From contig NZ_CP186926.1 of the NCBI RefSeq assembly GCF_049554935.1, positions 768,001 through 832,000 of the forward strand: a stretch of 64,000 bases of DNA, given 5' to 3'. A model generated the notes under the pieces. That model did not search any database and was not told the origin of the DNA. It was given only the letters and a program-made list of their open reading frames with translations. Below, piece after piece: positions 1-64,000 of the stretch. The stretch's first letter is position 1. The number at the start of each line of letters is the position of its first letter. This DNA comes from Methanocaldococcus indicus (GTDB lineage: Archaea > AGJL01 > Methanococci > Methanococcales > Methanocaldococcaceae). The position numbers and the translations under genes were made by a program.

Positions 1-1555
1 TTACGTTACCTCCAACAACTGGAATCTCAAATACATAACAACCTTCTGCCAAACCTTCAATACATTTTTTTAATTGCCAATATCTTTCTGGTTTTTCTGG
101 ATTTCCAAAGTTTAAATTATCTAAAAATGCTATTGGCTTAGCTCCAACAGTTGCTAAATTTCTAACTGCCTCAGCAACAGTATATAATGAACCAATATAT
201 GGATTTAACTTACAAAATCTTGAATTACATTCAGCAACTAATCCAATTCCTAATGGATAGAGTTTATCAATTTTTAAAACAGCTGCATCTTTTCCTGGCT
301 TAACCACAGTTCTTATTTGCACATCATAGTCATACTGTGAATAAATCCATTCTTTTGAGCAGATATTAGGACTTTCTAATAATTTTAGTATTACTTCCTT
401 TAAATCTTCTGGGAGAGGGATGTTCTCTTTATTATCTATCTTCTCCTTTATATCTGCCTTTTCTTCTCTATCATAGAGAGGAGCATTAGTTAATAACTCA
501 ATAGGTAAATCAACTACAACCTCTCCATTATACTTTGCAATAATTCTACCATTGTCTGTTGTCTCACCAATAACAGCAGCAGGTAAGTTGTATTTTTCAA
601 AGATTTTTATAATTTCATTCTCAGAACCTTTCTCAACAGCTAACAACATTCTTTCCTGACTTTCAGAAATCATTATTTCATAAGGAGTTAATGGTTCCCT
701 TAAAATAACTTTATCTAACTCTAACATACAGCCAGATAAGCACATCTCAGTTGATGCCCCAGATAAACCTGCTGCACCTAAATCTTTCATTGCTTTAACA
801 TTTTTAGTTTTTATTGCCTCTAATACAGCATCTATTAAATTTTTCTCAGTAAAAGCATCTCCAATCTGAACAGATGGTCTATCTTCTTCACTCTCTTCTG
901 TTAAATCTTTTGATGCAAAACTTGCTCCACCAATTCCATCTCTTCCAGTAGAGCCAACTAAGATTAAAGAATATCCTGGCTTATCTATTTTTCCTCTTAT
1001 TATATCTTCTTCTTTAACTAATCCTACACAAATTACATTAACTAAGTTGTTGTAGTTAAAAGAGTCATCAAACTCTGTCTCTCCACCAACAGTAGGAACT
1101 CCTATCCTATTTCCATAATCTCCAATCCCTCTAACAACTCCATCAATTAACCATCTAACTTTCTCTCCTTCTTCTCCAAAAGGATTTCCAAATCTTAAAC
1201 TATCTAAAAGAGCTATTGGCTTAGCCCCCATTGAGAGAACATCTCTAACTATTCCTCCAACACCAGTAGCAGCTCCATTATAAGGGTCTATATAGGAAGG
1301 ATGATTATGACTTTCCATAGCCAAAGCTAAACATATATCTCTATCTAGCCTTATAACTGCTGCATCATCTCCAATTCCAACAACAATATCTTTTTTAGTT
1401 TTCTCATTTATTGTTTTTGAAAAAATTCTTAAAAGTTTCTTAGAAGTTCTATAAGCACAATGCTCACTCCACAAGTTCTCAAACATTGCTAATTCAATCT
1501 CATTTAACTTTCTTCCTAACTTTTCTTCAATATATTTTATATCTTTTTCATCCAT
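1..1555 (-). CDS. purL: Phosphoribosylformylglycinamidine synthase subunit PurL (3' end outside window)
   Basis: Manual translation from ATG at 1555 gives [35 protein letters not shown]...ESHNHPS, with PurL motifs WSEHC and ESHNHPS. Not in the ORF track because it is truncated. Confidence 0.95.
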
Positions 1556-1580
1556 AACTCTCTTACCTTTAACATATCTT

Positions 1581-2483
1581 TTATTCTTCTACATTAACTT
1601 CAAAACTAATAAGTTTATTTTTGACAATACCATTACTTTCATATTCAACATAAAAATCTAATGGTACTTCTCCTAAATCTAATGGTTTTATATATATAAT
1701 ATATTTTTTAGATTCTGAAGGTTTAAGTTTCTTAATTTTTGGTAGTTTTTTACCTTTAAATTCTTCACAATTTATTTTTACTATTATGTTTTCAAATTCT
1801 TTTTCATCTGAATTGTTTTTAACTTCTAATTCCAATTTTGTCCATCTATTTACTTTAAAATTATATTTATCTATAGATAGCTCAATGGTTGCTGGTTTTT
1901 TTGGTCTTTCTTTACTTCCATTTATTTTCTTTTCAATAAGTTCTTTAGATTCTTTTGCAGATTTATATTCTGGTTTTAATTGTAAAACCTTATCAAAACA
2001 TTTAATAGCTTCTTCATACTTTCCTAACTTAGTCAATGCTAATCCTAAATTATACCAAGCATCTGCATAATTTGGATTTAACTCAATAGCTTTTTTATAA
2101 CATTCAATAGCTTCCTCATATTTCCCTAATTTTGCTAACGCTACCCCTTTATTGTTCCATGCATAATAATCTTTTGGATTCAATTCTAAAACTTTATCAT
2201 AACATTTAATAGCTTCTTCATATTTCCCTAATTTTGCATAAGCAACACCCATATTGAACCAAGCATCTACATAATCAGGATTTAACTCAACAGCTTTTTT
2301 GTAACATTCAATAGCTTCCTCATATCTACCCAATTTTGCTAATGCTACCCCTTTATTATACCATGCAGGAGCATAATTTGGATTTAACTCAATAACTTTA
2401 TCGTAACATTCAATAGCTTCCTCATATTTGCCCAACTTCGCTAATGCTACCCCTTTATTGAACCATGCCATAAAATCTTCCAT
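1581..2483 (-). CDS. TPR-repeat protein with C-terminal beta-rich (Ig-like) domain
   Basis: Five 34-aa TPR units ([22 protein letters not shown]..). Likely start is ATG 2483 after a GGTGGT RBS; the ORF track extends to 2498. Confidence 0.88.
1965..2470 (-). repeat. Intragenic 102-bp tandem repeats (TPR units)
   Basis: cattcaatagcttcctcatat recurs at about 2101, 2305 and 2407, with variants in between, at multiples of 102 bp. Confidence 0.85.
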
Positions 2484-2636
2484 ACAACCACCGCACACAT
2501 GGTTATTTATAATATTCTATATTTGTAGTATTTTATTGTAAATTATGTAAAAAATGCTATATATATCTTTAATTCTATTTAGTGGTTAATTTAAATAAAT
2601 GAATATACAATTAATAAAAAAGTAAAATATATGAGA

Positions 2637-3092
2637 TTATTTGATAGGAACGAACATACTTGACCTTGTAGCTCCCATACCAGGAGAACCATGTTGTACT
2701 GGTTTTCTTGTTAATGAGAACTCTCCTAAATAGTGCCCAATCATTTCAGGTGTTATTTTAACTTCTACAAACTCTTTTCCATTATATACTCCAAAGGTTA
2801 ATCCTACCATATCTGGAGTAATAACAAAATCTCTACAGTGTGTTCTTATTATTCTTGGTTCTTTACCTTTGTTTAATAATCTTCTTGCTCTTTTAATTTT
2901 TATAGCTAATTTTCTTTGTTTTGGAGTTAAACCTCTTAATATTGTTCTTCTTTGTCTTGCTGGTAGTAATTTTATAAATTCTTTCATAGGCATTTGTTGT
3001 AATTCTTCTAATGTATATCCTCTATATCTAAACTCTACCTTTTTAGATATAGTTTGTTTTTTCTTTTTTCTTCTTACTCTCTTACTTGCCAT
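2637..3092 (-). CDS. rps19: 30S ribosomal protein S19 (uS19)
   Basis: RTHCRD and [14 protein letters not shown] motifs; operon position. Confidence 0.97.
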
Positions 3093-3105
3093 ACTAACTC
3101 ACCCT

Positions 3106-3840
3106 TTATTTTCTAACTCCTGTTCTTCTCGCAGATATGTGTCCTACTTTTCTACCAGCAGGAGCTTTCTTTCTTGATACAGTTGTTGGCTTACCAGTGT
3201 GTTGGTGTCTTCCACCACCAAATGGGTGGTCAACTGCGTTCATTGCAACTCCTCTAACTCTTGGCCATTTAATTGCTTTAGCTCTTAATGCATGATACTT
3301 TTTACCAGCTTTTACCATTGGTTTTTCTAATCTTCCTCCACCAGCAACAACTCCAATAGTAGCTCTACATTTAGAATCAAATACTTTCATCTTTCCAGAA
3401 GGTAATTTAACATAAGTTTTTTCATTAACTCTATCATGAGTTATAACATAAGCATAGCATCCTCCAGCTCTTACAATTTTACCTCCATCTCCTGGCATGG
3501 ACTCAATATTATATACAGGAATCCCTTCTGGAATTTCTCCTAATGGTAAAACATTTCCTGGTTTAATTTCAGCTCCAACTCCACACTCTAAGATATCTCC
3601 AACTTTACAACCTTCTGGAACTAAGTATAGTTTTTCTTCTCCTGTTTCAAACTTAACCAAAGCAACTGGGGCACTTCTCCCAGGGTCGTGAAGTATATCA
3701 ATAATTTTTCCTACAACTTTTCCATTTTTTTCTAATTCATCAAATTTTCTGTATTTTACTTCTCCTCTTCTCTTGTGAGATGGACAAGTATATACACTAC
3801 CTCCTCTACCTCTTCTTTGAGATATTAATCTTTTTCCCAT
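3106..3840 (-). CDS. rpl2: 50S ribosomal protein L2 (uL2)
   Basis: VRGVAMNAVDHPFGGG motif. Confidence 0.98.
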   Translation of the reverse strand: MGKRLISQRRGRGGSVYTCPSHKRRGEVKYRKFDELEKNGKVVGKIIDILHDPGRSAPVALVKFETGEEKLYLVPEGCKVGDILECGVGAEIKPGNVLPLGEIPEGIPVYNIESMPGDGGKIVRAGGCYAYVITHDRVNEKTYVKLPSGKMKVFDSKCRATIGVVAGGGRLEKPMVKAGKKYHALRAKAIKWPRVRGVAMNAVDHPFGGGRHQHTGKPTTVSRKKAPAGRKVGHISARRTGVRK

Positions 3841-3855
3841 GTTTAATCACCTAAT

Positions 3856-4116
3856 TTAGTAGATTCCTAACTCTGCTGCAATTTTACTTGCATCATATCC
3901 TTCTTTTAATTTAATATAAGCTTTTTTCTCTCCTTTTGGTGTAATTAATGTATTTACTTTCTCTACTTCAACATCAAACAACTCTTTCATTGCTTTTTTA
4001 ATATCTTGTTTTGTTGCCTTTCTATGGACTATAAATACTAATTTATTTTCCTCTTCTAACAACCTTATTGCTTTTTCTGTCACAACAGGATATAGTATTA
4101 CATCAAATGGGTCCAT
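3856..4116 (-). CDS. rpl23: 50S ribosomal protein L23 (uL23)
   Basis: PVVTEKA...KVNTLI...KKAYIKL motifs. Confidence 0.97.
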
Positions 4117-4118
4117 GT

Positions 4119-4880
4119 TTATTCACCGAATCTTTCTTTTAATTTTTCTATTGCTCCTTCTGTGTAGATAGTTAATCTTCCAGCAACTCCTCCAGGAGCT
4201 AAATGTAGGACACTTAAATCTTTAGCAGTTATTACATCAACTCCTGGGAGATTTCTTGATGCTAATATAGCGTCACATTTATCAGAAACAACAACTAATA
4301 CACTTTTTGGTTTTCTATATCTTCTACCTCTCATTTTTCCTTTTCCAGCTCTAATTTTTTTACCTTCCTTAGCTCTTATAACATCATCAGCCAAACCTAA
4401 CTTTTCAAAAACACTATATACTTCTTTTGTTTTCTTTAAGTTTTCAAAGTCATTCTCAACAATAATAGGTAGTTCTTCAACATTAAATATATGTCCTCTT
4501 GCTTTAACTAATTCTACATTTGTTGTAGCTGATAAAGCACTTTTTATGGCTTTAATTCTTTCTTTTTTATTTATTCTTTCCCATAAAATTTTTTTAACTT
4601 TTGGAGGATGTGCTCTTCTTCCACCAACTGTCATTGGTGCTAAAGCAGCTCTTCCTCCTGGTAATCTTGGAACTCTTGCTAATCCATAACCTTTACCATA
4701 ACTTTCTGCACTTCTTCTTTTTCCAGCTAATGGGTCTGTCCCTTTTGGTTGTAATCTTGCAGTAAAAGCTGATAAAAATGCTCTTTTTATTAAATCTGGT
4801 CTGTATTCTGTTTCAAAGAATTCTGGAAGTTCAATATTTTTCACTACCTCTCCATTTAAGTTATAAACCTTAGCTTCCAT
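4119..4880 (-). CDS. rpl4: 50S ribosomal protein L4 (uL4)
   Basis: [16 protein letters not shown] and [11 protein letters not shown] motifs. Confidence 0.97.
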
Positions 4881-4896
4881 GTTTTATTCACCATTT

Positions 4897-5895
4897 TTAT
4901 TGTTTTGATTCTCTACTAATATATGTAATTTCTGGGACTTTTATTAAAGGTTCTTCTGGTCTTATTGCACTTCTCAATACAATTAATCTTTTTTGTGGTC
5001 CTTGAACACTTCCTTTTAAAACAACATAATCATTCTTTATAACTCCATAGTGTGGAAATCCTCCTTTTGGAGTTATTTCTTCCCCATTATTTCCTATTTT
5101 TAATATTCTTTTGTTGTATTCTGTTCTTTGGTGATATCCCATTTGTCCTGGTCTTGGAACAGTCCACATTATCATTTTAGGTTGCCATGGGTTAATTGAA
5201 CCTACGTGTCTTGCATATCCTTGTCTTTTGTGTTTTCTTGGTTGTATTCTTACTCCCCATCTTTTTATAACTCCTTGGAATCCTTTACCTTTTGTTATTC
5301 CAATTGTATCAATTAATTCTCCTTCTTGGAAGACATCTGTTATTTTCAACTGCTTACCTAAAATTTCTTTTGCGTAGTTTAATCTCTCTTCTATATCTTT
5401 TCCACCAATTCTTATCTCTAATATTTCTGGTTTTTTCTTTGGTAAGCATGTTAATTTAGGATTTGTGTGAATTAGAACTCTAACATCTTCTATTTTATCT
5501 TTTATCTCATCTAAGTAATCAACTGTTTTTCTATCTTCTTTTTTTGGAAGTTGTATTTTTCTATCTAACTCTCTATCTAACTCATCAGCCCAAACTTCTG
5601 TTAAAGTTGTTAAATAGTTTCTTTCATTTCTTCCATAAACTCTAATTCCAAATACATTTATTGGAGGAGCTTCTAAAATTGTTATAGGAGTAAATACTTC
5701 TTGTCCTGCTTTTGGACTTTTTTGGTTATCTTCTTTTATTAAAGCATGGCTCATTCCTGCTTTATAAACAGGGAAAGCTTGCAATCTAACTTTATCTTCA
5801 TCTGGCCAGCTTCTAATTCTTGGCACAGGTCTTTTAGCTCTTTTTCTTGGACTAAATCCTAATGAACCTCTTCTTGGTCTGTGATATTTTACCAT
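4897..5895 (-). CDS. rpl3: 50S ribosomal protein L3 (uL3)
   Basis: [14 protein letters not shown] and [13 protein letters not shown] motifs. Confidence 0.98.
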
Positions 5896-5963
5896 ACTAA
5901 ATAACCTCCTAAATTTATTTAAGTTATGAGAAATGAACTATGAATATATAACTTTTGTTGTAT

Positions 5964-6005
5964 ATGACCTGTCATTGCCCTAAATGGGCTTTTCAGGTTA
6001 TCCCC
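5964..6005 (-). ncRNA. Candidate structured leader (GC-rich hairpin) upstream of the rpl3 operon
   Basis: Minus strand reads GGGGAUA ACCUG AAAA GCCC AUUUA GGGC AAUGA CAGGU: two stems around a purine-rich internal loop in an AT-rich spacer, downstream of a BRE/TATA-like element at 6044-6063. Confidence 0.5.
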
Positions 6006-6119
6006 TTATAAAAGAGAATTAGCTTTAAAATTAAATATGTATATTATATATAAAACTTTTGGTAGTTAAATCTCTTATAAAATTAATTATTCTGGCTATT
6101 GGTTATACAGGGTGGATAA

Positions 6120-7004
6120 ATGGATAAATTAATATATTTCCCTTTATTAGGATTTTTGTTATCTTTGATACTAACAAAGATTATAATTAAAAAAATAAAA
6201 AAGTTTGGTTATGATATTCATAAATTGGAAAGATATAAAGTACCAGAAATGGGAGGATTAGCAGTATTGTTATCATCTTGTTTAGTTTTTCCATATATAA
6301 ATTTAGAATTTTTAGTTCCTATATTATCTACTGGAATTGTTGGAGTTATTGATGATTTATCAAATTTATCTCCAAAAGAAAAGTTAATATTGTTATTTTT
6401 AGTTGGTTTCTTTTTTGGTTTAACTTTTAATGTATATTTTGCAATAGGTTTGGGTATAATGTTTATGGTTTTCTCAAATTTAACAAATATGTTAGCAGGG
6501 TTTAATGGATTAGAAGTTGGTTTAGGTGTTCTCTCATCTCTATTCTTAGGAATTATATTGTTGTTAGATAATCAATATATAGGATTTATTGCATGTTTAA
6601 CATTTTCTTTTATCTATTTAGGATTATTATTCTATAATAGATATCCAGCTAAAATATTCCCAGGAGATTGTGGAACTTTGCCAATAGGTGCATTCTTATC
6701 ATTTATATCATTATATTACAATGAAATTATTCCATTTTTTATAATAATGGCTCCCTATATAATTGATGCATCTTTAAAATATTTATCAGCAGGAGTTATG
6801 AGTAGAGATGAGCATAAACCAACAACAATAAGAGAAGATGGAAAACTTTATTACATCTCAGGATACTTATCATTACCAAGGTTAATATTAAAGATTAAAC
6901 CTATGAAAGAGTATTATTTAGTTTCAGTTATCTTGCTAATTGAGGTTTTATTTGGCATTTTAGCAATAGTATTTAAGGAGATAGTATGGACTTTTCTTAC
7001 ATAA
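6120..7004 (+). CDS. UDP-GlcNAc:dolichol-phosphate GlcNAc-1-phosphotransferase (GT4/MraY family, AglH-like)
   Basis: VPEMGG, GVIDD, NMLAGFNGLE and IFPGD motifs; polytopic membrane protein. Confidence 0.88.
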   Translation: MDKLIYFPLLGFLLSLILTKIIIKKIKKFGYDIHKLERYKVPEMGGLAVLLSSCLVFPYINLEFLVPILSTGIVGVIDDLSNLSPKEKLILLFLVGFFFGLTFNVYFAIGLGIMFMVFSNLTNMLAGFNGLEVGLGVLSSLFLGIILLLDNQYIGFIACLTFSFIYLGLLFYNRYPAKIFPGDCGTLPIGAFLSFISLYYNEIIPFFIIMAPYIIDASLKYLSAGVMSRDEHKPTTIREDGKLYYISGYLSLPRLILKIKPMKEYYLVSVILLIEVLFGILAIVFKEIVWTFLT

Positions 7005-7225
7005 ATTTGGAGTTTGAAGAGGTTGAAATAGAAATAAATAAAAACTCATTAAAAACAAAAAGGAAATTTGCATTTTTATTAGATGAAGGTGATATTCTAA
7101 TAGAAAAAATAAATAATCTATATGCTAATGATGAGGTTGAGGTTGTTGAAAGTTATAAAATAGACAACAATATACCAAAAGAAAAAGTAAAACTATATAA
7201 AATAAAAAAAATAGAGAGGTTATAA
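6986..7225 (+). CDS. Hypothetical protein
   Basis: 79-aa ORF with GGAG RBS, tightly packed between neighbours. Confidence 0.65.
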   Translation: MDFSYINLEFEEVEIEINKNSLKTKRKFAFLLDEGDILIEKINNLYANDEVEVVESYKIDNNIPKEKVKLYKIKKIERL

Positions 7226-7226
7226 G

Positions 7227-7502
7227 ATGGAAATTGAAGGTAAGTGTTGTTTAATTCATACTATTGGTGGTTTAATTTTTGGATATTTTGCAAATTATGT
7301 ATATACATCAGGATTGGGTATATTTAGTGGAATAACAACATTAATTTATTTATTTATAGGAGCAGTTATATTTGGACATCTTACTGCAAAAATTTTAGGA
7401 GAAGAAAGTTTAAATCAAAAACAATGGTTATCTTCTGGAGTTTTCCCATTCTATTTAATAGCCATTATAGTGTGGATACTAAAATATAATTCAATAATAT
7501 AA
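7227..7502 (+). CDS. Small membrane protein (EMC6-like archaeal family)
   Basis: Three hydrophobic segments in 91 aa. Confidence 0.65.
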   Translation: MEIEGKCCLIHTIGGLIFGYFANYVYTSGLGIFSGITTLIYLFIGAVIFGHLTAKILGEESLNQKQWLSSGVFPFYLIAIIVWILKYNSII

Positions 7503-7594
7503 ATTAATAAATACATTTTTATTTTCATAAGTTTTATATAATGTAATGTAAGTTTTAATTTTAAGCAAACTTTAAAAATATTAAATTATTTAAG

Positions 7595-7996
7595 GTGAAA
7601 GAGATGCCAGGAACAAAACAAGTCAATGTTGGTTCTTTAAAAGTTGGACAGTATGTAATGATTGATGGAATTCCATGTGAGATAGTAGATATTAGTGTCT
7701 CAAAACCAGGAAAACATGGTGGAGCAAAGGCAAGAGTTGTAGGTATTGGAATATTTGAAAAAGTTAAAAAAGAGTTTGTTGCTCCAACATCAAGTAAAGT
7801 AGAAGTTCCAATTATTGACAGAAGAAGAGGACAAGTTATTGCAGTAGTTGGAGAAACTGCTCAAATTATGGACTATGAAACTTATGAAACCTTAGAATTG
7901 CCAATTCCAGAAGGTATTGAATTAGAGCCAGGACAAGATGTTGAGTATATTGAAGCTGTTGGACAATACAAAATAACAAGAGCAATAAAACAATAA
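7595..7996 (+). CDS. eif5a: Translation factor aIF-5A (likely start ATG 7604)
   Basis: Hypusine motif SKPGKHGGAK. Confidence 0.97.
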   Translation: MKEMPGTKQVNVGSLKVGQYVMIDGIPCEIVDISVSKPGKHGGAKARVVGIGIFEKVKKEFVAPTSSKVEVPIIDRRRGQVIAVVGETAQIMDYETYETLELPIPEGIELEPGQDVEYIEAVGQYKITRAIKQ

Positions 7997-8013
7997 AAAA
8001 TTAAAGATGTAAA

Positions 8014-10058
<2,045 letters not shown>

Positions 10059-10062
10059 AAAT

Positions 10063-10272
10063 ATGGCTATTGAGATAATAGTTGATAAAGAGAAGTGTAT
10101 TGGATGTGGGAGATGTTATGATGTGTGCCCAAAAGCTCCTTTAATTTGGAAGAAAGATGGAAATAATAAATACTATGCATACAACACAGAATATTGTCAT
10201 AATTGCAAGTTTTGTGCTGGAAGATGTCCTACAAATGCTATTAAGGTTATTGTCAAGAGAGTGAAAAGATGA
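10063..10272 (+). CDS. 2x[4Fe-4S] ferredoxin
   Basis: Two CxxCxxCxxxCP motifs. Confidence 0.92.
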   Translation: MAIEIIVDKEKCIGCGRCYDVCPKAPLIWKKDGNNKYYAYNTEYCHNCKFCAGRCPTNAIKVIVKRVKR

Positions 10273-11174
10273 GGAGTTTAAAAGAAAGATTTTCTCATAT
10301 AACAAAAGTCCATCCATGTTTTAATGAAAAAGTTCATGATAAAGTTGGAAGAGTGCATTTACCAGTAGCACCAAGATGTAATATTGCATGTAAGTTTTGT
10401 ATAAGGAGTGTTAAAGATAAAGATTACAGACCAGGAGTTTCAGAGTTGATATTAAAACCAGAGGAGGTAGAAGAATATTTAAATAGAATTTTAAAAGAAA
10501 TTCCAAATATAAAAGTAGTTGGTATTGCAGGACCAGGAGACAGTTTATTTAATAAAGAAACTTTTGAAACTCTCAAAATTATTGATGAAAAGTTTCCAGA
10601 TTTAATAAAATGTCTATCAACTAATGGCTTATTATTATCAAAATACTACAAAGACTTAGCAGATTTAAATGTTAGAACTGTAACAGTTACAATAAATGCA
10701 GTTAAGCCAGAAATATTAAAAGATATTGTTGAATGGGTTTATTATAACAAAAAAGTTTATAAAGGAGAAGAAGGAGCAAAAATATTAATAAAAAATCAGT
10801 TGGATGGTTTAAAAAAGGCTTATGATGAAGGACTTATTATAAAGGTAAATACTGTTTTAATTCCAGAGATAAATATGAATCATATTTTAGAAATATCAAG
10901 AGCTGTTAAAGATTATGCATATATACAGAATATAATTCCTCTCATTCCACTCTATAAAATGAAACATTTAAGACCACCAACATGTGAAGAAATTAAGAAA
11001 ATTAGAGAGGAAGCAGAGAAAATAATTCCACAATTTAGAGCTTGTGGGCAGTGTAGAGCAGATTCAGTAGGATTAATAAAAGAAAGAAAAATATTATTAG
11101 ATTTCTTTAAAGAGAAAAATAGACCTCTAAAAAAAGATATTGACTTATTTAACTTAAAGCATTTTTCTCATTAA
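10269..11174 (+). CDS. nifB: Single-domain NifB-type radical SAM protein
   Basis: HPC, AxRCNIACKFC, GIAGPGD and CGQCRAD motifs typical of archaeal NifB. Confidence 0.88.
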   Translation: MRSLKERFSHITKVHPCFNEKVHDKVGRVHLPVAPRCNIACKFCIRSVKDKDYRPGVSELILKPEEVEEYLNRILKEIPNIKVVGIAGPGDSLFNKETFETLKIIDEKFPDLIKCLSTNGLLLSKYYKDLADLNVRTVTVTINAVKPEILKDIVEWVYYNKKVYKGEEGAKILIKNQLDGLKKAYDEGLIIKVNTVLIPEINMNHILEISRAVKDYAYIQNIIPLIPLYKMKHLRPPTCEEIKKIREEAEKIIPQFRACGQCRADSVGLIKERKILLDFFKEKNRPLKKDIDLFNLKHFSH

Positions 11175-11491
11175 TCTCTTAAATATTTATAAAAATGAGG
11201 TTCTTCATAATTTTTTAAATCTCTAACAAATGGACAATCTTTTGGAAATACTCTTGCTAATATTCCTTCTATAACTGTTAAACAATCATATTTAAACCTT
11301 TCATTATAAACTTTACATAACTTTTTTTCTTTATCAAAATGCTCACAATAAATTAATTCTAACCCTTTTTCTGTCTTATATGCATGTATTATACAACATC
11401 TTCCACATCTTTCACATTTCTCAGGAGGAAACAATTCTTTACTTATCTTTATTGCATGTTCCTTAGAATATCTCAAACTAAAAACCTCCAT
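11171..11491 (-). CDS. YkgJ-like cysteine-cluster protein
   Basis: CERCGRCC motif plus further Cys residues. Confidence 0.75.
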   Translation of the reverse strand: MEVFSLRYSKEHAIKISKELFPPEKCERCGRCCIIHAYKTEKGLELIYCEHFDKEKKLCKVYNERFKYDCLTVIEGILARVFPKDCPFVRDLKNYEEPHFYKYLRD

Positions 11492-11637
11492 TATATAATA
11501 TATTCATATAAATCATTTTTTTGGTGTAATTATTAAGTAATTCATAAATTTTATATAGGTAATTAGATTTAGTAATTAAATAACTATTCTACTTTATATA
11601 ACAAAACTTTATTATATAAAAATGTATTGGTGATAGT

Positions 11638-13110
11638 GTGAAATTACCTAAAATTATGTTGAAAATTCTACCTGTTATAGTGGGGTATATTGTATTGGGG
11701 ATAGTATTCTCCATTTTAGTTATAAGTTCAGCACCAAATTTGATGAACTATGGTATTATATTTATTATATTATTTATAATTTTTGGAATAATTTCGTTGA
11801 TTTACTTACAAAAAACATTAATAGCTCCAATAGTTAATTTAAGCAAATTTAGCAGAGAAATTTTAGATGGAAATATAGAGATTGATGAAGAAAAAATAAA
11901 AATTAGTAATGATGAAATTGGAGACATTTATAAAGGATTTTTAGAGTTACATAAAAAGCTATATGAATTAGATAAAAAAATAAAAGAGTATCAAAAAGAT
12001 GTTAAATCATTAATTAAAGAAATAACTCAAGTTATGGAAGGTATAGTAAATGGAGATTTAACTGTCAGAATGAATGAAAATAGAAAAAGAAACAAACTTC
12101 AAAAATTAATTAACCAGGCCTTAGATGAATTAGCTAAAATGATTTGCAGTTTAACAAGTGTTGTATTTTTCTTAAAAGAAGAAATTGAAAAAGCAAGAAA
12201 AGAAGTGGAAAGACTACAAGAAGCTTCTGAACAGATAGCAGATGCTTCACAACAAGTAGCTACAGCAGCAACAGACCAATCAACAAAACTACAAGATATA
12301 AGTCAAGAGTTAGAGGATGTTACAAATATAACAAGAGGTGTTTATGACTCTGCTGTTAGTGGAGTTGATGCTGTTAGAGTAGTAGAAGATTCTACAAACT
12401 TAGGTGTTGAAAAGGTTGAGCACGCAATTGAAACAATGCAAAGAATTGCAAACGTTATAGATGAGTTAGGTAGAGCTTTAGAAGAGTTAGGTAGAGAAAG
12501 CCAAAAAATTAATGAGATAACCGCTCTAATTAAAGATATTGCCGAACAAACAGGATTATTAGCATTAAACGCATCTATTGAAGCGGCAAGAGCAGGAGAT
12601 GCTGGAAGAGGTTTCGCCGTTGTCGCAAGTGAAATTAAAGGTTTAGCTGAAGAGATTGGTAAGTCTGTTGATGATATTAATAAAACTATAAGTGAAATAC
12701 AAGAGAAAATTAATAAAACAATTGATTTAGGGTTAGCAGGGAAGGAAGAGGTTGATAAAGGAGTTGTCGCAATTGATGAAGTTAATAATGCATTTATGAA
12801 AATTAAGGAGAGTGTTGATTTAGTAAATCAAAAGATGGAAGAGATAAAATCAGCGGCTGAAAAAGCTGCTGAGAGTATTCAAGCCGCTTTAAGAGATGTG
12901 CAAGATGTCGCTTCTATATCTGAAGAGTTCGCCGCTACCGCTGAAGAATTAACCGCTTCTACAGAAGAATTAAATGCTTCAATAAGTACATTTAGAGAGA
13001 TTATTAGTAAATTAGAAAAAAAAGCCTTAGAAGCTGAGGAATTAAGTAAGAGATTTAAAGTAACATGCTCTTCAAATGTTACTCCAAATGTTACTCAATC
13101 TAAAAATTAA
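11638..13110 (+). CDS. Methyl-accepting chemotaxis protein (2 TM, HAMP, signalling domain)
   Basis: [33 protein letters not shown] hairpin tip. Confidence 0.95.
12248..12978 (+). repeat. Near-identical copy 1 of MCP signalling module
   Basis: Aligns without gaps to 26465-27195 (offset 14217); protein segments are identical in the ORF track. Confidence 0.93.
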
Positions 13111-13287
13111 ATACACATATTCAATATCTTATATAAATCAGTTAAAAAAATTTATTTTAAGTATCATTAAAATACTTTTACCAATGATATTTTTATATAA
13201 CTTATCTTATAATATAAGTTAATTTATTGTAGTTAAAATAGTATTAATGTATAAAATATATAGAAATCTAATGTGTGGGGATATTGT

Positions 13288-14982
13288 ATGAAAAAAATAA
13301 ATTTAATGCCCATCATATTTGCAATTGCCATATTCTTATTTATTTTAGATGGATTGTTGGCTATATTTCTAAAAAATGCATTTATTTCTATATTTATATC
13401 ATTAATTTTTTCGGCAATTTTAGCATTTTCAATTTGTAAAATAATTAAATACAACATTAAAAAACTTGAAGAGTTTTTAGATTTATGTCTAAAAGAAGAT
13501 AAAATAGACAAAGATTTAAAACTTATTGCTGAATTTGACAATATCTATAGAAAATTAATTATTTTAGTTGAAGAATTCCACAAAGAAAGAGAAAAAATAA
13601 AAGAAATGAGTAAAGAAATTTCCCAAACAATTAAAGAAGCTATAGAAGCTTTAGAGAAGCTTGCTGAAGGTGATTTTTCAGTTAGATTAAATGAAAATAG
13701 AAAAAGAAACAAATTTCAAAAAATGTTTAATAAAGCAATTGAGAGAGTATCTAAAATCATTGAAAACATTAGACTGGAAGTTCTTGAATTAAATAGACAA
13801 ATTGAAATATTAAGAAAAGAAACTAAAAAAGCTAAAGAATCAATTGAACAAATATCAGATTCAGCCCAAGAAGTAGCAAATGCAGCAGCTGACCAATCTT
13901 CAAAACTACAAGATATAAGTAGAGAAGTAGAGGAGACAAGTAACTTAGCCAAAAACACAGAGAAGTTATCAAAAGAAGGTGTAGAATTAGCAATTCAAGT
14001 AAATAATAAAGCTGATGAAGGATTAAAGAAAGTAGAGCATGCTGTTGATGCAATGAACAAAATCTCTTCTGTTATTGAAGATTTAAGTAAAGCTATTATA
14101 GAGTTAGGTGAAAAATCTAAAAAAATTAATGAAGTCACTAACTTAATTAGAGATATTGCTAAACAAACAGGACTATTAGCTCTAAATGCATCTATTGAAG
14201 CGGCAAGAGCAGGAGAAGTAGGAAAAGGTTTTGCAGTTGTTGCAAGTGAAATTAAAGGTTTAGCTGAGGAAATTAGTAGGTCAATTGACAACATAAATAA
14301 AATAATTGAAGAAATTAGTGCTCAAGTTGATAAAACTGTAAATTTAGGAACAATAGGTAAGCAGGAAGTAGATAAAGGAGTTGTAGCTGTTGATGACGTT
14401 AATAAAACTTTCTTAGAAATTAAAGAAGGTATATCTCAAACTCTTGAAAAAATAAAAACTATTAAAGAATCAGCTGATAACACAATAGTTAATATGGAAA
14501 AAGCACTTAGAGATATCCAAGATATTGCATCTATAGCAGAGGAATTTACTGCAACAGCTGAAGAACTGTCTGCTATAACTGAAGAAGAAAGAAAAGCTTT
14601 AAATGAAATAGAGAAAGTTATTGTAGAATTAGAAAAAGTTTCCCAATCTGTAAGAGACAATGTAATGAAAATAAAAACTTATAAATCAATAACAGTAGAT
14701 GAAGCATATAAACTACTAAATAATCCTAACTATGTCTTTTTAAATGTTGTTCCAAAAGTTAAATATACTGGAAGAATTCCTAATTCACTATATATTCCAA
14801 TTAATGAATTAAAGGATAGATTAAATGAAATTCCAAAAGATAAAAAAATTATTGTTTATTGTCTAAAAGGATTTACAAGTCCAGCAGGATATAGAATTTT
14901 AAAAGAGCATGGATATGATGTAGTCAATATGGAAGGTGGATTAGAAGCTTGGATGAAAAAAGGTTATCCTGTTGAAGATTAA
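13288..14982 (+). CDS. Methyl-accepting chemotaxis protein with C-terminal rhodanese domain
   Basis: MCP tip motif; the last ~100 aa show [14 protein letters not shown] and MEGGLEAW rhodanese motifs. Confidence 0.92.
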
Positions 14983-16148
14983 AATCTAATATGCTCATAA
15001 ATTGTCTCAGTTTTTGTCATTTTGTATCCAATAACTGCTCCAATTCCAGCAGGAATAGAAAAATCAAAGCCAAAAATCTCTGTGCATAAAACAGATGTTC
15101 CTAATGGTGTATTTGTAGTAGAGGATAAGACAGTAGCAATACCTAAAACTACATAAGGAGCTATATTTTCTACTCCCAAAATATCACCATATAGAGCTCC
15201 TGCAATAGCTCCAATACACATAGCTGGAAAAACTAAACCTCCAGGAGCTCCTGAACCTATTGTAAAAGATGTTGCAAAAATCTTACCTAACAAAAGTATA
15301 AATAAAAATAATAATCCATATTTTATAATAAATAAATTTTTTATTAATTCTAAACCCATTCCCAAGGATTGAGGAGCTATATATCCAATAAATGAAACTA
15401 TACATCCTCCAATAAATAATTTTAAAGTCCAAGGAATATTTATATTTTCAAAATATTTATTTACATTTTTATATACATACATATATAACGTACCAACATA
15501 AGAGAGTAATATAGCTCCAATAACAAAGAAAATAAAATCTTCTGGTTTTAAGTTATAAATAGGGATATAATTTAAAAAATGTCTTTTATGAGTTATAAGA
15601 TAATAAACAATATAACCAACTAAACTTGCTATTATAGCTGGAAATACATCAAAATATCTAAAATCCTCTCTTTCTATTAACTCACATGAAAATATAGCAG
15701 CTCCAAGAGGGGTAGCAAAAGCTCCTGCTAATCCTCCAGAGATTCCTGTTAAGATTACAAGGTCTCTATTTTTTAATTTTAATCCTCTATATATAAAGTT
15801 ATCAGCAAAGCAAGCACTTGCAAATACACAAGTTCCTTCTTTTCCAGCACTACCACCAACTCCTATTATAAAACCAGATAAAAAAACCTTTAAAGCTCCA
15901 AAATACCAGAATAGCTTTTCATTCTCATTTAAAGCTTTTAAAACATAGTTAATACCAGAACCTCTAATTATTGGAAAAAAATCAACAACAACTCCACATA
16001 ACAAGAAAACAACTGGAATTAAATATATATTGTTATGATATGGAAAATTATGAATAATTAATGTTAAAATAATAGAGCTTATTCCTCCAACAATTCCAAT
16101 AATAGAAGCTAAACTAATAACTTTTAATAATTTAATTATATTTTTCAT
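14979..16148 (-). CDS. ClC-family chloride channel/transporter
   Basis: [20 protein letters not shown] and GGLVFP motifs. Confidence 0.9.
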
Positions 16149-16161
16149 ATATTATCACTAA

Positions 16162-16443
16162 TTATTTTATTACTCCTTCTTTACTTAACCTTAATAGTTC
16201 ATTTATATAATTTCTAAAACTTTCTTTACCTTTATCTGTTATTTTAATTATTGACTTTAATTTTCCTTTATGAATAATTTTTATAATTTCTATGTAATTA
16301 ACTTTTTCTAAGATTTTTAAATGATGTTCTAAATTTCCATCAGTTAAGTTAAGTTTTTCTTTTAGATAGCTAAATTCACAAAATTCCCTACCATATAAAG
16401 TAGCTAAAATTTTTACTCTTATTTCAGAGTTAAATATTTTCAT
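16162..16443 (-). CDS. Winged-HTH transcriptional regulator (ArsR/MarR-like)
   Basis: FSYLKEKLNLTDGNLEHHLKILE motif. Confidence 0.88.
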   Translation of the reverse strand: MKIFNSEIRVKILATLYGREFCEFSYLKEKLNLTDGNLEHHLKILEKVNYIEIIKIIHKGKLKSIIKITDKGKESFRNYINELLRLSKEGVIK

Positions 16444-16967
16444 AATTTCACAATTAAGAAAGAAATTGAAACAGCAAAAAATCCAAAACTTAATATTAAA
16501 TAATTATAACTATTAAATATATAGATTGGTATAGACAGGAACATTAAGAATAATCCTAACAATTTCCTTTTCTTTGAGTTAAATAGTATTCCATCAATAC
16601 ACAAAAAGAAACCAAAAAATATAGATATAATAATAGGTAGTAGTTTTAGAGAAATAAATGAAGCTATAATAAACAAGAGAGTTACAGCAATCAATCCATA
16701 AAATATAATACTTTCTAAAACTTTTTCAAAGTAGCATTTAGTTCTTTTAAAGAGTTCTTTATGTCTAATTATTATTAATCCACATATAAGTATAATTATT
16801 GGTTCTAAGAAAATCAATAGTTTATATTCAAACTTAAGTAAAATAAAAAGAATTAGAAATACAATTCCTAAGAAAAAATATGATACAAAATAAACAAAGC
16901 ATTTATATTTTATATCTTCATCTTTATAGCTATCATCTATTAATTCAAGTATATCATCTACTTTCAT
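16440..16967 (-). CDS. Hypothetical membrane protein
   Basis: About 6 hydrophobic segments; overlaps its neighbours in an operon. Confidence 0.75.
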   Translation of the reverse strand: MKVDDILELIDDSYKDEDIKYKCFVYFVSYFFLGIVFLILFILLKFEYKLLIFLEPIIILICGLIIIRHKELFKRTKCYFEKVLESIIFYGLIAVTLLFIIASFISLKLLPIIISIFFGFFLCIDGILFNSKKRKLLGLFLMFLSIPIYIFNSYNYLILSFGFFAVSISFLIVKL

Positions 16968-17283
16968 AGTTACACCTTATATAAATATATACTGGATATT
17001 TTTTGTTATCCTCCCCTATAGCTGTTGTTCTTTCCCTAATATAAAAAATATTTAAATCTTCAAAATCATCAATTATTTTTAGTTCATTATTATTAATATC
17101 TAATAAAATAACTCCTTCAATAAAACTATTTTTATCTTTTATAGCCCCATAATAACCAATATCCTCACAAAATATTCTTTTATACCCATATACTCTTCCT
17201 TTAATCATCTTAGGAATTCTATTTATTAATTTTTTTAACACTTCTTTTTTTGTTAGTTCTCCATAAGCAAATATATTGACCAT
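16954..17283 (-). CDS. Gamma-glutamylcyclotransferase (AIG2-like) family protein
   Basis: IFAYGEL and IDDFE..Y.R motifs. Confidence 0.82.
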   Translation of the reverse strand: MVNIFAYGELTKKEVLKKLINRIPKMIKGRVYGYKRIFCEDIGYYGAIKDKNSFIEGVILLDINNNELKIIDDFEDLNIFYIRERTTAIGEDNKKYPVYIYIRCNYESR

Positions 17284-17398
17284 GATTAAGACCTTTTCAA
17301 TATTCTTTGCTTTACAAAGAACAGAAAGTTATATATATTTATAGATTGTATAGTTTAACATAGTAAAGTAAAAAAATTTTCTATCTATGGTGATAGTT

Positions 17399-17620
17399 AT
17401 GAGAATCATAAAAAAATTATTATCAAAAAGAGGGCAAGTATCTATGGAAATAGGTATTTTAGTAGCAGCAGCAGTAGCTGTTGCTGCTATAGCCGCATAT
17501 TTCTACGCTTCTAATGTAAAAGTAGCTGCTGAAAATGCTGGAAAAGGTGCAAATGGTACTATTAACACTTTAACTTCTGCAGCTAATAAAACAGCTGCTA
17601 AAATTGAGAATTTAACCTAA
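17399..17620 (+). CDS. Class III signal peptide protein (type IV pilin-like)
   Basis: KRG/QVSME cleavage motif followed by a hydrophobic helix; strong BRE/TATA at 17322-17337. Confidence 0.9.
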   Translation: MRIIKKLLSKRGQVSMEIGILVAAAVAVAAIAAYFYASNVKVAAENAGKGANGTINTLTSAANKTAAKIENLT

Positions 17621-17662
17621 TTTTTATACTCTATTCTTATTCTTTAGAGAAAAAATAAATAG

Positions 17663-17679
17663 TTATAACAGCTTATAAA
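17663..17679. repeat. 17-bp direct repeat, left copy
   Basis: ttataacagcttataaa is identical to 18824-18840. Confidence 0.92.
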
Positions 17680-17688
17680 TTTTATTAT

Positions 17689-18795
17689 TTACAAAATTCT
17701 TTTTATAGCGTTCCAAATTAGGAAGGATTGAGGTTTAAGGATTCCATCAATAGGATTTAAGAAAAGGATATTCTTTTTAATTAAAAATTCTCTAATTTTT
17801 TTAGGTATTTTTGTATCTTCAACTTCATAATTCTCTTTAAATATTTTCAATGCATCAACAACTTTTTTATAAAAGTCATCATCATTTTCTTCTTTAACAT
17901 CTTCTAAAAAGTATTTTAGTTTTTGAATAGCATCTTTAAGTAAATAATCTAAAATTTCTTTTAATTCTTTATTTTTTAATTCTTGAATTACATAAACTAT
18001 ATCTATTGGCTTTCCACCAACATAAGAATAAATAAGTTCTTTCTCATCATTAGAGAGTTTTTTATTTAAAATCTCTTCAGATAGAAAATCTATAAATTTT
18101 AAAGCAGTTTTTTTATCAAAATCATCTACTAAGATATATTTGGCTCTACCATCCAACATAGCTTCATTATAAACCTTCTCAATAAACAAGCTATCAGAGG
18201 ATAAACAAAAAACATGGCATAGGTGTTTATGCTTAGTTAAGGAAATAAAATAATTAAATAGTTCATAAATCAAAAATCCATTTATTTTTAAATCTCCTAT
18301 TTTTTGCAATTCATCTAATATTATTATTGGTTGCTTTCCTTCTTTTTTAACTTCTAAAAAAATTTTAGTTAGATAATTAAAAACATCATCTGAATTTTTA
18401 TCTTTTAATAATTGGTTTAATAGATTTTTAGGTATTGGTATGCCTGTTAAAACATTAGATGTTATTGAAGCAATGGAAGGAATATCTATAAAGTCAGGGC
18501 TATCTTTAATTAATGGTTTTAAAAGATTTTTTAACCAGTCAAAAAAAGATTTTTTCGGAGTGTATGTTTTAAACAAGATTCTTATGAAATCATCATATCT
18601 TGATATAAATATCTCCCTCAAATCAAAATAAAAAATAACATACTTATCCTTATCTAACCTATTATTAATTATCTCATTTATTAAAGCCGTCTTCCCAGAG
18701 TTTATTGGTCCATATATAAAATATATAAAATTTGGTTCATTCTCTATTATTGAGAGTATCTCTCTTATCTCTTTCTCCCTATTAAAAAATTTCAT
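17689..18795 (-). CDS. Archaeal ATPase (MJ-type STAND/AAA family)
   Basis: MKFFNREKE, Walker A GPINSGKT, Walker B IIILDELQ and GGKP motifs. Confidence 0.92.
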
Positions 18796-18823
18796 ATTTT
18801 TCACCAAAAAAATTTAAAAACTT

Positions 18824-18840
18824 TTATAACAGCTTATAAA
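18824..18840. repeat. 17-bp direct repeat, right copy (last codons and stop of the 18824-19357 gene)
   Basis: ttataacagcttataaa is identical to 17663-17679. Confidence 0.92.
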
Positions 18841-19357
18841 CTCCATTAATTTCAAAAATTTCTCCTTCTTCTAACAATTCCTTTAAGTATTTTTCAAGCT
18901 CTTCATCTGGGATATTTAACATCTCAGACAATTCTAAAAAAGAAACTTCTCCTAAATCTGATATTAGTTTTAGTATTTTCTCTTTTATCTCTTCTGGCTT
19001 TAAAATTTCCACATTATCTAAGTTTTCAGCTTTTTCTATTAAGTATTTTCTTGTTATTTTTATTTCTAAATCTCTCAATTCTATCCAATTTTCATCTCTT
19101 TCTTTATATATTTCTACTTCCAAAAATTTGTCCTCTTCAACTCTTGGCTTTCCTATTACATCATAAATTTTATTTTCCATATCATTGAAGTTTCTTAACT
19201 CTATCCCTTCTAAATAAAATTTTTCATTTTCTTTATACACCTTACCCAAAATCCTGACTCTTCTCAACTTTTTACCTTCTAAAATTAAATAATTATCCAC
19301 TACTGGATTCTCTAAAAATTCATTTGGATATATTTTGTATGCTGTTTCTCTTTTCAT
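18824..19357 (-). CDS. OB-fold plus C-terminal winged-helix protein (RPA2/RPA32-like)
   Basis: KRETAYKI...RRVRILGKV N-terminus and LKELLEEGEIFE wHTH end. Confidence 0.65.
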   Translation of the reverse strand: MKRETAYKIYPNEFLENPVVDNYLILEGKKLRRVRILGKVYKENEKFYLEGIELRNFNDMENKIYDVIGKPRVEEDKFLEVEIYKERDENWIELRDLEIKITRKYLIEKAENLDNVEILKPEEIKEKILKLISDLGEVSFLELSEMLNIPDEELEKYLKELLEEGEIFEINGVYKLL

Positions 19358-19478
19358 CCTCTCACAAAAATAATATTTAAAATTTAAAGTTATAAATAAG
19401 TTATAAATAATAATTATAGTTCTATTATTAGATAAACTATGAAAGTACTAAATAAAATATACTATACCAAGTGATAAT

Positions 19479-20153
19479 GTGAATATATACTATAAGATAG
19501 TTGAAGATTTTGGTTTTAGTGTTGAGAAAGATATTGAAAGTGCTAAAATTTTAAATGATTTAGTTGAGAATTTAAAGAACACTATTAGCTTGGAGAAAGT
19601 TAAAAGAATTATTAAAGATAAAGATGTCTATATATTAGGAGCAGGACCTTCAATATTTAAACATAGATATCGCATAAAAAATCCAAATGTTGTGGCAGAT
19701 GGTGCATGTAGAGCATTGTTGGAGATAGGAAAAGTTCCTGATATTATTGTGTCTGATTTAGATGGAGATATAGAAGCTCTTTTAGAGTGTAATAAAAAAG
19801 GTAGTGTTATTTTTGTTCATGCACATGGAGACAATATAGAAAAAATAAAAAAAATTGTTCCTAAATTGAAAAATGTTGTTCCTACACATCAAGTCCCAAA
19901 TTTAAAGTTAGAAAATCTCTATTATTTTGGAGGTTTTACAGATGGAGATAGAGCTTGCTATATCTCATATCATTTAGGTGCTAAAAAACTTATATTGGGT
20001 GGAATGGATTTTGGAGATAAGATAAGTAAGTATTCAAGAAATATCAATAAAGATATAGATTTTGCAGATAAATTTAAAAAAAAGAAATTATATTATGCTA
20101 AATATCTGATTGAACTATTAAGTAAAAAGATAGATATTGAATTTTTGGAATGA
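19479..20153 (+). CDS. mptE: 6-hydroxymethyl-7,8-dihydropterin pyrophosphokinase MptE
   Basis: GAGPS, ADGA, SDLDGD, HAHGDN and GGFTDGDRA motifs. Confidence 0.9.
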   Translation: MNIYYKIVEDFGFSVEKDIESAKILNDLVENLKNTISLEKVKRIIKDKDVYILGAGPSIFKHRYRIKNPNVVADGACRALLEIGKVPDIIVSDLDGDIEALLECNKKGSVIFVHAHGDNIEKIKKIVPKLKNVVPTHQVPNLKLENLYYFGGFTDGDRACYISYHLGAKKLILGGMDFGDKISKYSRNINKDIDFADKFKKKKLYYAKYLIELLSKKIDIEFLE

Positions 20154-20376
20154 AATTATGAAAGATAAAAATGAGTTAGCTAAAATTTTTGAAGAATATT
20201 CTAAAAATATTATTGACTTTAAGCTTTTATCTAAAAGTAGAGAAGCAGAATTTTATGAATTTGAATTTAGAAATGACATAATTAATAAACTTTATAATAA
20301 ATTATATTTACATCAGGTTGAAGCTTTATCTAATCTATATAACAACAAGAATGTTATTGTTACAACTCCCACAGGT

Positions 20377-21078
20377 GAGAGTGTCAAGTTAAGCTTTTAT
20401 TAATAATTGATAAAAAATAATAAAATATGAAGCTCACGATAGAAGTCTTAAAGGAGAGAATCGAAGAGGAGAAGATTTTTAAAAGGAATAAGAAGTCGAT
20501 AGAAGTTAAAATCTTAGCTGGGATTTTGTATTATCTTGGACTATCGTTGAGGAAGGTAAGTTTGTTTCTTTCCCAATTCGAAAGTATAAGCCATGAGTCG
20601 GTTAGGACTTATTATCACAAGATTAAAGATGTTTTAAACGAACCTAAAAGAAAGGAAAGATACGCAATTGCAATCGATGAGACCAAACTAAAGATTGGAA
20701 ATGAAAATATTTACGTATGGTCTGCTATTGATGTTGAATCGAAAGAGTGCTTGGGAGTTTATGTTTCTGAAACAAGAAACTGCCTCGATACTATATTATT
20801 CGTTAAGAGTATATTAAAATTTTGCTCTAATAAGCCGAAGATTTTGGTCGATGGTGGAAGATGGTATCCGTGGGCATTGCAAAGATTGGGTTTAGAATTT
20901 GAAAGAGTCAGATTCGGACTGAGAAATTGTGTAGAAAGCTTTTTCTCACTACTCAAACGAAGAACTAAAGCATTTTATAATAGGTTTCCTAATAACAGCA
21001 AATTCGATACAGTTGTTAGCTGGATTAAAAGTTTCATGATGTTCTACAATTAGTTGAAGTCGTTAACTTGACAGTGTC
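20377..21078 (+). mobile_element. IS6-family insertion sequence, 702 bp
   Basis: Terminal inverted repeats gagagtgtcaagttaa / ttaacttgacagtgtc (14/16 match). Flanking duplication cccacaggt at 20368-20376 and 21079-21087. Confidence 0.95.
20427..21053 (+). CDS. IS6-family DDE transposase
   Basis: IDETKLK, VWSAID, LVDGG.WY and [11 protein letters not shown] motifs. Confidence 0.93.
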
Positions 21079-23650
21079 CCCACAGGTAGTGGAAAAAGTG
21101 AAATTTTTAAGATGTATATATTAGATAGTTTTTTATCAAATCCTGAAAGAAGATACTTACTAATATTTCCTACAAGAGCATTAATTAACAATCAATTTTT
21201 TAAGTTTAAATCTTTATCAAATAAATTATTTGAATTAACAAATAAAAAACTAAAAATAGAGATTTTACATGGAGATATTAGTAGAGAAAAAAAGGAAAAT
21301 ATTGTTTTTGAGAAACCACATGTTATCTTTACAACTCCTGACACTCTACATTTTAGGATTTTAAGATACAATGATAAATATTCATGGTTATTAAAAAATT
21401 TGGACTTGGTTGTTGTAGATGAGCTACACAGTTATAGAGGTTATTTAGGAACTAACTTTCATTATATATTAAAAAGATTAAAGTATGTATGTAAATTAAA
21501 ATATGATAATAATTTCAAATATTTAGCTTTATCTGCTACATTAAGAAATCCTACAAAGTTTTGTAAAGATATGTTTGAAGAAGATTTTATTTTAATAGAT
21601 AAAGATAGCTCTCCATCATATAATAAATATTTAGTTCTTTTCCAACCTAAGAATTATGATAGCAAACAACTAATAAAAGGAATTATTGAAAAGTTAGTTA
21701 ATAAGAATATAAAAACAATTTGCTTTTTTGATAGTAGAATTACAGCTGAAAAGATTAGTAAGATGTTCAGAAATAGTAAATTTAGAGAGCTAATAACTGT
21801 TTATAAAGGAACTCTAACAAAGAATATAAGGAATGAGATAGAAAATCATTTTAATGATTCTAAATATTTATGTTTGTTATCAACAAATGCATTAGAGTTA
21901 GGAATAGATATTGGAGATGTCTCATCAGTTGTCAATTATGGAATTCCAGCAGATGGGATATTTTCTTTAATCCAAAGATTTGGAAGAGCTGGAAGAAAGG
22001 GGGATGCTTTAAATTGTATAGTATTTAAAAAAGATGCATTAGACTTATATTATTTAAAAAATAGCAAAGAACTTTATGAAAAAATAAAAAACAATATTAT
22101 TGAGCATATTCCTATAAATAAAGAAAATGAAATTATTGCAAAGAGACATATACACAACTTAATTTATGAATTAAAAAGAGTAAATATAGATAAAATAAAA
22201 TTGAGTTCTTTTGAGAAAAAAATTATTATAGAGTTGCAAAAAGAAAATAAAATAAAATTTGACATTGAAAATAAAGAACTCTATTCATCTGTTGAGCCAA
22301 AATATTACAACATAAGGACTATTGGAGAAGAAACTTATTATTTAATTTTGAATAGAGAGGATATTAAAAATAAAATAAAATCTTTTGATAATATAAAAGC
22401 TCTTAACCAATATATCAACAACTTAAAAAAAGAAAAGATTATTATTGAGCAGTTATCAAAGGATGACTATTATAGATATCTTCTCCCAGGATATCCTTAT
22501 TATTCAAGAGGTAAAATCTACATTATTTCTGATTATTTTGAATATAACAATATAAAATTTGTATTTGTTGAAGAGTTTGATGGAGATGTTGATTATCAAT
22601 CTAAATATACAAAAGATGTTAAAATAATTCAAAAGAAAGATGAGAAAGAAATAAATAACTTAAAAATATGCTTTGGAAAGTTATTAATAGAGGAGATTTA
22701 TGAAGGATTTGTTGTTAGAGGGAGAGATACAAATAAATATTATGAATATCTTAACAAACTAAAAAATAAAGGATTTTTAAAAGCTAAGATTGAGAAAGGA
22801 AATCCATATTTTATAGTTGTTGCTAATCTAACTAATTATAATGTTGAATCTTTTAAAGAAGAATTATTTAAATTAAAAATTAGAGATATTGATATAAATG
22901 ACAATAATGTGTATATCTCAATTTATGAAATTTATACATTAGATAAGCTTCTTTCTTTTTTAGAAGAGTATAAAATTCCTTTTAAACTATTTGAAACTTT
23001 TGATATCTATATTATCTATGAGAATCCATATATTAAAAAATTTGAAACTGAGGGGATATGGTTAGTATTTCCAGAGGAGATTAAAGAAGTGTGTAATTAT
23101 GAATACAACTATTTTATGGAAAGAATTCCTGAAAAATATAAGGATATTGCAAAAGAACTATATGATAAAATTGATAGAAAAGAGCTATTTTTAAGATATA
23201 GAGGATATACTTCCCACTATATTTTAGAAACTATTAAAAAAAGATTATCTTTTATAAAGGATGAGAAGAAAATAGAAAACATCTCATACTATATCAAAAA
23301 ACTTATAGATAGTAAAGATATAGGTAATGGACTTCATGCAGTTGAACATATATTTATAAAATTAATTCCTACTGAGTGTTTTGTTGATAGTAGAGAAATT
23401 GGAGGATACAGCTACTCTCAATATGAATATCTAAATAAGCCAACTATTTTTGTTTATGATGGTAATGAGGGAGGAATTGGAGTAATTGAAAGAGTATTCC
23501 AAACATCTGAAAAGTTGTTGGAGAAGAGTTATAATCATCTAAAATTATGTAGATGTAAAGATGGATGTCCTTTATGTATATACTCTACTAAATGTGGAAA
23601 TCTAAATGAGTTTTTAGATAAATTCCAGGCAATAAAAATCTTAGAGAAAT

Positions 23651-23905
23651 TTATAAAAATGAAAGAATCAATAAAATAGCTACACCAACAACTCCACCAA
23701 TTGCAACAATCAATAAATTTATCAAATCTAATTTTATGTGTGCTATGCCTAAATAGTTTATTATATATATTAAAATTATACCTACAATTGTATTAATTGC
23801 TAAATGTCTAATTATCTTAAATGTAAATTTAATTATCAAATAAGCTACAACTAAAACCAAAACTAACAATACAATTGTTTCAATCATACTATGCCCTCCA
23901 AACAT
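23651..23905 (-). CDS. BofA-like small membrane protein
   Basis: Three TM segments; INTIVG...IGGVVG pattern. Confidence 0.7.
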   Translation of the reverse strand: MFGGHSMIETIVLLVLVLVVAYLIIKFTFKIIRHLAINTIVGIILIYIINYLGIAHIKLDLINLLIVAIGGVVGVAILLILSFL

Positions 23906-23943
23906 AACTACTCCTCAAAATATATTTTTAATGGTAAATAGTT

Positions 23944-24897
23944 ATGATAAAGATTATTTATATAGTTGATGATAATTTAGCTAAAAAAATAAAAGAAATT
24001 TTAGAGTTCTTTAACTATCCTTCTGAAATATTTAATATAAAAGAGTTTGAAATAGAGGGAAATGAAGAAGGATTTATTTTTATATCTGCTATTGGAATTG
24101 TTATAAGGAAATATATTGATAAAATTAAGAAAGATAAATTTACAGACCCTTTTGTTATAGTTGCCAATGAAAAAAAGGAGTTCATCCCTATTTTATCTAA
24201 CCACTTAGGTAGAGGAAATTATTTTGCTAAACTGTTAGCTAATTATTTAAATGGGAAAGTTATTTTTACAACTGCAACAGATACTCATAACAAAGTAGGT
24301 TTAGATGAACTTACCAATATTCTATACTTAGAAAAGCCTAAAAGAGAAGATATACTAAAAATAAACAAAAAAATACTTTTTGAAGATGTAAATATAAAAA
24401 TTCCTCATTATTGGAGAATAAAAAAGATTGATGGCTACATTATTGAATACCACAATAAAAACTATGTTTTAGTTGATAATTATATAAAATTGAATCCTTT
24501 AAAAATAGTTGTTGGTGTAGGTTGTAGGAAAAACATTAAAGAGCATAAAGTATATTGGCTTATAAAAAAAGCTCTTTTTTTGAGAAATTTAGAGAGTTGG
24601 AGAGTTGATGCATTCTCATCAATATCTATAAAAAGAGATGAATTAGGACTTATTAATGCTATTAATAAGTTAAATAAAGAAATATTGTTTTTTGACAATA
24701 ATGAGCTTAACAATATAGTAGGTAAATACAACTTAAATAAAAATGATTTTGTTTATAAAAATACAGGAGCTTTTTCTGTTAGTGAAGCCTCTGCTTTATT
24801 AGGAGTTGAAAAGCTCTCAAAAAATAAAGGAAAGCTTTTATTAAAAAAGATTAAAAAAGATGGTGTATCTGTTAGCATAGCTATTGAGGATAGATAG
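23944..24897 (+). CDS. cbiG: Cobalamin biosynthesis protein CbiG
   Basis: KDKFTDP, TTATD, VGVGCRK and SVSEASA motifs. Confidence 0.9.
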   Translation: MIKIIYIVDDNLAKKIKEILEFFNYPSEIFNIKEFEIEGNEEGFIFISAIGIVIRKYIDKIKKDKFTDPFVIVANEKKEFIPILSNHLGRGNYFAKLLANYLNGKVIFTTATDTHNKVGLDELTNILYLEKPKREDILKINKKILFEDVNIKIPHYWRIKKIDGYIIEYHNKNYVLVDNYIKLNPLKIVVGVGCRKNIKEHKVYWLIKKALFLRNLESWRVDAFSSISIKRDELGLINAINKLNKEILFFDNNELNNIVGKYNLNKNDFVYKNTGAFSVSEASALLGVEKLSKNKGKLLLKKIKKDGVSVSIAIEDR

Positions 24898-24899
24898 TT

Positions 24900-25322
24900 A
24901 TGAAGTTAGAGCTTGGATATGGATTTAGATGTGTGAGATGTGGAAAGTGTTGTATCTCTCCTCCAACAGTTACAAAAAAAGATATCCAAAATATAGCAGG
25001 ATATCTAAACATTAGCTTTAAAGATTTCATTAAAAAATATTGTAGATACTTCAATGGTAAGAGAGGAGAAATTAAAAAAGTAAATGGAAAATGTGTATTT
25101 TTTAAAGATAATGGTTGTTCAATATACAAAGTTAGACCTATAATATGTAGATTTAGGCCATACTCAATACAATTTAAAAACAATGAGTTAGTAATAACTT
25201 ATGACAAATGGTTTTTAGAGAACTGTAAAGGACTATTTAAAGGAGAGTTGATAGATGAAGATTCATTAAGATACTATAAGTTAGTTTTAAAGTATCTTGG
25301 AGTTGAAAAAGCTCAGTATTAA
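24900..25322 (+). CDS. YkgJ family Fe-S/Zn cluster protein
   Basis: CVRCGKCC...CSIY.VRP.ICR..P motif. Confidence 0.88.
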   Translation: MKLELGYGFRCVRCGKCCISPPTVTKKDIQNIAGYLNISFKDFIKKYCRYFNGKRGEIKKVNGKCVFFKDNGCSIYKVRPIICRFRPYSIQFKNNELVITYDKWFLENCKGLFKGELIDEDSLRYYKLVLKYLGVEKAQY

Positions 25323-25452
25323 ACTACTCTTATATGTTATTATCTTCCAATTAAACTCTTTTCTAAATTTTACCTACACAAAAGAAATATATACTATTTT
25401 AAACATAAATTATTAGAAATTATACAAAAAAACGTGGTGAGGGGATGTTGTA

Positions 25453-27282
25453 ATGAAATTTTTAATGAACATCTCTATAAAAAAGAGACTTTTGGCTATC
25501 TTTTCCATACTTGTATTAATGTTAATTGGTTCTGCTGCTGTTACTGTTTATGTTCATAATAGTATTAAGCATGATGGTTATATAATAAATATAGCTGGAA
25601 AACAAAGAATGTTAATTCAAAAAATGTCTAAAGATGCATTTATGATTGCTGCTGGATATACTGAATACAAAAAAGATTTAAATGAAACAGCCAAAACCTT
25701 TGATACTGTATTAAATGATTTAATAAATGGAAATCCTGAGAAAGGTATTCCTCCAGCTCCTCCAGAAGTAAAAGAACAACTCTTAAAAGTTAAATCAATG
25801 TGGGACCCATTTTACCAAAATATAAAAATTATCTTAACAAAAAATCCAAACTCTCCAGAATTTAAAAAAGCTTTGGAATATATTAAAGACAATAATATTC
25901 CACTATTAGTAGAGATGAACAAAGCTGTTATGCTATATCAAGATTTATATGAAGATAAAATAGCATTTATAGACCACATAACAACACTATTTGCAATATT
26001 AGGAATAATAATTGGAATTATTGGATTATTTATTGTTAATAATACAATAATAAAACCATTAGAAAAATTAAAAGAAATTACTGAAAAACTTTCTAATAGG
26101 GAGTTTATTGATTTAGACAATAATGGATTTGGTAACGATGAGATTGGAGATATTTATAAAAATGTTTTAAAAATCTTAAACAATATGAAAGAAGATTTAG
26201 AAAAGATTAAAAAACAAGAAGAGAAAATTGAAAACATTCTAAAACAAATAACTGAAATAATGGAAGAAATTGCAAATGGTAATTTATCAAAAAGATTACC
26301 TGAAACTGAGGAAGTATTTAAAGATATAAACAAAGCATTAGATAAATTATCTGAATTAATCAAGGTTTTAAAAGAAAGTATCAAAAAAATAAATGAAGAT
26401 GCTAATAAAGTTGCTGATGAAATTATTAGAGTAAAAGAAGTTTCTGACCAAGTAGCAGATGCAACACAACAAGTAGCGACAGCGGCAACAGACCAATCAA
26501 CAAAACTACAAGATATAAGTCAAGAGTTAGAGGATGTTACAAATATAACAAGAGGTGTTTATGACTCCGCAGTCAGTGGAGTTGATGCTGTTAGAGTAGT
26601 AGAAGATTCTACAAATTTAGGAGTTGAAAAGGTTGAGCACGCAATTGAAACAATGCAAAGAATTGCAAACGTTATAGATGAGTTAGGTAGAGCTTTAGAA
26701 GAGTTAGGTAGAGAAAGCCAAAAAATTAATGAGATAACCGCTCTAATTAAAGATATTGCCGAACAAACAGGATTATTAGCATTAAACGCATCTATTGAAG
26801 CGGCAAGAGCAGGAGATGCTGGAAGAGGGTTTGCTGTTGTTGCAAGTGAAATTAAAGGTTTAGCTGAAGAGATTGGTAAGTCTGTTGATGACATTAACAA
26901 AACTATAAGTGAAATACAAGAGAAAATTAATAAAACAATTGATTTAGGGTTAGCTGGAAAAGAAGAGGTTGATAAAGGAGTTGTCGCAATTGATGAAGTT
27001 AATAATGCATTTATGAAAATTAAGGAGAGTGTTGATTTAGTAAATCAAAAGATGGAAGAGATAAAATCAGCGGCTGAAAAAGCTGCTGAGAGTATTCAAG
27101 CCGCTTTAAGAGATGTGCAAGATGTCGCTTCTATATCTGAAGAGTTCGCCGCTACCGCTGAAGAACTAACTGCCTCAACTGAAGAATTAAATGCTATTAT
27201 TGAAGAGATTAGTAAAGCTACAGACAAAGTCAGAGAAGAAGTAAATAGATTGGCTAAATATGCTGATTCATTTAAAGTATAA
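25453..27282 (+). CDS. Methyl-accepting chemotaxis protein with PilJ/NarX-type extracellular sensor
   Basis: [13 protein letters not shown] after TM1; MCP tip motif. Confidence 0.93.
26465..27195 (+). repeat. Near-identical copy 2 of MCP signalling module
   Basis: Matches 12248-12978. Confidence 0.93.
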
Positions 27283-27283
27283 A

Positions 27284-27676
27284 TTATAATAATCTTTTTT
27301 TAAAATTTTTAATAAATATTTTTAATCTCTCCAATGTCTCATCAGATAGTGCATGTTCTAACTTACAAGCCTCATCTGAAGCTTTTCTTTCATCTACTCC
27401 TAAAATTTCTACTAAAAATATTTTTATTGTTCTATGCTTATCATATATTTTTTTAGCTTTTTCTTCACCTTTATATGTCAGAGTTATACCAACATATGGC
27501 TCATAATTAACATAACCTAATTTCTGTAGCTTTTTAGCCATATTTGTAACAGCAGAAGGTTTTATATTTAATAAATTGGCTAATTCTGTTGTTTTTATAG
27601 GTCTTTTATTTTTCTTTATAAAAATATATATCTTTTCTAAATAATCCTCAATACTCTCAGACATCATAATCTCCAA
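27284..27676 (-). CDS. DtxR/MntR-family metal-dependent regulator
   Basis: SIEDYLEKIY and EACKLEH motifs; divergent from feoAB. Confidence 0.93.
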   Translation of the reverse strand: MEIMMSESIEDYLEKIYIFIKKNKRPIKTTELANLLNIKPSAVTNMAKKLQKLGYVNYEPYVGITLTYKGEEKAKKIYDKHRTIKIFLVEILGVDERKASDEACKLEHALSDETLERLKIFIKNFKKRLL

Positions 27677-27699
27677 AAGCTTTTTATATGATAAAATTT

Positions 27700-27734
27700 T
27701 TTAACTATAATTAAATTTTTTAACCATATTTAAA
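27700..27734. promoter_or_regulatory. Tandem palindromic boxes, putative DtxR-family operator
   Basis: TTTAACTATAATTAAA (27700-27715) and TTTAACCATATTTAAA (27719-27734), 19-bp period. Confidence 0.5.
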
Positions 27735-27746
27735 AGTTGTGGTTAT

Positions 27747-27968
27747 ATGTATCCATTAGCATTTGCAAAAGAGGGAGAAGAAGTTATTATAAAAAAAATT
27801 AATGCTGGATATGGGGCTATACATAAGCTATCAAGTATGGGGTTAAATGTAGGTAGTAGAATTAGAGTTGTAAGAAATCAAAGTGGTCCTATTATAGTGA
27901 ATGCAAGAGGTTGTAATATTGCTATTGGAAGAGGATTAGCTATGAAAATATTGGTAGATAAGGGATAG
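27747..27968 (+). CDS. feoA: Ferrous iron transport protein A
   Basis: LSSMGLNVG...AIGRGLA motif; precedes feoB. Confidence 0.93.
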
Positions 27969-27971
27969 GAT

Positions 27972-29960
27972 ATGTATGAAATAGCTTTAATAGGAAATCC
28001 TAATGTTGGTAAATCTACATTGTTTAATATTTTAACTGGTGAAAATGTATATATTGGGAATTGGCCAGGAGTTACAGTTGAAAAGAAGGAAGGATATTTT
28101 ACATACAATGGAGAAAAGTTTAAAGTAGTAGATTTGCCAGGTGTGTATAGTTTAACAGCCAACTCTATTGATGAGATAGTAGCAAGAGATTATATATTTT
28201 ATGAGAATCCTGATTTAGTTGTAAATATTGTAGATGCAACTGCATTAGAGAGAAATTTATACTTAACTCTACAACTTATGGAGATGGAGCCTAATTTATT
28301 AATTGCTTTAAATAAAGTTGATTTAGCTGAAAAGTTAGGGATAGATATTGATATTAAAAAGTTGGAAGAGTTGTTAGGAGTTAAAGTAGTTCCAATATCT
28401 GCTACAAAGAAAAAAGGAATTGATAAATTAAAAAAAGAGATTTATGAAGCTGTTAAAAATAAAAAGAAATCTAAAATTAAATATAAAAATTTAGAGCCAT
28501 ATATAAAAAAGATAACATCTATTTTAGAGAAGGACAAAAATTTAAAAAAATATAATTTAAGATACTTGGCAATAAAATTAATTGAAGGAGACAAATATAT
28601 TAATGAAATTGTAAAAAAAAGCAATGTGTGGGATGATATAAAAAAAGTGTTAGATGATATCAAAAAGAAATATGGAGATTTAGAGTATCTCTTAGTTGAA
28701 GAGAGATACAAAATAATAGATGAGATAGTCAATAAATCAGTTAAAAGAAAAGTTAAAAAAATAACTTTTTCACAGATGCTTGATGATGTCTTTACAGATG
28801 AAAAAGTAGGAATTTTGATGCTAATTCCTCTTTTATGGATGTTATTTAAATTTACATTTGATGTATCAGCACCTTTTTCAGATATAATTAATTATATTTT
28901 TTCATATTTATCTGAGTTAATAAAAACTACTCTCCCAAATGAATTTTTAGCTTCATTATTGGCAGATGGAATTATTTCAGGAGTTGGAACTGTTTTAGTA
29001 TTCTTTCCTATATTACTATTTTTGTTCTTTGCACTATCATTTTTAGAAGAAAGTGGATTTATGGCAAGAATTCCATTTATTGCTGATAGAATCATGAACA
29101 AATTTGGACTACCTGGAAAGGCAGTTATACCATTAGTTATGGGATTTGGTTGTAATGTTCCAGCAATATTAGCCACAAGAACTATTGAAGATAAGTATGA
29201 TAGAATAATAACAATAATTATAAATCCTTTAATGTCTTGTTCTGCAAGATTGCCAATATATGCACTCTTTGCAGGAGCTTTATTTACAGAATATCAGGGA
29301 ATTGTTATCTTATCTATGTATCTTTTAGGATTAATCTTAGCTTTAACTTTATCTTTATTGTTTAGAAAGTTTATATTTAAAACATCTCCATCTTACTTAA
29401 TCATAGAGCTTCCTCAGTATCAAATACCACATTTACATATTGTTTTAAAAAATACTTGGGAGAGGGTTTATGACTTCCTAAAAAAAGCTGGGACTATTAT
29501 TGTCTTTGGTGTAGTATTAGTTTGGTTCCTATCTGTATATGGACCTTCTGGATATTTAGGAGTAGATGCCTTAAAAAATCCAGATTTAATATCTAAATCT
29601 TATGTTGCATTAATTGGTAAAATTCTATCTCCTTTATTTTCTCCTATGGGTTGGGATTGGAGAGCTTGCTCTTCATTGATATTTGGATTCATAGCTAAGG
29701 AGTTAGTTGTTGGAAGTTTAGCAATTCTTTATGGAGTAGGTGAAGAAAAATTAACCTCTATTATTTCCCATGCATTTACTCCTGTATCTGCATTTGCCTT
29801 TATGGCATTTACTTTAATATATGTTCCATGTGTAGCAACACTAACAGCTATAAAACAAGAGCTTGGTTGGAAGTGGGTTATATTTACAGTTGTCTATGAA
29901 ATGATTTTGGCTTATATAGTTGCCTTATTAATATCAATAATTGGAAATATAATATTTTGA
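27972..29960 (+). CDS. feoB: Ferrous iron transport protein B
   Basis: [21 protein letters not shown] and GFGCNVPA motifs. Confidence 0.97.
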
Positions 29961-29970
29961 GGGTCTATTT

Positions 29971-30372
29971 ATGGACATAAAACAGATAAAAAATAAATTA
30001 ATCACACTCTCTTTAATATTTGGATGCCTATCTATAATCTTAGGAAGTATTGAGGTTTTAGTTGGACTGTATAATATATTTTTTGGAAATATAAGAATTC
30101 CTTTATTTTGTGGGGATGTATTTGGAGGAATATCATTATTAGCTATTGGAATAGTTTATTTATTAGGATTTAAAAAAGCTAAGAATGAGGATATAAAAGC
30201 TCTTTCATATATTTTTACTGCTTCAATTATTGGATTAGGGATAGGAATAGTTTCTATTTTAGTATTATTAGCTCACTTAATAGTTATGGAATTTTATGGT
30301 ATAAACATATATATTGTATTTGGTATATTGTCAATAATTCCTTACAGAATTATTAAAAATTTTGTTGATTAA
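29971..30372 (+). CDS. Hypothetical membrane protein in feo operon
   Basis: Four hydrophobic segments. Confidence 0.75.
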
Positions 30373-30392
30373 ATCTTTTTTTTGGTGGAAAT

Positions 30393-31250
30393 ATGATACT
30401 ATTAGATGAAAACACAAGGGCTATTGTTCAGGGAATAACTGGAAGACAGGGAAGTTTCCATACAAAGAAGATGTTAGAGGCAGGAACTAAAATTGTTGGT
30501 GGAGTTACTCCTGGAAAAGGTGGAAAAGAGGTTCATGGAGTTAAAGTGTATAATACAGTTAGAGAAGCTGTGAAAGAGACAGATGCAAATGCATCAGTTA
30601 TTTTTGTTCCTGCTCCTTTTGCAAAAGATGCAGTTTTTGAAGCTATGGAGTATTTAGATTTAGTTGTTGTAATAACTGAAGGAATTCCTATACATGACAG
30701 TATGGAATTTATAAACTATGCTGAAGAGTTAGGGGTTAATATTATTGGACCTAATACTCCTGGAATTGCTTCTCCAAAGGTTGGAAAGTTAGGAATTATA
30801 CCAATGGAAGTCTTAAAAGAGGGTAATATAGGAATAGTTTCAAGAAGTGGAACATTAACTTATGAGATAGCCAATCAACTAAAAAATAACAACTTAGGAG
30901 TATCAACATGTGTAGGAATTGGAGGAGACCCTATAATTGGTTTAGGATTTAAAGAGATTTTAAAGATGTTTAATGAAGATGAAGATACCAAAGCTATTGT
31001 AATGGTTGGAGAGATAGGGGGTAGTTTAGAAGAAGAGGCAGCAAAAATAATCAAAAATCTAAAAAAGCCAGTTGTAGGATTTATAGCAGGAAAATCTGCA
31101 CCAGAAGGAAAAAGAATGGGACATGCAGGGGCTATAATAGAAAGAGGAAAAGGGACAGCAGAAAGTAAAATAAAAGCTTTAAAAGAAGCAGGTGCTCATG
31201 TAGCAGAGAATATAACAGACATCCCAAAAATATTAATGGAAATACTTTGA
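30393..31250 (+). CDS. sucD: Succinyl-CoA synthetase alpha subunit
   Basis: QGITG, GPNTPG and RMGHAGA motifs. Confidence 0.96.
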
Positions 31251-31778
31251 ATTAATTATATTTATTATTTGAATATATCTATCTTCTATTCTCTCCAATG
31301 TTGATAAATCATATCTATGTGTTTTTATTTCACCACCCAAATAATCAGGAGCTAATAAAATTCCTTCATTATCTATCTCTAATCCTAAATCTATAACCAC
31401 TTTTTTAATCATACTCCCTATTGGATTAACTTTAACATTTTTATATTTTAATTTATTCTTTATTATTTGTTCTCTTTTTTTAATATAATTTATAAAAGAA
31501 TTTATTTTCCTGTTATCTCCAATTTTTAATTTTTTTAATTCTTCAAGGGATGAAATTAAATCTTTAAAAGTAGAAGATTTTATTTCTATAATTTTAGCAT
31601 TAGGATTTAACTTTTTTACTTTTTCTCTATATCCTTTTGAAATAATTATTATATCACAATCAACTTTTTCATTGTAAGGATTAACAACCTTATAATTAGC
31701 TCCGATAGTTCTTAAAATATCTTCATACATCTTACTAACTCCAATTTTCATATAACTCCCCAATTGTATTACTTCCAA
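31233..31778 (-). CDS. Hypothetical protein
   Basis: 181-aa ORF; likely start at MKIGVS. Confidence 0.7.
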
Positions 31779-31957
31779 CTAATATTTAACTATTTTATTA
31801 CTATTTTTTAATATTATCTAACTCAATCAATAATAAATTTTATTACAACTAAATATTATTTTAGCAATAATAAAAATCAGTTAAATTTATATATTAAATT
31901 AATTTTAATTTAGACATATCAAGTTTTGTTTAATTAATATATTTAATAGGTGATTGT

Positions 31958-32644
31958 ATGCATATAATGGAAGGATATCTTCCAATAATGTGGTGTGTAT
32001 TTTGGTATTTAGTAGCTATCCCATTTTGGATTTATGGAATAATAAAGTTAAAGAAGTTATTTAGTAAAATGCCAGAAGTTAAGCCTCTTGTTGCTATTGC
32101 AGGGGCTTATATGTTTATATTAAGTTCATTAAAAATGCCATCTGTTACTGGAAGTTGTTCTCACCCATGTGGTAATGGTTTAGGTGCAGTGTTATTTGGT
32201 CCTGCTGTTACATCAATTTTAGCAGCTATTACATTGTTATTCCAAGCTTTACTGTTAGCTCATGGAGGGATTACAACTTTAGGAGCTAATTGTGTTTCTA
32301 TGGGTATTGTTGGACCAATTGTTGGTTGGGCATTATACAAAGCTTTAAAAGGAAAAATAAATTCTACTTATGCTGTTGGTTTAGCTGCTATGTTTGCAGA
32401 TTGGGCTACTTATGTTACAACATCTATTCAATTAACATTAGCATTTCCAGGAGACAATCCAGTAAATACATTTATGGCATTTGCAACAGTATTTGCAGTT
32501 ACTCAAATCCCATTAGCTATAGCTGAAGGTATATTAACAATGATAATCTGGGACTACTTGAAGAAATTAAGACCAGACTTATTATTGAAGTTGGGAGTTA
32601 TTGATGAAAGTGAAGTTTCACATATAACACCAACAACACACTAA
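31958..32644 (+). CDS. cbiM: Cobalt ECF transporter S component
   Basis: MHIMEGYL and GSCSHP motifs. Confidence 0.96.
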
Positions 32645-32660
32645 AAAATTAGGTGATATA

Positions 32661-32939
32661 TTGGAAGCCAAACATTTAATTCTCTTAGGAATTGTAGCAA
32701 TATTAATGGTCCTTCCACTAATATTAAAACCAAATGCTGAATTTGGAGGAGCAGATGATGCAGCTGAAGGAGTTATAGAAAAAGTAGACCCTAACTACCA
32801 TCCATGGTTTGAGCCAATTTGGGAACCTCCAAGTGGAGAAATAGAAAGTCTATTGTTTGCTTTACAAGCTGCTATAGGAGCTATAATTATTGGTTACTAT
32901 ATAGGATACTTTAGAGCTAAGTCTCAATACTCTCAATAG
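32661..32939 (+). CDS. cbiN: Cobalt transport protein CbiN
   Basis: FGGADD and EPPSGEIESLLFALQAA motifs. Confidence 0.96.
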   Translation: MEAKHLILLGIVAILMVLPLILKPNAEFGGADDAAEGVIEKVDPNYHPWFEPIWEPPSGEIESLLFALQAAIGAIIIGYYIGYFRAKSQYSQ

Positions 32940-32953
32940 ATTTTTTTATTTTT

Positions 32954-33745
32954 TTGGGGGAATATAAGATGTTATCTGTTGATTACATCTCTTTTAACAA
33001 TAAACTAAAAAATGTAAATCCTAAGCTAAAAGTTTTATTTGCTACTGTATCTTTATTTGTTGCTGTTCTTTCTAAGTCAGCTATAGTTCCTCTTTTAATA
33101 TCATTAATTATGATATATTTGACTCTATTTAAAGCAGAAGTTCCAAAAAAAATTTATTTGACTTTATTAACCCCTGTTATTGGTTTTGGTTTATTTAATT
33201 TAGTATTTATGGGATTTTGGTATGGAAATACTTCAATAATAAGCTTTGAAATATTTAATATTACAATTGGTTTCAAAAAAGAAGGGTTAGAGTTAGGGTT
33301 GTTAGTTTTTAGTAGGATGCTTGGTGGAGTTACATCCACATTATTTTTAGCTTTAACTACACCAATGACTGAATTAATGTATGTATTAAGAGATTTAAAA
33401 TTACCAAGTATTATAGTAGAAATAACCATGATGATGTATAGGTATATTTTTGTTTTATTAGATGAATTAATAAGAATGCAACAAGCTCAAGAAACAAGAT
33501 TGGGCTATGTAAATTTAAAAACCTCATACAAATCCTTAGGAATGTTGGCAGTTAATTTATTTATAAGAACATTTGAAAAAGGAGAAAAAGCATATATTGC
33601 CATGATTTCAAGATGTTATGATGGAGAACTGAAATCATTAACAAAAATAGAAAATCCAAAATTAGCATATACTTTGTTAGTTATTTTATTTGGAATATTT
33701 ATGATTATTCTAAGCTATTTAACTAAGTATATGAAAATATTATAA
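32954..33745 (+). CDS. cbiQ: Cobalt ECF transporter T component
   Basis: YRYIFVL, AQETRLGY and AMISRCY motifs. Confidence 0.94.
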   Translation: MGEYKMLSVDYISFNNKLKNVNPKLKVLFATVSLFVAVLSKSAIVPLLISLIMIYLTLFKAEVPKKIYLTLLTPVIGFGLFNLVFMGFWYGNTSIISFEIFNITIGFKKEGLELGLLVFSRMLGGVTSTLFLALTTPMTELMYVLRDLKLPSIIVEITMMMYRYIFVLLDELIRMQQAQETRLGYVNLKTSYKSLGMLAVNLFIRTFEKGEKAYIAMISRCYDGELKSLTKIENPKLAYTLLVILFGIFMIILSYLTKYMKIL

Positions 33746-33769
33746 TATAAATTTTTTTTTGGTGTTATT

Positions 33770-34612
33770 ATGAGCTATATTTTAGAGACAAGAGATTTAC
33801 ATTATATTTATCCAGATGGAACCCATGTTTTAAAAGGGATAAACTTTAAAGTTAAAGAAGGAGAGATGGTGGCTCTTCTTGGACCTAATGGAGCTGGAAA
33901 ATCAACTTTATTTTTACACTTTAATGGAATTTTAAAACCAACAAAAGGAGAAGTATTGATTAAAGGGAAACCAATAAAATATAATAAAGAAGGTTTAATA
34001 AAAGTTAGAAAAACTGTTGGTTTAGTTTTTCAAAATCCTGATGACCAAATATTTGCTCCAACAGTTTTGGAAGATGTTGCTTTTGGACCATTAAATTTAG
34101 GTTTATCAAAAGAGGAAGTTGAAAGGAGAGTTAAAGAAGCTTTAAAAGCTGTAGGTATGGAAGGTTTTGAGGATAAACCGCCACATCATCTAAGTGGAGG
34201 GCAGAAGAAAAGAGTAGCTATAGCTGGAATATTGGCTATGGAACCAGATATAATTGTATTAGATGAACCAACAGCAGGTTTAGACCCTTTGGGAGCATCT
34301 CAAATAATGAAACTTTTGTATGAATTAAATAAACAAGGAAAAACAATTATTATATCTACTCATGATGTTGATTTAGTTCCTGTTTATGCAGATAGAGTTT
34401 ATGTAATGTATAATGGACAAATTTTAAAGGAAGGAACAGTAAAAGAAGTTTTTGAAGATGTAGAAAGTTTAAGAAAAGCACATTTAAGATTACCAAGAGT
34501 AGCTCATCTTGTTGAAATTTTAAACAAAAAAGATAATTTAAATTTAAAAATGGGATATACTATAGGGGAAGTTAGAAGAAATATCTTAGAATATTTAAAA
34601 GAAAAATGTTAA
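33770..34612 (+). CDS. cbiO: Cobalt ECF transporter ATPase
   Basis: GPNGAGKS, FQNPDDQ and LSGGQKKR motifs. Confidence 0.95.
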   Translation: MSYILETRDLHYIYPDGTHVLKGINFKVKEGEMVALLGPNGAGKSTLFLHFNGILKPTKGEVLIKGKPIKYNKEGLIKVRKTVGLVFQNPDDQIFAPTVLEDVAFGPLNLGLSKEEVERRVKEALKAVGMEGFEDKPPHHLSGGQKKRVAIAGILAMEPDIIVLDEPTAGLDPLGASQIMKLLYELNKQGKTIIISTHDVDLVPVYADRVYVMYNGQILKEGTVKEVFEDVESLRKAHLRLPRVAHLVEILNKKDNLNLKMGYTIGEVRRNILEYLKEKC

Positions 34613-34625
34613 TTTTATATTTATA

Positions 34626-36530
34626 TTATTTTATTCTTAAACTATCTAAATTTCTTGGTGCATAAGTTTCTTTTTTAAATAATCTTCTAACTGACTCAGA
34701 GAAATCTAAACACTTACTTTCTTCTCCATGAACCATAATAATCCTTTCTGGGGAAGGTTTAACTTTCCTAACATATCTCATTAATTGTTTTCTATCACTA
34801 TGCCCAGAAAACCCTTCAATTGTAACAACCTCTAAATTAACTGGAATTGACTTAGTTTTTCCATTACTTGTAATTATTGGAATTTCTTTCCAACCTCTTT
34901 GTATCTTTCTACCCAATGTTCCCTCTGATTGATAGCCTACAAATATAATAGCATTTTTTTCATCTGGAGCTAAATTTTTTAAATATTCAACACTTGGCCC
35001 ACCAGTGAGCATTCCAGATGTTGCCAATATTATTGCTGGTTCATCAGAATCTATAATATTTCTTCTTTCCTTTGCACTACCTACTCTTTTAAATACCTCT
35101 GATAAGAAAGGATTATCTCCTTCATGGAATATCTTTTGTCTCATCTCCTTAGATAAATATTCTGGATATGCTGTATGGATAGCTGTTGCTTCCCAAATCA
35201 TACCATCTAAATATACAGGAGCATTAAATATTCCTTGATTGTATCCTTCTTCTAAAACTAACATTAACTCTTGTGCTCTTCCAACTCCAAACACAGGAAT
35301 CAATATTTTACCTCTCCTATCAATTACCTTACTAACAACTTCCAATAACTTCTGCTCTGCTTCATCTCTTGTAGGTAGAACATCATCAAATCCTCCATAA
35401 GTAGATTCAATAATTAAAGTTTCTAATCTTGGAAACTGTGTAACTGCTGGCTCTAACAATCTTGAACTTTCATATTTTATATCCCCTGTATAAGCTAAGT
35501 TATATAATCCATCTCCTATATGTAGATGAGCAATAGCAGAGCCAAGAACATGGCCAGCATTATGTAAAGTTAATTTTATAGTTGGACTTATATCAGTTGT
35601 TACTCCATAATCTATTGGTATTGTATGTTTAACACATGTTTTAATATCCTTTGAATCATATGGGATAAATTTACCTTCTTTTTTTGCTATTTCCAAATAA
35701 TCTTTTTGTAAGAGAGTCATCAAGTCTCTTGTAGGTCTTGTGCAATAAACAGGACCATCATAACCATATCTAAACAATCCTGGGACAAAACCACAGTGGT
35801 CAAGATGAGCATGAGTAATTATAACAGCATCTAAATCCTCTATACTAAATTCTGGTGCATCAAAATAAGGATATGCTTTATCTTCACAGGCAATATTTAC
35901 TCCACAATCAATTAAAACCTTTGTATCTGGAGTTTGGAGATATAAACAACTTCTACCTACTTCTCTTGCTCCACCTAAGAAGCTAACTCTAATCCAATAG
36001 TCATCTTTTTTTATAACTTCTCTAAAAATTTTTCTTCCTATTCTTCTTAAAATTTCTTTTACATCATCTCTTTCTCTGAAAAGAGTAGCCCTAATTGCCT
36101 TAATAGTTTCAGATTGTATAGGTGGAACTCTCACAGGTTTAGGGGCCCATTTGATAGCTTTTTTTATAGCTTCTAATGTTTTTCCTTCTTTTCCAATAAC
36201 TAACCCAGGTTTTTTTGATTCAATAATAACCTCTCCTGTTGTAGGCTCAAAAATAATATTCTCTATTCCAGCATCTTCTGGAACTATCTCCAATATCATT
36301 TTTTTGGCTTCTTCTGGCTCTATTAATACAGATGGGTCTGCTCTTATAGAAATTCTTTTTCTAATCTCTTTTGCTATATTTCTAACTATTTCATTACTAT
36401 AAACTTCTGGATTTTTTACATATACCACTAATTCTGGACCTTCAAACTGAACATCAACTATTTTTGCTTCTTTTGGAGATAATTTTATAATTTTATTTTT
36501 TAGTTCTTCTAAAACTTCTTCAACTGTCAA
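34626..36530 (-). CDS. fttA: Beta-CASP ribonuclease aCPSF1 / termination factor FttA
   Basis: KH domains plus HAHLDH and GFSGHSD motifs; adjacent to psmB. Confidence 0.95.
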   Translation of the reverse strand: MTVEEVLEELKNKIIKLSPKEAKIVDVQFEGPELVVYVKNPEVYSNEIVRNIAKEIRKRISIRADPSVLIEPEEAKKMILEIVPEDAGIENIIFEPTTGEVIIESKKPGLVIGKEGKTLEAIKKAIKWAPKPVRVPPIQSETIKAIRATLFRERDDVKEILRRIGRKIFREVIKKDDYWIRVSFLGGAREVGRSCLYLQTPDTKVLIDCGVNIACEDKAYPYFDAPEFSIEDLDAVIITHAHLDHCGFVPGLFRYGYDGPVYCTRPTRDLMTLLQKDYLEIAKKEGKFIPYDSKDIKTCVKHTIPIDYGVTTDISPTIKLTLHNAGHVLGSAIAHLHIGDGLYNLAYTGDIKYESSRLLEPAVTQFPRLETLIIESTYGGFDDVLPTRDEAEQKLLEVVSKVIDRRGKILIPVFGVGRAQELMLVLEEGYNQGIFNAPVYLDGMIWEATAIHTAYPEYLSKEMRQKIFHEGDNPFLSEVFKRVGSAKERRNIIDSDEPAIILATSGMLTGGPSVEYLKNLAPDEKNAIIFVGYQSEGTLGRKIQRGWKEIPIITSNGKTKSIPVNLEVVTIEGFSGHSDRKQLMRYVRKVKPSPERIIMVHGEESKCLDFSESVRRLFKKETYAPRNLDSLRIK

Positions 36531-36656
36531 AAATAATCACCTTACAATTTTTAATTTATGTTTATATATAAATTAATAAAATTTTTATGTTAAAATAGAT
36601 AAAAATATTGAAATATTCTGTGCAAAAATTAATTTTATGAAAATATATAATTTAAT

Positions 36657-37298
36657 TTATTTCTTTCTTAAACTCTTTAAAAAATTATCTATCTCTTCAT
36701 CCTCTAAAATTTTCACTCCTTCTTTATTTATAACAGCTAAGGATATACCATTTCCAGTGAAGGTATCTCTTTCACTTGCAGCTTTGATAGCTTTAATAGC
36801 TAATTTAATTGCTTTATCTAATGGTAAATCTTTTTTATATTCAGCTTCTAAAACCCCATATGCTACTGGACTTCCAGAGCCAGTGGCTGTGAAAGTATAT
36901 TCTTCACTAAATCCACCTAAGGGGTCTATTGAGAATAACTCTCCCTTATTTTCATCTAAGTTATATCCTCCTAAGATAAGCATAGTTAAGTATGGATAGA
37001 ATCTGCTTGAATGTAAAATATTAGATAAGAGAGTAGCACAATTCTTAGGAGCTAAGTATCTTCCAGCTCTCATTCTGTATAATCTTGCCTCAGCTATTAG
37101 ATATCTTATTATAGCTTGTGCGTCTCCAACACTTCCTGATATAGTTAAAGCTAAATAATCATCAATTTTATGAACTTTTTTAGCATTTTTATCAGCTATT
37201 AAATTTCCCATAGAAGCTCTTTTATCAGCTGCTAAAATAACTCCATCTTTATATATAAGTCCTACTGTTGTAGTTCCTTTCATTCTCATGTCATCCAT
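36657..37298 (-). CDS. psmB: Proteasome beta subunit
   Basis: KG/TTTVG propeptide site and GSGS motif. Confidence 0.96.
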
Positions 37299-37325
37299 AA
37301 ATACATCACCTAAAAAAGTTAAATC

Positions 37326-38693
37326 TTAATATGTCTTAGCAATAGCTATATAATCCCTATCTTTATATCTTGTTTTTCCTAAAATAGTTGCTTCTACTTT
37401 TTCCTCTAAATCTTCATTATAAATCTCTTCATTAAATGGAATTAAAACAATTCCCTTTCTTTTTTCTAATATCTCTTTAATTTCATTTACATTATTAACA
37501 ATAGTTATATATTCATCAAATTTTTTCCATGCTTTTTCTTTCATATATTCCATAATATTATTTAAAGTTTTTTCTATCTCTTCTAAATTGTCCTCATCTA
37601 TTTGTAACTTTTCATTTGTATCTCTTCTATATATGGTTATTTTTTTATTTTCAATATCTTTTGGACCTATTTCAATTCTTAGAGGGACTCCTTTTAATTC
37701 CCATTCATTAAACTTCTTTCCTGGTCTTAAATCTCTATCATCCAATAAAACTCTATATTTATCTTTTAATTTGTTATATATCTCTTTTGCTTTATCCATA
37801 ACTAACTCTTCTTTTCCTTTAAATATTAATGGAACTATAACTATCTGATAAGGAGCCACAATTGGAGGTAAAATTAGACCTTTTTCATCACCATGTATTG
37901 CTATTATTGAGGCAATAGCTCTATCAGATATACCATAACATGTCTGATAACCATAATCTTTATCTCCTGTTGGTGTCTCAAAAACTATATCAAATGCTTT
38001 TGAAAAGTGTTGTCCTAAATTATGGACTGTTCCAATTTGTATAGCTCTACCATCTGGAAATATAGTATCAAAAGCAACTGTATATTTTGCTCCTGGGAAT
38101 TTGTCCCATTCTGGTCTTGTAGATATTAAATAAGGAACTCCAATGGTATCAAAGAATTTTTTATATATTTCTATTGCTTCTCTTACTTGTTTTTCAGCAT
38201 CTTCTTCTGTTGAGTGTATTGTATGTGCTTCTTTAAAAGTCATAATTTCTCTTAATCTTATTAGAGGTCTTGTATGTTTTGTTTCATATCTAAATGTATT
38301 AACTATTTGATATATTTTAATTGGCATATCTGTATGAACTTTAATCCACTGCTTAAACATATAGTATATGGATGTCTCAGATGTTGGTCTTAAAGCTAAT
38401 TTTACATCTAACTCTTTACTACCTCCATGAGTAACCCAATAAACCTCCTCCTCAAATCCTTTAATATGCTCTCCTTCTTTTTTTAATAAGGTTTCTGGAA
38501 TCAATAATGGGAACAAAGTTTCTTCATGTCCTGTTCTATCTAACAAATCTCTTAAAATCTCAAATGTATATTTTCTAATTTTAAAACCATAAGGTAGATA
38601 AACACCACACCCTTTTATAGGATACCTTACATCAAAAATTCCAGCTCTTTCTAAGATATTGGAGTACCACTCAGAAAAATCCAAATGTCTCAC
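37326..38693 (-). CDS. proS: Proline--tRNA ligase
   Basis: [20 protein letters not shown] and QIGTVH motifs. Confidence 0.97.
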
Positions 38694-38694
38694 C

Positions 38695-39138
38695 CTAATC
38701 TCTCATAGTTGCTTTTAATCTTTTTTCGTAAATTAATAAATCTAAGGCATCTAATATATTATTAACCACAACATCAGCAGATAAAATAGCATTTATATTA
38801 GCTCCTTCTTTTCCAATAACACATATTCCTAAATCAGCTTTCTCTAATATATATTTATCATTTTTACCATTTCCAATAGCAACAATATAATTATTATTTT
38901 TCTTTAACTCTAAAAGTATCATTAGCTTAGCTATTCCTTCACTACCATATTTTAATTTATCAACCTTTTTATAACTAACCCCTAATTTTTTACCAATATC
39001 TTCCAAAGTTCCAAAAGTATCAGCAGATAGTATATAAATATCAAATTTCTTTTTTAATTTTTCTAATCTTTCCTTTACACCTTCAATTATTTCCCCATCC
39101 AATGCAATAGTTCCATTTAAATCCAAAAGAAGTATCAT
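38695..39138 (-). CDS. HAD-family hydrolase (soluble P-type ATPase-like)
   Basis: DLNGT, SADTFG and GNGKND motifs. Confidence 0.88.
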
Positions 39139-39809
39139 TCTATCATTCCTTTAAACATAAATAATCCATCATCAGAGCCAAGGATTTTTTGAGAAGCTCT
39201 TTCAGGATGAGGCATTAAAAAGAGGGCATTAAACTTTTCATTACATACTCCTGCTATATTATCAATTGAACCATTTGGATTTACATCTTCTTTAACTTCT
39301 CCTGTCTCATCACAATACTTAAAGACAATCATATTGTTTTTATATAAATAATCTAAATCATCATCATTTGCATAGAATCTTCCTTCTGCATGAGCAATTG
39401 GAATCTTTAAAACTTGTCCTTTTTCATAAAATCTTGTAAATGGAGTTTTATTATTTTCAACTCTAATATACACCCATTTACATATAAATCTTGCATTTTT
39501 GTTTAAAGTAAATACACCCCTTGAAAATCCTGCCTCTAAACCTATTTGAGCTCCATTACAGATTCCTAAGACAGGTTTTCCCTCATCTATCATCTTTCTT
39601 AAAGCATTGATTATTGGAGTTCTTGATGCTATAGCTCCAGCTCTTAAATAATCCCCATAAGAAAACCCTCCTGGAATGACAGCTCCATCATAGTTTGATA
39701 AATCTTTTTCTGTATAAAACACTAACTTTGCTTTTCCACCAGCTAACTCAATAGCTTTACAAACATCTAAATCACAATTACTACCTAAAAATTTAATAAC
39801 TGCTATCAT
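39135..39809 (-). CDS. purQ: Phosphoribosylformylglycinamidine synthase subunit PurQ
   Basis: GGFSYGDYLR, GICNG and MPHPER motifs. Confidence 0.97.
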   Translation of the reverse strand: MIAVIKFLGSNCDLDVCKAIELAGGKAKLVFYTEKDLSNYDGAVIPGGFSYGDYLRAGAIASRTPIINALRKMIDEGKPVLGICNGAQIGLEAGFSRGVFTLNKNARFICKWVYIRVENNKTPFTRFYEKGQVLKIPIAHAEGRFYANDDDLDYLYKNNMIVFKYCDETGEVKEDVNPNGSIDNIAGVCNEKFNALFLMPHPERASQKILGSDDGLFMFKGMIE

Positions 39810-39815
39810 AAAGCT

Positions 39816-40118
39816 TCACTCCAATTCAGATGTTATGACATTTAACATCTCTTTTATTAGAATAGGCATTTTTTCTGTTCTTTCACTCAACTCTAAAATT
39901 TTCTTTTTTAATCTTTCATCATCACATCTTTTTATATCTCTTGCCTTTATTGTTTTTCTACCTTCTTTTTTAGCATTTTTTTCTGCAACTTCTGTTGTTA
40001 TTTTTATTATTTCTTCTAAAAGGTTGCAGATTTCTTCAACAGCCTCAGCAGAGATGTTGAGATTAGTATGTTGTTTCATCATTCTTTTTATGGTTGCTCT
40101 TGGTAACATTAATTTCAC
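39816..40118 (-). CDS. Archaeal histone with C-terminal extension (MJ1647-like)
   Basis: LPRATIKR...GRKTIKARDI histone fold plus ~30-aa tail. Confidence 0.88.
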   Translation of the reverse strand: MKLMLPRATIKRMMKQHTNLNISAEAVEEICNLLEEIIKITTEVAEKNAKKEGRKTIKARDIKRCDDERLKKKILELSERTEKMPILIKEMLNVITSELE

Positions 40119-40717
40119 TCCTCATCAATTTTTAAAGCTTTTATTCTAATTAATGGAATTAATTTAACTCCTGCTATTTCATCTAATCCACTCTTATCAA
40201 TTAAAACAACAATTAACTTAGGATTACAAATCTCTTTTAAGTTTTTTACACACTCTTCTAATGTTTTTCCACTTGTTACAACATCATCAATTATAACAAC
40301 TCTCTTTTTATATATATCTGAGAAGTTGTTTGAGACAATTCCAGAAGATTCTTCATTGGGTAAATGTTTTTTTGGAATATAGATGGTGAAGTTTTTATTT
40401 AACTCATTAGCAACAAAAGTAGCTAATGGAACTCCACTTGTTGAAACTCCCACAACAGCATCAAAATCATAATCTTTTAAAATATCAACAATTATATCTG
40501 AAAGATATTTTAATCTATTTGCAGATGAACCTATATTTCTCCAATCTATATAAATATCTATCTTTTCTTTTTTCTTTTCCTCTTTTAACAACTTTTCGGC
40601 ATTTAACACCAAATATCTTGCTGTATCTGTTGAAACATTCAACTCATCAGCTATCTGGCTAATAGATAGTCCTGATTTTCTTAATTCAATAACTTTATTT
40701 AATAATTCTTTGTCCAT
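40115..40717 (-). CDS. gfcR: HTH-PRTase protein (GfcR / PyrE-like)
   Basis: N-terminal HTH (IADELNVS), DIYIDW and IIDDVVTSG motifs. Confidence 0.85.
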   Translation of the reverse strand: MDKELLNKVIELRKSGLSISQIADELNVSTDTARYLVLNAEKLLKEEKKKEKIDIYIDWRNIGSSANRLKYLSDIIVDILKDYDFDAVVGVSTSGVPLATFVANELNKNFTIYIPKKHLPNEESSGIVSNNFSDIYKKRVVIIDDVVTSGKTLEECVKNLKEICNPKLIVVLIDKSGLDEIAGVKLIPLIRIKALKIDEE

Positions 40718-40819
40718 AATACATAACCTTTCATTTATTTTAAAAAATTATCTTAAAACAATTTTAATAATTAGAGAATAATAGTAAGATATAGTATATA
40801 TCTATTAAGGTGTTGCATA

Positions 40820-42202
40820 ATGTTTATAAATAAATGGATTGAAAGAGAAGATATTGAAGTTATAAATCCATACACATTAGAAATTATAAAAAAGATTCCT
40901 GCATTGAGTAGAGAAGAGGTTAAGGAAGCTATTGATTTGGCTTATGAAAATAAAGATAAAGCAAAACTCTCTAAAACTAAAAGATACAATATACTTATGT
41001 ATATATCTAATAAAATTAAAGAGAAAAAGGAAGAATTAGCAAAAATTTTAGCAATTGATGCAGGAAAACCTATTAAACAGGCAAGGATAGAAGTAGATAG
41101 GGCTATAACAACATTTAAATTAGCTGCTTTTTATGTTAAGGAATTAAGAGGAGAGGTTATAGAGACAAATGATAAACTTATTTTAACAAGAAGAGAACCA
41201 ATAGGTTTATTAGCAGCTATAACACCATTCAACTTTCCATTAAATTTATCTGCCCATAAAATAGCTCCATCAATTGCAGTAGGTAACTTTATTTTACACC
41301 ATCCTTCTATAAAAGCTCCATTAGCTACTATTGAGTTGGCTAAGATTATTGAAGAAGCTTATAAAAAATATTCTGACTATGTGCCATACTATCTATTAAC
41401 TGGTTTAGGGGAAGTTGTTGGAGATGAGTTAGTTGTCAATGAAAAAATAAATATGATTTCTTTTACAGGGAGTACATATGTTGGAGAGGAGATAACAAAA
41501 AAAGCAGGATTTAAGAAGATACATTTAGAGTTAGGGGGTGTTAATCCAAACTTAGTTTTAAAAGATGCTGATATAAATAAAGCTGTTAAATCTCTTGTAA
41601 AAGGTTCTTTTTTATATGCTAAACAGGTATGTATTGCTGTTGGAGTAATTTTGGTGGATGAGGAGATAGCAGATACATTCATTAAAAAGTTTGTTGAAGA
41701 AACTAAAAAATTGAAAGTAGGTAATCCATTAAATGAGGAGACAGATGTTGGCCCAGTTATTACATTAGAACATGCTAAATTTGCTGAAACATTAATAAAT
41801 AGAGCTATTGAAGATGGAGCAAAACTCTTGTTAGGAGGTAGAAGGGAGAAATCTATCATTTATCCAACTATTTTAGAGGTTGATAGAGATAACTTCTTAT
41901 GTAGAACTGAAACATTTGCCCCTATTGTTCCAATAGTTAGATGTAGTGAAGAGGAGATGTTAGATATAGCAAATTCCCTTGAATATGGATTGCATTCAGC
42001 AATATTTACTCAAAATATAAATAAAGCACTTTCTTTTGCTGAAAATTTAGAGTTTGGTGGTGTTATTATAAATGACTCTTCATTATATAGAGTGGATAAT
42101 ATGCCATTTGGAGGAGTTAAAAAGAGTGGTTTAGGTAGAGAGGGAATAAAATATGCAATAGAAGAGATGAGTGAAATTAAAACTATTTGCATATCAAAAT
42201 AA
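40820..42202 (+). CDS. Aldehyde dehydrogenase, probably lactaldehyde dehydrogenase
   Basis: ITPFNFP, FTGS, LELGG and MPFGGVKKSG motifs. Confidence 0.88.
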   Translation: MFINKWIEREDIEVINPYTLEIIKKIPALSREEVKEAIDLAYENKDKAKLSKTKRYNILMYISNKIKEKKEELAKILAIDAGKPIKQARIEVDRAITTFKLAAFYVKELRGEVIETNDKLILTRREPIGLLAAITPFNFPLNLSAHKIAPSIAVGNFILHHPSIKAPLATIELAKIIEEAYKKYSDYVPYYLLTGLGEVVGDELVVNEKINMISFTGSTYVGEEITKKAGFKKIHLELGGVNPNLVLKDADINKAVKSLVKGSFLYAKQVCIAVGVILVDEEIADTFIKKFVEETKKLKVGNPLNEETDVGPVITLEHAKFAETLINRAIEDGAKLLLGGRREKSIIYPTILEVDRDNFLCRTETFAPIVPIVRCSEEEMLDIANSLEYGLHSAIFTQNINKALSFAENLEFGGVIINDSSLYRVDNMPFGGVKKSGLGREGIKYAIEEMSEIKTICISK

Positions 42203-42892
42203 AAAATATAGAATAATTCCAAAGATTCCACCTAATAAATTAGCTAAGAAGTTTGTAATTTCATTATTTACTATCTTTTTTCTTTCTAATGTAGCCCCAA
42301 TATAGCTATCAACAATATTCCCTAAGAATCCTGCTATTGTTGAAGATACTAAAAGTTTAAAATCATTAAATAATATAAAACCAACAACACCAATTAAAAA
42401 ACTGCCTAATAATCCAGCCAATAATCCCAATAGTGTAATCCCCCCATCCTCTCCTTCTTTAACTTCTTTAAAAGTAGTTATTAATCTTGGTTTTTCATTA
42501 GAAAGTATTCCTATCTCAGAGGAAAATGTGTCTGAGGTTGCTGATGCAATAGATGCTACATAACCTACTAATCCAAAATTAAAACCAATTAAATATAAAA
42601 TAGCAAAAATTAGAGGAGGTAATCCATTAGCTAAAACATTTTTTAGCCCTCTACAAACTTCTAAATTTTTTAATTTTTTCTTCTTTTCTTTTCCTAATCT
42701 ACTTGCCAATGAGCATAAAACAAAAAAAGATAACAAAATTAAGAAAAATTTAAATCCACAAAAATATATTAAGAAAAATCCCATTATAGCAGATGCTAAA
42801 ATACCTTTGTTATCTAGTGTTTTACTTCTTTTTATTATTATAGAGAGAATCAATACAATAACTATTGCCAATAAAAATCTAAGTATATCCAT
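42194..42892 (-). CDS. DUF92/TMEM19 membrane protein
   Basis: NVLANG, SDTFSSEIG and DSYIGATLE motifs. Confidence 0.88.
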   Translation of the reverse strand: MDILRFLLAIVIVLILSIIIKRSKTLDNKGILASAIMGFFLIYFCGFKFFLILLSFFVLCSLASRLGKEKKKKLKNLEVCRGLKNVLANGLPPLIFAILYLIGFNFGLVGYVASIASATSDTFSSEIGILSNEKPRLITTFKEVKEGEDGGITLLGLLAGLLGSFLIGVVGFILFNDFKLLVSSTIAGFLGNIVDSYIGATLERKKIVNNEITNFLANLLGGIFGIILYFLF

Positions 42893-42907
42893 AACATTCC
42901 CAAATAG

Positions 42908-42983
42908 CGCCCCCGGGGGGATTTGAACCCCCGACCTTCGGGTCCGAAGCCCGACGCTCTAATCCTGGCTAAGCTACGGGGGC
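42908..42983 (-). tRNA. tRNA-Arg(TCG)
   Basis: Cloverleaf with anticodon loop CTTCGGA and T-loop GTTCAAATC; CCA not encoded. Confidence 0.93.
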
Positions 42984-43281
42984 TATTTTTTTATTAAATT
43001 TTTTATTAACATTAAAGTTTATTATACTATATAATATACTATATATGAATTATGTTAAATGAATTTTATTTTTTTTTTATGAATTTTAATATCATAATAA
43101 CAAATAGTATTATTTAAAGGTCATAATTAAGTTACAATAACTTAAAATTTTACAAAAATCTCCTAAACCAAAAATAATCTATTAAAAGCAAATTAAACTA
43201 AAAAATAAAAATTTTCAGGATAATAGCAATAAAACTTAAATACTATTTTAAGATAATATTACATACCCAAAAATAAATTAA

Positions 43282-43545
43282 ATGGTGATTATATTTATGA
43301 TTTATGGAGTTTTATTAAACATTCCAGAAAAACATGCTACAAAGTATGAGGATTTAATTAGAAAAATTATTGGTGAAGGGATAGCAAGGGGAGACATTTT
43401 ATCCTTTTGTGAAGCAAGATATAAAGGAGATATTGCTTTTGTTATGTTGGCTAGGTCAAGAAGAGCAGCTGAAAGAGTTTATGAATACTTAAAAGAACAT
43501 CCAATTTATGTAAAAATAATAGAAATTGAAGGAAAAGGAGATTAA
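43282..43545 (+). CDS. Hypothetical protein
   Basis: 87-aa ORF with GGTGA RBS before MIYGV. Confidence 0.7.
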   Translation: MVIIFMIYGVLLNIPEKHATKYEDLIRKIIGEGIARGDILSFCEARYKGDIAFVMLARSRRAAERVYEYLKEHPIYVKIIEIEGKGD

Positions 43546-44885
43546 TATTTTTCTCTTATAGTTTTTATTACATTTTCTACAATTTGTGGAGCTAATCCTA
43601 TATAGCTGTTATAATCCATCAATCTCTCAATATCTTTCTCACTTAAATATTTCCTAATCTCTTCATTTTCTAATAAAACATCTTTTAAATGTCTATTCTC
43701 ATTATATGCTTTCATAGCTAAATCTCTAACTAATTTATAAGCTCTTTGTCTTCCAATTTTTTTAGCCAATTCTATCATAACTCTTTCAGCCATTATTAGT
43801 CCTTTTGTTAATTCTAAATTCTTTTTACAGTTCTCTTTATTTACTCTTAATTTTTTAATACCCTTTATTGACAAATTTAAGATATGGTCAGTTAATACAG
43901 AAACCTCTGCAAATATGCATCTTTCTGAGGATGAATTTGTTAAATCTCTCTCCTCCCAAAGAGGTATATTATCCATCTCAGCAATACATAAAGATTTTAT
44001 AACTCTTGATAATCCACAAATTTGTTCAAATGTTATAGGATTTCTTTTATGTGGCATTGTTGAAGAACCTACTTGTTTTTTATAGTCAAATTCTTCCTCT
44101 AACTCTCCAATCTCTGTCCTTTGCATATTTCTAACTGTTACACCTATCTTGTTTAATGTTTGAGCAATTAAAGCCATTAAATTTATAAATTCTGCATGTC
44201 TATCTCTTTGAATAACTTGGTTTGTTATTAAATCTGGTTTTAGATTTAAAATTTCTGCAACTTTTTTATGCACTTCTAAACCTTTCTCTCCCATAGCTGC
44301 ACAAGTTCCAACAGCCCCAGTCATCTTCGATACTAAAACTCTCTCCTTTAATTCTTTTAATCTATCTAAATGTCTGTCTATTTCTGCTGCCCAAAGAGCA
44401 AATCTCATACCATAAGTTGTAGGAATAGCATGCTGTCCATGAGTTCTTCCCACACATACAGTATATTTATGTTCCTCTGCTTTCTCTAATAAGACATTTA
44501 AAAGCTCTTTTAGTTTATTCTCTATTATATTTAGGGTTTCTTTAATTAATAAGGAGTTTGAAGTATCAACTATATCATTTGAAGTAGCTCCAAAATGCAC
44601 ATATTCCCCAGCTTCACCACAAACCTCTGCTAATGCCCTAACCATAGCCATAACATCATGTTTAATCTCTTTTTCTATCTCTTTAACTCTTTCCAAAGAG
44701 ACATACTTTACAGATGCCTTTTTATATATCTCCTCTGCATGTTCTTTTGGAATTATGCCAAGTTCCCCTTGGGCTTTTGCTAATGCACCTTCAACCTTTA
44801 ACATCTTATCTAACTTATTCTTTTCTTCCCAAATCTTTCTCATCTCTTCACTACCATACCTATAATCAATTGGATGAACTGCCAA
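43542..44885 (-). CDS. purB: Adenylosuccinate lyase
   Basis: GSSTMPHKRNP and GRTHGQHA motifs. Confidence 0.97.
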   Translation of the reverse strand: MAVHPIDYRYGSEEMRKIWEEKNKLDKMLKVEGALAKAQGELGIIPKEHAEEIYKKASVKYVSLERVKEIEKEIKHDVMAMVRALAEVCGEAGEYVHFGATSNDIVDTSNSLLIKETLNIIENKLKELLNVLLEKAEEHKYTVCVGRTHGQHAIPTTYGMRFALWAAEIDRHLDRLKELKERVLVSKMTGAVGTCAAMGEKGLEVHKKVAEILNLKPDLITNQVIQRDRHAEFINLMALIAQTLNKIGVTVRNMQRTEIGELEEEFDYKKQVGSSTMPHKRNPITFEQICGLSRVIKSLCIAEMDNIPLWEERDLTNSSSERCIFAEVSVLTDHILNLSIKGIKKLRVNKENCKKNLELTKGLIMAERVMIELAKKIGRQRAYKLVRDLAMKAYNENRHLKDVLLENEEIRKYLSEKDIERLMDYNSYIGLAPQIVENVIKTIREKY

Positions 44886-44908
44886 AATTTCACCTCTAAA
44901 TTAATTAA

Positions 44909-44980
44909 CGCCCCGGCCGGGATTTGAACCCGGGTCTTAGCATCCGCAGTGCCAAAGGATATCCACTACCCCACCGGGGC
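44909..44980 (-). tRNA. tRNA-Arg(GCG)
   Basis: Cloverleaf with anticodon loop CTGCGGA. Confidence 0.9.
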
Positions 44981-45015
44981 AAAACAAAAAAGTTAAAATT
45001 AATTAATTTTAATTT

Positions 45016-45720
45016 TTAACAAAGTTTTTTTAGCTCTCTTACAAGTTCTCTATCAATTTTTCCAGTGTTTCTGTCTCCTCCTTTACAAGCAGCTCCTCTA
45101 ACTCCAACTATATCAGTCCCAATATCTTTTAATATTGGGAAATGTTCTTTTTTAATACTTCCAGCTAATGCACATTTTAATCCATAACTATGTGCTTCTT
45201 CTACAAATTCAGCTAAAATTTCTTTATCTAAGAAGTCAAATAGTGTTTTACCATCTTTTATAGCAGTGTCAAGCATGGCTACATCTGCTCCTGCATCTCT
45301 TGCAATTTTTGGAATTATTAATGGTTCAACTGCATTAACTCTATATGCATCTGCATATCCAGCAGCAACAACAATCTTATTATCATCATAATCTTTAACT
45401 GCCTTAACTACATTTTTCATAATGTCCAAAGCTTGATAGTAGTTTTTAGCTCCATACAATCCAACTTTTATATAATCTGCTCCTGCAATACAAGCTCCTA
45501 AAGCTGCTAATGACACAGTTCCTGGTTTGTATGGAACATCTCCAACAGTTGCACTAACTAACAACTCTTTTGGAGTAACCTCTCTAATCTCTCTTATCAC
45601 CCAAGGAAAATTCGCACCTAATGAGCCTTCTTTTGGATTTTTAACATCTATTATATCAGCCCCTCCTTCTATTGCTTCTATTGCCTCTTCTTTATTAATT
45701 GGACTTACTAATAATAGCAT
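45016..45720 (-). CDS. mfnB: (5-formylfuran-3-yl)methyl phosphate synthase
   Basis: [12 protein letters not shown] and MLDTAIKDG motifs. Confidence 0.94.
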
Positions 45721-45788
45721 ACAACCACCTAATACATATTTAACTTAAAATTATTCTATTATACTATTTATAACTTTGATGGTGATAA

Positions 45789-47114
45789 ATGATGAAACTT
45801 TTTGGAACATCTGGAATAAGGATGAAGAACTTACATCCTAAGATAGCTTATAAAGTAGGTTTAGTTTTAGGTGAGAAATATAGAAATATATTAATTGGGA
45901 GAGACACAAGAACAACAGGGAAGATGTTGGAAAGCTCCTTAATCTCTGGAATTTTGCAAAGTGGAGGTAATGCTATTCTTTCTAATATAGTCCCTACACC
46001 TGTTTTAGGTTTTAATGCTAAGTATTATGATGTTGGAGTTATGATAACAGCATCACATAATCCTGGAGAATACAATGGAATAAAAATTTTTAAGAAAGAT
46101 GGAATTTCTCTAAATAAAAAAGAAGAGGAAGAAATTGAAAATAATATAAATAAAGAATTTGAAGTAAATTGGAAGATTGTAGGGAAATGTTATAATGACA
46201 ATCAGACAATAAAAAGGTATAAAGAATTTATTTTAAATAAGGTGGAAATAGAAAAAGAGCATAATATTTTAGTTGATTGTGGAAATGGAGCTGGAAGTTT
46301 AGTATCTCCTTATCTATTGAAAGATGTTGGTTGTAATTTAATATCAATAAATAGCCATATTGATGGAAGATTTTCAAGAGTTCCAGAGCCAAGTGAAGAA
46401 CATTTAAAAGAAACTATGGAAATAGCCAAGGCATTGAATAGGTTGTGTATTGTTCATGATGGAGATGCTGATAGAGTAGGAGTTATAGATGAAAAAGGAA
46501 GATTTTCAGATTTTGACAAGTTAATGGCTATTTTTTGTAAATTTTTAGTTGAAAAATATAACATAAAAAAGATAGTTACTACTGTTGATAGTTCAATAAT
46601 CTTAGATAATATTTTAAAGGATTATAATGTAGAAATATACAGAACAAAAGTTGGAGATGTTTATGTCTCTGAGGAAATGATTAAAAGAAATGCCAAATTT
46701 GGTTGTGAGCCAAGTGGCACATGGATTCATGGAGATATACATCTTACTCCAGATGGAATTTTAAGTGGATTAAGAATTTTAGAGATGTTGGAATTTTATA
46801 ACTCTCCACTATACAAATTGTTAGATAGTGTTAAGAGCTATATTAACATAAGAGAAAAAATTTACTGCAAGAATGAATTAAAAGATAAAGTTATGAATTA
46901 TATAATTGAAAATGGAGAAAAAGTTTTTAAAACTAAGCCAGAAATTGTAGATGGTGCAAGATTTAATTTAGATGATGGTTGGATTTTAATAAGACCATCT
47001 GGGACAGAAGAGTATATTAGAATTAGAGTAGAAGCAAAAACAAAAGAATTAGCTAAGAGTTTATTAGATAAAGGAATTAAGTTAGTTAAAGAGGCCATAC
47101 AAACTTTTGAATAA
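45789..47114 (+). CDS. glmM: Phosphohexomutase (phosphoglucosamine mutase-like)
   Basis: TASHNP, DGDADR and RPSGTE motifs. Confidence 0.88.
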   Translation: MMKLFGTSGIRMKNLHPKIAYKVGLVLGEKYRNILIGRDTRTTGKMLESSLISGILQSGGNAILSNIVPTPVLGFNAKYYDVGVMITASHNPGEYNGIKIFKKDGISLNKKEEEEIENNINKEFEVNWKIVGKCYNDNQTIKRYKEFILNKVEIEKEHNILVDCGNGAGSLVSPYLLKDVGCNLISINSHIDGRFSRVPEPSEEHLKETMEIAKALNRLCIVHDGDADRVGVIDEKGRFSDFDKLMAIFCKFLVEKYNIKKIVTTVDSSIILDNILKDYNVEIYRTKVGDVYVSEEMIKRNAKFGCEPSGTWIHGDIHLTPDGILSGLRILEMLEFYNSPLYKLLDSVKSYINIREKIYCKNELKDKVMNYIIENGEKVFKTKPEIVDGARFNLDDGWILIRPSGTEEYIRIRVEAKTKELAKSLLDKGIKLVKEAIQTFE

Positions 47115-47149
47115 ATAATATTACTTTTTTTAATTAGTGTTATTAGTTA

Positions 47150-47210
47150 GTATTAAATACAAACATTTTTATATTACTTTTAGTATTAACTTATGAAAAA
47201 TTTTTAATAC
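47150..47210. promoter_or_regulatory. Two NikR-like operators
   Basis: GTATTA-N16-TAATAC (47183-47210, perfect) and GTATTA-N16-TATTAC (47150-47177). Confidence 0.55.
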
Positions 47211-47223
47211 AAAAGGTGATAAA

Positions 47224-48384
47224 TTGAGAAAGTATGTATTAATATTTATGATAATTGGATTAATAATTCCCATTATAAGTTTAGCAGGATGTACTCAACA
47301 ACAAGAGAGTGTAACACAAGAATCTCAAAATATAGTAACAACAACTAACAATAATGTTGCTGATGAATATAAGACAATAAAAGACATGTGGGGTAGAGAT
47401 GTAAAAATAAAGAAGAATATTAATAGAGTTGCTTTACTTGATTTTACTGGAACATATATTAAAGTTATGAAAATCTGGGGAATTGATGATAAGGTTGTAG
47501 CTGTTGACCATTCTCAAATGAAGAATCCATTTTTAAAGGTTATATGTCCAAGATTAGAAACAGATATTGTTGATGTTGGTAATTCAAGAGAACCTAATTA
47601 TGAAACATTAGCTGCAACAAAACCTGATGTTGTTATTGTAAGAGCATTTGTAACAAACAAAAACAGAGAAGAAGCATACAAAAAACTTGTTGAAAAATTA
47701 AATAGCTTAGGAATTCCAGTAGTTATTTTGTTACATCCTACATCATATGAACAACCAAATGTTAAAACTATGTGGGAAGAAATAAGAATCTTAGGAGAAA
47801 TATTTGATAAAAAAGATGAAGCTAATAACTTAATTAGTTATCTAAATGGATATGTTGTATTAATTAAAAATAGAACAAAAGATATTCCAGAAAATGAAAG
47901 AGTAAGAACTTTATTATTTGCTACTCCTGACTATATGCTTGGAAAAAGAACAATTCAATCATACTTCTTAGAGGATATAGTTGGAGGTAAGAATGTTGTT
48001 GAAGAAGGTTCATGGTTAAAAACATCTCCAGAAGATATAATTAAATTAAATCCTGATGCATTAATTATATTAGGACATGCTGGTTATTTACCTCCTGAAT
48101 ATGTATATGAAGGAAAAGATTTTGGAATAAACTGGAAACTTGTTCAAAGTATAAATGCAATTAAAAACAAAAAAGTTGGTAGTTTAGGTATAACTGAATG
48201 GAGAGCTACAATAGAGTTTCCAATAGGATTGTTAAGAGAAGCTAAAACATTGTATCCAGACAGATTTGAAGATATTGACCCAGATAAAGAAGAAATTAAA
48301 TTATACAGAGATATCTACCACTTAAATGACAAACAAATTGAAGAAGCTATTAAAGCTCAAAGAACTATGTTAAATCCACATTAA
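47224..48384 (+). CDS. Metal-chelate ABC transporter substrate-binding lipoprotein
   Basis: LAGC lipobox; KDMWGR.V and KPDVVI motifs. Confidence 0.88.
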   Translation: MRKYVLIFMIIGLIIPIISLAGCTQQQESVTQESQNIVTTTNNNVADEYKTIKDMWGRDVKIKKNINRVALLDFTGTYIKVMKIWGIDDKVVAVDHSQMKNPFLKVICPRLETDIVDVGNSREPNYETLAATKPDVVIVRAFVTNKNREEAYKKLVEKLNSLGIPVVILLHPTSYEQPNVKTMWEEIRILGEIFDKKDEANNLISYLNGYVVLIKNRTKDIPENERVRTLLFATPDYMLGKRTIQSYFLEDIVGGKNVVEEGSWLKTSPEDIIKLNPDALIILGHAGYLPPEYVYEGKDFGINWKLVQSINAIKNKKVGSLGITEWRATIEFPIGLLREAKTLYPDRFEDIDPDKEEIKLYRDIYHLNDKQIEEAIKAQRTMLNPH

Positions 48385-48427
48385 CTCCTTATTTTTACCA
48401 TCATTATTTTTTATAAGGTGATTTATA

Positions 48428-49408
48428 ATGAGAAAGCTATTTTTAATATGCTTTTCATTTATTTTAACAGTATTTTTAGGATTTATATGTCTTTGTATTG
48501 GTAAGTACTACATTCCAATTAATGAAATAATAACATTAAATTTATCAAAAGAAATTTATAAAACCATAATTTTTGATATTAGATTACCAAGAATTATTAT
48601 GGCTATTTTAGTTGGGGCAGCTTTAGCTGTTTCTGGTGCTACATATCAAGGAGTGTTTAGGAATCCATTAGTAAGTCCATATATTTTAGGAGTTTCTTCT
48701 GGGGCAGCTTTTGGAGCTGCTTTATCTATTATATTTCCAGAATTCCCTTTATCCTTACAACTTTCAGCTTTTGTATTTGGATTATTAACAGTGTATTTAG
48801 CATACAGTTTAGCAAGAGTTAGAGGGAGAGTTCCATTAGTTACTTTATTATTAGCAGGAGTTATATTGGGGTCATTTTTTAGTGCTATGGTTGCTATTTT
48901 CCAATATATTGCTACTGAAGCCCAGCTAAAAGCTATTGTTTTCTGGCTTATGGGTGGATTGTATTCTGCTTCTTGGGATGATGTAAAAACTACTGGAATC
49001 TTAATCCCAATAGGAATTATCTTACTACAAATATATTCCTGGAAACTAAATGTTTTATCTTTAGGAGATGATGAAGCAAGAGCTTTGGGAATAAACACTG
49101 AAAGATTAAAAATCTTATTAATTACATTAGCTACTTTTATAACTTCATTGGCTGTATCTGTCACTGGGATTATTGGTTGGGTAGGTTTAATGATGCCACA
49201 TGCTGCGAGGTTAATTATTGGTCCAGACCATAGGTATTTATTACCACTATCTGCAAGCTTTGGAGCTATATTTCTATTAATTTGTGATACAATAGCAAGA
49301 ACTATAACAACTGGTGAGGTACCATTAGGAATTGTCACATCTTTATTAGGTGCTCCATATTTGATTTATCTAATTAGAAATAAGAAGAATTTATTCTTTG
49401 GTGATTAA
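48428..49408 (+). CDS. FecCD/BtuC-type ABC permease
   Basis: RLPRII, RNPLVSP.ILGVSSGA and EARALG motifs. Confidence 0.93.
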   Translation: MRKLFLICFSFILTVFLGFICLCIGKYYIPINEIITLNLSKEIYKTIIFDIRLPRIIMAILVGAALAVSGATYQGVFRNPLVSPYILGVSSGAAFGAALSIIFPEFPLSLQLSAFVFGLLTVYLAYSLARVRGRVPLVTLLLAGVILGSFFSAMVAIFQYIATEAQLKAIVFWLMGGLYSASWDDVKTTGILIPIGIILLQIYSWKLNVLSLGDDEARALGINTERLKILLITLATFITSLAVSVTGIIGWVGLMMPHAARLIIGPDHRYLLPLSASFGAIFLLICDTIARTITTGEVPLGIVTSLLGAPYLIYLIRNKKNLFFGD

Positions 49409-50170
49409 ATGCTCACAATTAAAAATCTTTCAGCAGGTTATGGAAACACTAAGATTATAGAAAATATATCATTTTCTGTTAAAGAGGGTGAAATTTGTGG
49501 GATATTTGGTCCTAATGGTGCTGGAAAATCTACACTATTAAAATGTATTGTGGGATTCATAAATCCTATTAGTGGGGATATATTAGTCAATAATGAAAGT
49601 ATCTTAAAGTATCCTCCTGAGAAAAAAGCTAAAATAATATCTTATGTCCCACAAGAGCATAAACCTCCTTTTCCATATTTAGCTAAAGAAGTAGTTTTAA
49701 TGGGAAGAACACCACATATAAGTTCAATATTTGGTCCTAAAAAGGAAGATATGATAAAGGCTTTAAATGCTATGAAAACTCTAAATATTGAACATCTATC
49801 AGATAAACCATACACTGATTTAAGTGGAGGACAAAGACAGTTAGTATTATTGGCAAGGGCATTAGCTCAAGAAACTAAAATTATGGTGTTAGATGAACCA
49901 ACATCTGCTTTAGATTTTAAAAATCAAATATTAATATTTAATATTCTAAAAAAATTGAGTAAAAAAGGATATACTATATTAGTATGTGTCCATGACCCAA
50001 ACTATATTTTATGGTTTTGTGACAAAGTAGCCGTTATTAACAATGGTAAATTATTAGATTTTGGAAATCCTAAAAAAGTTCTTAATAAGGATATTTTAAA
50101 AAGATTGTATGGTAATTTATGCAAAATAGAAAATAATATAGTTGTCCCAAATTTAAAAATAATTAATTAA
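49409..50170 (+). CDS. ABC transporter ATPase
   Basis: GPNGAGKS, LSGGQRQ and LDEPTS motifs. Confidence 0.93.
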   Translation: MLTIKNLSAGYGNTKIIENISFSVKEGEICGIFGPNGAGKSTLLKCIVGFINPISGDILVNNESILKYPPEKKAKIISYVPQEHKPPFPYLAKEVVLMGRTPHISSIFGPKKEDMIKALNAMKTLNIEHLSDKPYTDLSGGQRQLVLLARALAQETKIMVLDEPTSALDFKNQILIFNILKKLSKKGYTILVCVHDPNYILWFCDKVAVINNGKLLDFGNPKKVLNKDILKRLYGNLCKIENNIVVPNLKIIN

Positions 50171-51423
50171 GGTTTTTTAATCCATTGAACTTTTCCAGTT
50201 TCAGAGTTCCAGATACCAACTAACTTCCAACCATCTTTTGTAACAGCAAATATTCCATAATTACCAGAAGCTCTATCATTCCATATATTTAATTTTATAT
50301 ATCCTGTTACTGGTTTAACACCAAACTCTCCTTTTGAGTACTTTTCAGTATTCTCTTTTATTAATTTTGCTAATAAATCAGCGTCATATTTTCCTTTTGT
50401 CTCATTTAACATCTCTGCATATGACAATGATAATACCCACGCCGCATCACAAGCAACTAATGGATAAACTTTAACTTTTCCTTTAAATCCTTTTTTATGA
50501 TACTCATCAATTAGTTTCTTAGCTTCATCTGTTTCAGAGTAGAATATTGTTGAATACAAACCAACTTTTATAGCATTTTCTCCTGCATTTAATACTTTGT
50601 TACTAAATGCTGTTCCATCTGAACCAAACCATTTGTAATTTAAAACTGGTGAATCTTTTGGAATTTGAGATAATAAAGTTCCTACTTCATCAAATCCAAT
50701 AACTAAAACTGCTGTATCTTTATTACTTTTTCCATTTAAAGCTGATTGAATTTTTTGAATGTAAGGACTCCAATCTGTTGGTGATGGAGTAGATGGGTAT
50801 GGAATAGTTGTTATTACATTTAATCCTAATTTATTTGCATTAGCTATTACTGCAGATGATAAACCCTTACCCCATGCATCATCTCTATATATTATAACAA
50901 TATTCTTTATGCCATCATCTTTTAATACTGATGCTATTGCTTTTCCTTGGAATTCATCAGTTGGGACAAATCTAAATATATATTTTTTTTGTTCAGGAGT
51001 TTCAAATCCTAATATTTTTGGTGGAGCAGTTGAAGACTGAGAAATGACAATTAATTTATTTGAATTTACATAATCTTTTATATTTTTTAACTCACTACTT
51101 GATGTAGGGCCAATAAATGCATTTATTCCCATAGCATGTAAAGCCTGAACTTTGTCTAAACATATTTTTGGATTACATTGTGTATCTGTATAAAAGAACT
51201 TCACAGTGTAAGGGATGTTATGTTCTTTAAAGTAGTTGTTTATATTCTCTTCTTCAATACTCAATATTTCCTTTGTTTGTTGTCCTTCTGATGCTAAATC
51301 TCCAGATAAATCTAATAAAACCCCAATTTTTATCTCATTATTTTTATTACTTTGTTGAGTGCATCCTGCTAAAAAACTTCCTATTAAGATTGGAACTAAC
51401 AAAAGTATTAGCCACTTTCTCAT
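50167..51423 (-). CDS. LivJ-like (branched-chain amino acid type) ABC substrate-binding lipoprotein
   Basis: LAGC lipobox; IGVLLDLSG, IGPTSS, FRFVPTD and DAWGKGL motifs. Confidence 0.88.
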   Translation of the reverse strand: MRKWLILLLVPILIGSFLAGCTQQSNKNNEIKIGVLLDLSGDLASEGQQTKEILSIEEENINNYFKEHNIPYTVKFFYTDTQCNPKICLDKVQALHAMGINAFIGPTSSSELKNIKDYVNSNKLIVISQSSTAPPKILGFETPEQKKYIFRFVPTDEFQGKAIASVLKDDGIKNIVIIYRDDAWGKGLSSAVIANANKLGLNVITTIPYPSTPSPTDWSPYIQKIQSALNGKSNKDTAVLVIGFDEVGTLLSQIPKDSPVLNYKWFGSDGTAFSNKVLNAGENAIKVGLYSTIFYSETDEAKKLIDEYHKKGFKGKVKVYPLVACDAAWVLSLSYAEMLNETKGKYDADLLAKLIKENTEKYSKGEFGVKPVTGYIKLNIWNDRASGNYGIFAVTKDGWKLVGIWNSETGKVQWIKKP

Positions 51424-51443
51424 TTTCTCACCTTATTTTTAGA

Positions 51444-51461
51444 TAGGAAATGAATTTCCTA
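51444..51461. promoter_or_regulatory. NrpR-type nitrogen operator
   Basis: TAGGAAATGAATTTCCTA contains GGAA-N6-TTCC, lying between a TATA-like box (~51481-51490, minus strand) and the start of 50167-51423. Confidence 0.7.
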
Positions 51462-51539
51462 GTAATATTTATAATGATAAAATATAAAAATATTTTGTTT
51501 ATATTAATTGAATAAAATTTCCTATTTTGTGAGGATAGT

Positions 51540-52184
51540 ATGAAATGTGAAATTTGTGGAAAAGAAGCAAAATACTGTGTTTATGGAGTTTATATTTGTG
51601 AGAACAACAAATGTTTAGAAGAAGCTAAAAAATTGTCTTATGCAAGACATAAAAATAGAGTTGTAGCTGTTGGTTCAAAAAATCCTGTAAAAGTGGAAGG
51701 AACAAAAGAAGCTTTTGAGAAAGTTTTAGGATACTATGAGGTTGTTGGAGTTGAGGTAGATAGCTCTGTGTCTCCTCATCCAATAGGTTTAGAGGAAACT
51801 TATTTAGGAGCTTTAAATAGAGCAAAAAATGCATTTGAAAAAATTGACTGTTGTTATTCAGTTGGTATTGAGGCTGGGATGATAAAGATAGGAAATCATT
51901 ATTTAGATGTGCATATAGCTGTTGTATATGATGGAGTTAAGGAAACTGTTGGAATTTCTCAAGGTTTTGAGTATCCAATGATAGCAGTTAACAGAATTTT
52001 AAATGGTGAAGAAGGATGTAAAATAGCTGAAGAAATTTCTGGAATTAAAGATATAGGTAAAAAAGTTGGTTTTATAGGATATCTAACAGATAACAATATA
52101 ACAAGAAAAGATTTAATTAGAGAGAGTGTGATAATGGCATTAATTCCAAGAATGAAAAAGAATCTAATCCTATTCCAAATTTAA
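51540..52184 (+). CDS. yjjX: Inosine/xanthosine triphosphatase with N-terminal Cys4 extension
   Basis: VGSKNPVK, GALNRAKNA and VGIEAG motifs. Confidence 0.9.
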   Translation: MKCEICGKEAKYCVYGVYICENNKCLEEAKKLSYARHKNRVVAVGSKNPVKVEGTKEAFEKVLGYYEVVGVEVDSSVSPHPIGLEETYLGALNRAKNAFEKIDCCYSVGIEAGMIKIGNHYLDVHIAVVYDGVKETVGISQGFEYPMIAVNRILNGEEGCKIAEEISGIKDIGKKVGFIGYLTDNNITRKDLIRESVIMALIPRMKKNLILFQI

Positions 52185-52840
52185 TATGTGTATCCTGCAG
52201 GAATTACATGGACATTGTCAAAATAACAACCTTTTCCACCAAACCCTATTCCACCATATAATATAGGATGAGTATCATTATACTCTAAATACTTCTGTCC
52301 TTGAACTTTTAGAATTATTTTACCTTTATTTGCAATTATTGTATATCTTAAAAACATTGGCCCTAAAGTAGTTGCAGCAGTTAAAGATTGAGCTAATTTT
52401 TCAACTTTTGTATGGTTAAACTTATATAGTACATATCCATTTATATTTGGATTTATTAGTATATAGTATCCAACAGTTGCATTGTCTTGTAACCTAAAGT
52501 AAATTCTTGCTTTATCCATATCTTTTGGAACTAAAACATCAATTGAATATACAAAGTCAGTATAATTTATATCTAAATACATAATGCCATCTTTTACACA
52601 TTGAACAACTTTGTTATTTCCTGGATTTTGATTAGCTCCACCAACTCCTAAATTTAAAGCAGGTGGGAGAGTAATTATAAAAGTTCCATTTTTTACTTTC
52701 CATTCTCCAAAAGGTGCTGTTTGTCCTAACTGATATTCTGAAAAATCATCATAAAATTCTCCAACACCTTTTTTAAAACAACCTGATAATGTAGTTCCTA
52801 AAAGAATAATAACTATTGAGAATATTAACAATTTTTTCAT
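52181..52840 (-). CDS. Putative lipoprotein, beta-sandwich (lectin-like)
   Basis: LSGC lipobox; YDDFS...GGIGFG...YFDNV.V pattern. Confidence 0.7.
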   Translation of the reverse strand: MKKLLIFSIVIILLGTTLSGCFKKGVGEFYDDFSEYQLGQTAPFGEWKVKNGTFIITLPPALNLGVGGANQNPGNNKVVQCVKDGIMYLDINYTDFVYSIDVLVPKDMDKARIYFRLQDNATVGYYILINPNINGYVLYKFNHTKVEKLAQSLTAATTLGPMFLRYTIIANKGKIILKVQGQKYLEYNDTHPILYGGIGFGGKGCYFDNVHVIPAGYTY

Positions 52841-53949
52841 AGTTCTTCACATAACAATTTTTTTAGTTCAGTTAATGATGCATCAGTTTTTATACCTCTT
52901 GGATTGTAGTGAGTTCTACTAACTTTGTATCCCTTATTTTTAAGTTTTTCTATTAGTGTGTTTATTGGTGGAACAGAAATTTTTAAAACTTTTCCTAATA
53001 AATGAGTGTCATAACATCCAACTTTATCAATTTCTTTCTCTTCATTTATTATTGATAGTATTTTATAAGCTCTCTCAAATCCTCTCTCTTCTGATAACTC
53101 TAAAGCTCTTTCAACTACTTTTTTATCATATAAATTTTTTATATAAAATGGACCTTTAAACTCTTTATTGTATCCATCTTCAAAAGAGTTTATAATTTTT
53201 TCTCCATCAACATCTTTAATATATCCTAAATCTTTAAAGGCTTTATCTGCTTTTTTAGCTCCTCTATCAACTTTTAAATAGACTCTAACATAATGGTCAG
53301 TTGCATGAGCTAATACAGGAGTTAGATACAACTCATACTTAGTAGCTACTCTTAAACAATATCCAACTAAAATTCTTAAAGCTAATTCATGACAGTCCTT
53401 TGTTAATAAAGGATAAGCTAAATATTTCCTTAAACATGATTTAACAGCTCTTCCACATAGTGCAGCTGTATCTGTTGCAGTTAAACATAATAGTGAATTT
53501 TTTGGTTTTAATGCTCTTAAAGCTGAGTCAATATATACAGAAGGAGAGCCAAATGGGTCTATATCCACAACATTAAATCCTCTAAAAAATCTATTCAAAA
53601 ATAGATTTGCATCTTCATTAAACACTTCTGTTTTATCTTTTAAATTATTTATTTCTATATTTTCTAAGATTTTTTTATATGCCTTAGGATTTATATCATT
53701 TAAATAAACTTTAACATCTTTACTCTCTATCTCCTTTGCATATCTCAATCCTCTTACACCACTTCCAGATAGTGCATCTGCTATTAATGCACTATCCTCT
53801 TTATGATATATCTCTAAAAATGCATCAACTACACACACAGCAAAATCTCTCCCAGTTCTCATTTTAGGATTATAAAAAACTTCATCTTTTTTAGTTACAC
53901 TGATATTATCTGGAACATTAAAGGATATCTTTCCCTCTTCTATAAGCAT
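52837..53949 (-). CDS. trm1: tRNA (guanine26-N2)-dimethyltransferase
   Basis: VFYNP, SGSGVRGLRY and DIDPFGSP motifs. Confidence 0.96.
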   Translation of the reverse strand: MLIEEGKISFNVPDNISVTKKDEVFYNPKMRTGRDFAVCVVDAFLEIYHKEDSALIADALSGSGVRGLRYAKEIESKDVKVYLNDINPKAYKKILENIEINNLKDKTEVFNEDANLFLNRFFRGFNVVDIDPFGSPSVYIDSALRALKPKNSLLCLTATDTAALCGRAVKSCLRKYLAYPLLTKDCHELALRILVGYCLRVATKYELYLTPVLAHATDHYVRVYLKVDRGAKKADKAFKDLGYIKDVDGEKIINSFEDGYNKEFKGPFYIKNLYDKKVVERALELSEERGFERAYKILSIINEEKEIDKVGCYDTHLLGKVLKISVPPINTLIEKLKNKGYKVSRTHYNPRGIKTDASLTELKKLLCEEL

Positions 53950-54460
53950 ACAACCACCTTAATTTATTTAAACAATCTCTACAAAAAAATATATCCTTAT
54001 AATCTACATCTAAAATAGAATTTGAAAAGCTCATAACACATCTTCTATTTTTACAATGTTTCAAACCTAAAACATGTCCAATCTCATGCACAGCTTCTTT
54101 TAAAGCTCTTATTTTATATAAAAAGTCATTTCTTTGCATTCCATAAAACTCTGGATTTAATCTTTTTAAAGAAATTATAGCTCTCTTTCCCAATAATTCT
54201 GCTTCTCCAAAAACAAAATTTAAATTGTTGGCGTATAAATCCTCCTCTGTTATTCCTAATGTTATTCCATCTTTAAATATTGGAAGATATTTTAAAAGAA
54301 TTGTAGAACAGTATTGATTTCTTAAAGGATTGTATGCAATATCTAAAATTTTAATTGGTTCTAATAACTCAACATCTCCAAAGAGTTTTTCTAAATTGGT
54401 TGATAGAAAATCTAATATCTCTTTATTAACTTTTCCAATAGGTTGAATATATATTTTCAT
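53918..54460 (-). CDS. amzA: Archaemetzincin Zn metalloprotease
   Basis: HEIGHVLGLKHC...CVM...C..C motif. Confidence 0.93.
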   Translation of the reverse strand: MKIYIQPIGKVNKEILDFLSTNLEKLFGDVELLEPIKILDIAYNPLRNQYCSTILLKYLPIFKDGITLGITEEDLYANNLNFVFGEAELLGKRAIISLKRLNPEFYGMQRNDFLYKIRALKEAVHEIGHVLGLKHCKNRRCVMSFSNSILDVDYKDIFFCRDCLNKLRWLYAYRRGKDIL

Positions 54461-54583
54461 AATAATTAACCTCATTTTTAAGATTTGATAGATATTTAAC
54501 AAACTAATAAGTAAAGTATTAAAAGTATTTATGTAATGATAAATTACTTAAAAGATTATTTACAAATATCTGAGGTGTTGTAT

Positions 54584-54838
54584 ATGGCAAAGGTTAAGAT
54601 AGAATTATTTACTTCACCAATGTGTCCTCATTGTCCAGCTGCTAAGAGAGTAGTTGAAGAAGTTGTAAGTGAAATCCCTGATGTTGAAGTTGAATATATA
54701 AATGTTATGGAAAATCCTCAAAAAGCTATGGAATATGGGATAATGGCAGTTCCTACAATTGTTATTAATGGTGAAGTTGAATTTATAGGTGCTCCTACAA
54801 AAGAGGCATTAATTGAAGCTATCAAAAAGAGATTATAA
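54584..54838 (+). CDS. trx: Thioredoxin (MJ0307 type)
   Basis: CPHC and AVPT motifs; start ATG 54584 after a GAGGTG RBS. Confidence 0.93.
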   Translation: MAKVKIELFTSPMCPHCPAAKRVVEEVVSEIPDVEVEYINVMENPQKAMEYGIMAVPTIVINGEVEFIGAPTKEALIEAIKKRL

Positions 54839-54900
54839 AAAATTATAATATAAACATAAATATATTATTTTTAAATTTAAAAATTAATTTTTGTGAGAAT

Positions 54901-55362
54901 ATGAAAAAAACAAAGGCAATTGTTTTAGCAGATAATGCTTTAACCACTCCTGGGAGATTGGTTAGATATATAAATTCATTAAAACTTCCAGTAGATGTTA
55001 AAGAAACTTGTTTTGGTTGTTATATTGAGGGAGATTGGGATTTAGTTGATGAATTAGCTCAAAAAATTAGAGATTTTGAAAGAAATAGAATATTTTGCAG
55101 AGATAGGGGTTATCCTATTTGGGATAAAAGAAGATGTAGAGCTTTTAGAGGAGGAGGTCCAAGAGAAGGATTTCACCAGTTAGAAGCAGAACAGAGTGTT
55201 TTATCATATTTAGGTTTAGCTTTGGATGATATAGATAAAAATGGACTAAAAGATTTAAATGAGATTTTAGAAAAGGAAAGAAAATTAATAAAAGAAGAGA
55301 AGTATCTTCCAGTAGATAAATTTAAAATGATTGTTGAAAAATATGTACAAGAGAGGAAGTAG
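54901..55362 (+). CDS. Methanogenesis marker protein 6
   Basis: KETCFG and RRCRA.RGGGPREGFHQLE motifs. Confidence 0.88.
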   Translation: MKKTKAIVLADNALTTPGRLVRYINSLKLPVDVKETCFGCYIEGDWDLVDELAQKIRDFERNRIFCRDRGYPIWDKRRCRAFRGGGPREGFHQLEAEQSVLSYLGLALDDIDKNGLKDLNEILEKERKLIKEEKYLPVDKFKMIVEKYVQERK

Positions 55363-55699
55363 ATTTGAAAGAGAACTAAAAACTATATTAGAAAGTTATG
55401 GTTATGCTGTTGTTAGAAGTGCTGGAAGTAAAGGAGTGGATTTAATTGCTGGAAAAAATGGAAGAATATTAATATTTGAATGCAAATCTACAAATAAAGA
55501 GAAGATATATGTGCAAAAAGAAGATGTTGAAAAATTAATAAACTTTTCTGAAATTTTTGGAGGAATTCCATATTTAGCTATAAAAATTAACAAAAAAATC
55601 TTTTTTATAAATCCCTATATTTTAGAGAACAACAACAAAAAGAGTTATGCTATTAGTGAAGATTTTTTATATACTCTATCTATTGAAAATATTATTTAA
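55343..55699 (+). CDS. hjc: Holliday junction resolvase
   Basis: GSRFEREL, RSAGS, DLIAG and ECKS motifs. Confidence 0.93.
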   Translation: MYKRGSRFERELKTILESYGYAVVRSAGSKGVDLIAGKNGRILIFECKSTNKEKIYVQKEDVEKLINFSEIFGGIPYLAIKINKKIFFINPYILENNNKKSYAISEDFLYTLSIENII

Positions 55700-56234
55700 T
55701 ATGGTTTAAAATAGCTTTTTCTATATCTTCTACTTTTTCCAAAACCTCTATCCCTTCCATCTCTCTAAGTTTATTCACATTCTCAACATCTATCTTCCTA
55801 ATATATAGAGTTAGAGTTTTACCATTGGGTAAGAGAGTGGTTAATTCTCCCTCTTTATTATCAGGTGGAAATATATAGACAGGCATTCTGACTTTCATTG
55901 CTTGTGCAACTGAATTTGTTATTAAAGTATCTGCTATTCCATGAGCTATTTTAGCTGTTGTATTAGCTGTTGCAGGAGCAACCAATAAGATATCATACTT
56001 CCCTGTTTGTAACTTTCCAGCTAAAAATGGAGCATTAGAATCAATCTCAACTTTTATTTTACCAAATTCTTCCTCTAACTTATTCCAAAGTTTATACCAC
56101 TTAACTACAACTTTTGCATTCTTTGAAAGATAAACATCTACATCTAAATTATATTTTTTCTTTAACTTTATCATCAAATCTACAACTTCTGGTAGTTTAT
56201 CTCCACATCCAGTTATACACCAAGCTATTCTCAA
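55692..56234 (-). CDS. afpA: Archaeoflavoprotein AfpA
   Basis: AWCITGCGD and PATANTTAKIAHGIADTL motifs. Confidence 0.9.
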   Translation of the reverse strand: MRIAWCITGCGDKLPEVVDLMIKLKKKYNLDVDVYLSKNAKVVVKWYKLWNKLEEEFGKIKVEIDSNAPFLAGKLQTGKYDILLVAPATANTTAKIAHGIADTLITNSVAQAMKVRMPVYIFPPDNKEGELTTLLPNGKTLTLYIRKIDVENVNKLREMEGIEVLEKVEDIEKAILNHIK

Positions 56235-56309
56235 TATTCCACCTTTTAATATCTTTAAATGTTATATATAATAATCCTCATAAAGTATTTTATATTAAGG
56301 TGATTTGTT

Positions 56310-57020
56310 ATGGCAAAGTATGGAATTAAAATTTATGAAGATGGATATGAAATAGTTAGATACTCAACTGTCTATACTGATGAAGGTGTAGAAGAATTAG
56401 AAGAGACATATCTAAAAGTATCTGCTGATGATTATGAATCTATCTTAGGTTATTATGAACCATTTCCAAAGAAAGAGTTTAGATTTGTAGGTAATTTAGA
56501 TGATTTAAAAATTGTTAAAGGTACTGAGATGAGAACATCTGTTCCTATCCCTTTATCATTATGTAGAGGGGAGTATGTTAAAAGAATAGATGAGGAAGAT
56601 GAAAGAATAACATATTTAGATATAAAAGGAATTCCTATCCAAAGAGGGATTATAACTGCTATTGTTGTTGGAATTCAACATAAAAAAACTACAACTGGAA
56701 AAGATTACACAATATTTAGAGTATTTGATGGATATGGTTGGGGAAGAGTTAGATTATTTGGAATTAAAGCAAATCCAGATATATATAATGGGATGTTTAT
56801 AAGAGGTTTTGTTAGATTTGGATATATGGAATTTGAGACAGAAGAAGGTGTTAAAAGAAAAGCTATTACACTATCATTAAATGATTTACCTGTTATAGTT
56901 CAACCTAAGGAGTATATAGTTCATAAGAAATTTGTTGAAGAGGTTATAAAACCAAAACTACCAGAATTATTTGGAGAAGAGCAAAGTAAAGAAGAAAATG
57001 AAATTATAATAGAGGAATAA
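56310..57020 (+). CDS. Hypothetical protein, probable OB-fold
   Basis: Beta-rich segment YTIFRVFDGYG resembles OB-fold DxTG motifs. Confidence 0.65.
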   Translation: MAKYGIKIYEDGYEIVRYSTVYTDEGVEELEETYLKVSADDYESILGYYEPFPKKEFRFVGNLDDLKIVKGTEMRTSVPIPLSLCRGEYVKRIDEEDERITYLDIKGIPIQRGIITAIVVGIQHKKTTTGKDYTIFRVFDGYGWGRVRLFGIKANPDIYNGMFIRGFVRFGYMEFETEEGVKRKAITLSLNDLPVIVQPKEYIVHKKFVEEVIKPKLPELFGEEQSKEENEIIIEE

Positions 57021-57025
57021 AAAGG

Positions 57026-57739
57026 TTGATATTTATGGTATTAGGAAAACTCAATGAGCTTCATCCTGGAGCACAAATTATAACAAAAGTTAAAATCTTA
57101 GATATTAGAGAAAGAGAAACTGATGAAGGGTCTATATTCTATACTGGAAGTATGGTAGATAAAGATGGAATAGCTAATTTTATAACTAATGTTCCCTTAG
57201 AAAAAGGAAAATATTATAAAATCTTTGGAAGAGTAACAGATGATAAAAGTATCAGAATTATTGAAAGAGATATAAAAGGAGAACATCTACCAAAAGAGAT
57301 TCCTCCAATTCCAGATGAAGAGCTATTTAACAGAGGACAACCATTAGATATAAAAATTCCAGGAATTTTGGAGATTTCTTTACAAAATATATATGTAAAT
57401 TACTACTGCAAAACATGTAAGTCAATTGTTGAGCCAAAAATAAAACCAAGAGGTTTAGTATATATCTGTAAGAACTGTGAAGAAATATCTCCTGATGATG
57501 TAGATGTTAAAATAAAGGTATTTGGAAAGATACATTTTGGAACATCTTCAAATAGGTTTTATATGCCTCACAACACATTAGAAAAAATTATTCCAAATGT
57601 AATTGATTTATTAGAAGAGTATGGAATTGATGATACTATTAGGAGAATTGTATATAAGCTCCATGCAAAAACATTTTTAGTTAGAGGATTTGAAGGAAAA
57701 GAGGGGAACTATATAATAACTGATATAGAAGATATTTAA
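57026..57739 (+). CDS. OB-fold plus Cys4 Zn-finger protein (RPA-like)
   Basis: N-terminal OB-like strands; CKTC-x16-CKNC within a second OB-like unit. Confidence 0.65.
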   Translation: MIFMVLGKLNELHPGAQIITKVKILDIRERETDEGSIFYTGSMVDKDGIANFITNVPLEKGKYYKIFGRVTDDKSIRIIERDIKGEHLPKEIPPIPDEELFNRGQPLDIKIPGILEISLQNIYVNYYCKTCKSIVEPKIKPRGLVYICKNCEEISPDDVDVKIKVFGKIHFGTSSNRFYMPHNTLEKIIPNVIDLLEEYGIDDTIRRIVYKLHAKTFLVRGFEGKEGNYIITDIEDI

Positions 57740-58824
57740 AACATTGAGTAGATAATACTTCCTAAGATTATCCACCATATAATCATTGTTATTGAATTAA
57801 GAGTTCTCTCATTTATTAAATATTCTAAAAATATTCCTAATCTACTTACTATTTTATATTTACTATCTTTAAACAACTCTGGTATAGCTGTCCAAACAAA
57901 ATATCCATCCAATGGTTTAGCAGGAAGAAGATTAAATAAAGCTAATAAAAAGTTAAACATATATGTCCAATATAATGTATTTACTAAGTAAGATATCCAT
58001 CCTGATACAGTTACATATATTCCCAATTTTCCTTTATCATTTGTTTTTATATTATATTCGAAAATTTTTCCATCCCTTATAACTTTAACAATATATTCTT
58101 TATTTGGTTCTAATGTTTTTGCAGCTTTTTTAAAATCTTCTAAATTATTAATTTTTATATTTCCAATTTGATATATAATATCTCCTTTTTTTAAGAAATT
58201 TTTAGCATTATAATCTGTTTTTACAACTTTTATCTCTGCTGGTAGATTGTAAGATATTGGCAATAGCAACATAACTATAATAAACAATAACATATTTGCC
58301 ATAGGTCCAGCAGCTGCTATAACTCCTCTAATTTTTTTATTTATTTCTTTAAATTTATCATCTAACTCTACAAAAGCTCCTAATGGAAATCCTAATAAAA
58401 ATATTAGCCCTGTGCTTTTAACATTTACATTATAAGATTTTGCAAATACACCATGTGCTAATTCATGTATAGTTATAGCTATTGTTATTCCTATCAATCC
58501 TGGAATCCATGGGATTACATTACCAAATAAAAAGATAATTGGTTTAGCACTATCTTTTGGAACTGCTCCTGAGACTAAATTAACTATAAAAAATATCAGA
58601 TTTATAAGCATATAAAATCCTAAAATTCCAGCTATTGGAACTAAGTATATACCTATTTTTTTCCAAATCTTAAATTTTCCTAAGTAATCTATTAACTCTA
58701 AACCTATTTTTGTCTTTAATATTCCAAATATTCCTCCATACACCTTTAAATTTATTTTTTCTCTTATACTATACATTATAAGCCATAGTACAATAGCTAA
58801 TATTAAAATTATTTTTGAATACAC
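57736..58824 (-). CDS. Site-2 protease (M50) with PDZ domain
   Basis: HELAH, AGPMAN and NLLPAKPLDG motifs. Confidence 0.93.
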   Translation of the reverse strand: MYSKIILILAIVLWLIMYSIREKINLKVYGGIFGILKTKIGLELIDYLGKFKIWKKIGIYLVPIAGILGFYMLINLIFFIVNLVSGAVPKDSAKPIIFLFGNVIPWIPGLIGITIAITIHELAHGVFAKSYNVNVKSTGLIFLLGFPLGAFVELDDKFKEINKKIRGVIAAAGPMANMLLFIIVMLLLPISYNLPAEIKVVKTDYNAKNFLKKGDIIYQIGNIKINNLEDFKKAAKTLEPNKEYIVKVIRDGKIFEYNIKTNDKGKLGIYVTVSGWISYLVNTLYWTYMFNFLLALFNLLPAKPLDGYFVWTAIPELFKDSKYKIVSRLGIFLEYLINERTLNSITMIIWWIILGSIIYSMF

Positions 58825-59429
58825 CTAAAACCACCATTTAAGTAATCTTTAACTTCCTTAGCTAAATCTACAACCTTTTTTACATTTTCACTCTTTATTA
58901 TAATACTGTCTGATGTAGCAACAACTTCTTTATTTTTAAGTATATAATCCACATTTTTTACACAAAAAACATTAAAACCTCTCTCCTTTAAAATTTTTGC
59001 TAAATCTCCACTTCTTGATTTTTGAGCATCTAAATAAACCTCAACCTTTTTATCTCTTATCTTATCTTTTAAAATATCTGACAAAATATCTATAACTTTT
59101 AGAAAATCTGAAATTTTATACTTACCTCTCTCTAAATCTCTATATATGTTATCATCACACAAAAAAGCTCTACCAGCCAAAAGAGCTTTTATAGTTATTA
59201 ATACATTAAATCCATCAATAGCTAAGTTATCTACATCCTCTAATTTTGTTAGTTTTTTCTTAGTTATCTTTATCTCTTCATCTGTATGTATAGACCTTAA
59301 AATTTTATCTCTTTCTTCTTTTGTTAATTTATAATGATTTCCTACAAAGTTAATAGCAACCTTTTTTTTATATCCTCTATCAATCAAATATTTAAAGTCT
59401 TTTTTTGCATCCTCTATTTTATTGGACAT
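58809..59429 (-). CDS. DUF434 family (PIN-like) protein
   Basis: YLIDRGY, IDGFNVLIT and ATSDS motifs. Confidence 0.82.
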   Translation of the reverse strand: MSNKIEDAKKDFKYLIDRGYKKKVAINFVGNHYKLTKEERDKILRSIHTDEEIKITKKKLTKLEDVDNLAIDGFNVLITIKALLAGRAFLCDDNIYRDLERGKYKISDFLKVIDILSDILKDKIRDKKVEVYLDAQKSRSGDLAKILKERGFNVFCVKNVDYILKNKEVVATSDSIIIKSENVKKVVDLAKEVKDYLNGGFRCIQK

Positions 59430-59938
59430 ACCTCTTCACAGTCATAACAAAATATACAGCTATCAACATCTACCTTTATTATACATCTATCTATAAACTC
59501 CTTAGGAGATAAAATAGCTTGATTAGGACATTTTTCTATACACTCTAAACATAATTTACATTTTCCTTCTTCTCTATATTTGCAATAGCATAAACCACAA
59601 TTTTTACATCTATCTTTTAATATAACAGGAGTTTTTGGTTTAGGAATTTCATTTTTTATAACTGGGATTGGACAAAATAATGCACATATTCCACATTTTT
59701 TGCACAGTTCCTCATTTATATCAAATCTATTCTTATTTATAGCCGGACATATCTCTACACAAATTCCACAACACTCACAAATATAACTCCTAAATTTAAA
59801 AATAGTTATTGCTTCAGTTTGGCACACTTTAACACATAATCCACAACCTATACAGTTATTTAATTCAACTTTTTTAGTTTTTGAAAAATTTTTATTATCA
59901 TTAAAAAATAGATATTTAATTATGTCCTTTATTTTCAT
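59414..59938 (-). CDS. Polyferredoxin
   Basis: Multiple CxxCxxCxxxCP motifs; start set at ATG 59938 because the longer ORF runs into tRNA-Asp. Confidence 0.85.
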   Translation of the reverse strand: MKIKDIIKYLFFNDNKNFSKTKKVELNNCIGCGLCVKVCQTEAITIFKFRSYICECCGICVEICPAINKNRFDINEELCKKCGICALFCPIPVIKNEIPKPKTPVILKDRCKNCGLCYCKYREEGKCKLCLECIEKCPNQAILSPKEFIDRCIIKVDVDSCIFCYDCEEVCPIK

Positions 59939-59983
59939 ATTTCCACATATATAAAACAATAAATATATATTTATATAATAAAA

Positions 59984-60061
59984 TGGCGCCCTGGCCGGGA
60001 TTTGAACCCGAGTCACGGGAGTGACAGTCCCGTATGATAGGCCGGGCTACACCACCAGGGC
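59984..60061 (-). tRNA. tRNA-Asp(GTC)
   Basis: Cloverleaf with loop CTGTCAC; CCA encoded. Confidence 0.96.
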
Positions 60062-60088
60062 TCAAAAGCCAAGGATAAACCTTAAATA

Positions 60089-60208
60089 GTGGCCGGCGGC
60101 GTCGCCCCTTTCCCGCCAGATGGCAGTACTCGGGGCATCGCTGGGGGGCTTAACTTCCGGGTTCGGAATGGGTCCGGGTGTGGCACCCCCGCTATGGCCG
60201 CCGTGCCA
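60089..60208 (-). rRNA. rrf: 5S rRNA
   Basis: GGCGGCCATAGCG...CCCATTCCGAACCCGGAAGTTAAGCC motifs and a terminal helix. Confidence 0.96.
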
Positions 60209-60214
60209 GTGAAG

Positions 60215-60288
60215 CGGGCCCGAGGGGATTTGAACCCCCGACCACCTGGTTAAAAGCCAGGCGCTCTGCCAGGCTGAGCTACGGGCCC
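60215..60288 (-). tRNA. tRNA-Lys(TTT)
   Basis: Cloverleaf with loop CTTTTAA. Confidence 0.96.
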
Positions 60289-60346
60289 AATTAAGGTGGA
60301 GTAATAATATACCTATAACTCATATATATACTTTACGGTTTTGAAG

Positions 60347-60423
60347 TGGTCCGGCGGGCCGGATTTGAACCAGCGACATGGGGATCTACAGTCCCCCGTT
60401 CTACCAGGCTGAACTACCGCCGG
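60347..60423 (-). tRNA. tRNA-Tyr(GTA)
   Basis: Loop CTGTAGA, C1-G72 pair, CCA encoded. Confidence 0.96.
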
Positions 60424-60431
60424 ACTTAAAA

Positions 60432-60509
60432 TGGTGGGCCTGCCCAGATTTGAACTGGGGTCTCAGGATCCCAAATCCCAAAGGATAGACCAGGCTACCC
60501 CACAGGCCC
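60432..60509 (-). tRNA. tRNA-Pro(TGG)
   Basis: Loop TTTGGGA; CCA encoded. Confidence 0.95.
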
Positions 60510-60539
60510 TCTGGCAAGGAAAACCTAATATTATATAAA

Positions 60540-60616
60540 TGGAGCCCCGGGGGGGATTTGAACCCCCGACCACCTGATTACAAGTCAGGCGCTCTACCAG
60601 GCTGAGCCACCGAGGC
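60540..60616 (-). tRNA. tRNA-Thr(TGT)
   Basis: Loop CTTGTAA; CCA encoded. Confidence 0.96.
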
Positions 60617-60749
60617 TCACTTGCGTAATAATTAAAATACGAAACTCATATATAAATTTTTCTATAATCAATTAATTCTTATATTTGAAATAATATTCAG
60701 TAAAGTTTATATACCCCTTTTCTGATATATATAGAATGCTCTTTTATGA

Positions 60750-60828
60750 AGCGGGGTGGGGTAGCCAGGTCCATCCCGCCGGGCTCATAACCCGGAGATC
60801 GGAGGTTCAAATCCTCCCCCCGCTACCA
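60750..60828 (+). tRNA. Initiator tRNA-Met(CAT)
   Basis: A1-U72 pair, GGG/CCC anticodon stem, CCA, followed by a T-tract terminator. Confidence 0.95.
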
Positions 60829-60903
60829 TTTTTTTCTTTTTATAAATTTTTTATTAAATTCAACTTTTTTGTTGTTTTTTTATATCTAAATTAAGGTGAG
60901 ATA

Positions 60904-61482
60904 GTGTATAAAATATTAAAGATTTTAGATGTTGTTAGAGTTCCTCCCTCTAAGTTTGGGAATGATTTAAAGGAGACAGTTAAATCTATTTTAATTGAAA
61001 AATATGAAGGTAGATTGGATAAAGATGTTGGTTTTATTTTGTCTATTGTTGATGTAAATAATATTGGAGATGGGAAAGTAGTTCATGGAGATGGAGCTGC
61101 ATATCATCCTGTAGAGTTTGAAGTTTTAGTATATGTTCCTAAGATGTATGAGTTAATTGAAGGAGAGGTTGTAGATATTGTAGAATTTGGAGCTTTTGTT
61201 AGACTAGGTCCATTAGATGGATTAGTTCATGTCTCTCAAATAATGGATGATTATGTTAGTTATGACCCTAAAAGAGAAGCAATAATTGGTAAAGAGACTG
61301 GAAAAGTATTAGAGATTGGAGATAAAGTAAGAGCAAGAATTGTGGCAATTAGTTTAAAACCTGAAAGAAAGAGAGGTAGTAAGATAGCATTAACAATGAG
61401 ACAGCCATATCTTGGAAAATTAGAATGGATAGAAGAAGAAAAAAGAAAAAGAGAAAAAGAAACAACTAAGGTGAAAAATTGA
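60904..61482 (+). CDS. rpo7: RNA polymerase subunit Rpo7 (E')
   Basis: GDGAAYH and S1-domain [19 protein letters not shown] motifs. Confidence 0.96.
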
Positions 61483-61658
61483 AAGCTTGTTTAAGATGTA
61501 AGTATTTAACAAATGAAGAAGAATGTCCTATATGTGGAGCTCCAACAAGTGATAACTGGACAGGACTAATTATTGTATTAAATCCAGAAAAATCTGAAAT
61601 AGCTAAAAAAGCTAAAATAAGCATTAAAGGAAGTTATGCTATAACTGTGAAGGAATAA
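61479..61658 (+). CDS. spt4: Transcription elongation factor Spt4 (59 aa, missing from ORF track)
   Basis: Manual translation from TTG: [59 protein letters not shown]. Confidence 0.95.
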
Positions 61659-61664
61659 AAGACT

Positions 61665-62147
61665 ATGTTAAAGTTACCAAATAGTTTAAGAGAAGAATTA
61701 AAGAAACCTTTTGGGGATGTTTATAGAGATATTCCATTATTAAATGGAGATATAATAACAGTTGGAGATGTAGTAACAAAAACATTAATTGAGAAAAATA
61801 TAATTCCAAAATTGGCAATAATTGACTTTAAAACTAAAAGAAACATCCCCATTAAGATAAATCATAAGTTTGATAAAGTATATTATATAAAAAATCCTCC
61901 TGGATATATATCTGATGAAGCAATAGAAAAAGTTAAATATTTATCTAATAAATCTATTAAAAACTATGCTATTGTTGTAGATGGTGAAGAAGATTTATTA
62001 ACTTTGATAGTTATAAAATATTTTCCTGAAGGAGATTATGTCCTTTATGGACTTCCTGATGAAGGAGTAGTAGTTATGAAAATTGACAAAAACATAAAAA
62101 ACAAAGTTGATAATATCTTAAAAAAATTTGAAAAGGTGAGTAAATGA
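61665..62147 (+). CDS. GTP-dependent dephospho-CoA kinase (DUF359)
   Basis: TVGDVVT, DFKTKR and DGEEDL motifs; conserved operon position. Confidence 0.9.
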   Translation: MLKLPNSLREELKKPFGDVYRDIPLLNGDIITVGDVVTKTLIEKNIIPKLAIIDFKTKRNIPIKINHKFDKVYYIKNPPGYISDEAIEKVKYLSNKSIKNYAIVVDGEEDLLTLIVIKYFPEGDYVLYGLPDEGVVVMKIDKNIKNKVDNILKKFEKVSK

Positions 62148-62443
62148 TTATAAACATTATATCAAAAAGATACAATCCATTGTTAAAGAGAACAGAAGTA
62201 AGATTTTATATTGACCATGATGGAGCAACACCTAAATTTATGGAAGTTAGAGATAAGTTAGCTGCTATGTTAAATGCAGATAAAAATTTATTAGTTGTTG
62301 AGAAAATTGTAGAAGAGACAGGAATGCAAAGAGCAAGAGGTTATGCAAAATTGTATGACTCAGAAGATATGTTAAGATTTATAGAAAGAGAACACATTTT
62401 AAGAAAAAATGGACTAATTGAAGAAAAAGAAGGTGAAGAATAA
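62144..62443 (+). CDS. rps24e: 30S ribosomal protein S24e
   Basis: NPLLKRTE and GYAKLY motifs. Confidence 0.95.
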   Translation: MIINIISKRYNPLLKRTEVRFYIDHDGATPKFMEVRDKLAAMLNADKNLLVVEKIVEETGMQRARGYAKLYDSEDMLRFIEREHILRKNGLIEEKEGEE

Positions 62444-62626
62444 ATGACAAAAGGTAAAAAGACAGCTAAATATAAATACTACAAAGTAGAAGGAGACAAA
62501 GTTGTAAGATTAAAAAGATTCTGTCCAAAATGTGGTCCAGGAGTATTTTTAGCAGAACATTTAAATAGATACTCTTGTGGAAGATGTGGATATATGGAAT
62601 GGAAACAACCACAAAAATCAGAATAA
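62444..62626 (+). CDS. rps27ae: 30S ribosomal protein S27ae
   Basis: [13 protein letters not shown]...CGRC motif. Confidence 0.96.
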
Positions 62627-62637
62627 AATAAATTTTT

Positions 62638-63618
62638 CTAATCTTCTTTTTTATAATATTCTATAGTCTTTATAGCTGAACTAACAACCATCTCTCTAAT
62701 GTTAGGAATTTCTTTTTCTAAACTATCTAAGATTTCATGGCATCTTCTTCTTATACTATCTCCTCTTTCTCTACTATATGGGCACACTTCTTTATCTTTG
62801 TAGTATTCTATTCTACACTCATCTAATGCTTTATATATATCCCTCTCTAAAATTGGGAGAAGAGGTCTTATTATTGTGCATTCCTCTAACTCTAACTTTA
62901 ATTCTTTAAAATCTACAACTCTTTTATTAAATTTTGTTATAGGTTTCATCATTTTAATTCTTTCTCCTTTAAATAAATTGGATAATATTGTATCAGAGTT
63001 ATCATCTAAATTATGTCCATAAGCAATCTTTATTTTTTCATAGGGAATATTTTCTTTCTCAGCAAGTTCTTTGGCAAACTTCCCTATTAAGTATCTTTTT
63101 ATAATTGAGCAAGAGAAACATGGAGAAAATTCCATTCCTTTGGAGTATTTAGTCAATAACTCAGAAAGATAAACAACATCTAAATCAGATTTTAAAACTA
63201 TTAAAGGAATATCTAACATATCACAATGCTCTTTAATTTTCTCTATACCTTCTTTATTCCAAGGTCTAACTCCACCAATATTTACATCTACTGTTACTGC
63301 ATAAATCTTAATACCCATTTTTCTTTTATAGCACTCTAAAAGATGCAAAAGAATTAAACTATCTTTTCCTCCACTATATCCAACTAAAATAATATCTCTT
63401 GGAGATAGAAGTTTATTTTTTGTTATAAATCTTCCAACTTTTGTAGAAATATATTCATAAGCTCTTGAATAGACAACTGGGATATTAAATATTTCTTCAA
63501 TTTTTTGTTTTTTTGTTTTTGAAAGTTTGGCATATCTCTTATTATTTATTATTATCTTATCTTTTCTGAGAGTTATAAAAAATGGATTTATATATTTTTT
63601 TAACTCTTTAATATTCAT
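62638..63618 (-). CDS. TtcA/TtuA-family PP-loop tRNA-modifying protein
   Basis: SGGKDS, CFSC, GHNLDD and IRPL motifs. Confidence 0.85.
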   Translation of the reverse strand: MNIKELKKYINPFFITLRKDKIIINNKRYAKLSKTKKQKIEEIFNIPVVYSRAYEYISTKVGRFITKNKLLSPRDIILVGYSGGKDSLILLHLLECYKRKMGIKIYAVTVDVNIGGVRPWNKEGIEKIKEHCDMLDIPLIVLKSDLDVVYLSELLTKYSKGMEFSPCFSCSIIKRYLIGKFAKELAEKENIPYEKIKIAYGHNLDDNSDTILSNLFKGERIKMMKPITKFNKRVVDFKELKLELEECTIIRPLLPILERDIYKALDECRIEYYKDKEVCPYSRERGDSIRRRCHEILDSLEKEIPNIREMVVSSAIKTIEYYKKED

Positions 63619-64000
63619 AATATTCCCTGTTTTAATAATCCCTCATCAACTGGATTTATATCTTTATTTGTTATCTTTTTATATAATTCCCTATAATTAC
63701 AATTAACTCCCTTTCTTTTAAAGAAGTTAGTTATATTAATACAATCTCTAATCAACAAAGGATTTGCTAATGGATGTTGAATAACAACACTTTGAGAGAA
63801 ATCAATAAAAACTGGTTCATCATCTTTAACTAATATGTTGTATTCACTTAAATCTCCATGGACAAGTTCCCCCTCTTGATAGAGTTTAATCATACTTTCC
63901 TCAATAATTTTATAAAACCTATTCCAATCAACTTCAACCTCTTTTAATTTTGGAGCTGGAACTCCTCTATATCCCACAAAATCCATAACTAATATATTCT
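63615..64000 (-). CDS. rio1: RIO1-type Ser/Thr kinase (5' end outside window)
   Basis: VHGDLSEYNIL and IDFSQSV motifs. Confidence 0.9.
   Translation of the reverse strand, partial: NILVMDFVGYRGVPAPKLKEVEVDWNRFYKIIEESMIKLYQEGELVHGDLSEYNILVKDDEPVFIDFSQSVVIQHPLANPLLIRDCINITNFFKRKGVNCNYRELYKKITNKDINPVDEGLLKQGIL

Follow-up and report, generated by a model that had tools for sequence, protein, structure and literature searches.

In chemoreceptors of the MCP type, sensor domains are normally located at the N-terminus. The original prediction for the locus described here relied on this rule, which is true in general, but C-terminal sensors are known from TlpD (CZB domain), DcrH (hemerythrin) and Tlp1 (PilZ domain), so that the principle of C-terminal sensing is not new. 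In TlpD of Helicobacter pylori the sensor follows the signaling domain and contains a universally conserved reactive cysteine, the reversible modification of which alters the control of CheA; according to PMC6715182, oxidation of this CZB cysteine by HOCl inactivates the signaling complex. DcrH of the strict anaerobe Desulfovibrio vulgaris consists of a membrane part, a HAMP domain, the MCP domain and a C-terminal sensor, for which a redox-dependent change was proposed to reach the adjacent methylation region (parts of PMC13401364). In the same parts of that source, Tlp1/Aer of Azospirillum brasilense is described to possess a C-terminal cytoplasmic PilZ domain tuning its output to an intracellular small molecule.

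The receptor analyzed in this study is encoded in a window of 64,000 nucleotides of the Methanocaldococcus indicus genome (contig NZ_CP186926.1, positions 768,001 to 832,000 of the forward strand; all nucleotide positions given here refer to this window). In its layout it is akin to the chemoreceptors with C-terminal sensors, yet it is outside the CZB, PilZ and hemerythrin groups, as none of these three domains was found by Pfam at E ≤ 0.01, where only MCPsignal, Rhodanese and weak coiled-coil/HAMP matches were obtained. Whereas TlpD is a soluble protein with a zinc-binding four-helix CZB domain that senses HOCl, the M. indicus protein is membrane-anchored and carries an alpha/beta rhodanese domain with no metal site. 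It likewise differs from DcrH, where a di-iron, O2-binding hemerythrin is combined with a periplasmic part, in that its C-terminal domain is cysteine-based and a periplasmic domain is absent, and from Tlp1/Aer in having no PilZ domain, which binds c-di-GMP non-covalently. Fold, cysteine position and loop length of the rhodanese domain are shared with the solved structures 3nta, 6pfz, 8a56, 3icr, 1qxn (Sud), 1gmx (GlpE) and 3gk5 (the single-domain protein TVG0868615), with sequence identities of 28-35% to 3nta, 6pfz, 8a56, 3icr and 3gk5 and of 23-24% to Sud and GlpE. However, the solved rhodaneses are either free or fused to redox enzymes and mostly combine an Arg at position Cys+5 with a DVR motif, whereas the domain found here is fused to a chemoreceptor and carries Thr and NVV at these places.

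The same architecture has been listed before in a census of archaeal chemoreceptors, where a 'RHOD' domain annotated as 'Cytoplasmic-C terminal' is given for Methanocaldococcus bathoardescens, M. infernus and M. vulcanius, though as a table entry without comment (PMC9680633, Table S5). In the supplementary file searched, RHOD occurs only in these three instances, and the word 'rhodanese' is absent from the main text of PMC9680633, where three words begin with 'rhod', the passages concerned including no RHOD and two of them being rhodopsin references; Fig. 4 of that publication may show the domain. Full-text literature searches yielded no paper which, judged by title or abstract, has a rhodanese-chemoreceptor fusion as its topic, and no chemoreceptor for reactive sulfur was described in the literature searched. 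Since the searches found the architecture in a table entry only and no paper that treats the fusion, it can be regarded as catalogued but unstudied.

The M. indicus receptor is encoded by a single unbroken gene comprising 564 codons plus a stop (ORF listing and translation), the boundaries of which are identical to those given in the original prediction (Table 1). Its open frame on the forward strand begins at either GTG 13273 or ATG 13288. The ATG was taken as the start codon, because a G-rich stretch resembling a ribosome-binding site lies just upstream of it and because comparable G-rich stretches are located 5′ of the chosen starts of the orthologues; for the same reasons the GTG was rejected. 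From N- to C-terminus, the protein comprises two membrane helices, a HAMP module, a long MCP signaling hairpin, a linker and a complete rhodanese domain. The MCP domain and the rhodanese fold lie, as had been predicted, in one frame with no stop, and both exceed their Pfam cut-offs. The observation of a chemoreceptor with a C-terminal rhodanese domain is confirmed.

Table 1. Features of the MCP-rhodanese locus and its surroundings, given as nucleotide positions in the window.
Feature	Position	Strand	Basis or description
Neighboring MCP paralogue of 490 aa (42% identity) with the same membrane hairpin but lacking a rhodanese domain	11638..13110	+	Pfam, alignment
AT-rich intergenic region containing TATA-like runs and, just ahead of the ATG, a stretch rich in G	13111..13287	+	Sequence reading
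Complete MCP-rhodanese receptor gene	13288..14982	+	564 aa; orthologues of 556-568 aa (chosen starts) in six further genomes
Membrane anchor, two hydrophobic helices (residues ~7-28 and 31-53), no periplasmic domain	13306..13446	+	AlphaFold2
Juxtamembrane helical segment, residues 55-104	13450..13599	+	Model: helix to 70, loop 71-80, helix 81-126
HAMP-like module, residues 105-153, with a connector stretch of 15 residues	13600..13746	+	Weak Pfam match, helix-loop-helix model
Signaling hairpin, residues ~154-462, tip at ~308	13747..14673	+	Helices 142-307 and 309-460; MCPsignal
Linker from the end of the C-terminal helix to the rhodanese, residues ~461-468	14668..14691	+	Orthologue alignment, fragment model
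Rhodanese homology domain, residues 463-564 (Pfam 469-557)	14674..14979	+	Pfam, fold match, conservation
NVV replacing the common DVR, residues 486-488	14743..14751	+	Alignments
Active-site-type loop CLKGFTS, Cys525 at 14860-14862	14860..14880	+	Alignments
Third receptor, PilJ-type	25453..27282		

A whole-protein model generated with AlphaFold2 (mean pLDDT 73.6) is moderately confident, because the underlying alignment consisted of eight sequences. At its N-terminus, two helices with hydrophobic segments (residues 6-28 and 31-70) are separated by a turn of two residues, and since such a short turn leaves no room for an extracellular domain, the original description of two closely spaced transmembrane helices without an extracellular sensor is in line with the model. 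The Pfam HAMP match at residues 109-139 was below the cut-off (E 0.0074). The MCPsignal match (PF00015) spans residues 233-414 (nt 13984-14529) and scored 130.6 bits at a cut-off of 34.6 (E 7e-38); a stretch of 14 residues at the hairpin tip is invariant across the orthologues and the neighboring paralogue. Taken from the AlphaFold2 helices, the hairpin arms are about 152-166 residues long, which is compatible with 22 heptads per arm. All MCPs listed for two congeners (6/6 and 4/4) were assigned to 44H, a heptad class typical of archaea, in PMC9680633 (Table S4). NCBIfam entries for named chemoreceptors as well as for several rhodanese families matched the protein partially, all of them below cut-off.

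At the C-terminus, Pfam identified a rhodanese domain (PF00581) with 56.6 bits at a cut-off of 22.2 (E 3.9e-15). A separate model of the last 150 residues had a mean pLDDT of 82.9, with most blocks of the domain at 88-93, one at 75 and low values at linker residues 460-463. Comparison of this fragment model with solved structures by Foldseek returned rhodanese domains as sole matches (probability 1.00). The top ones were 3tp9 and 3gk5 (TM 0.83 normalized by target, rmsd 2.0), followed by persulfide reductases, CoADR-RHD, CoA-persulfide reductase, a persulfide dioxygenase-rhodanese fusion, Sud and GlpE, and a sequence search of solved structures retrieved the same set, with 3gk5 at E 8.4e-15. 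Relatives carrying persulfide or polysulfide are the NADH-dependent persulfide reductase 3nta/4ocg, the A. fulgidus persulfide reductase 6pfz, the CoA-persulfide reductase 8a56, the persulfide dioxygenase-rhodanese fusion 5ve3, the polysulfide-sulfur transferase Sud (1qxn) and GlpE (1gmx). The presence of such carriers among the best sequence and fold matches is a point in favor of persulfide as the species that is read. In an alignment of the last 150 residues of seven orthologues, all 150 columns are free of gaps, and M460, I462, K463 and T464 are invariant. The lack of any indel among the seven orthologues suggests that the geometry of the linker is fixed.

The original prediction had considered the rhodanese to be non-catalytic and had noted that the DVR motif and the Arg of the active-site loop are altered and that the active-site cysteine is retained in the sequence YCLKGFTS. 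The cysteine, Cys525, is indeed present, and it is invariant in all seven orthologues. A stretch of 11 residues forming its loop aligns gap-free with the cysteine loops of 3gk5, 6mxv, 3tp9, 3iwh and 6pfz, and in these ungapped alignments the loop length equals that of solved sulfurtransferase-type domains. The loops of phosphatases and of arsenate reductases are longer, in the case of phosphatases by one residue. Throughout the orthologues the loop reads VYC-x-x-GFTSP and occurs as CLKGFT, CKLGFT or CNMGFT, with Cys, Gly, Phe, Thr, Ser and Pro invariant (7/7); its basic residues vary and CNMGFT contains none. At the DVR site, VVP is invariant in all seven orthologues and is preceded by N in six and by Y in one, and after NVV the usual GH is replaced by GR or GK.

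How uncommon these changes are was assessed on a set of 157 related proteins, which yielded 479 matches to the rhodanese domain; 415 of these matches possess the loop cysteine. At Cys+5, 211 of the 415 cysteine-bearing domains have Arg and 125 have Thr, whereas the place of NVV is most often taken by DVR (172), DIR (27) or SVR (25), NVV itself lying outside the 15 most frequent triplets of the 479 matches. Both alterations are present and NVV is unusual, but Thr at Cys+5 is a common variant and, since 125 of 415 cysteine-bearing relatives share it, no sign of decay. Thr also occupies this place of the loop in bovine rhodanese, and the role of the DVR motif lies in structure rather than in catalysis. 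With cysteine, glycine and loop length matching sulfurtransferase-type domains, the label 'non-catalytic' is not supported by the sequence comparison. Nevertheless, because NVV stands in place of DVR and GR/GK in place of GH, the domain represents a divergent subfamily, the chemistry of which may be different. The divergent motifs (NVV; GR/GK) and the basic loop residues, which are not fixed, count as a point against a sensor of sulfane sulfur.

The orthologues further allow the conservation of the individual parts to be compared. Mean pairwise identity among the seven sequences was lowest in the membrane anchor (0.33), was also 0.33 in the juxtamembrane segment, where none of the 50 columns is invariant, and amounted to 0.65 in HAMP, 0.67 in the N-terminal arm, 0.71 in MCPsignal, 0.76 at the end of the C-terminal arm and 0.72 in the rhodanese domain. 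Invariant columns make up 48% of the rhodanese (49/102) vs. 47% of MCPsignal. By these measures the rhodanese domain is as conserved as the signaling domain, unlike the membrane anchor. Cys525 is the sole cysteine common to all seven orthologues, in one of which it is the only cysteine of the whole protein. For the rhodanese domain, dN/dS values of 0.084, 0.040 and 0.253 were obtained from the three close pairs with computable dS, a fourth pair being saturated.

Of the 17 genomes available for the genus, seven carry the fusion, that of M. indicus among them (query: the 165-residue tail, consisting of the hairpin end and the rhodanese; full-length matches in open frames of 567-579 aa), and it is therefore not unique to one strain, a possibility raised by the original prediction. 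Across the class it is present in 7 of 40 genomes, all of them from this one genus, and in none of the 23 genomes of the sister family. MCPsignal above cut-off occurs in nine of the 17 genus genomes and the fusion in seven of these nine; completeness is 99% and 86% for the two MCP-bearing genomes that lack it. The named members in databases belong to Methanocaldococcus sp. 10A, M. bathoardescens and M. villosus. When a profile built from the last 150 residues was run against 1.84 billion representatives, 28289 matches at E ≤ 0.001 were obtained, of which the best 150 were taken further. When these, together with the matches of a word-based search (8 among 881 candidates; 157 proteins in total), were compared with the MCP core by phmmer, the architecture did not appear beyond three Methanocaldococcus clusters, and this word-based search as well as a second one (best 120 of 2721) showed PF00015 combined with PF00581 only in the same three clusters. 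Among the matches listed by the ESM Atlas, no cluster contained both families. The search for the domain architecture proposed with the original prediction thus places the fusion only in Methanocaldococcus among the matches listed, and, as far as the searches reach, it appears confined to one genus, although MCP-rhodanese fusions of independent origin and dissimilar sequence may occur elsewhere among weaker rhodanese matches. Since it is absent from two MCP-bearing congeners and was not found outside the genus, it is a dispensable, lineage-limited input, which counts as a point against the reading favored below.

A tree of the MCP core (residues 150-460) was calculated from 56 sequences, namely the seven orthologues, the paralogue, 46 receptors of the Methanococcales type (P0160-P0205) and two Haloferax receptors as outgroup, with the more distant matches P0206-P0276 left out. 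On the MCP core alone, the seven fusion receptors form one clade with a support of 0.976, from which we conclude that the fusion is of single origin, old and retained. Judged from these sequences, it arose once and is kept under purifying selection. Per-domain scores of rhodanese relatives outside this clade did not exceed 77.5 bits, vs. 145-170 bits for the three orthologue clusters, and the only named outside relative among the best matches comes from a bacterial metagenome bin and is incomplete.

In the M. indicus genome the MCP-rhodanese gene is located downstream of the paralogous MCP gene and is convergent with a gene for a CLC-type channel. The genes cheW-cheB-cheA-cheD are found in one cluster at a distance of about 480 kb and cheR at a separate locus; that che genes are present in the genome is a point for a sensory function. 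Two further genomes have the fusion gene directly beside cheB-cheA-cheD, as confirmed by Pfam, and a third has the same layout, as read from ORF sizes only. Among the sequencing runs listed for the locus, none is registered as an RNA run. Across the seven fusion genomes synteny varies and no conserved neighbor or partner gene was detected. Nor was a sulfur-metabolism gene found as a constant neighbor in these seven genomes, which has to be seen as a point against a function in sulfur sensing.

Since an outside domain is missing, the membrane part evolves fast and the rhodanese is the sole conserved module apart from the MCP portion, the rhodanese can be read as the input domain of the receptor. 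A sensory role fits the conservation pattern and the existence of other chemoreceptors with C-terminal sensors, and the signal would be either sulfane sulfur or an oxidant. The interpretation offered with the original prediction is in part supported. The interpretation we favor, though held at slightly less than even confidence, is that of a cytoplasmic C-terminal sensor whose Cys525 accepts sulfane sulfur and is thereby reversibly persulfidated. More tentative still is the specific idea that reversible S-persulfidation of the rhodanese cysteine itself is the chemotactic stimulus and is read by a covalent sulfur relay. In such a receptor, the two membrane helices would serve as a tether only and the signaling hairpin would enter the CheA/CheW array, while the rhodanese, placed by hairpin geometry where the returning helix ends, would sit next to HAMP and the entry of the bundle. 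The Cys525 thiolate would accept sulfane sulfur from an intracellular persulfide or polysulfide, yielding Cys-SSH, and the altered loop would change how the rigidly attached rhodanese bears on the C-terminal helix. Bundle packing would thereby shift and the output of the CheA kinase change, with a coupling and a sign of the response that are presumed here. Thiols or sulfide would remove the sulfur again, adaptation would proceed via methylation by CheR/CheB/CheD, and as a result swimming might be biased by the load of reactive sulfur. It has to be considered as a point against this mechanism that persulfides are perhaps short-lived in a sulfide-rich, strongly reduced cytoplasm.

The main rival to persulfidation is an oxidant or thiol-redox switch, in which Cys525 would be oxidized, either to a sulfenate or, together with a small thiol or partner, to a disulfide, and would drive the escape of the strict anaerobe. 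Its trigger would be oxygenated seawater or peroxide, and the receptor would be a functional analogue of TlpD-CZB and DcrH. Anatomy and conservation agree with such a switch in the same way as with the reading of persulfides, and rhodanese thiolates are readily oxidized. Precedents exist in the C-terminal cysteine of TlpD, which acts as a reversible oxidation switch (PMC6715182), and in the C-terminal hemerythrin receptor of an anaerobe, for which oxygen avoidance was proposed (parts of PMC13401364). However, the closest characterized relatives of the domain act on persulfides, not on oxidants, and Cys525 has no further conserved cysteine with which a disulfide could form inside the protein. 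Sequence is unable to tell oxidation from persulfidation, and on balance we regard an oxidant switch as unlikely, though it is the most probable of the alternatives.

Somewhat less probable is a rhodanese that has no sensory role at all, but is a docking, localization or array-organizing module or a tethered sulfurtransferase, with the input arriving via the membrane hairpin or a partner. The paralogue shares the membrane hairpin but lacks any sensor domain, which indicates that receptors without a ligand-binding domain of their own are possible. In eukaryotic phosphatases, rhodanese domains without activity act as interaction modules; such interaction-only domains usually lose the cysteine, whereas here neither the cysteine nor any residue of the loop GFTSP varies. 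The C-terminus of TlpD is, according to the title of PMC13001251, required for polar localization. In the seven orthologues, however, no part evolves faster than the membrane hairpin, which as such is ill-suited to be a specific sensor, and a conserved partner gene was not found nearby in the seven genomes.

A further explanation, which we consider improbable, is the reversible non-covalent binding of an anion or a selenium species (thiosulfate, sulfite, selenite/selenide, arsenate or phosphate) in the loop cradle with no sulfur transfer. It would agree with the best NCBIfam rhodanese match being a 'rhodanese-related (seleno)protein', albeit well below the cut-off (38.6 vs. 115 bits), and with the sole other rhodanese domain of the genome, which resides in a small split protein beside a P-loop ORF, a layout that presumably corresponds to the split tRNA 2-selenouridine synthase of Methanococcales. 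Yet the loop has the length seen in sulfurtransferase-type domains, few of its basic residues are fixed and a supporting gene context is absent. Both a docking role and a non-covalent anion or selenium ligand are thus less likely than the persulfide and oxidant readings. Finally, the notion that sequencing error merged an MCP gene and a small rhodanese gene can practically be dismissed and misassembly was rejected, since no stop or frameshift, considered as a caveat in the original prediction, separates the domains: the frame is open at the lengths given above in seven species, and contigs from two independent public DNA runs of a different study, covering 14238-15100 (four base differences) and 14551-15100 (one base difference), bridge the junction at about nt 14670 with no indel listed.

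To our knowledge, it is largely unknown how vent microbes steer in steep gradients of sulfide, polysulfide and oxygen. The receptor described here offers a compact case, with one domain, one invariant cysteine and no other sensor. If Cys525 was irrelevant, the gene would merely be another lineage-specific domain fusion. If, on the other hand, the rhodanese is a true sensor, the protein would join the few chemoreceptors known to sense by means of a cytoplasmic domain at the C-terminus. Should persulfidation of Cys525 be the signal, a covalent sulfur switch would add a novel input chemistry to the MCP superfamily and the protein would be the first chemoreceptor with a demonstrated ability to read sulfane sulfur in the form of polysulfide or persulfide. 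For hyperthermophilic vent methanogens, this would imply sulfur- or polysulfide-taxis.

The two-helix membrane hairpin of the fusion receptor was also present in the 490-aa paralogous chemoreceptor, for which no sensor domain was recognisable at either the N- or the C-terminal end. In three other genomes of the genus (loci L023, L025 and L027), the fusion gene was found near orthologues of the PilJ-type receptor. At the cheA position of L025, two ORFs of 744 and 189 aa took the place of a single ORF of about 950 aa, which may reflect a frameshift or a split gene. In the census table of archaeal chemoreceptors, CheA is absent from the listing for one congener (PMC9680633).

Among the matches listed from the word-based database search (best 120 of 2721), many bacterial chemoreceptors of about 640-670 aa (P0207-P0257) carried MCPsignal as sole annotation and contained several hundred residues without a Pfam domain. 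Within the window, a large DEAD/MZB helicase gene adjoins the transposase-domain ORF. The G+C content peaked at 0.377 at positions 60001-62000, compared to about 0.22-0.34 in the remaining 2-kb windows, and this rise may mark a structural RNA gene.

Coordinates of the chemoreceptor, rhodanese and further genes
Feature	Location	Strand	Remark
Paralogous chemoreceptor, 490 aa	window 11638-13110	+	directly upstream of fusion gene
Third chemoreceptor	window 25453-27282	+	PilJ-type domain at N-terminus
208-aa ORF	window 20427-21053	+	DDE transposase (IS240-type) domain
Two ORFs at cheA position	L025 9522-12453	-
Rhodanese protein, 220 aa	L018 534-1872 (contig 1, about 998.8-1000.2 kb)		after 223-aa P-loop ORF
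Gene of 292-298 aa	L023 10581-11477; L024 6416-7294; L025 6014-6904		divergent from fusion gene

Besides the fusion gene, the sole rhodanese domain of the own genome belongs to the 220-aa protein at L018. Together with the P-loop ORF immediately preceding it, this protein forms an arrangement which we take to resemble a split tRNA 2-selenouridine synthase. Additionally, a divergently oriented neighbour of the fusion gene was found in three closely related genomes; the L023 and L024 copies gave weak, below cut-off matches to PP-loop ATPases (QueC or PAPS_reduct), while the L025 copy was assigned from size and position only. A role of this gene in sulfur transfer is conceivable.

Follow-up and report, generated by a model that had tools for sequence, protein, structure and literature searches.

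An exact 17-nt repeat around a single ATPase gene of Methanocaldococcus indicus: a possible one-off, out-of-register insertion after a conserved gene

Results

Anatomy of the locus

The locus lies at C1:785663-786840 of Methanocaldococcus indicus, in a genome of 1.44 Mb (28% G+C, 72% A+T; completeness 99.25%). It was analysed within a 64,000-nt stretch of DNA, referred to here as the window, and positions are those of the window unless a contig is named. On the minus strand an ATPase gene, termed gene A, follows a wHTH gene and faces a convergent pilin-like gene:

17387..17620, plus strand: convergent pilin-like gene, 77 aa, class III signal peptide
17621..17662, no strand: T/A-rich spacer that sets copy 2 apart from the convergent pilin-like gene
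17663..17679, minus strand: copy 2 of the 17-mer (the orphan tail), non-coding, 9 nt past the ATPase stop and followed by a T-rich tract
17680..17688, minus strand: A-rich ATPase tail of 9 nt, ATAATAAAA, separating the ATPase stop (17689-17691) from copy 2
17689..18795, minus strand: ATPase gene A, 368 aa, PF01637 ATPase_2 with PF21690 MJ1010-like C-terminal domain
18796..18823, minus strand: ATPase leader of 28 nt, containing runs of T5 and T7 and a ribosome-binding site, GGTGA
18824..18840, minus strand: copy 1 of the 17-mer, the final 5 2/3 codons with the stop (VYKLL-stop) of the wHTH gene
18824..19357, minus strand: upstream wHTH gene, 177 aa, C-terminal winged-helix domain
17663..17696 versus 18824-18857, no strand: extended imperfect repeat, 29/34, from the repeat search

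The sequence and a pattern search confirmed the central observation of the preliminary description: the minus-strand 17-mer TTTATAAGCTGTTATAA is present exactly at 17663-17679, past the ATPase stop, and at 18824-18840, at the end of the wHTH gene, with a spacing of 1161. The 1144-nt segment between the copies (17680-18823) is composed, as had been described, of the leader with its GGTGA, the ORF and the A-rich tail; the sole further ORF of at least 40 aa is a 63-aa antisense frame at 18440-18631. Beyond the 17-mer the repeat extends on the coding-end side only, with 12 of 17 nt matching, and these extra 17 nt overlap the native end codons of both the ATPase and the wHTH genes. A close-strain contig (run X2, record 4, 17464-17740) joins copy 2 to the 3' end of the ATPase gene, and the contig in record 11 of run X3 reaches 30 nt beyond copy 2. 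None of the contig pieces listed for the public runs crosses the copy-1 junction, and neither a joint from 17679 to 18841 nor a circle joint appears among the entries listed, which weighs neither way because contigs lose rare variants.

Copy 1 spans positions -45 to -29 relative to the ATPase start and holds a TATA-like sequence, TTTATAAG, which may be the promoter of the ATPase gene. The T/A-rich spacer beyond copy 2 could plausibly act as a two-way terminator. No Rfam family was found in 16500-20500, and no tRNA that might have been a target lies closer than 42907.

The upstream wHTH gene is conserved

The wHTH gene is single-copy and is present in 39 of the 41 Methanococcales genomes searched; a Pfam search returned only a weak C-terminal match to HTH_24, which lends no support to the OB part of the name used in the preliminary description. 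Of 16 genus relatives, 14 retain its C-terminus, GVYK[TVIL]L followed by the stop; the divergent C-termini read GVYKIQ-stop in two relatives and are wholly different in one. Because the C-terminus is conserved across the genus, copy 1 is native coding sequence, which would make copy 2 the derived copy.

The surroundings of the gene are not conserved in the same way. It has other neighbours at the 15 other genus loci, and the genes that flank it in relatives lie scattered in the M. indicus genome. The closest wHTH protein among relatives, that of G003, is merely 66% identical.

Gene A and its family

The start of gene A was taken as the ATG that matches the paralogues; the mechanical ORF list extends the frame to a TTG within the ribosome-binding site. 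The protein is a full-length member of both Pfam models, above their curated cut-offs: PF01637 at 250.3 bits (cut-off 33.2; profile positions 1-225 of 225; E 2.5e-74) and PF21690 at 129.5 bits (cut-off 27; profile positions 1-91 of 91; E 5.7e-38). Its translation contains GPINSGKT and IIILDELQ, an intact Walker A (P-loop) and a Walker B-like motif. Residues 277-368 match PDB entries 3bjo_A (E 5.3e-20) and 3h92_A (E 9.5e-23), and the C-terminal domain resembles the solved MJ1010 and MJECL15 domains. Matches to PADLOC models were weak and partial (PDC-S27, E 1.7e-7, residues 133-264; mad8, E 3.4e-4). Judged by its sequence, gene A encodes a P-loop NTPase with a winged-helix-type domain at its C-terminus, an ordinary and intact member of the expanded ATPase_2/MJ1010-like family.

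The family is expanded and scattered, as the preliminary description had held: every one of the 17 genus genomes carries it, with 1 to 19 matches per genome, and copies are also found on the small extra contig G009:C2. The nearest paralogue, pseudogene B, shares a 100%-identical tract of ~700 nt with gene A. Homology between A and B begins 3 nt past copy 1, and their 3' flanks are non-homologous (score 13, shuffle mean 14.8). No common 3' motif was found in the flanks of 40 paralogues, and viral contigs searched with this query held no relatives. Gene A was also considered as an orthologue of the ATPase linked to the wHTH gene in some relatives, and this was ruled out by identity and a quick tree. 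A literature search on PF01637 in archaea brought up unrelated papers only, and nothing specific to Methanocaldococcus ATPase paralogues or rearrangement stood among the matches listed.

The repeat compared with chance

In a whole-genome tally the 17-mer had two exact copies (copy 1 and copy 2), one site with one mismatch and six with two mismatches; it is not a common dispersed motif, which would have told against the preliminary description. A context model gave 0.009-0.03 expected copies genome-wide.

For each of 1,588 mechanical ORFs of at least 100 aa, we took the longest exact word common to its upstream and downstream flanks of 100 nt each. Gene A, with a word of 17, ranked third. The two longer words (20 and 18) belong to tandem paralogues at C1:653867-655257, and one word of 14 and eight of 13 rank below; the repeat at gene A is thus the longest non-paralogous case and the only one of at least 15 nt. 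When unmatched upstream and downstream flanks were paired, excluding physically overlapping flanks, 317 of 2,516,982 pairs shared a word of at least 17, or ~0.20 expected per genome, a value that is an upper bound because IS ends and pure A/T words were counted in this null.

Gene-terminal 17-mers recurred anywhere in the genome for 74 of the 1,588 ORFs, ~25 of them chance-like by our count, and our arithmetic gives ~0.002 chance placements per genome no more than 100 nt from the stop of the next gene. We also estimate that ~35 isolated exact repeats of 17-19 nt occur within 3 kb genome-wide. The window contains nine sites with at most three mismatches to the 17-mer (2.6 expected); since copy 1, copy 2 and a self-overlap account for three of these, the remaining near-matches show no strong motif. 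These results suggest that the repeat is unlikely to have arisen by chance, and it is unique in the genome.

Paralogue loci and occupied/empty comparisons

Flanking repeats were absent at 41 of 42 genus paralogue loci, apart from ribosome-binding-site words of tandem genes, and by inspection the loci shared no obvious non-coding end motif beyond the ribosome-binding site. The preliminary description had looked to the paralogues for direct repeats of 10-25 bp and shared ends, and this expectation was not borne out.

Its proposal of single-gene insertion units at gene boundaries did hold. Four occupied/empty loci, with junctions mapped by BLAST, show single-gene gains at gene boundaries in which 1209-1503 nt replace 9-194 nt: L048 (1247 nt versus 24-38 nt in G001, G015, G011 and G010; junction repeat 8 nt), L061 (1235 nt versus 54-194 nt; 6 nt), L070 (1209 nt versus 9 nt in G008; 7 nt) and L083 (1503 nt versus 192 nt in G010; 7 nt). 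Junction repeats do not exceed 8 nt at any of the four loci. In the occupied alleles short native sequence is replaced and the end codons of the neighbour are remodelled. Counted from the junction sequences, the 5' flank of the insert is 25, 34 and 193 nt at L048, L070 and L061, and the 3' flank varies over 0-130 nt across these loci. Gene gain one at a time, without target duplication, is the habit of the ATPase family in relatives.

The empty site with a single 17-mer that had been anticipated in relatives was not found, an outcome that, like the lack of repeats at paralogue loci, the preliminary description had itself named as counting against it. None of the 16 genus genomes has either flank of the M. 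indicus locus, so the wHTH orthologues with their flanks could offer no empty site, synteny being broken on both sides in this IS-rich genome. In a comparison of G016 with G012 the flanks fell at rearrangement breakpoints or in dispersed repeats and gave no clean pair, and relatives contained only one of the two flanks of L057. JGI metagenome contigs gave no match to an exact 27-nt pattern and no relatives in a protein-guided scan.

Orphan tails elsewhere

Three other inserts in the M. indicus genome leave an orphan gene tail, and all are small hairpins. At C1:442404-442602 a 57-nt repeat (55/57) brackets an 85-nt insert, at C1:965777-965881 an exact 33-nt repeat brackets 39 nt, and after C1:499770 a 20/24 match brackets 70 nt. 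Orphan tails are also found at ATPase 3' ends, at L063, L074, L080 (38 nt exact) and paralogue C. Methanocaldococcus carries palindromic hairpin elements such as the MJRE elements, reportedly described by Suyama, Lathe and Bork in FEBS Lett in 2005.

Like the ATPase locus, the hairpin elements of Methanocaldococcus show a working gene tail and an orphan tail on either side of an insert, which lies directly after the gene end or within it. Their inserts are G+C-rich and 39-110 nt long, and their duplications (24-57 nt) are often diverged; the ATPase locus differs in holding a whole 1.1-kb gene, in the lack of a hairpin and in tails that are identical at 17 of 17 positions.

Mobility machinery

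A repeat search found no terminal inverted repeats around the cassette, again as first described; the 17-mer, being quasi-palindromic, is itself the only long inverted pair, and leader and tail show no complementarity. The statement that no transposase is present applies inside the cassette but not to its surroundings, since an IS6-family transposase gene occupies 20427-21053, at a distance of 1.6 kb. The genome holds 16 IS6-family copies of 97-100% identity, whose ends, GAGAGTGTCAAGTTAAG, are unrelated to those of the cassette. These near-identical copies and the 100%-identical A/B tract show that the genome is recombination-active.

An association with integrase, Cas1 or reverse transcriptase genes had also been suggested, and none was seen. 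Reverse transcriptase (PF00078) gave no match in the genome in a search that was positive in 3 of 14 control genomes. Tyrosine recombinases (PF00589) occur only at C1:878618, C1:900305 and C2:11782, the last on a contig of 22 kb and the nearest 92 kb from the locus, and the single Cas1 gene (C1:965895-966704) is 179 kb away.

Discussion

A possible one-off insertion with an orphan gene tail

The leading explanation, which we put at about an even chance, is that the locus records a one-off, out-of-register insertion at short homology, with an orphan gene tail left behind and no new kind of mobile element involved. Gene A would have arrived as a single-gene unit consisting of about 25 nt of leader, the ORF and 9 nt, and would have entered directly after the stop of the conserved single-copy wHTH gene, in an IS-rich, heavily rearranged lineage. 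The joining would have been illegitimate and out of register, guided at most by the short imperfect homology of two A/T-rich gene ends. Being out of register, it would have let the host wHTH gene keep a working tail and left an orphan 17-base copy beyond the insert. No element-encoded or dedicated machinery would be required. We infer both the mechanism of recombination and that copy 2 dates from the insertion; the insertion itself is deduced rather than seen, because the locus offers neither an empty site nor a pre-insertion allele.

The 29/34 extension on the gene-end side is predicted by homeology-guided joining and not by a clean staggered cut. Of the two mechanisms put forward in the preliminary description, short-homology recombination is the better fit and the staggered cut the poorer. 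Homology-facilitated and microhomology-mediated illegitimate recombination inserts foreign or paralogous DNA without element enzymes, at junctions of short imperfect homology. In the process a short recipient sequence can be lost, replaced or duplicated, and a homologous anchor is needed on one side. Experiments have demonstrated it in transformable bacteria and E. coli, and it is not known to have been demonstrated in Methanococcales. It agrees with the variable boundaries seen at L048, L061, L070 and L083 and with the extended repeat at the locus, but a homologous anchor was not identified for the ATPase insert. Recombination of this kind is defined in PMC3240628.

Some observations weigh against an insertion scar. 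Orphan-tail inserts elsewhere are small hairpins with longer duplications (24-57 nt) and no genes, and the locus is unlike both comparison sets, since no duplication at all accompanies the four clean gene gains in relatives. The 3' end of the homeology beside the exact 17-mer (AAAA versus GGAG) matches poorly as a primer. We found no donor locus whose flanks match, the nearest paralogue, B, having no common 3' flank.

Alternative explanations

Chance is a serious rival to an insertion scar, although we hold it to be somewhat unlikely. The 17-mer would recur by coincidence among gene ends rich in TTATAA-type words, and the ATPase gene would have arrived, or have always been there, without a duplication. 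The flank-pair null permits up to 0.2 such cases per genome, exact repeats of similar length and spacing number about 35, near-matches in the window show no strong motif beyond the copies and a self-overlap, and duplications are absent at the 41 other paralogue loci and in all four occupied/empty pairs; moreover, the finding was picked from a very large scan and the test was framed post hoc. On the other side, the 17-mer is fairly complex and hardly expected even once genome-wide, a chance placement near the next gene's stop is rarer still, the repeat extends to 29/34, and no other non-paralogous flank repeat reaches 15 nt among the 1,588 ORFs. Ancestral linkage, in which an ATPase_2 gene always lay downstream of the wHTH gene, intervening genes were lost or moved and the repeat has nothing to do with arrival, is very unlikely. 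An ATPase_2 gene does lie 1.3-3.3 kb downstream on the same strand at 5 of 16 genus loci (G001, G005, G008, G009 and G010). However, the linked ATPases of full length (G001, G008 and G009) group in a deep clade of their own, with 56% identity to A, and the nearest relatives of A (71-77%) lie elsewhere in those same genomes. In the quick tree A+B (SH-aLRT 99) fall far from the wHTH-linked clade (support 100, branch 1.06). The fragments in G005 and G010 give no clade placement and carry no information on this point, since identity over the N-terminus is 75-84% throughout the paralogues. Intervening genes persist at three places in the genome, so that several events would be needed, and the 17-mer repeat would be left unexplained.

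Two further readings call on enzymes. It is very improbable that the family consists of minimal mobile cassettes moved in trans to gene 3' ends by an undescribed system with long staggered cuts, the 17-mer being a target-site duplication. Family members gained singly at gene boundaries, the 1 to 19 copies per genome with some on G009:C2, the long gene-tail duplications around small inserts in M. indicus and relatives, and an inter-repeat segment that almost exactly equals the A/B homology unit all favour it. It is opposed by the lack of any duplication longer than 8 nt in the four occupied/empty pairs and their varying insert boundaries, by the 41 of 42 loci without flanking repeats, by the absence of terminal inverted repeats and of shared paralogue ends beyond the ribosome-binding site, by a genome without RVT_1 and with distant tyrosine recombinases and Cas1, and by the lack of relatives in viral contigs with this query. 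A dedicated cassette system, as first proposed, is not supported. Barely credible is site-specific integration, with the 17-mers as attL/attR cores and a small ATPase circle inserted by a tyrosine recombinase. Direct repeats that restore the 3' end of a gene are a classic signature of integrase insertion; the repeat at the locus does rebuild its target gene's 3' end, and three tyrosine recombinase genes are present in the genome, one of which lies on the 22-kb contig. Yet the insert neither contains nor adjoins an integrase gene, the 17-mer has no further copy in the genome, small contig included, the site has no tRNA, the insert is a single 1.1-kb gene, and att-like repeats are absent at other family insertions.

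Known classes of element match the locus in part. As with DNA transposons and casposons, a host direct repeat lies on both sides of the insert and one boundary is sharp, but the insert has no terminal inverted repeats, transposase or Cas1, the other ATPase copies have no duplication, and 17 bp exceeds the known classes, target-site duplications being typically 2-14 bp for IS elements and 14-15 bp for casposons; the IS6-family element of this genome has no relation to the insertion site. Integron gene cassettes are likewise promoter-poor single ORFs with a short leader inserted after another gene. Unlike them, the ATPase insert has no attC-like imperfect palindrome (only 9 nt and the 17-mer follow the ORF), stands alone and has no adjacent integrase, and the 17-mer does not fit GTTRRRY, the core site of integron cassettes. 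Retroposed gene copies arise by target-primed reverse transcription, with a variable duplication of ~15-20 bp and an A-rich 3' tail. The locus shares the duplication of about that length, the A-rich 3' tail and an insert of about one transcript, but reverse transcriptase was not detected in the genome, and the 9-nt tail is no poly(A) tract and does not stand out in DNA that is 72% A+T.

Implications

We see a slim chance that one joining process at gene 3' ends, trans-acting, with a long stagger or tail copying and with no known enzyme, lies behind both the hairpin inserts and the ATPase_2 moves. If so, the ATPase family would be its cargo, and the locus its sole gene-sized insert to retain a footprint. 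If the repeat is due to chance, the locus serves as calibration: a 17-nt exact repeat around a gene in 28% G+C DNA is not, alone, evidence of mobility. If it is an insertion scar, it would be a rare dated footprint of the ATPase family spreading gene by gene without transposon machinery. The family is large, turns over fast, is often suspected in conflict or defence, and resides in compact genomes. Together, the scar and the occupied/empty pairs would provide concrete loci at which to study illegitimate recombination in polyploid hyperthermophilic methanogens.

Structure of the ATPase locus

The M. indicus genome comprises 1.436 Mb on two contigs (28% G+C), and the window corresponds to G000:C1:768001-832000. 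Sequence reading and a pattern search bore out the preliminary description of an exact 17-mer pair, TTTATAAGCTGTTATAA on the minus strand, flanking an ATPase gene (A). Copy 1 is the 3' end of the upstream wHTH gene and codes for V Y K L L stop, and copy 2 starts 9 nt beyond the ATPase stop codon. The 1144 nt separating them consist of a 28-nt leader (T-runs, GGTGA), the ORF and ATAATAAAA.

Features of the locus (window positions)
18824-19357, minus strand: upstream wHTH gene, 177 aa; weak C-terminal HTH_24 match
18824-18840, minus strand: 17-mer copy 1, exact; end of the 177-aa gene
17689-18795, minus strand: ATPase A, 368 aa; PF01637 ATPase_2 plus MJ1010-like C-terminal domain
17663-17679, minus strand: 17-mer copy 2, exact; 9 nt after the ATPase stop
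Downstream of the ATPase, convergent: class III signal peptide (pilin-like) gene, 77 aa

A matched ATPase_2 and the MJ1010-like domain over its full length, and PDB entries 3bjo and 3h92 matched its C-terminal domain; its family membership makes it a P-loop NTPase whose C-terminal domain is of the winged-helix type. Defence models (PADLOC) gave only weak partial matches to A, and HTH_24 was the only domain match of the 177-aa gene; the 'OB' part of its preliminary label was not confirmed. A TATA-like word, TTTATAAG, lies within copy 1, ~45 nt upstream of the ATPase ATG. The paralogue B of the same genome has a comparable word at a similar distance, and this shared spacing suggests that A may have its own promoter. 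Searches at the locus found no Rfam family and no tRNA closer than 42907. An IS6-family element (20377-21086; transposase ORF 20427-21053, NCBIfam transpos_IS6, E 4e-42) lies 1.6 kb away; it interrupts a helicase-like gene and is flanked by ORFs 20137-20403 and 21112-23679.

Origin of the repeat

Searches of 41 Methanococcales genomes found the wHTH protein in 39. Its C-terminus reads GVYK[TVIL]L-stop in 14 of 16 genus relatives, where the codon pattern is the same, and GVYKIQ-stop in two more; one other differs altogether. Because this C-terminus is conserved in the genus, copy 1 is native coding sequence. Copy 2 is a derived copy or else a coincidence.

The exact 17-mer occurs only twice in the genome, both times at this locus. 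For 1,588 mechanical ORFs (100 aa or longer) we determined the longest exact word common to the two 100-nt flanks, one upstream of the start codon and one downstream of the stop codon: A scored 17 and was exceeded by only two genes, both tandem paralogues (20 and 18), and the remaining ORFs reached at most 14 (one) and 13 (eight). When upstream flanks were paired with the downstream flanks of other genes, 317 of 2,516,982 pairs had a common word of at least 17, many of them IS ends or pure A/T words, giving at most 0.20 expected cases per genome. A context model predicted 0.009-0.03 copies of the 17-mer genome-wide, and 74 of 1,588 gene-terminal 17-mers recurred anywhere in the genome, mostly in rRNA or IS copies. 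The repeat is thus unusual, with P roughly 0.002-0.2 per genome, varying with framing. Chance recurrence is the main rival explanation; we consider it unlikely, though still worth serious weight because the framing was post hoc and the scan very large.

With mismatches, the repeat extends to 34 nt (29/34), the added 17 nt contributing 12 matches. Since these run into the native terminal codons of the two genes, they cannot reflect common descent; they could be short homeology where the joint formed.

Ancestry of A

At 5 of 16 genus loci the wHTH gene is followed, 1.3-3.3 kb downstream, by an ATPase_2 gene, an arrangement that would suit ancestral linkage of the two genes. A quick ML tree built from 45 proteins, with the two short rows (L064, L085) left out, placed the three full-length wHTH-linked ATPases in a separate deep clade (SH-aLRT 100, branch 1.06), and A paired with B (support 99), followed by G007:C131 and G001:1326k (support 96). 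In relative G009, the wHTH-linked ATPase is 56% identical to A and the best match is 73%; linked fragments in G005 and G010 were not placeable in a clade. Tree placement and the lower identity of linked genes thus ruled out A as the ancestral neighbour of the wHTH gene, and ancestral linkage is a highly improbable account of the locus.

A and B (G000:C1:1219229-1220131) share a central ~700-nt tract with 100% identity between diverged 5' and 3' parts, which indicates recent gene conversion between dispersed paralogues. B is a pseudogene with a frameshift near its C-terminus. A/B homology begins 3 nt past copy 1 and stops at the stop codon; the 3' flanks are unrelated.

Empty sites and ATPase gains in the genus

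No empty site with a single 17-mer was readable among genus genomes, where the wHTH surroundings differ from those in M. indicus. In most relatives a 385-aa gene precedes the wHTH gene and a 183-aa gene and others follow; the M. indicus positions of these neighbours are 1,320 kb, 342 kb, 835 kb and 159 kb, and the genes that neighbour wHTH in the closest relative, G003, are likewise dispersed in M. indicus. The genome holds 16 IS6-family copies with 97-100% identity, which fits this scrambled gene order. Metagenome contig scans for the locus gave no match. Two metagenome runs contain a strain ~97-99% identical to M. indicus, and one contig of run X2 (record 4, 17464-17740) runs from copy 2 across the junction to the 3' end of the ATPase gene; that strain is therefore occupied at the copy-2 junction.

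Among 42 paralogue loci of the genus, A alone carries a flanking repeat; a further two of the 44 loci lay at contig ends and were left out. The next longest flank words (15, 12 and 11 nt) are ribosome-binding-site and start words of tandem genes. Occupied and empty alleles were compared at four loci.

ATPase alleles at four G009 loci
L048: occupied 1247 nt; empty 24-38 nt in G001, G015, G011, G010
L061: occupied 1235 nt; empty 54-194 nt in G001, G015, G011, G010
L070: occupied 1209 nt; empty 9 nt in G008
L083: occupied 1503 nt; empty 192 nt in G010

G008 is also occupied at L048, L061 and L083. By their junction sequences, the inserts each hold a single ATPase gene, plus a 5' flank of 25-193 nt and a 3' flank of 0-130 nt; they touch or reshape a neighbour's stop or start codon, and a short stretch of native sequence is replaced. 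Direct repeats no more than 30 nt from the junctions were at most 8 (L048), 6 (L061), 7 (L070) and 7 nt (L083) long. The ATPase family was therefore acquired singly, and the gains show no target duplication, inverted repeat or fixed end, so that of the proposed mobile cassette the gene-by-gene gain stands and these three hallmarks do not. A dedicated cassette system is accordingly improbable.

At L061:795-810, one shared palindromic TTATAA supplies the stop codons of the ATPase and its convergent neighbour, on both strands, and this word is present at both insertion junctions. A 107-nt MITE-like element (L070:2074-2180; 15-nt terminal inverted repeats, central G+C hairpin) is cleanly absent from G008 (L123), with no long target duplication. 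When G016 was compared with G012 for empty alleles, all flanks proved to be rearranged or bounded by repeats. Short dispersed repeats, which G012 carries in many copies, lie beside ATPase paralogues at G016 L067:1903-2086 and L078:628-769 and 2005-2215, and in G012 the L067 flanks map inverted and 110 kb from each other; ATPase loci thus coincide with rearrangement breakpoints.

Duplicated gene tails

The last 24 nt of each of 1,579 ORFs were compared with the 3 kb downstream. Eleven ORFs matched at 20/24 or better against six in the upstream control; the present locus scored 21/24. Cases other than tandem paralogues include three clear sites with a working tail, a small insert and an orphan tail.

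Orphan-tail sites in M. indicus
G000:C1:442404-442602: 57-nt tail (55/57), 85-nt G+C-rich two-hairpin insert, behind a single-copy gene
~100 nt after C1:499770: 20/24 tail, 70-nt G+C-rich hairpin insert, behind a single-copy gene
G000:C1:965777-965881: 33-nt exact direct repeat, 39-nt unique insert, just before cas1

No second genomic copy of the 85-nt insert was found by blastn. The 33-nt repeat covers a gene's stop and the cas1 ribosome-binding site and start; this repeat-spacer-repeat-like unit may represent off-target spacer integration. ATPase paralogues L063, L074 and L080 (G008, G009) and paralogue C of M. indicus (C1:249755-249835) show this layout at their 3' ends, where a small hairpin cassette provides a new ...LLNGH stop and the gene's own last codons are left as an orphan; the duplicated tail of L080 is 38 nt and exact. 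In G004, G006, G008, G009 and G015 the hairpin core of this cassette is found immediately upstream of wHTH as well. Exact direct repeats of 35 nt (G000:C1:692645/694272) and 36 nt (1099115/1102033), each upstream of a gene pair (the second pair lipoprotein-like), are probably shared promoter/operator sequence, not insertion scars.

Mechanism

The suggested co-occurrence with mobility genes was not borne out. The genome (99.25% complete) has no RVT_1 match and a single Cas1, at C1:965895, and viral contigs searched with the ATPase query gave no relatives. Three tyrosine recombinases (C1:878618, C1:900305, C2:11782) could serve att-site integration; the locus has none, and we regard this as the most remote of the explanations. 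The reading we favour, at about even odds, is a one-off event in which an ATPase paralogue inserted at the end of the wHTH gene through short homology, out of register. Such an insertion would leave a second, orphan 17-nt wHTH tail beyond the ATPase, and the genome that would have received it is demonstrably active in recombination.
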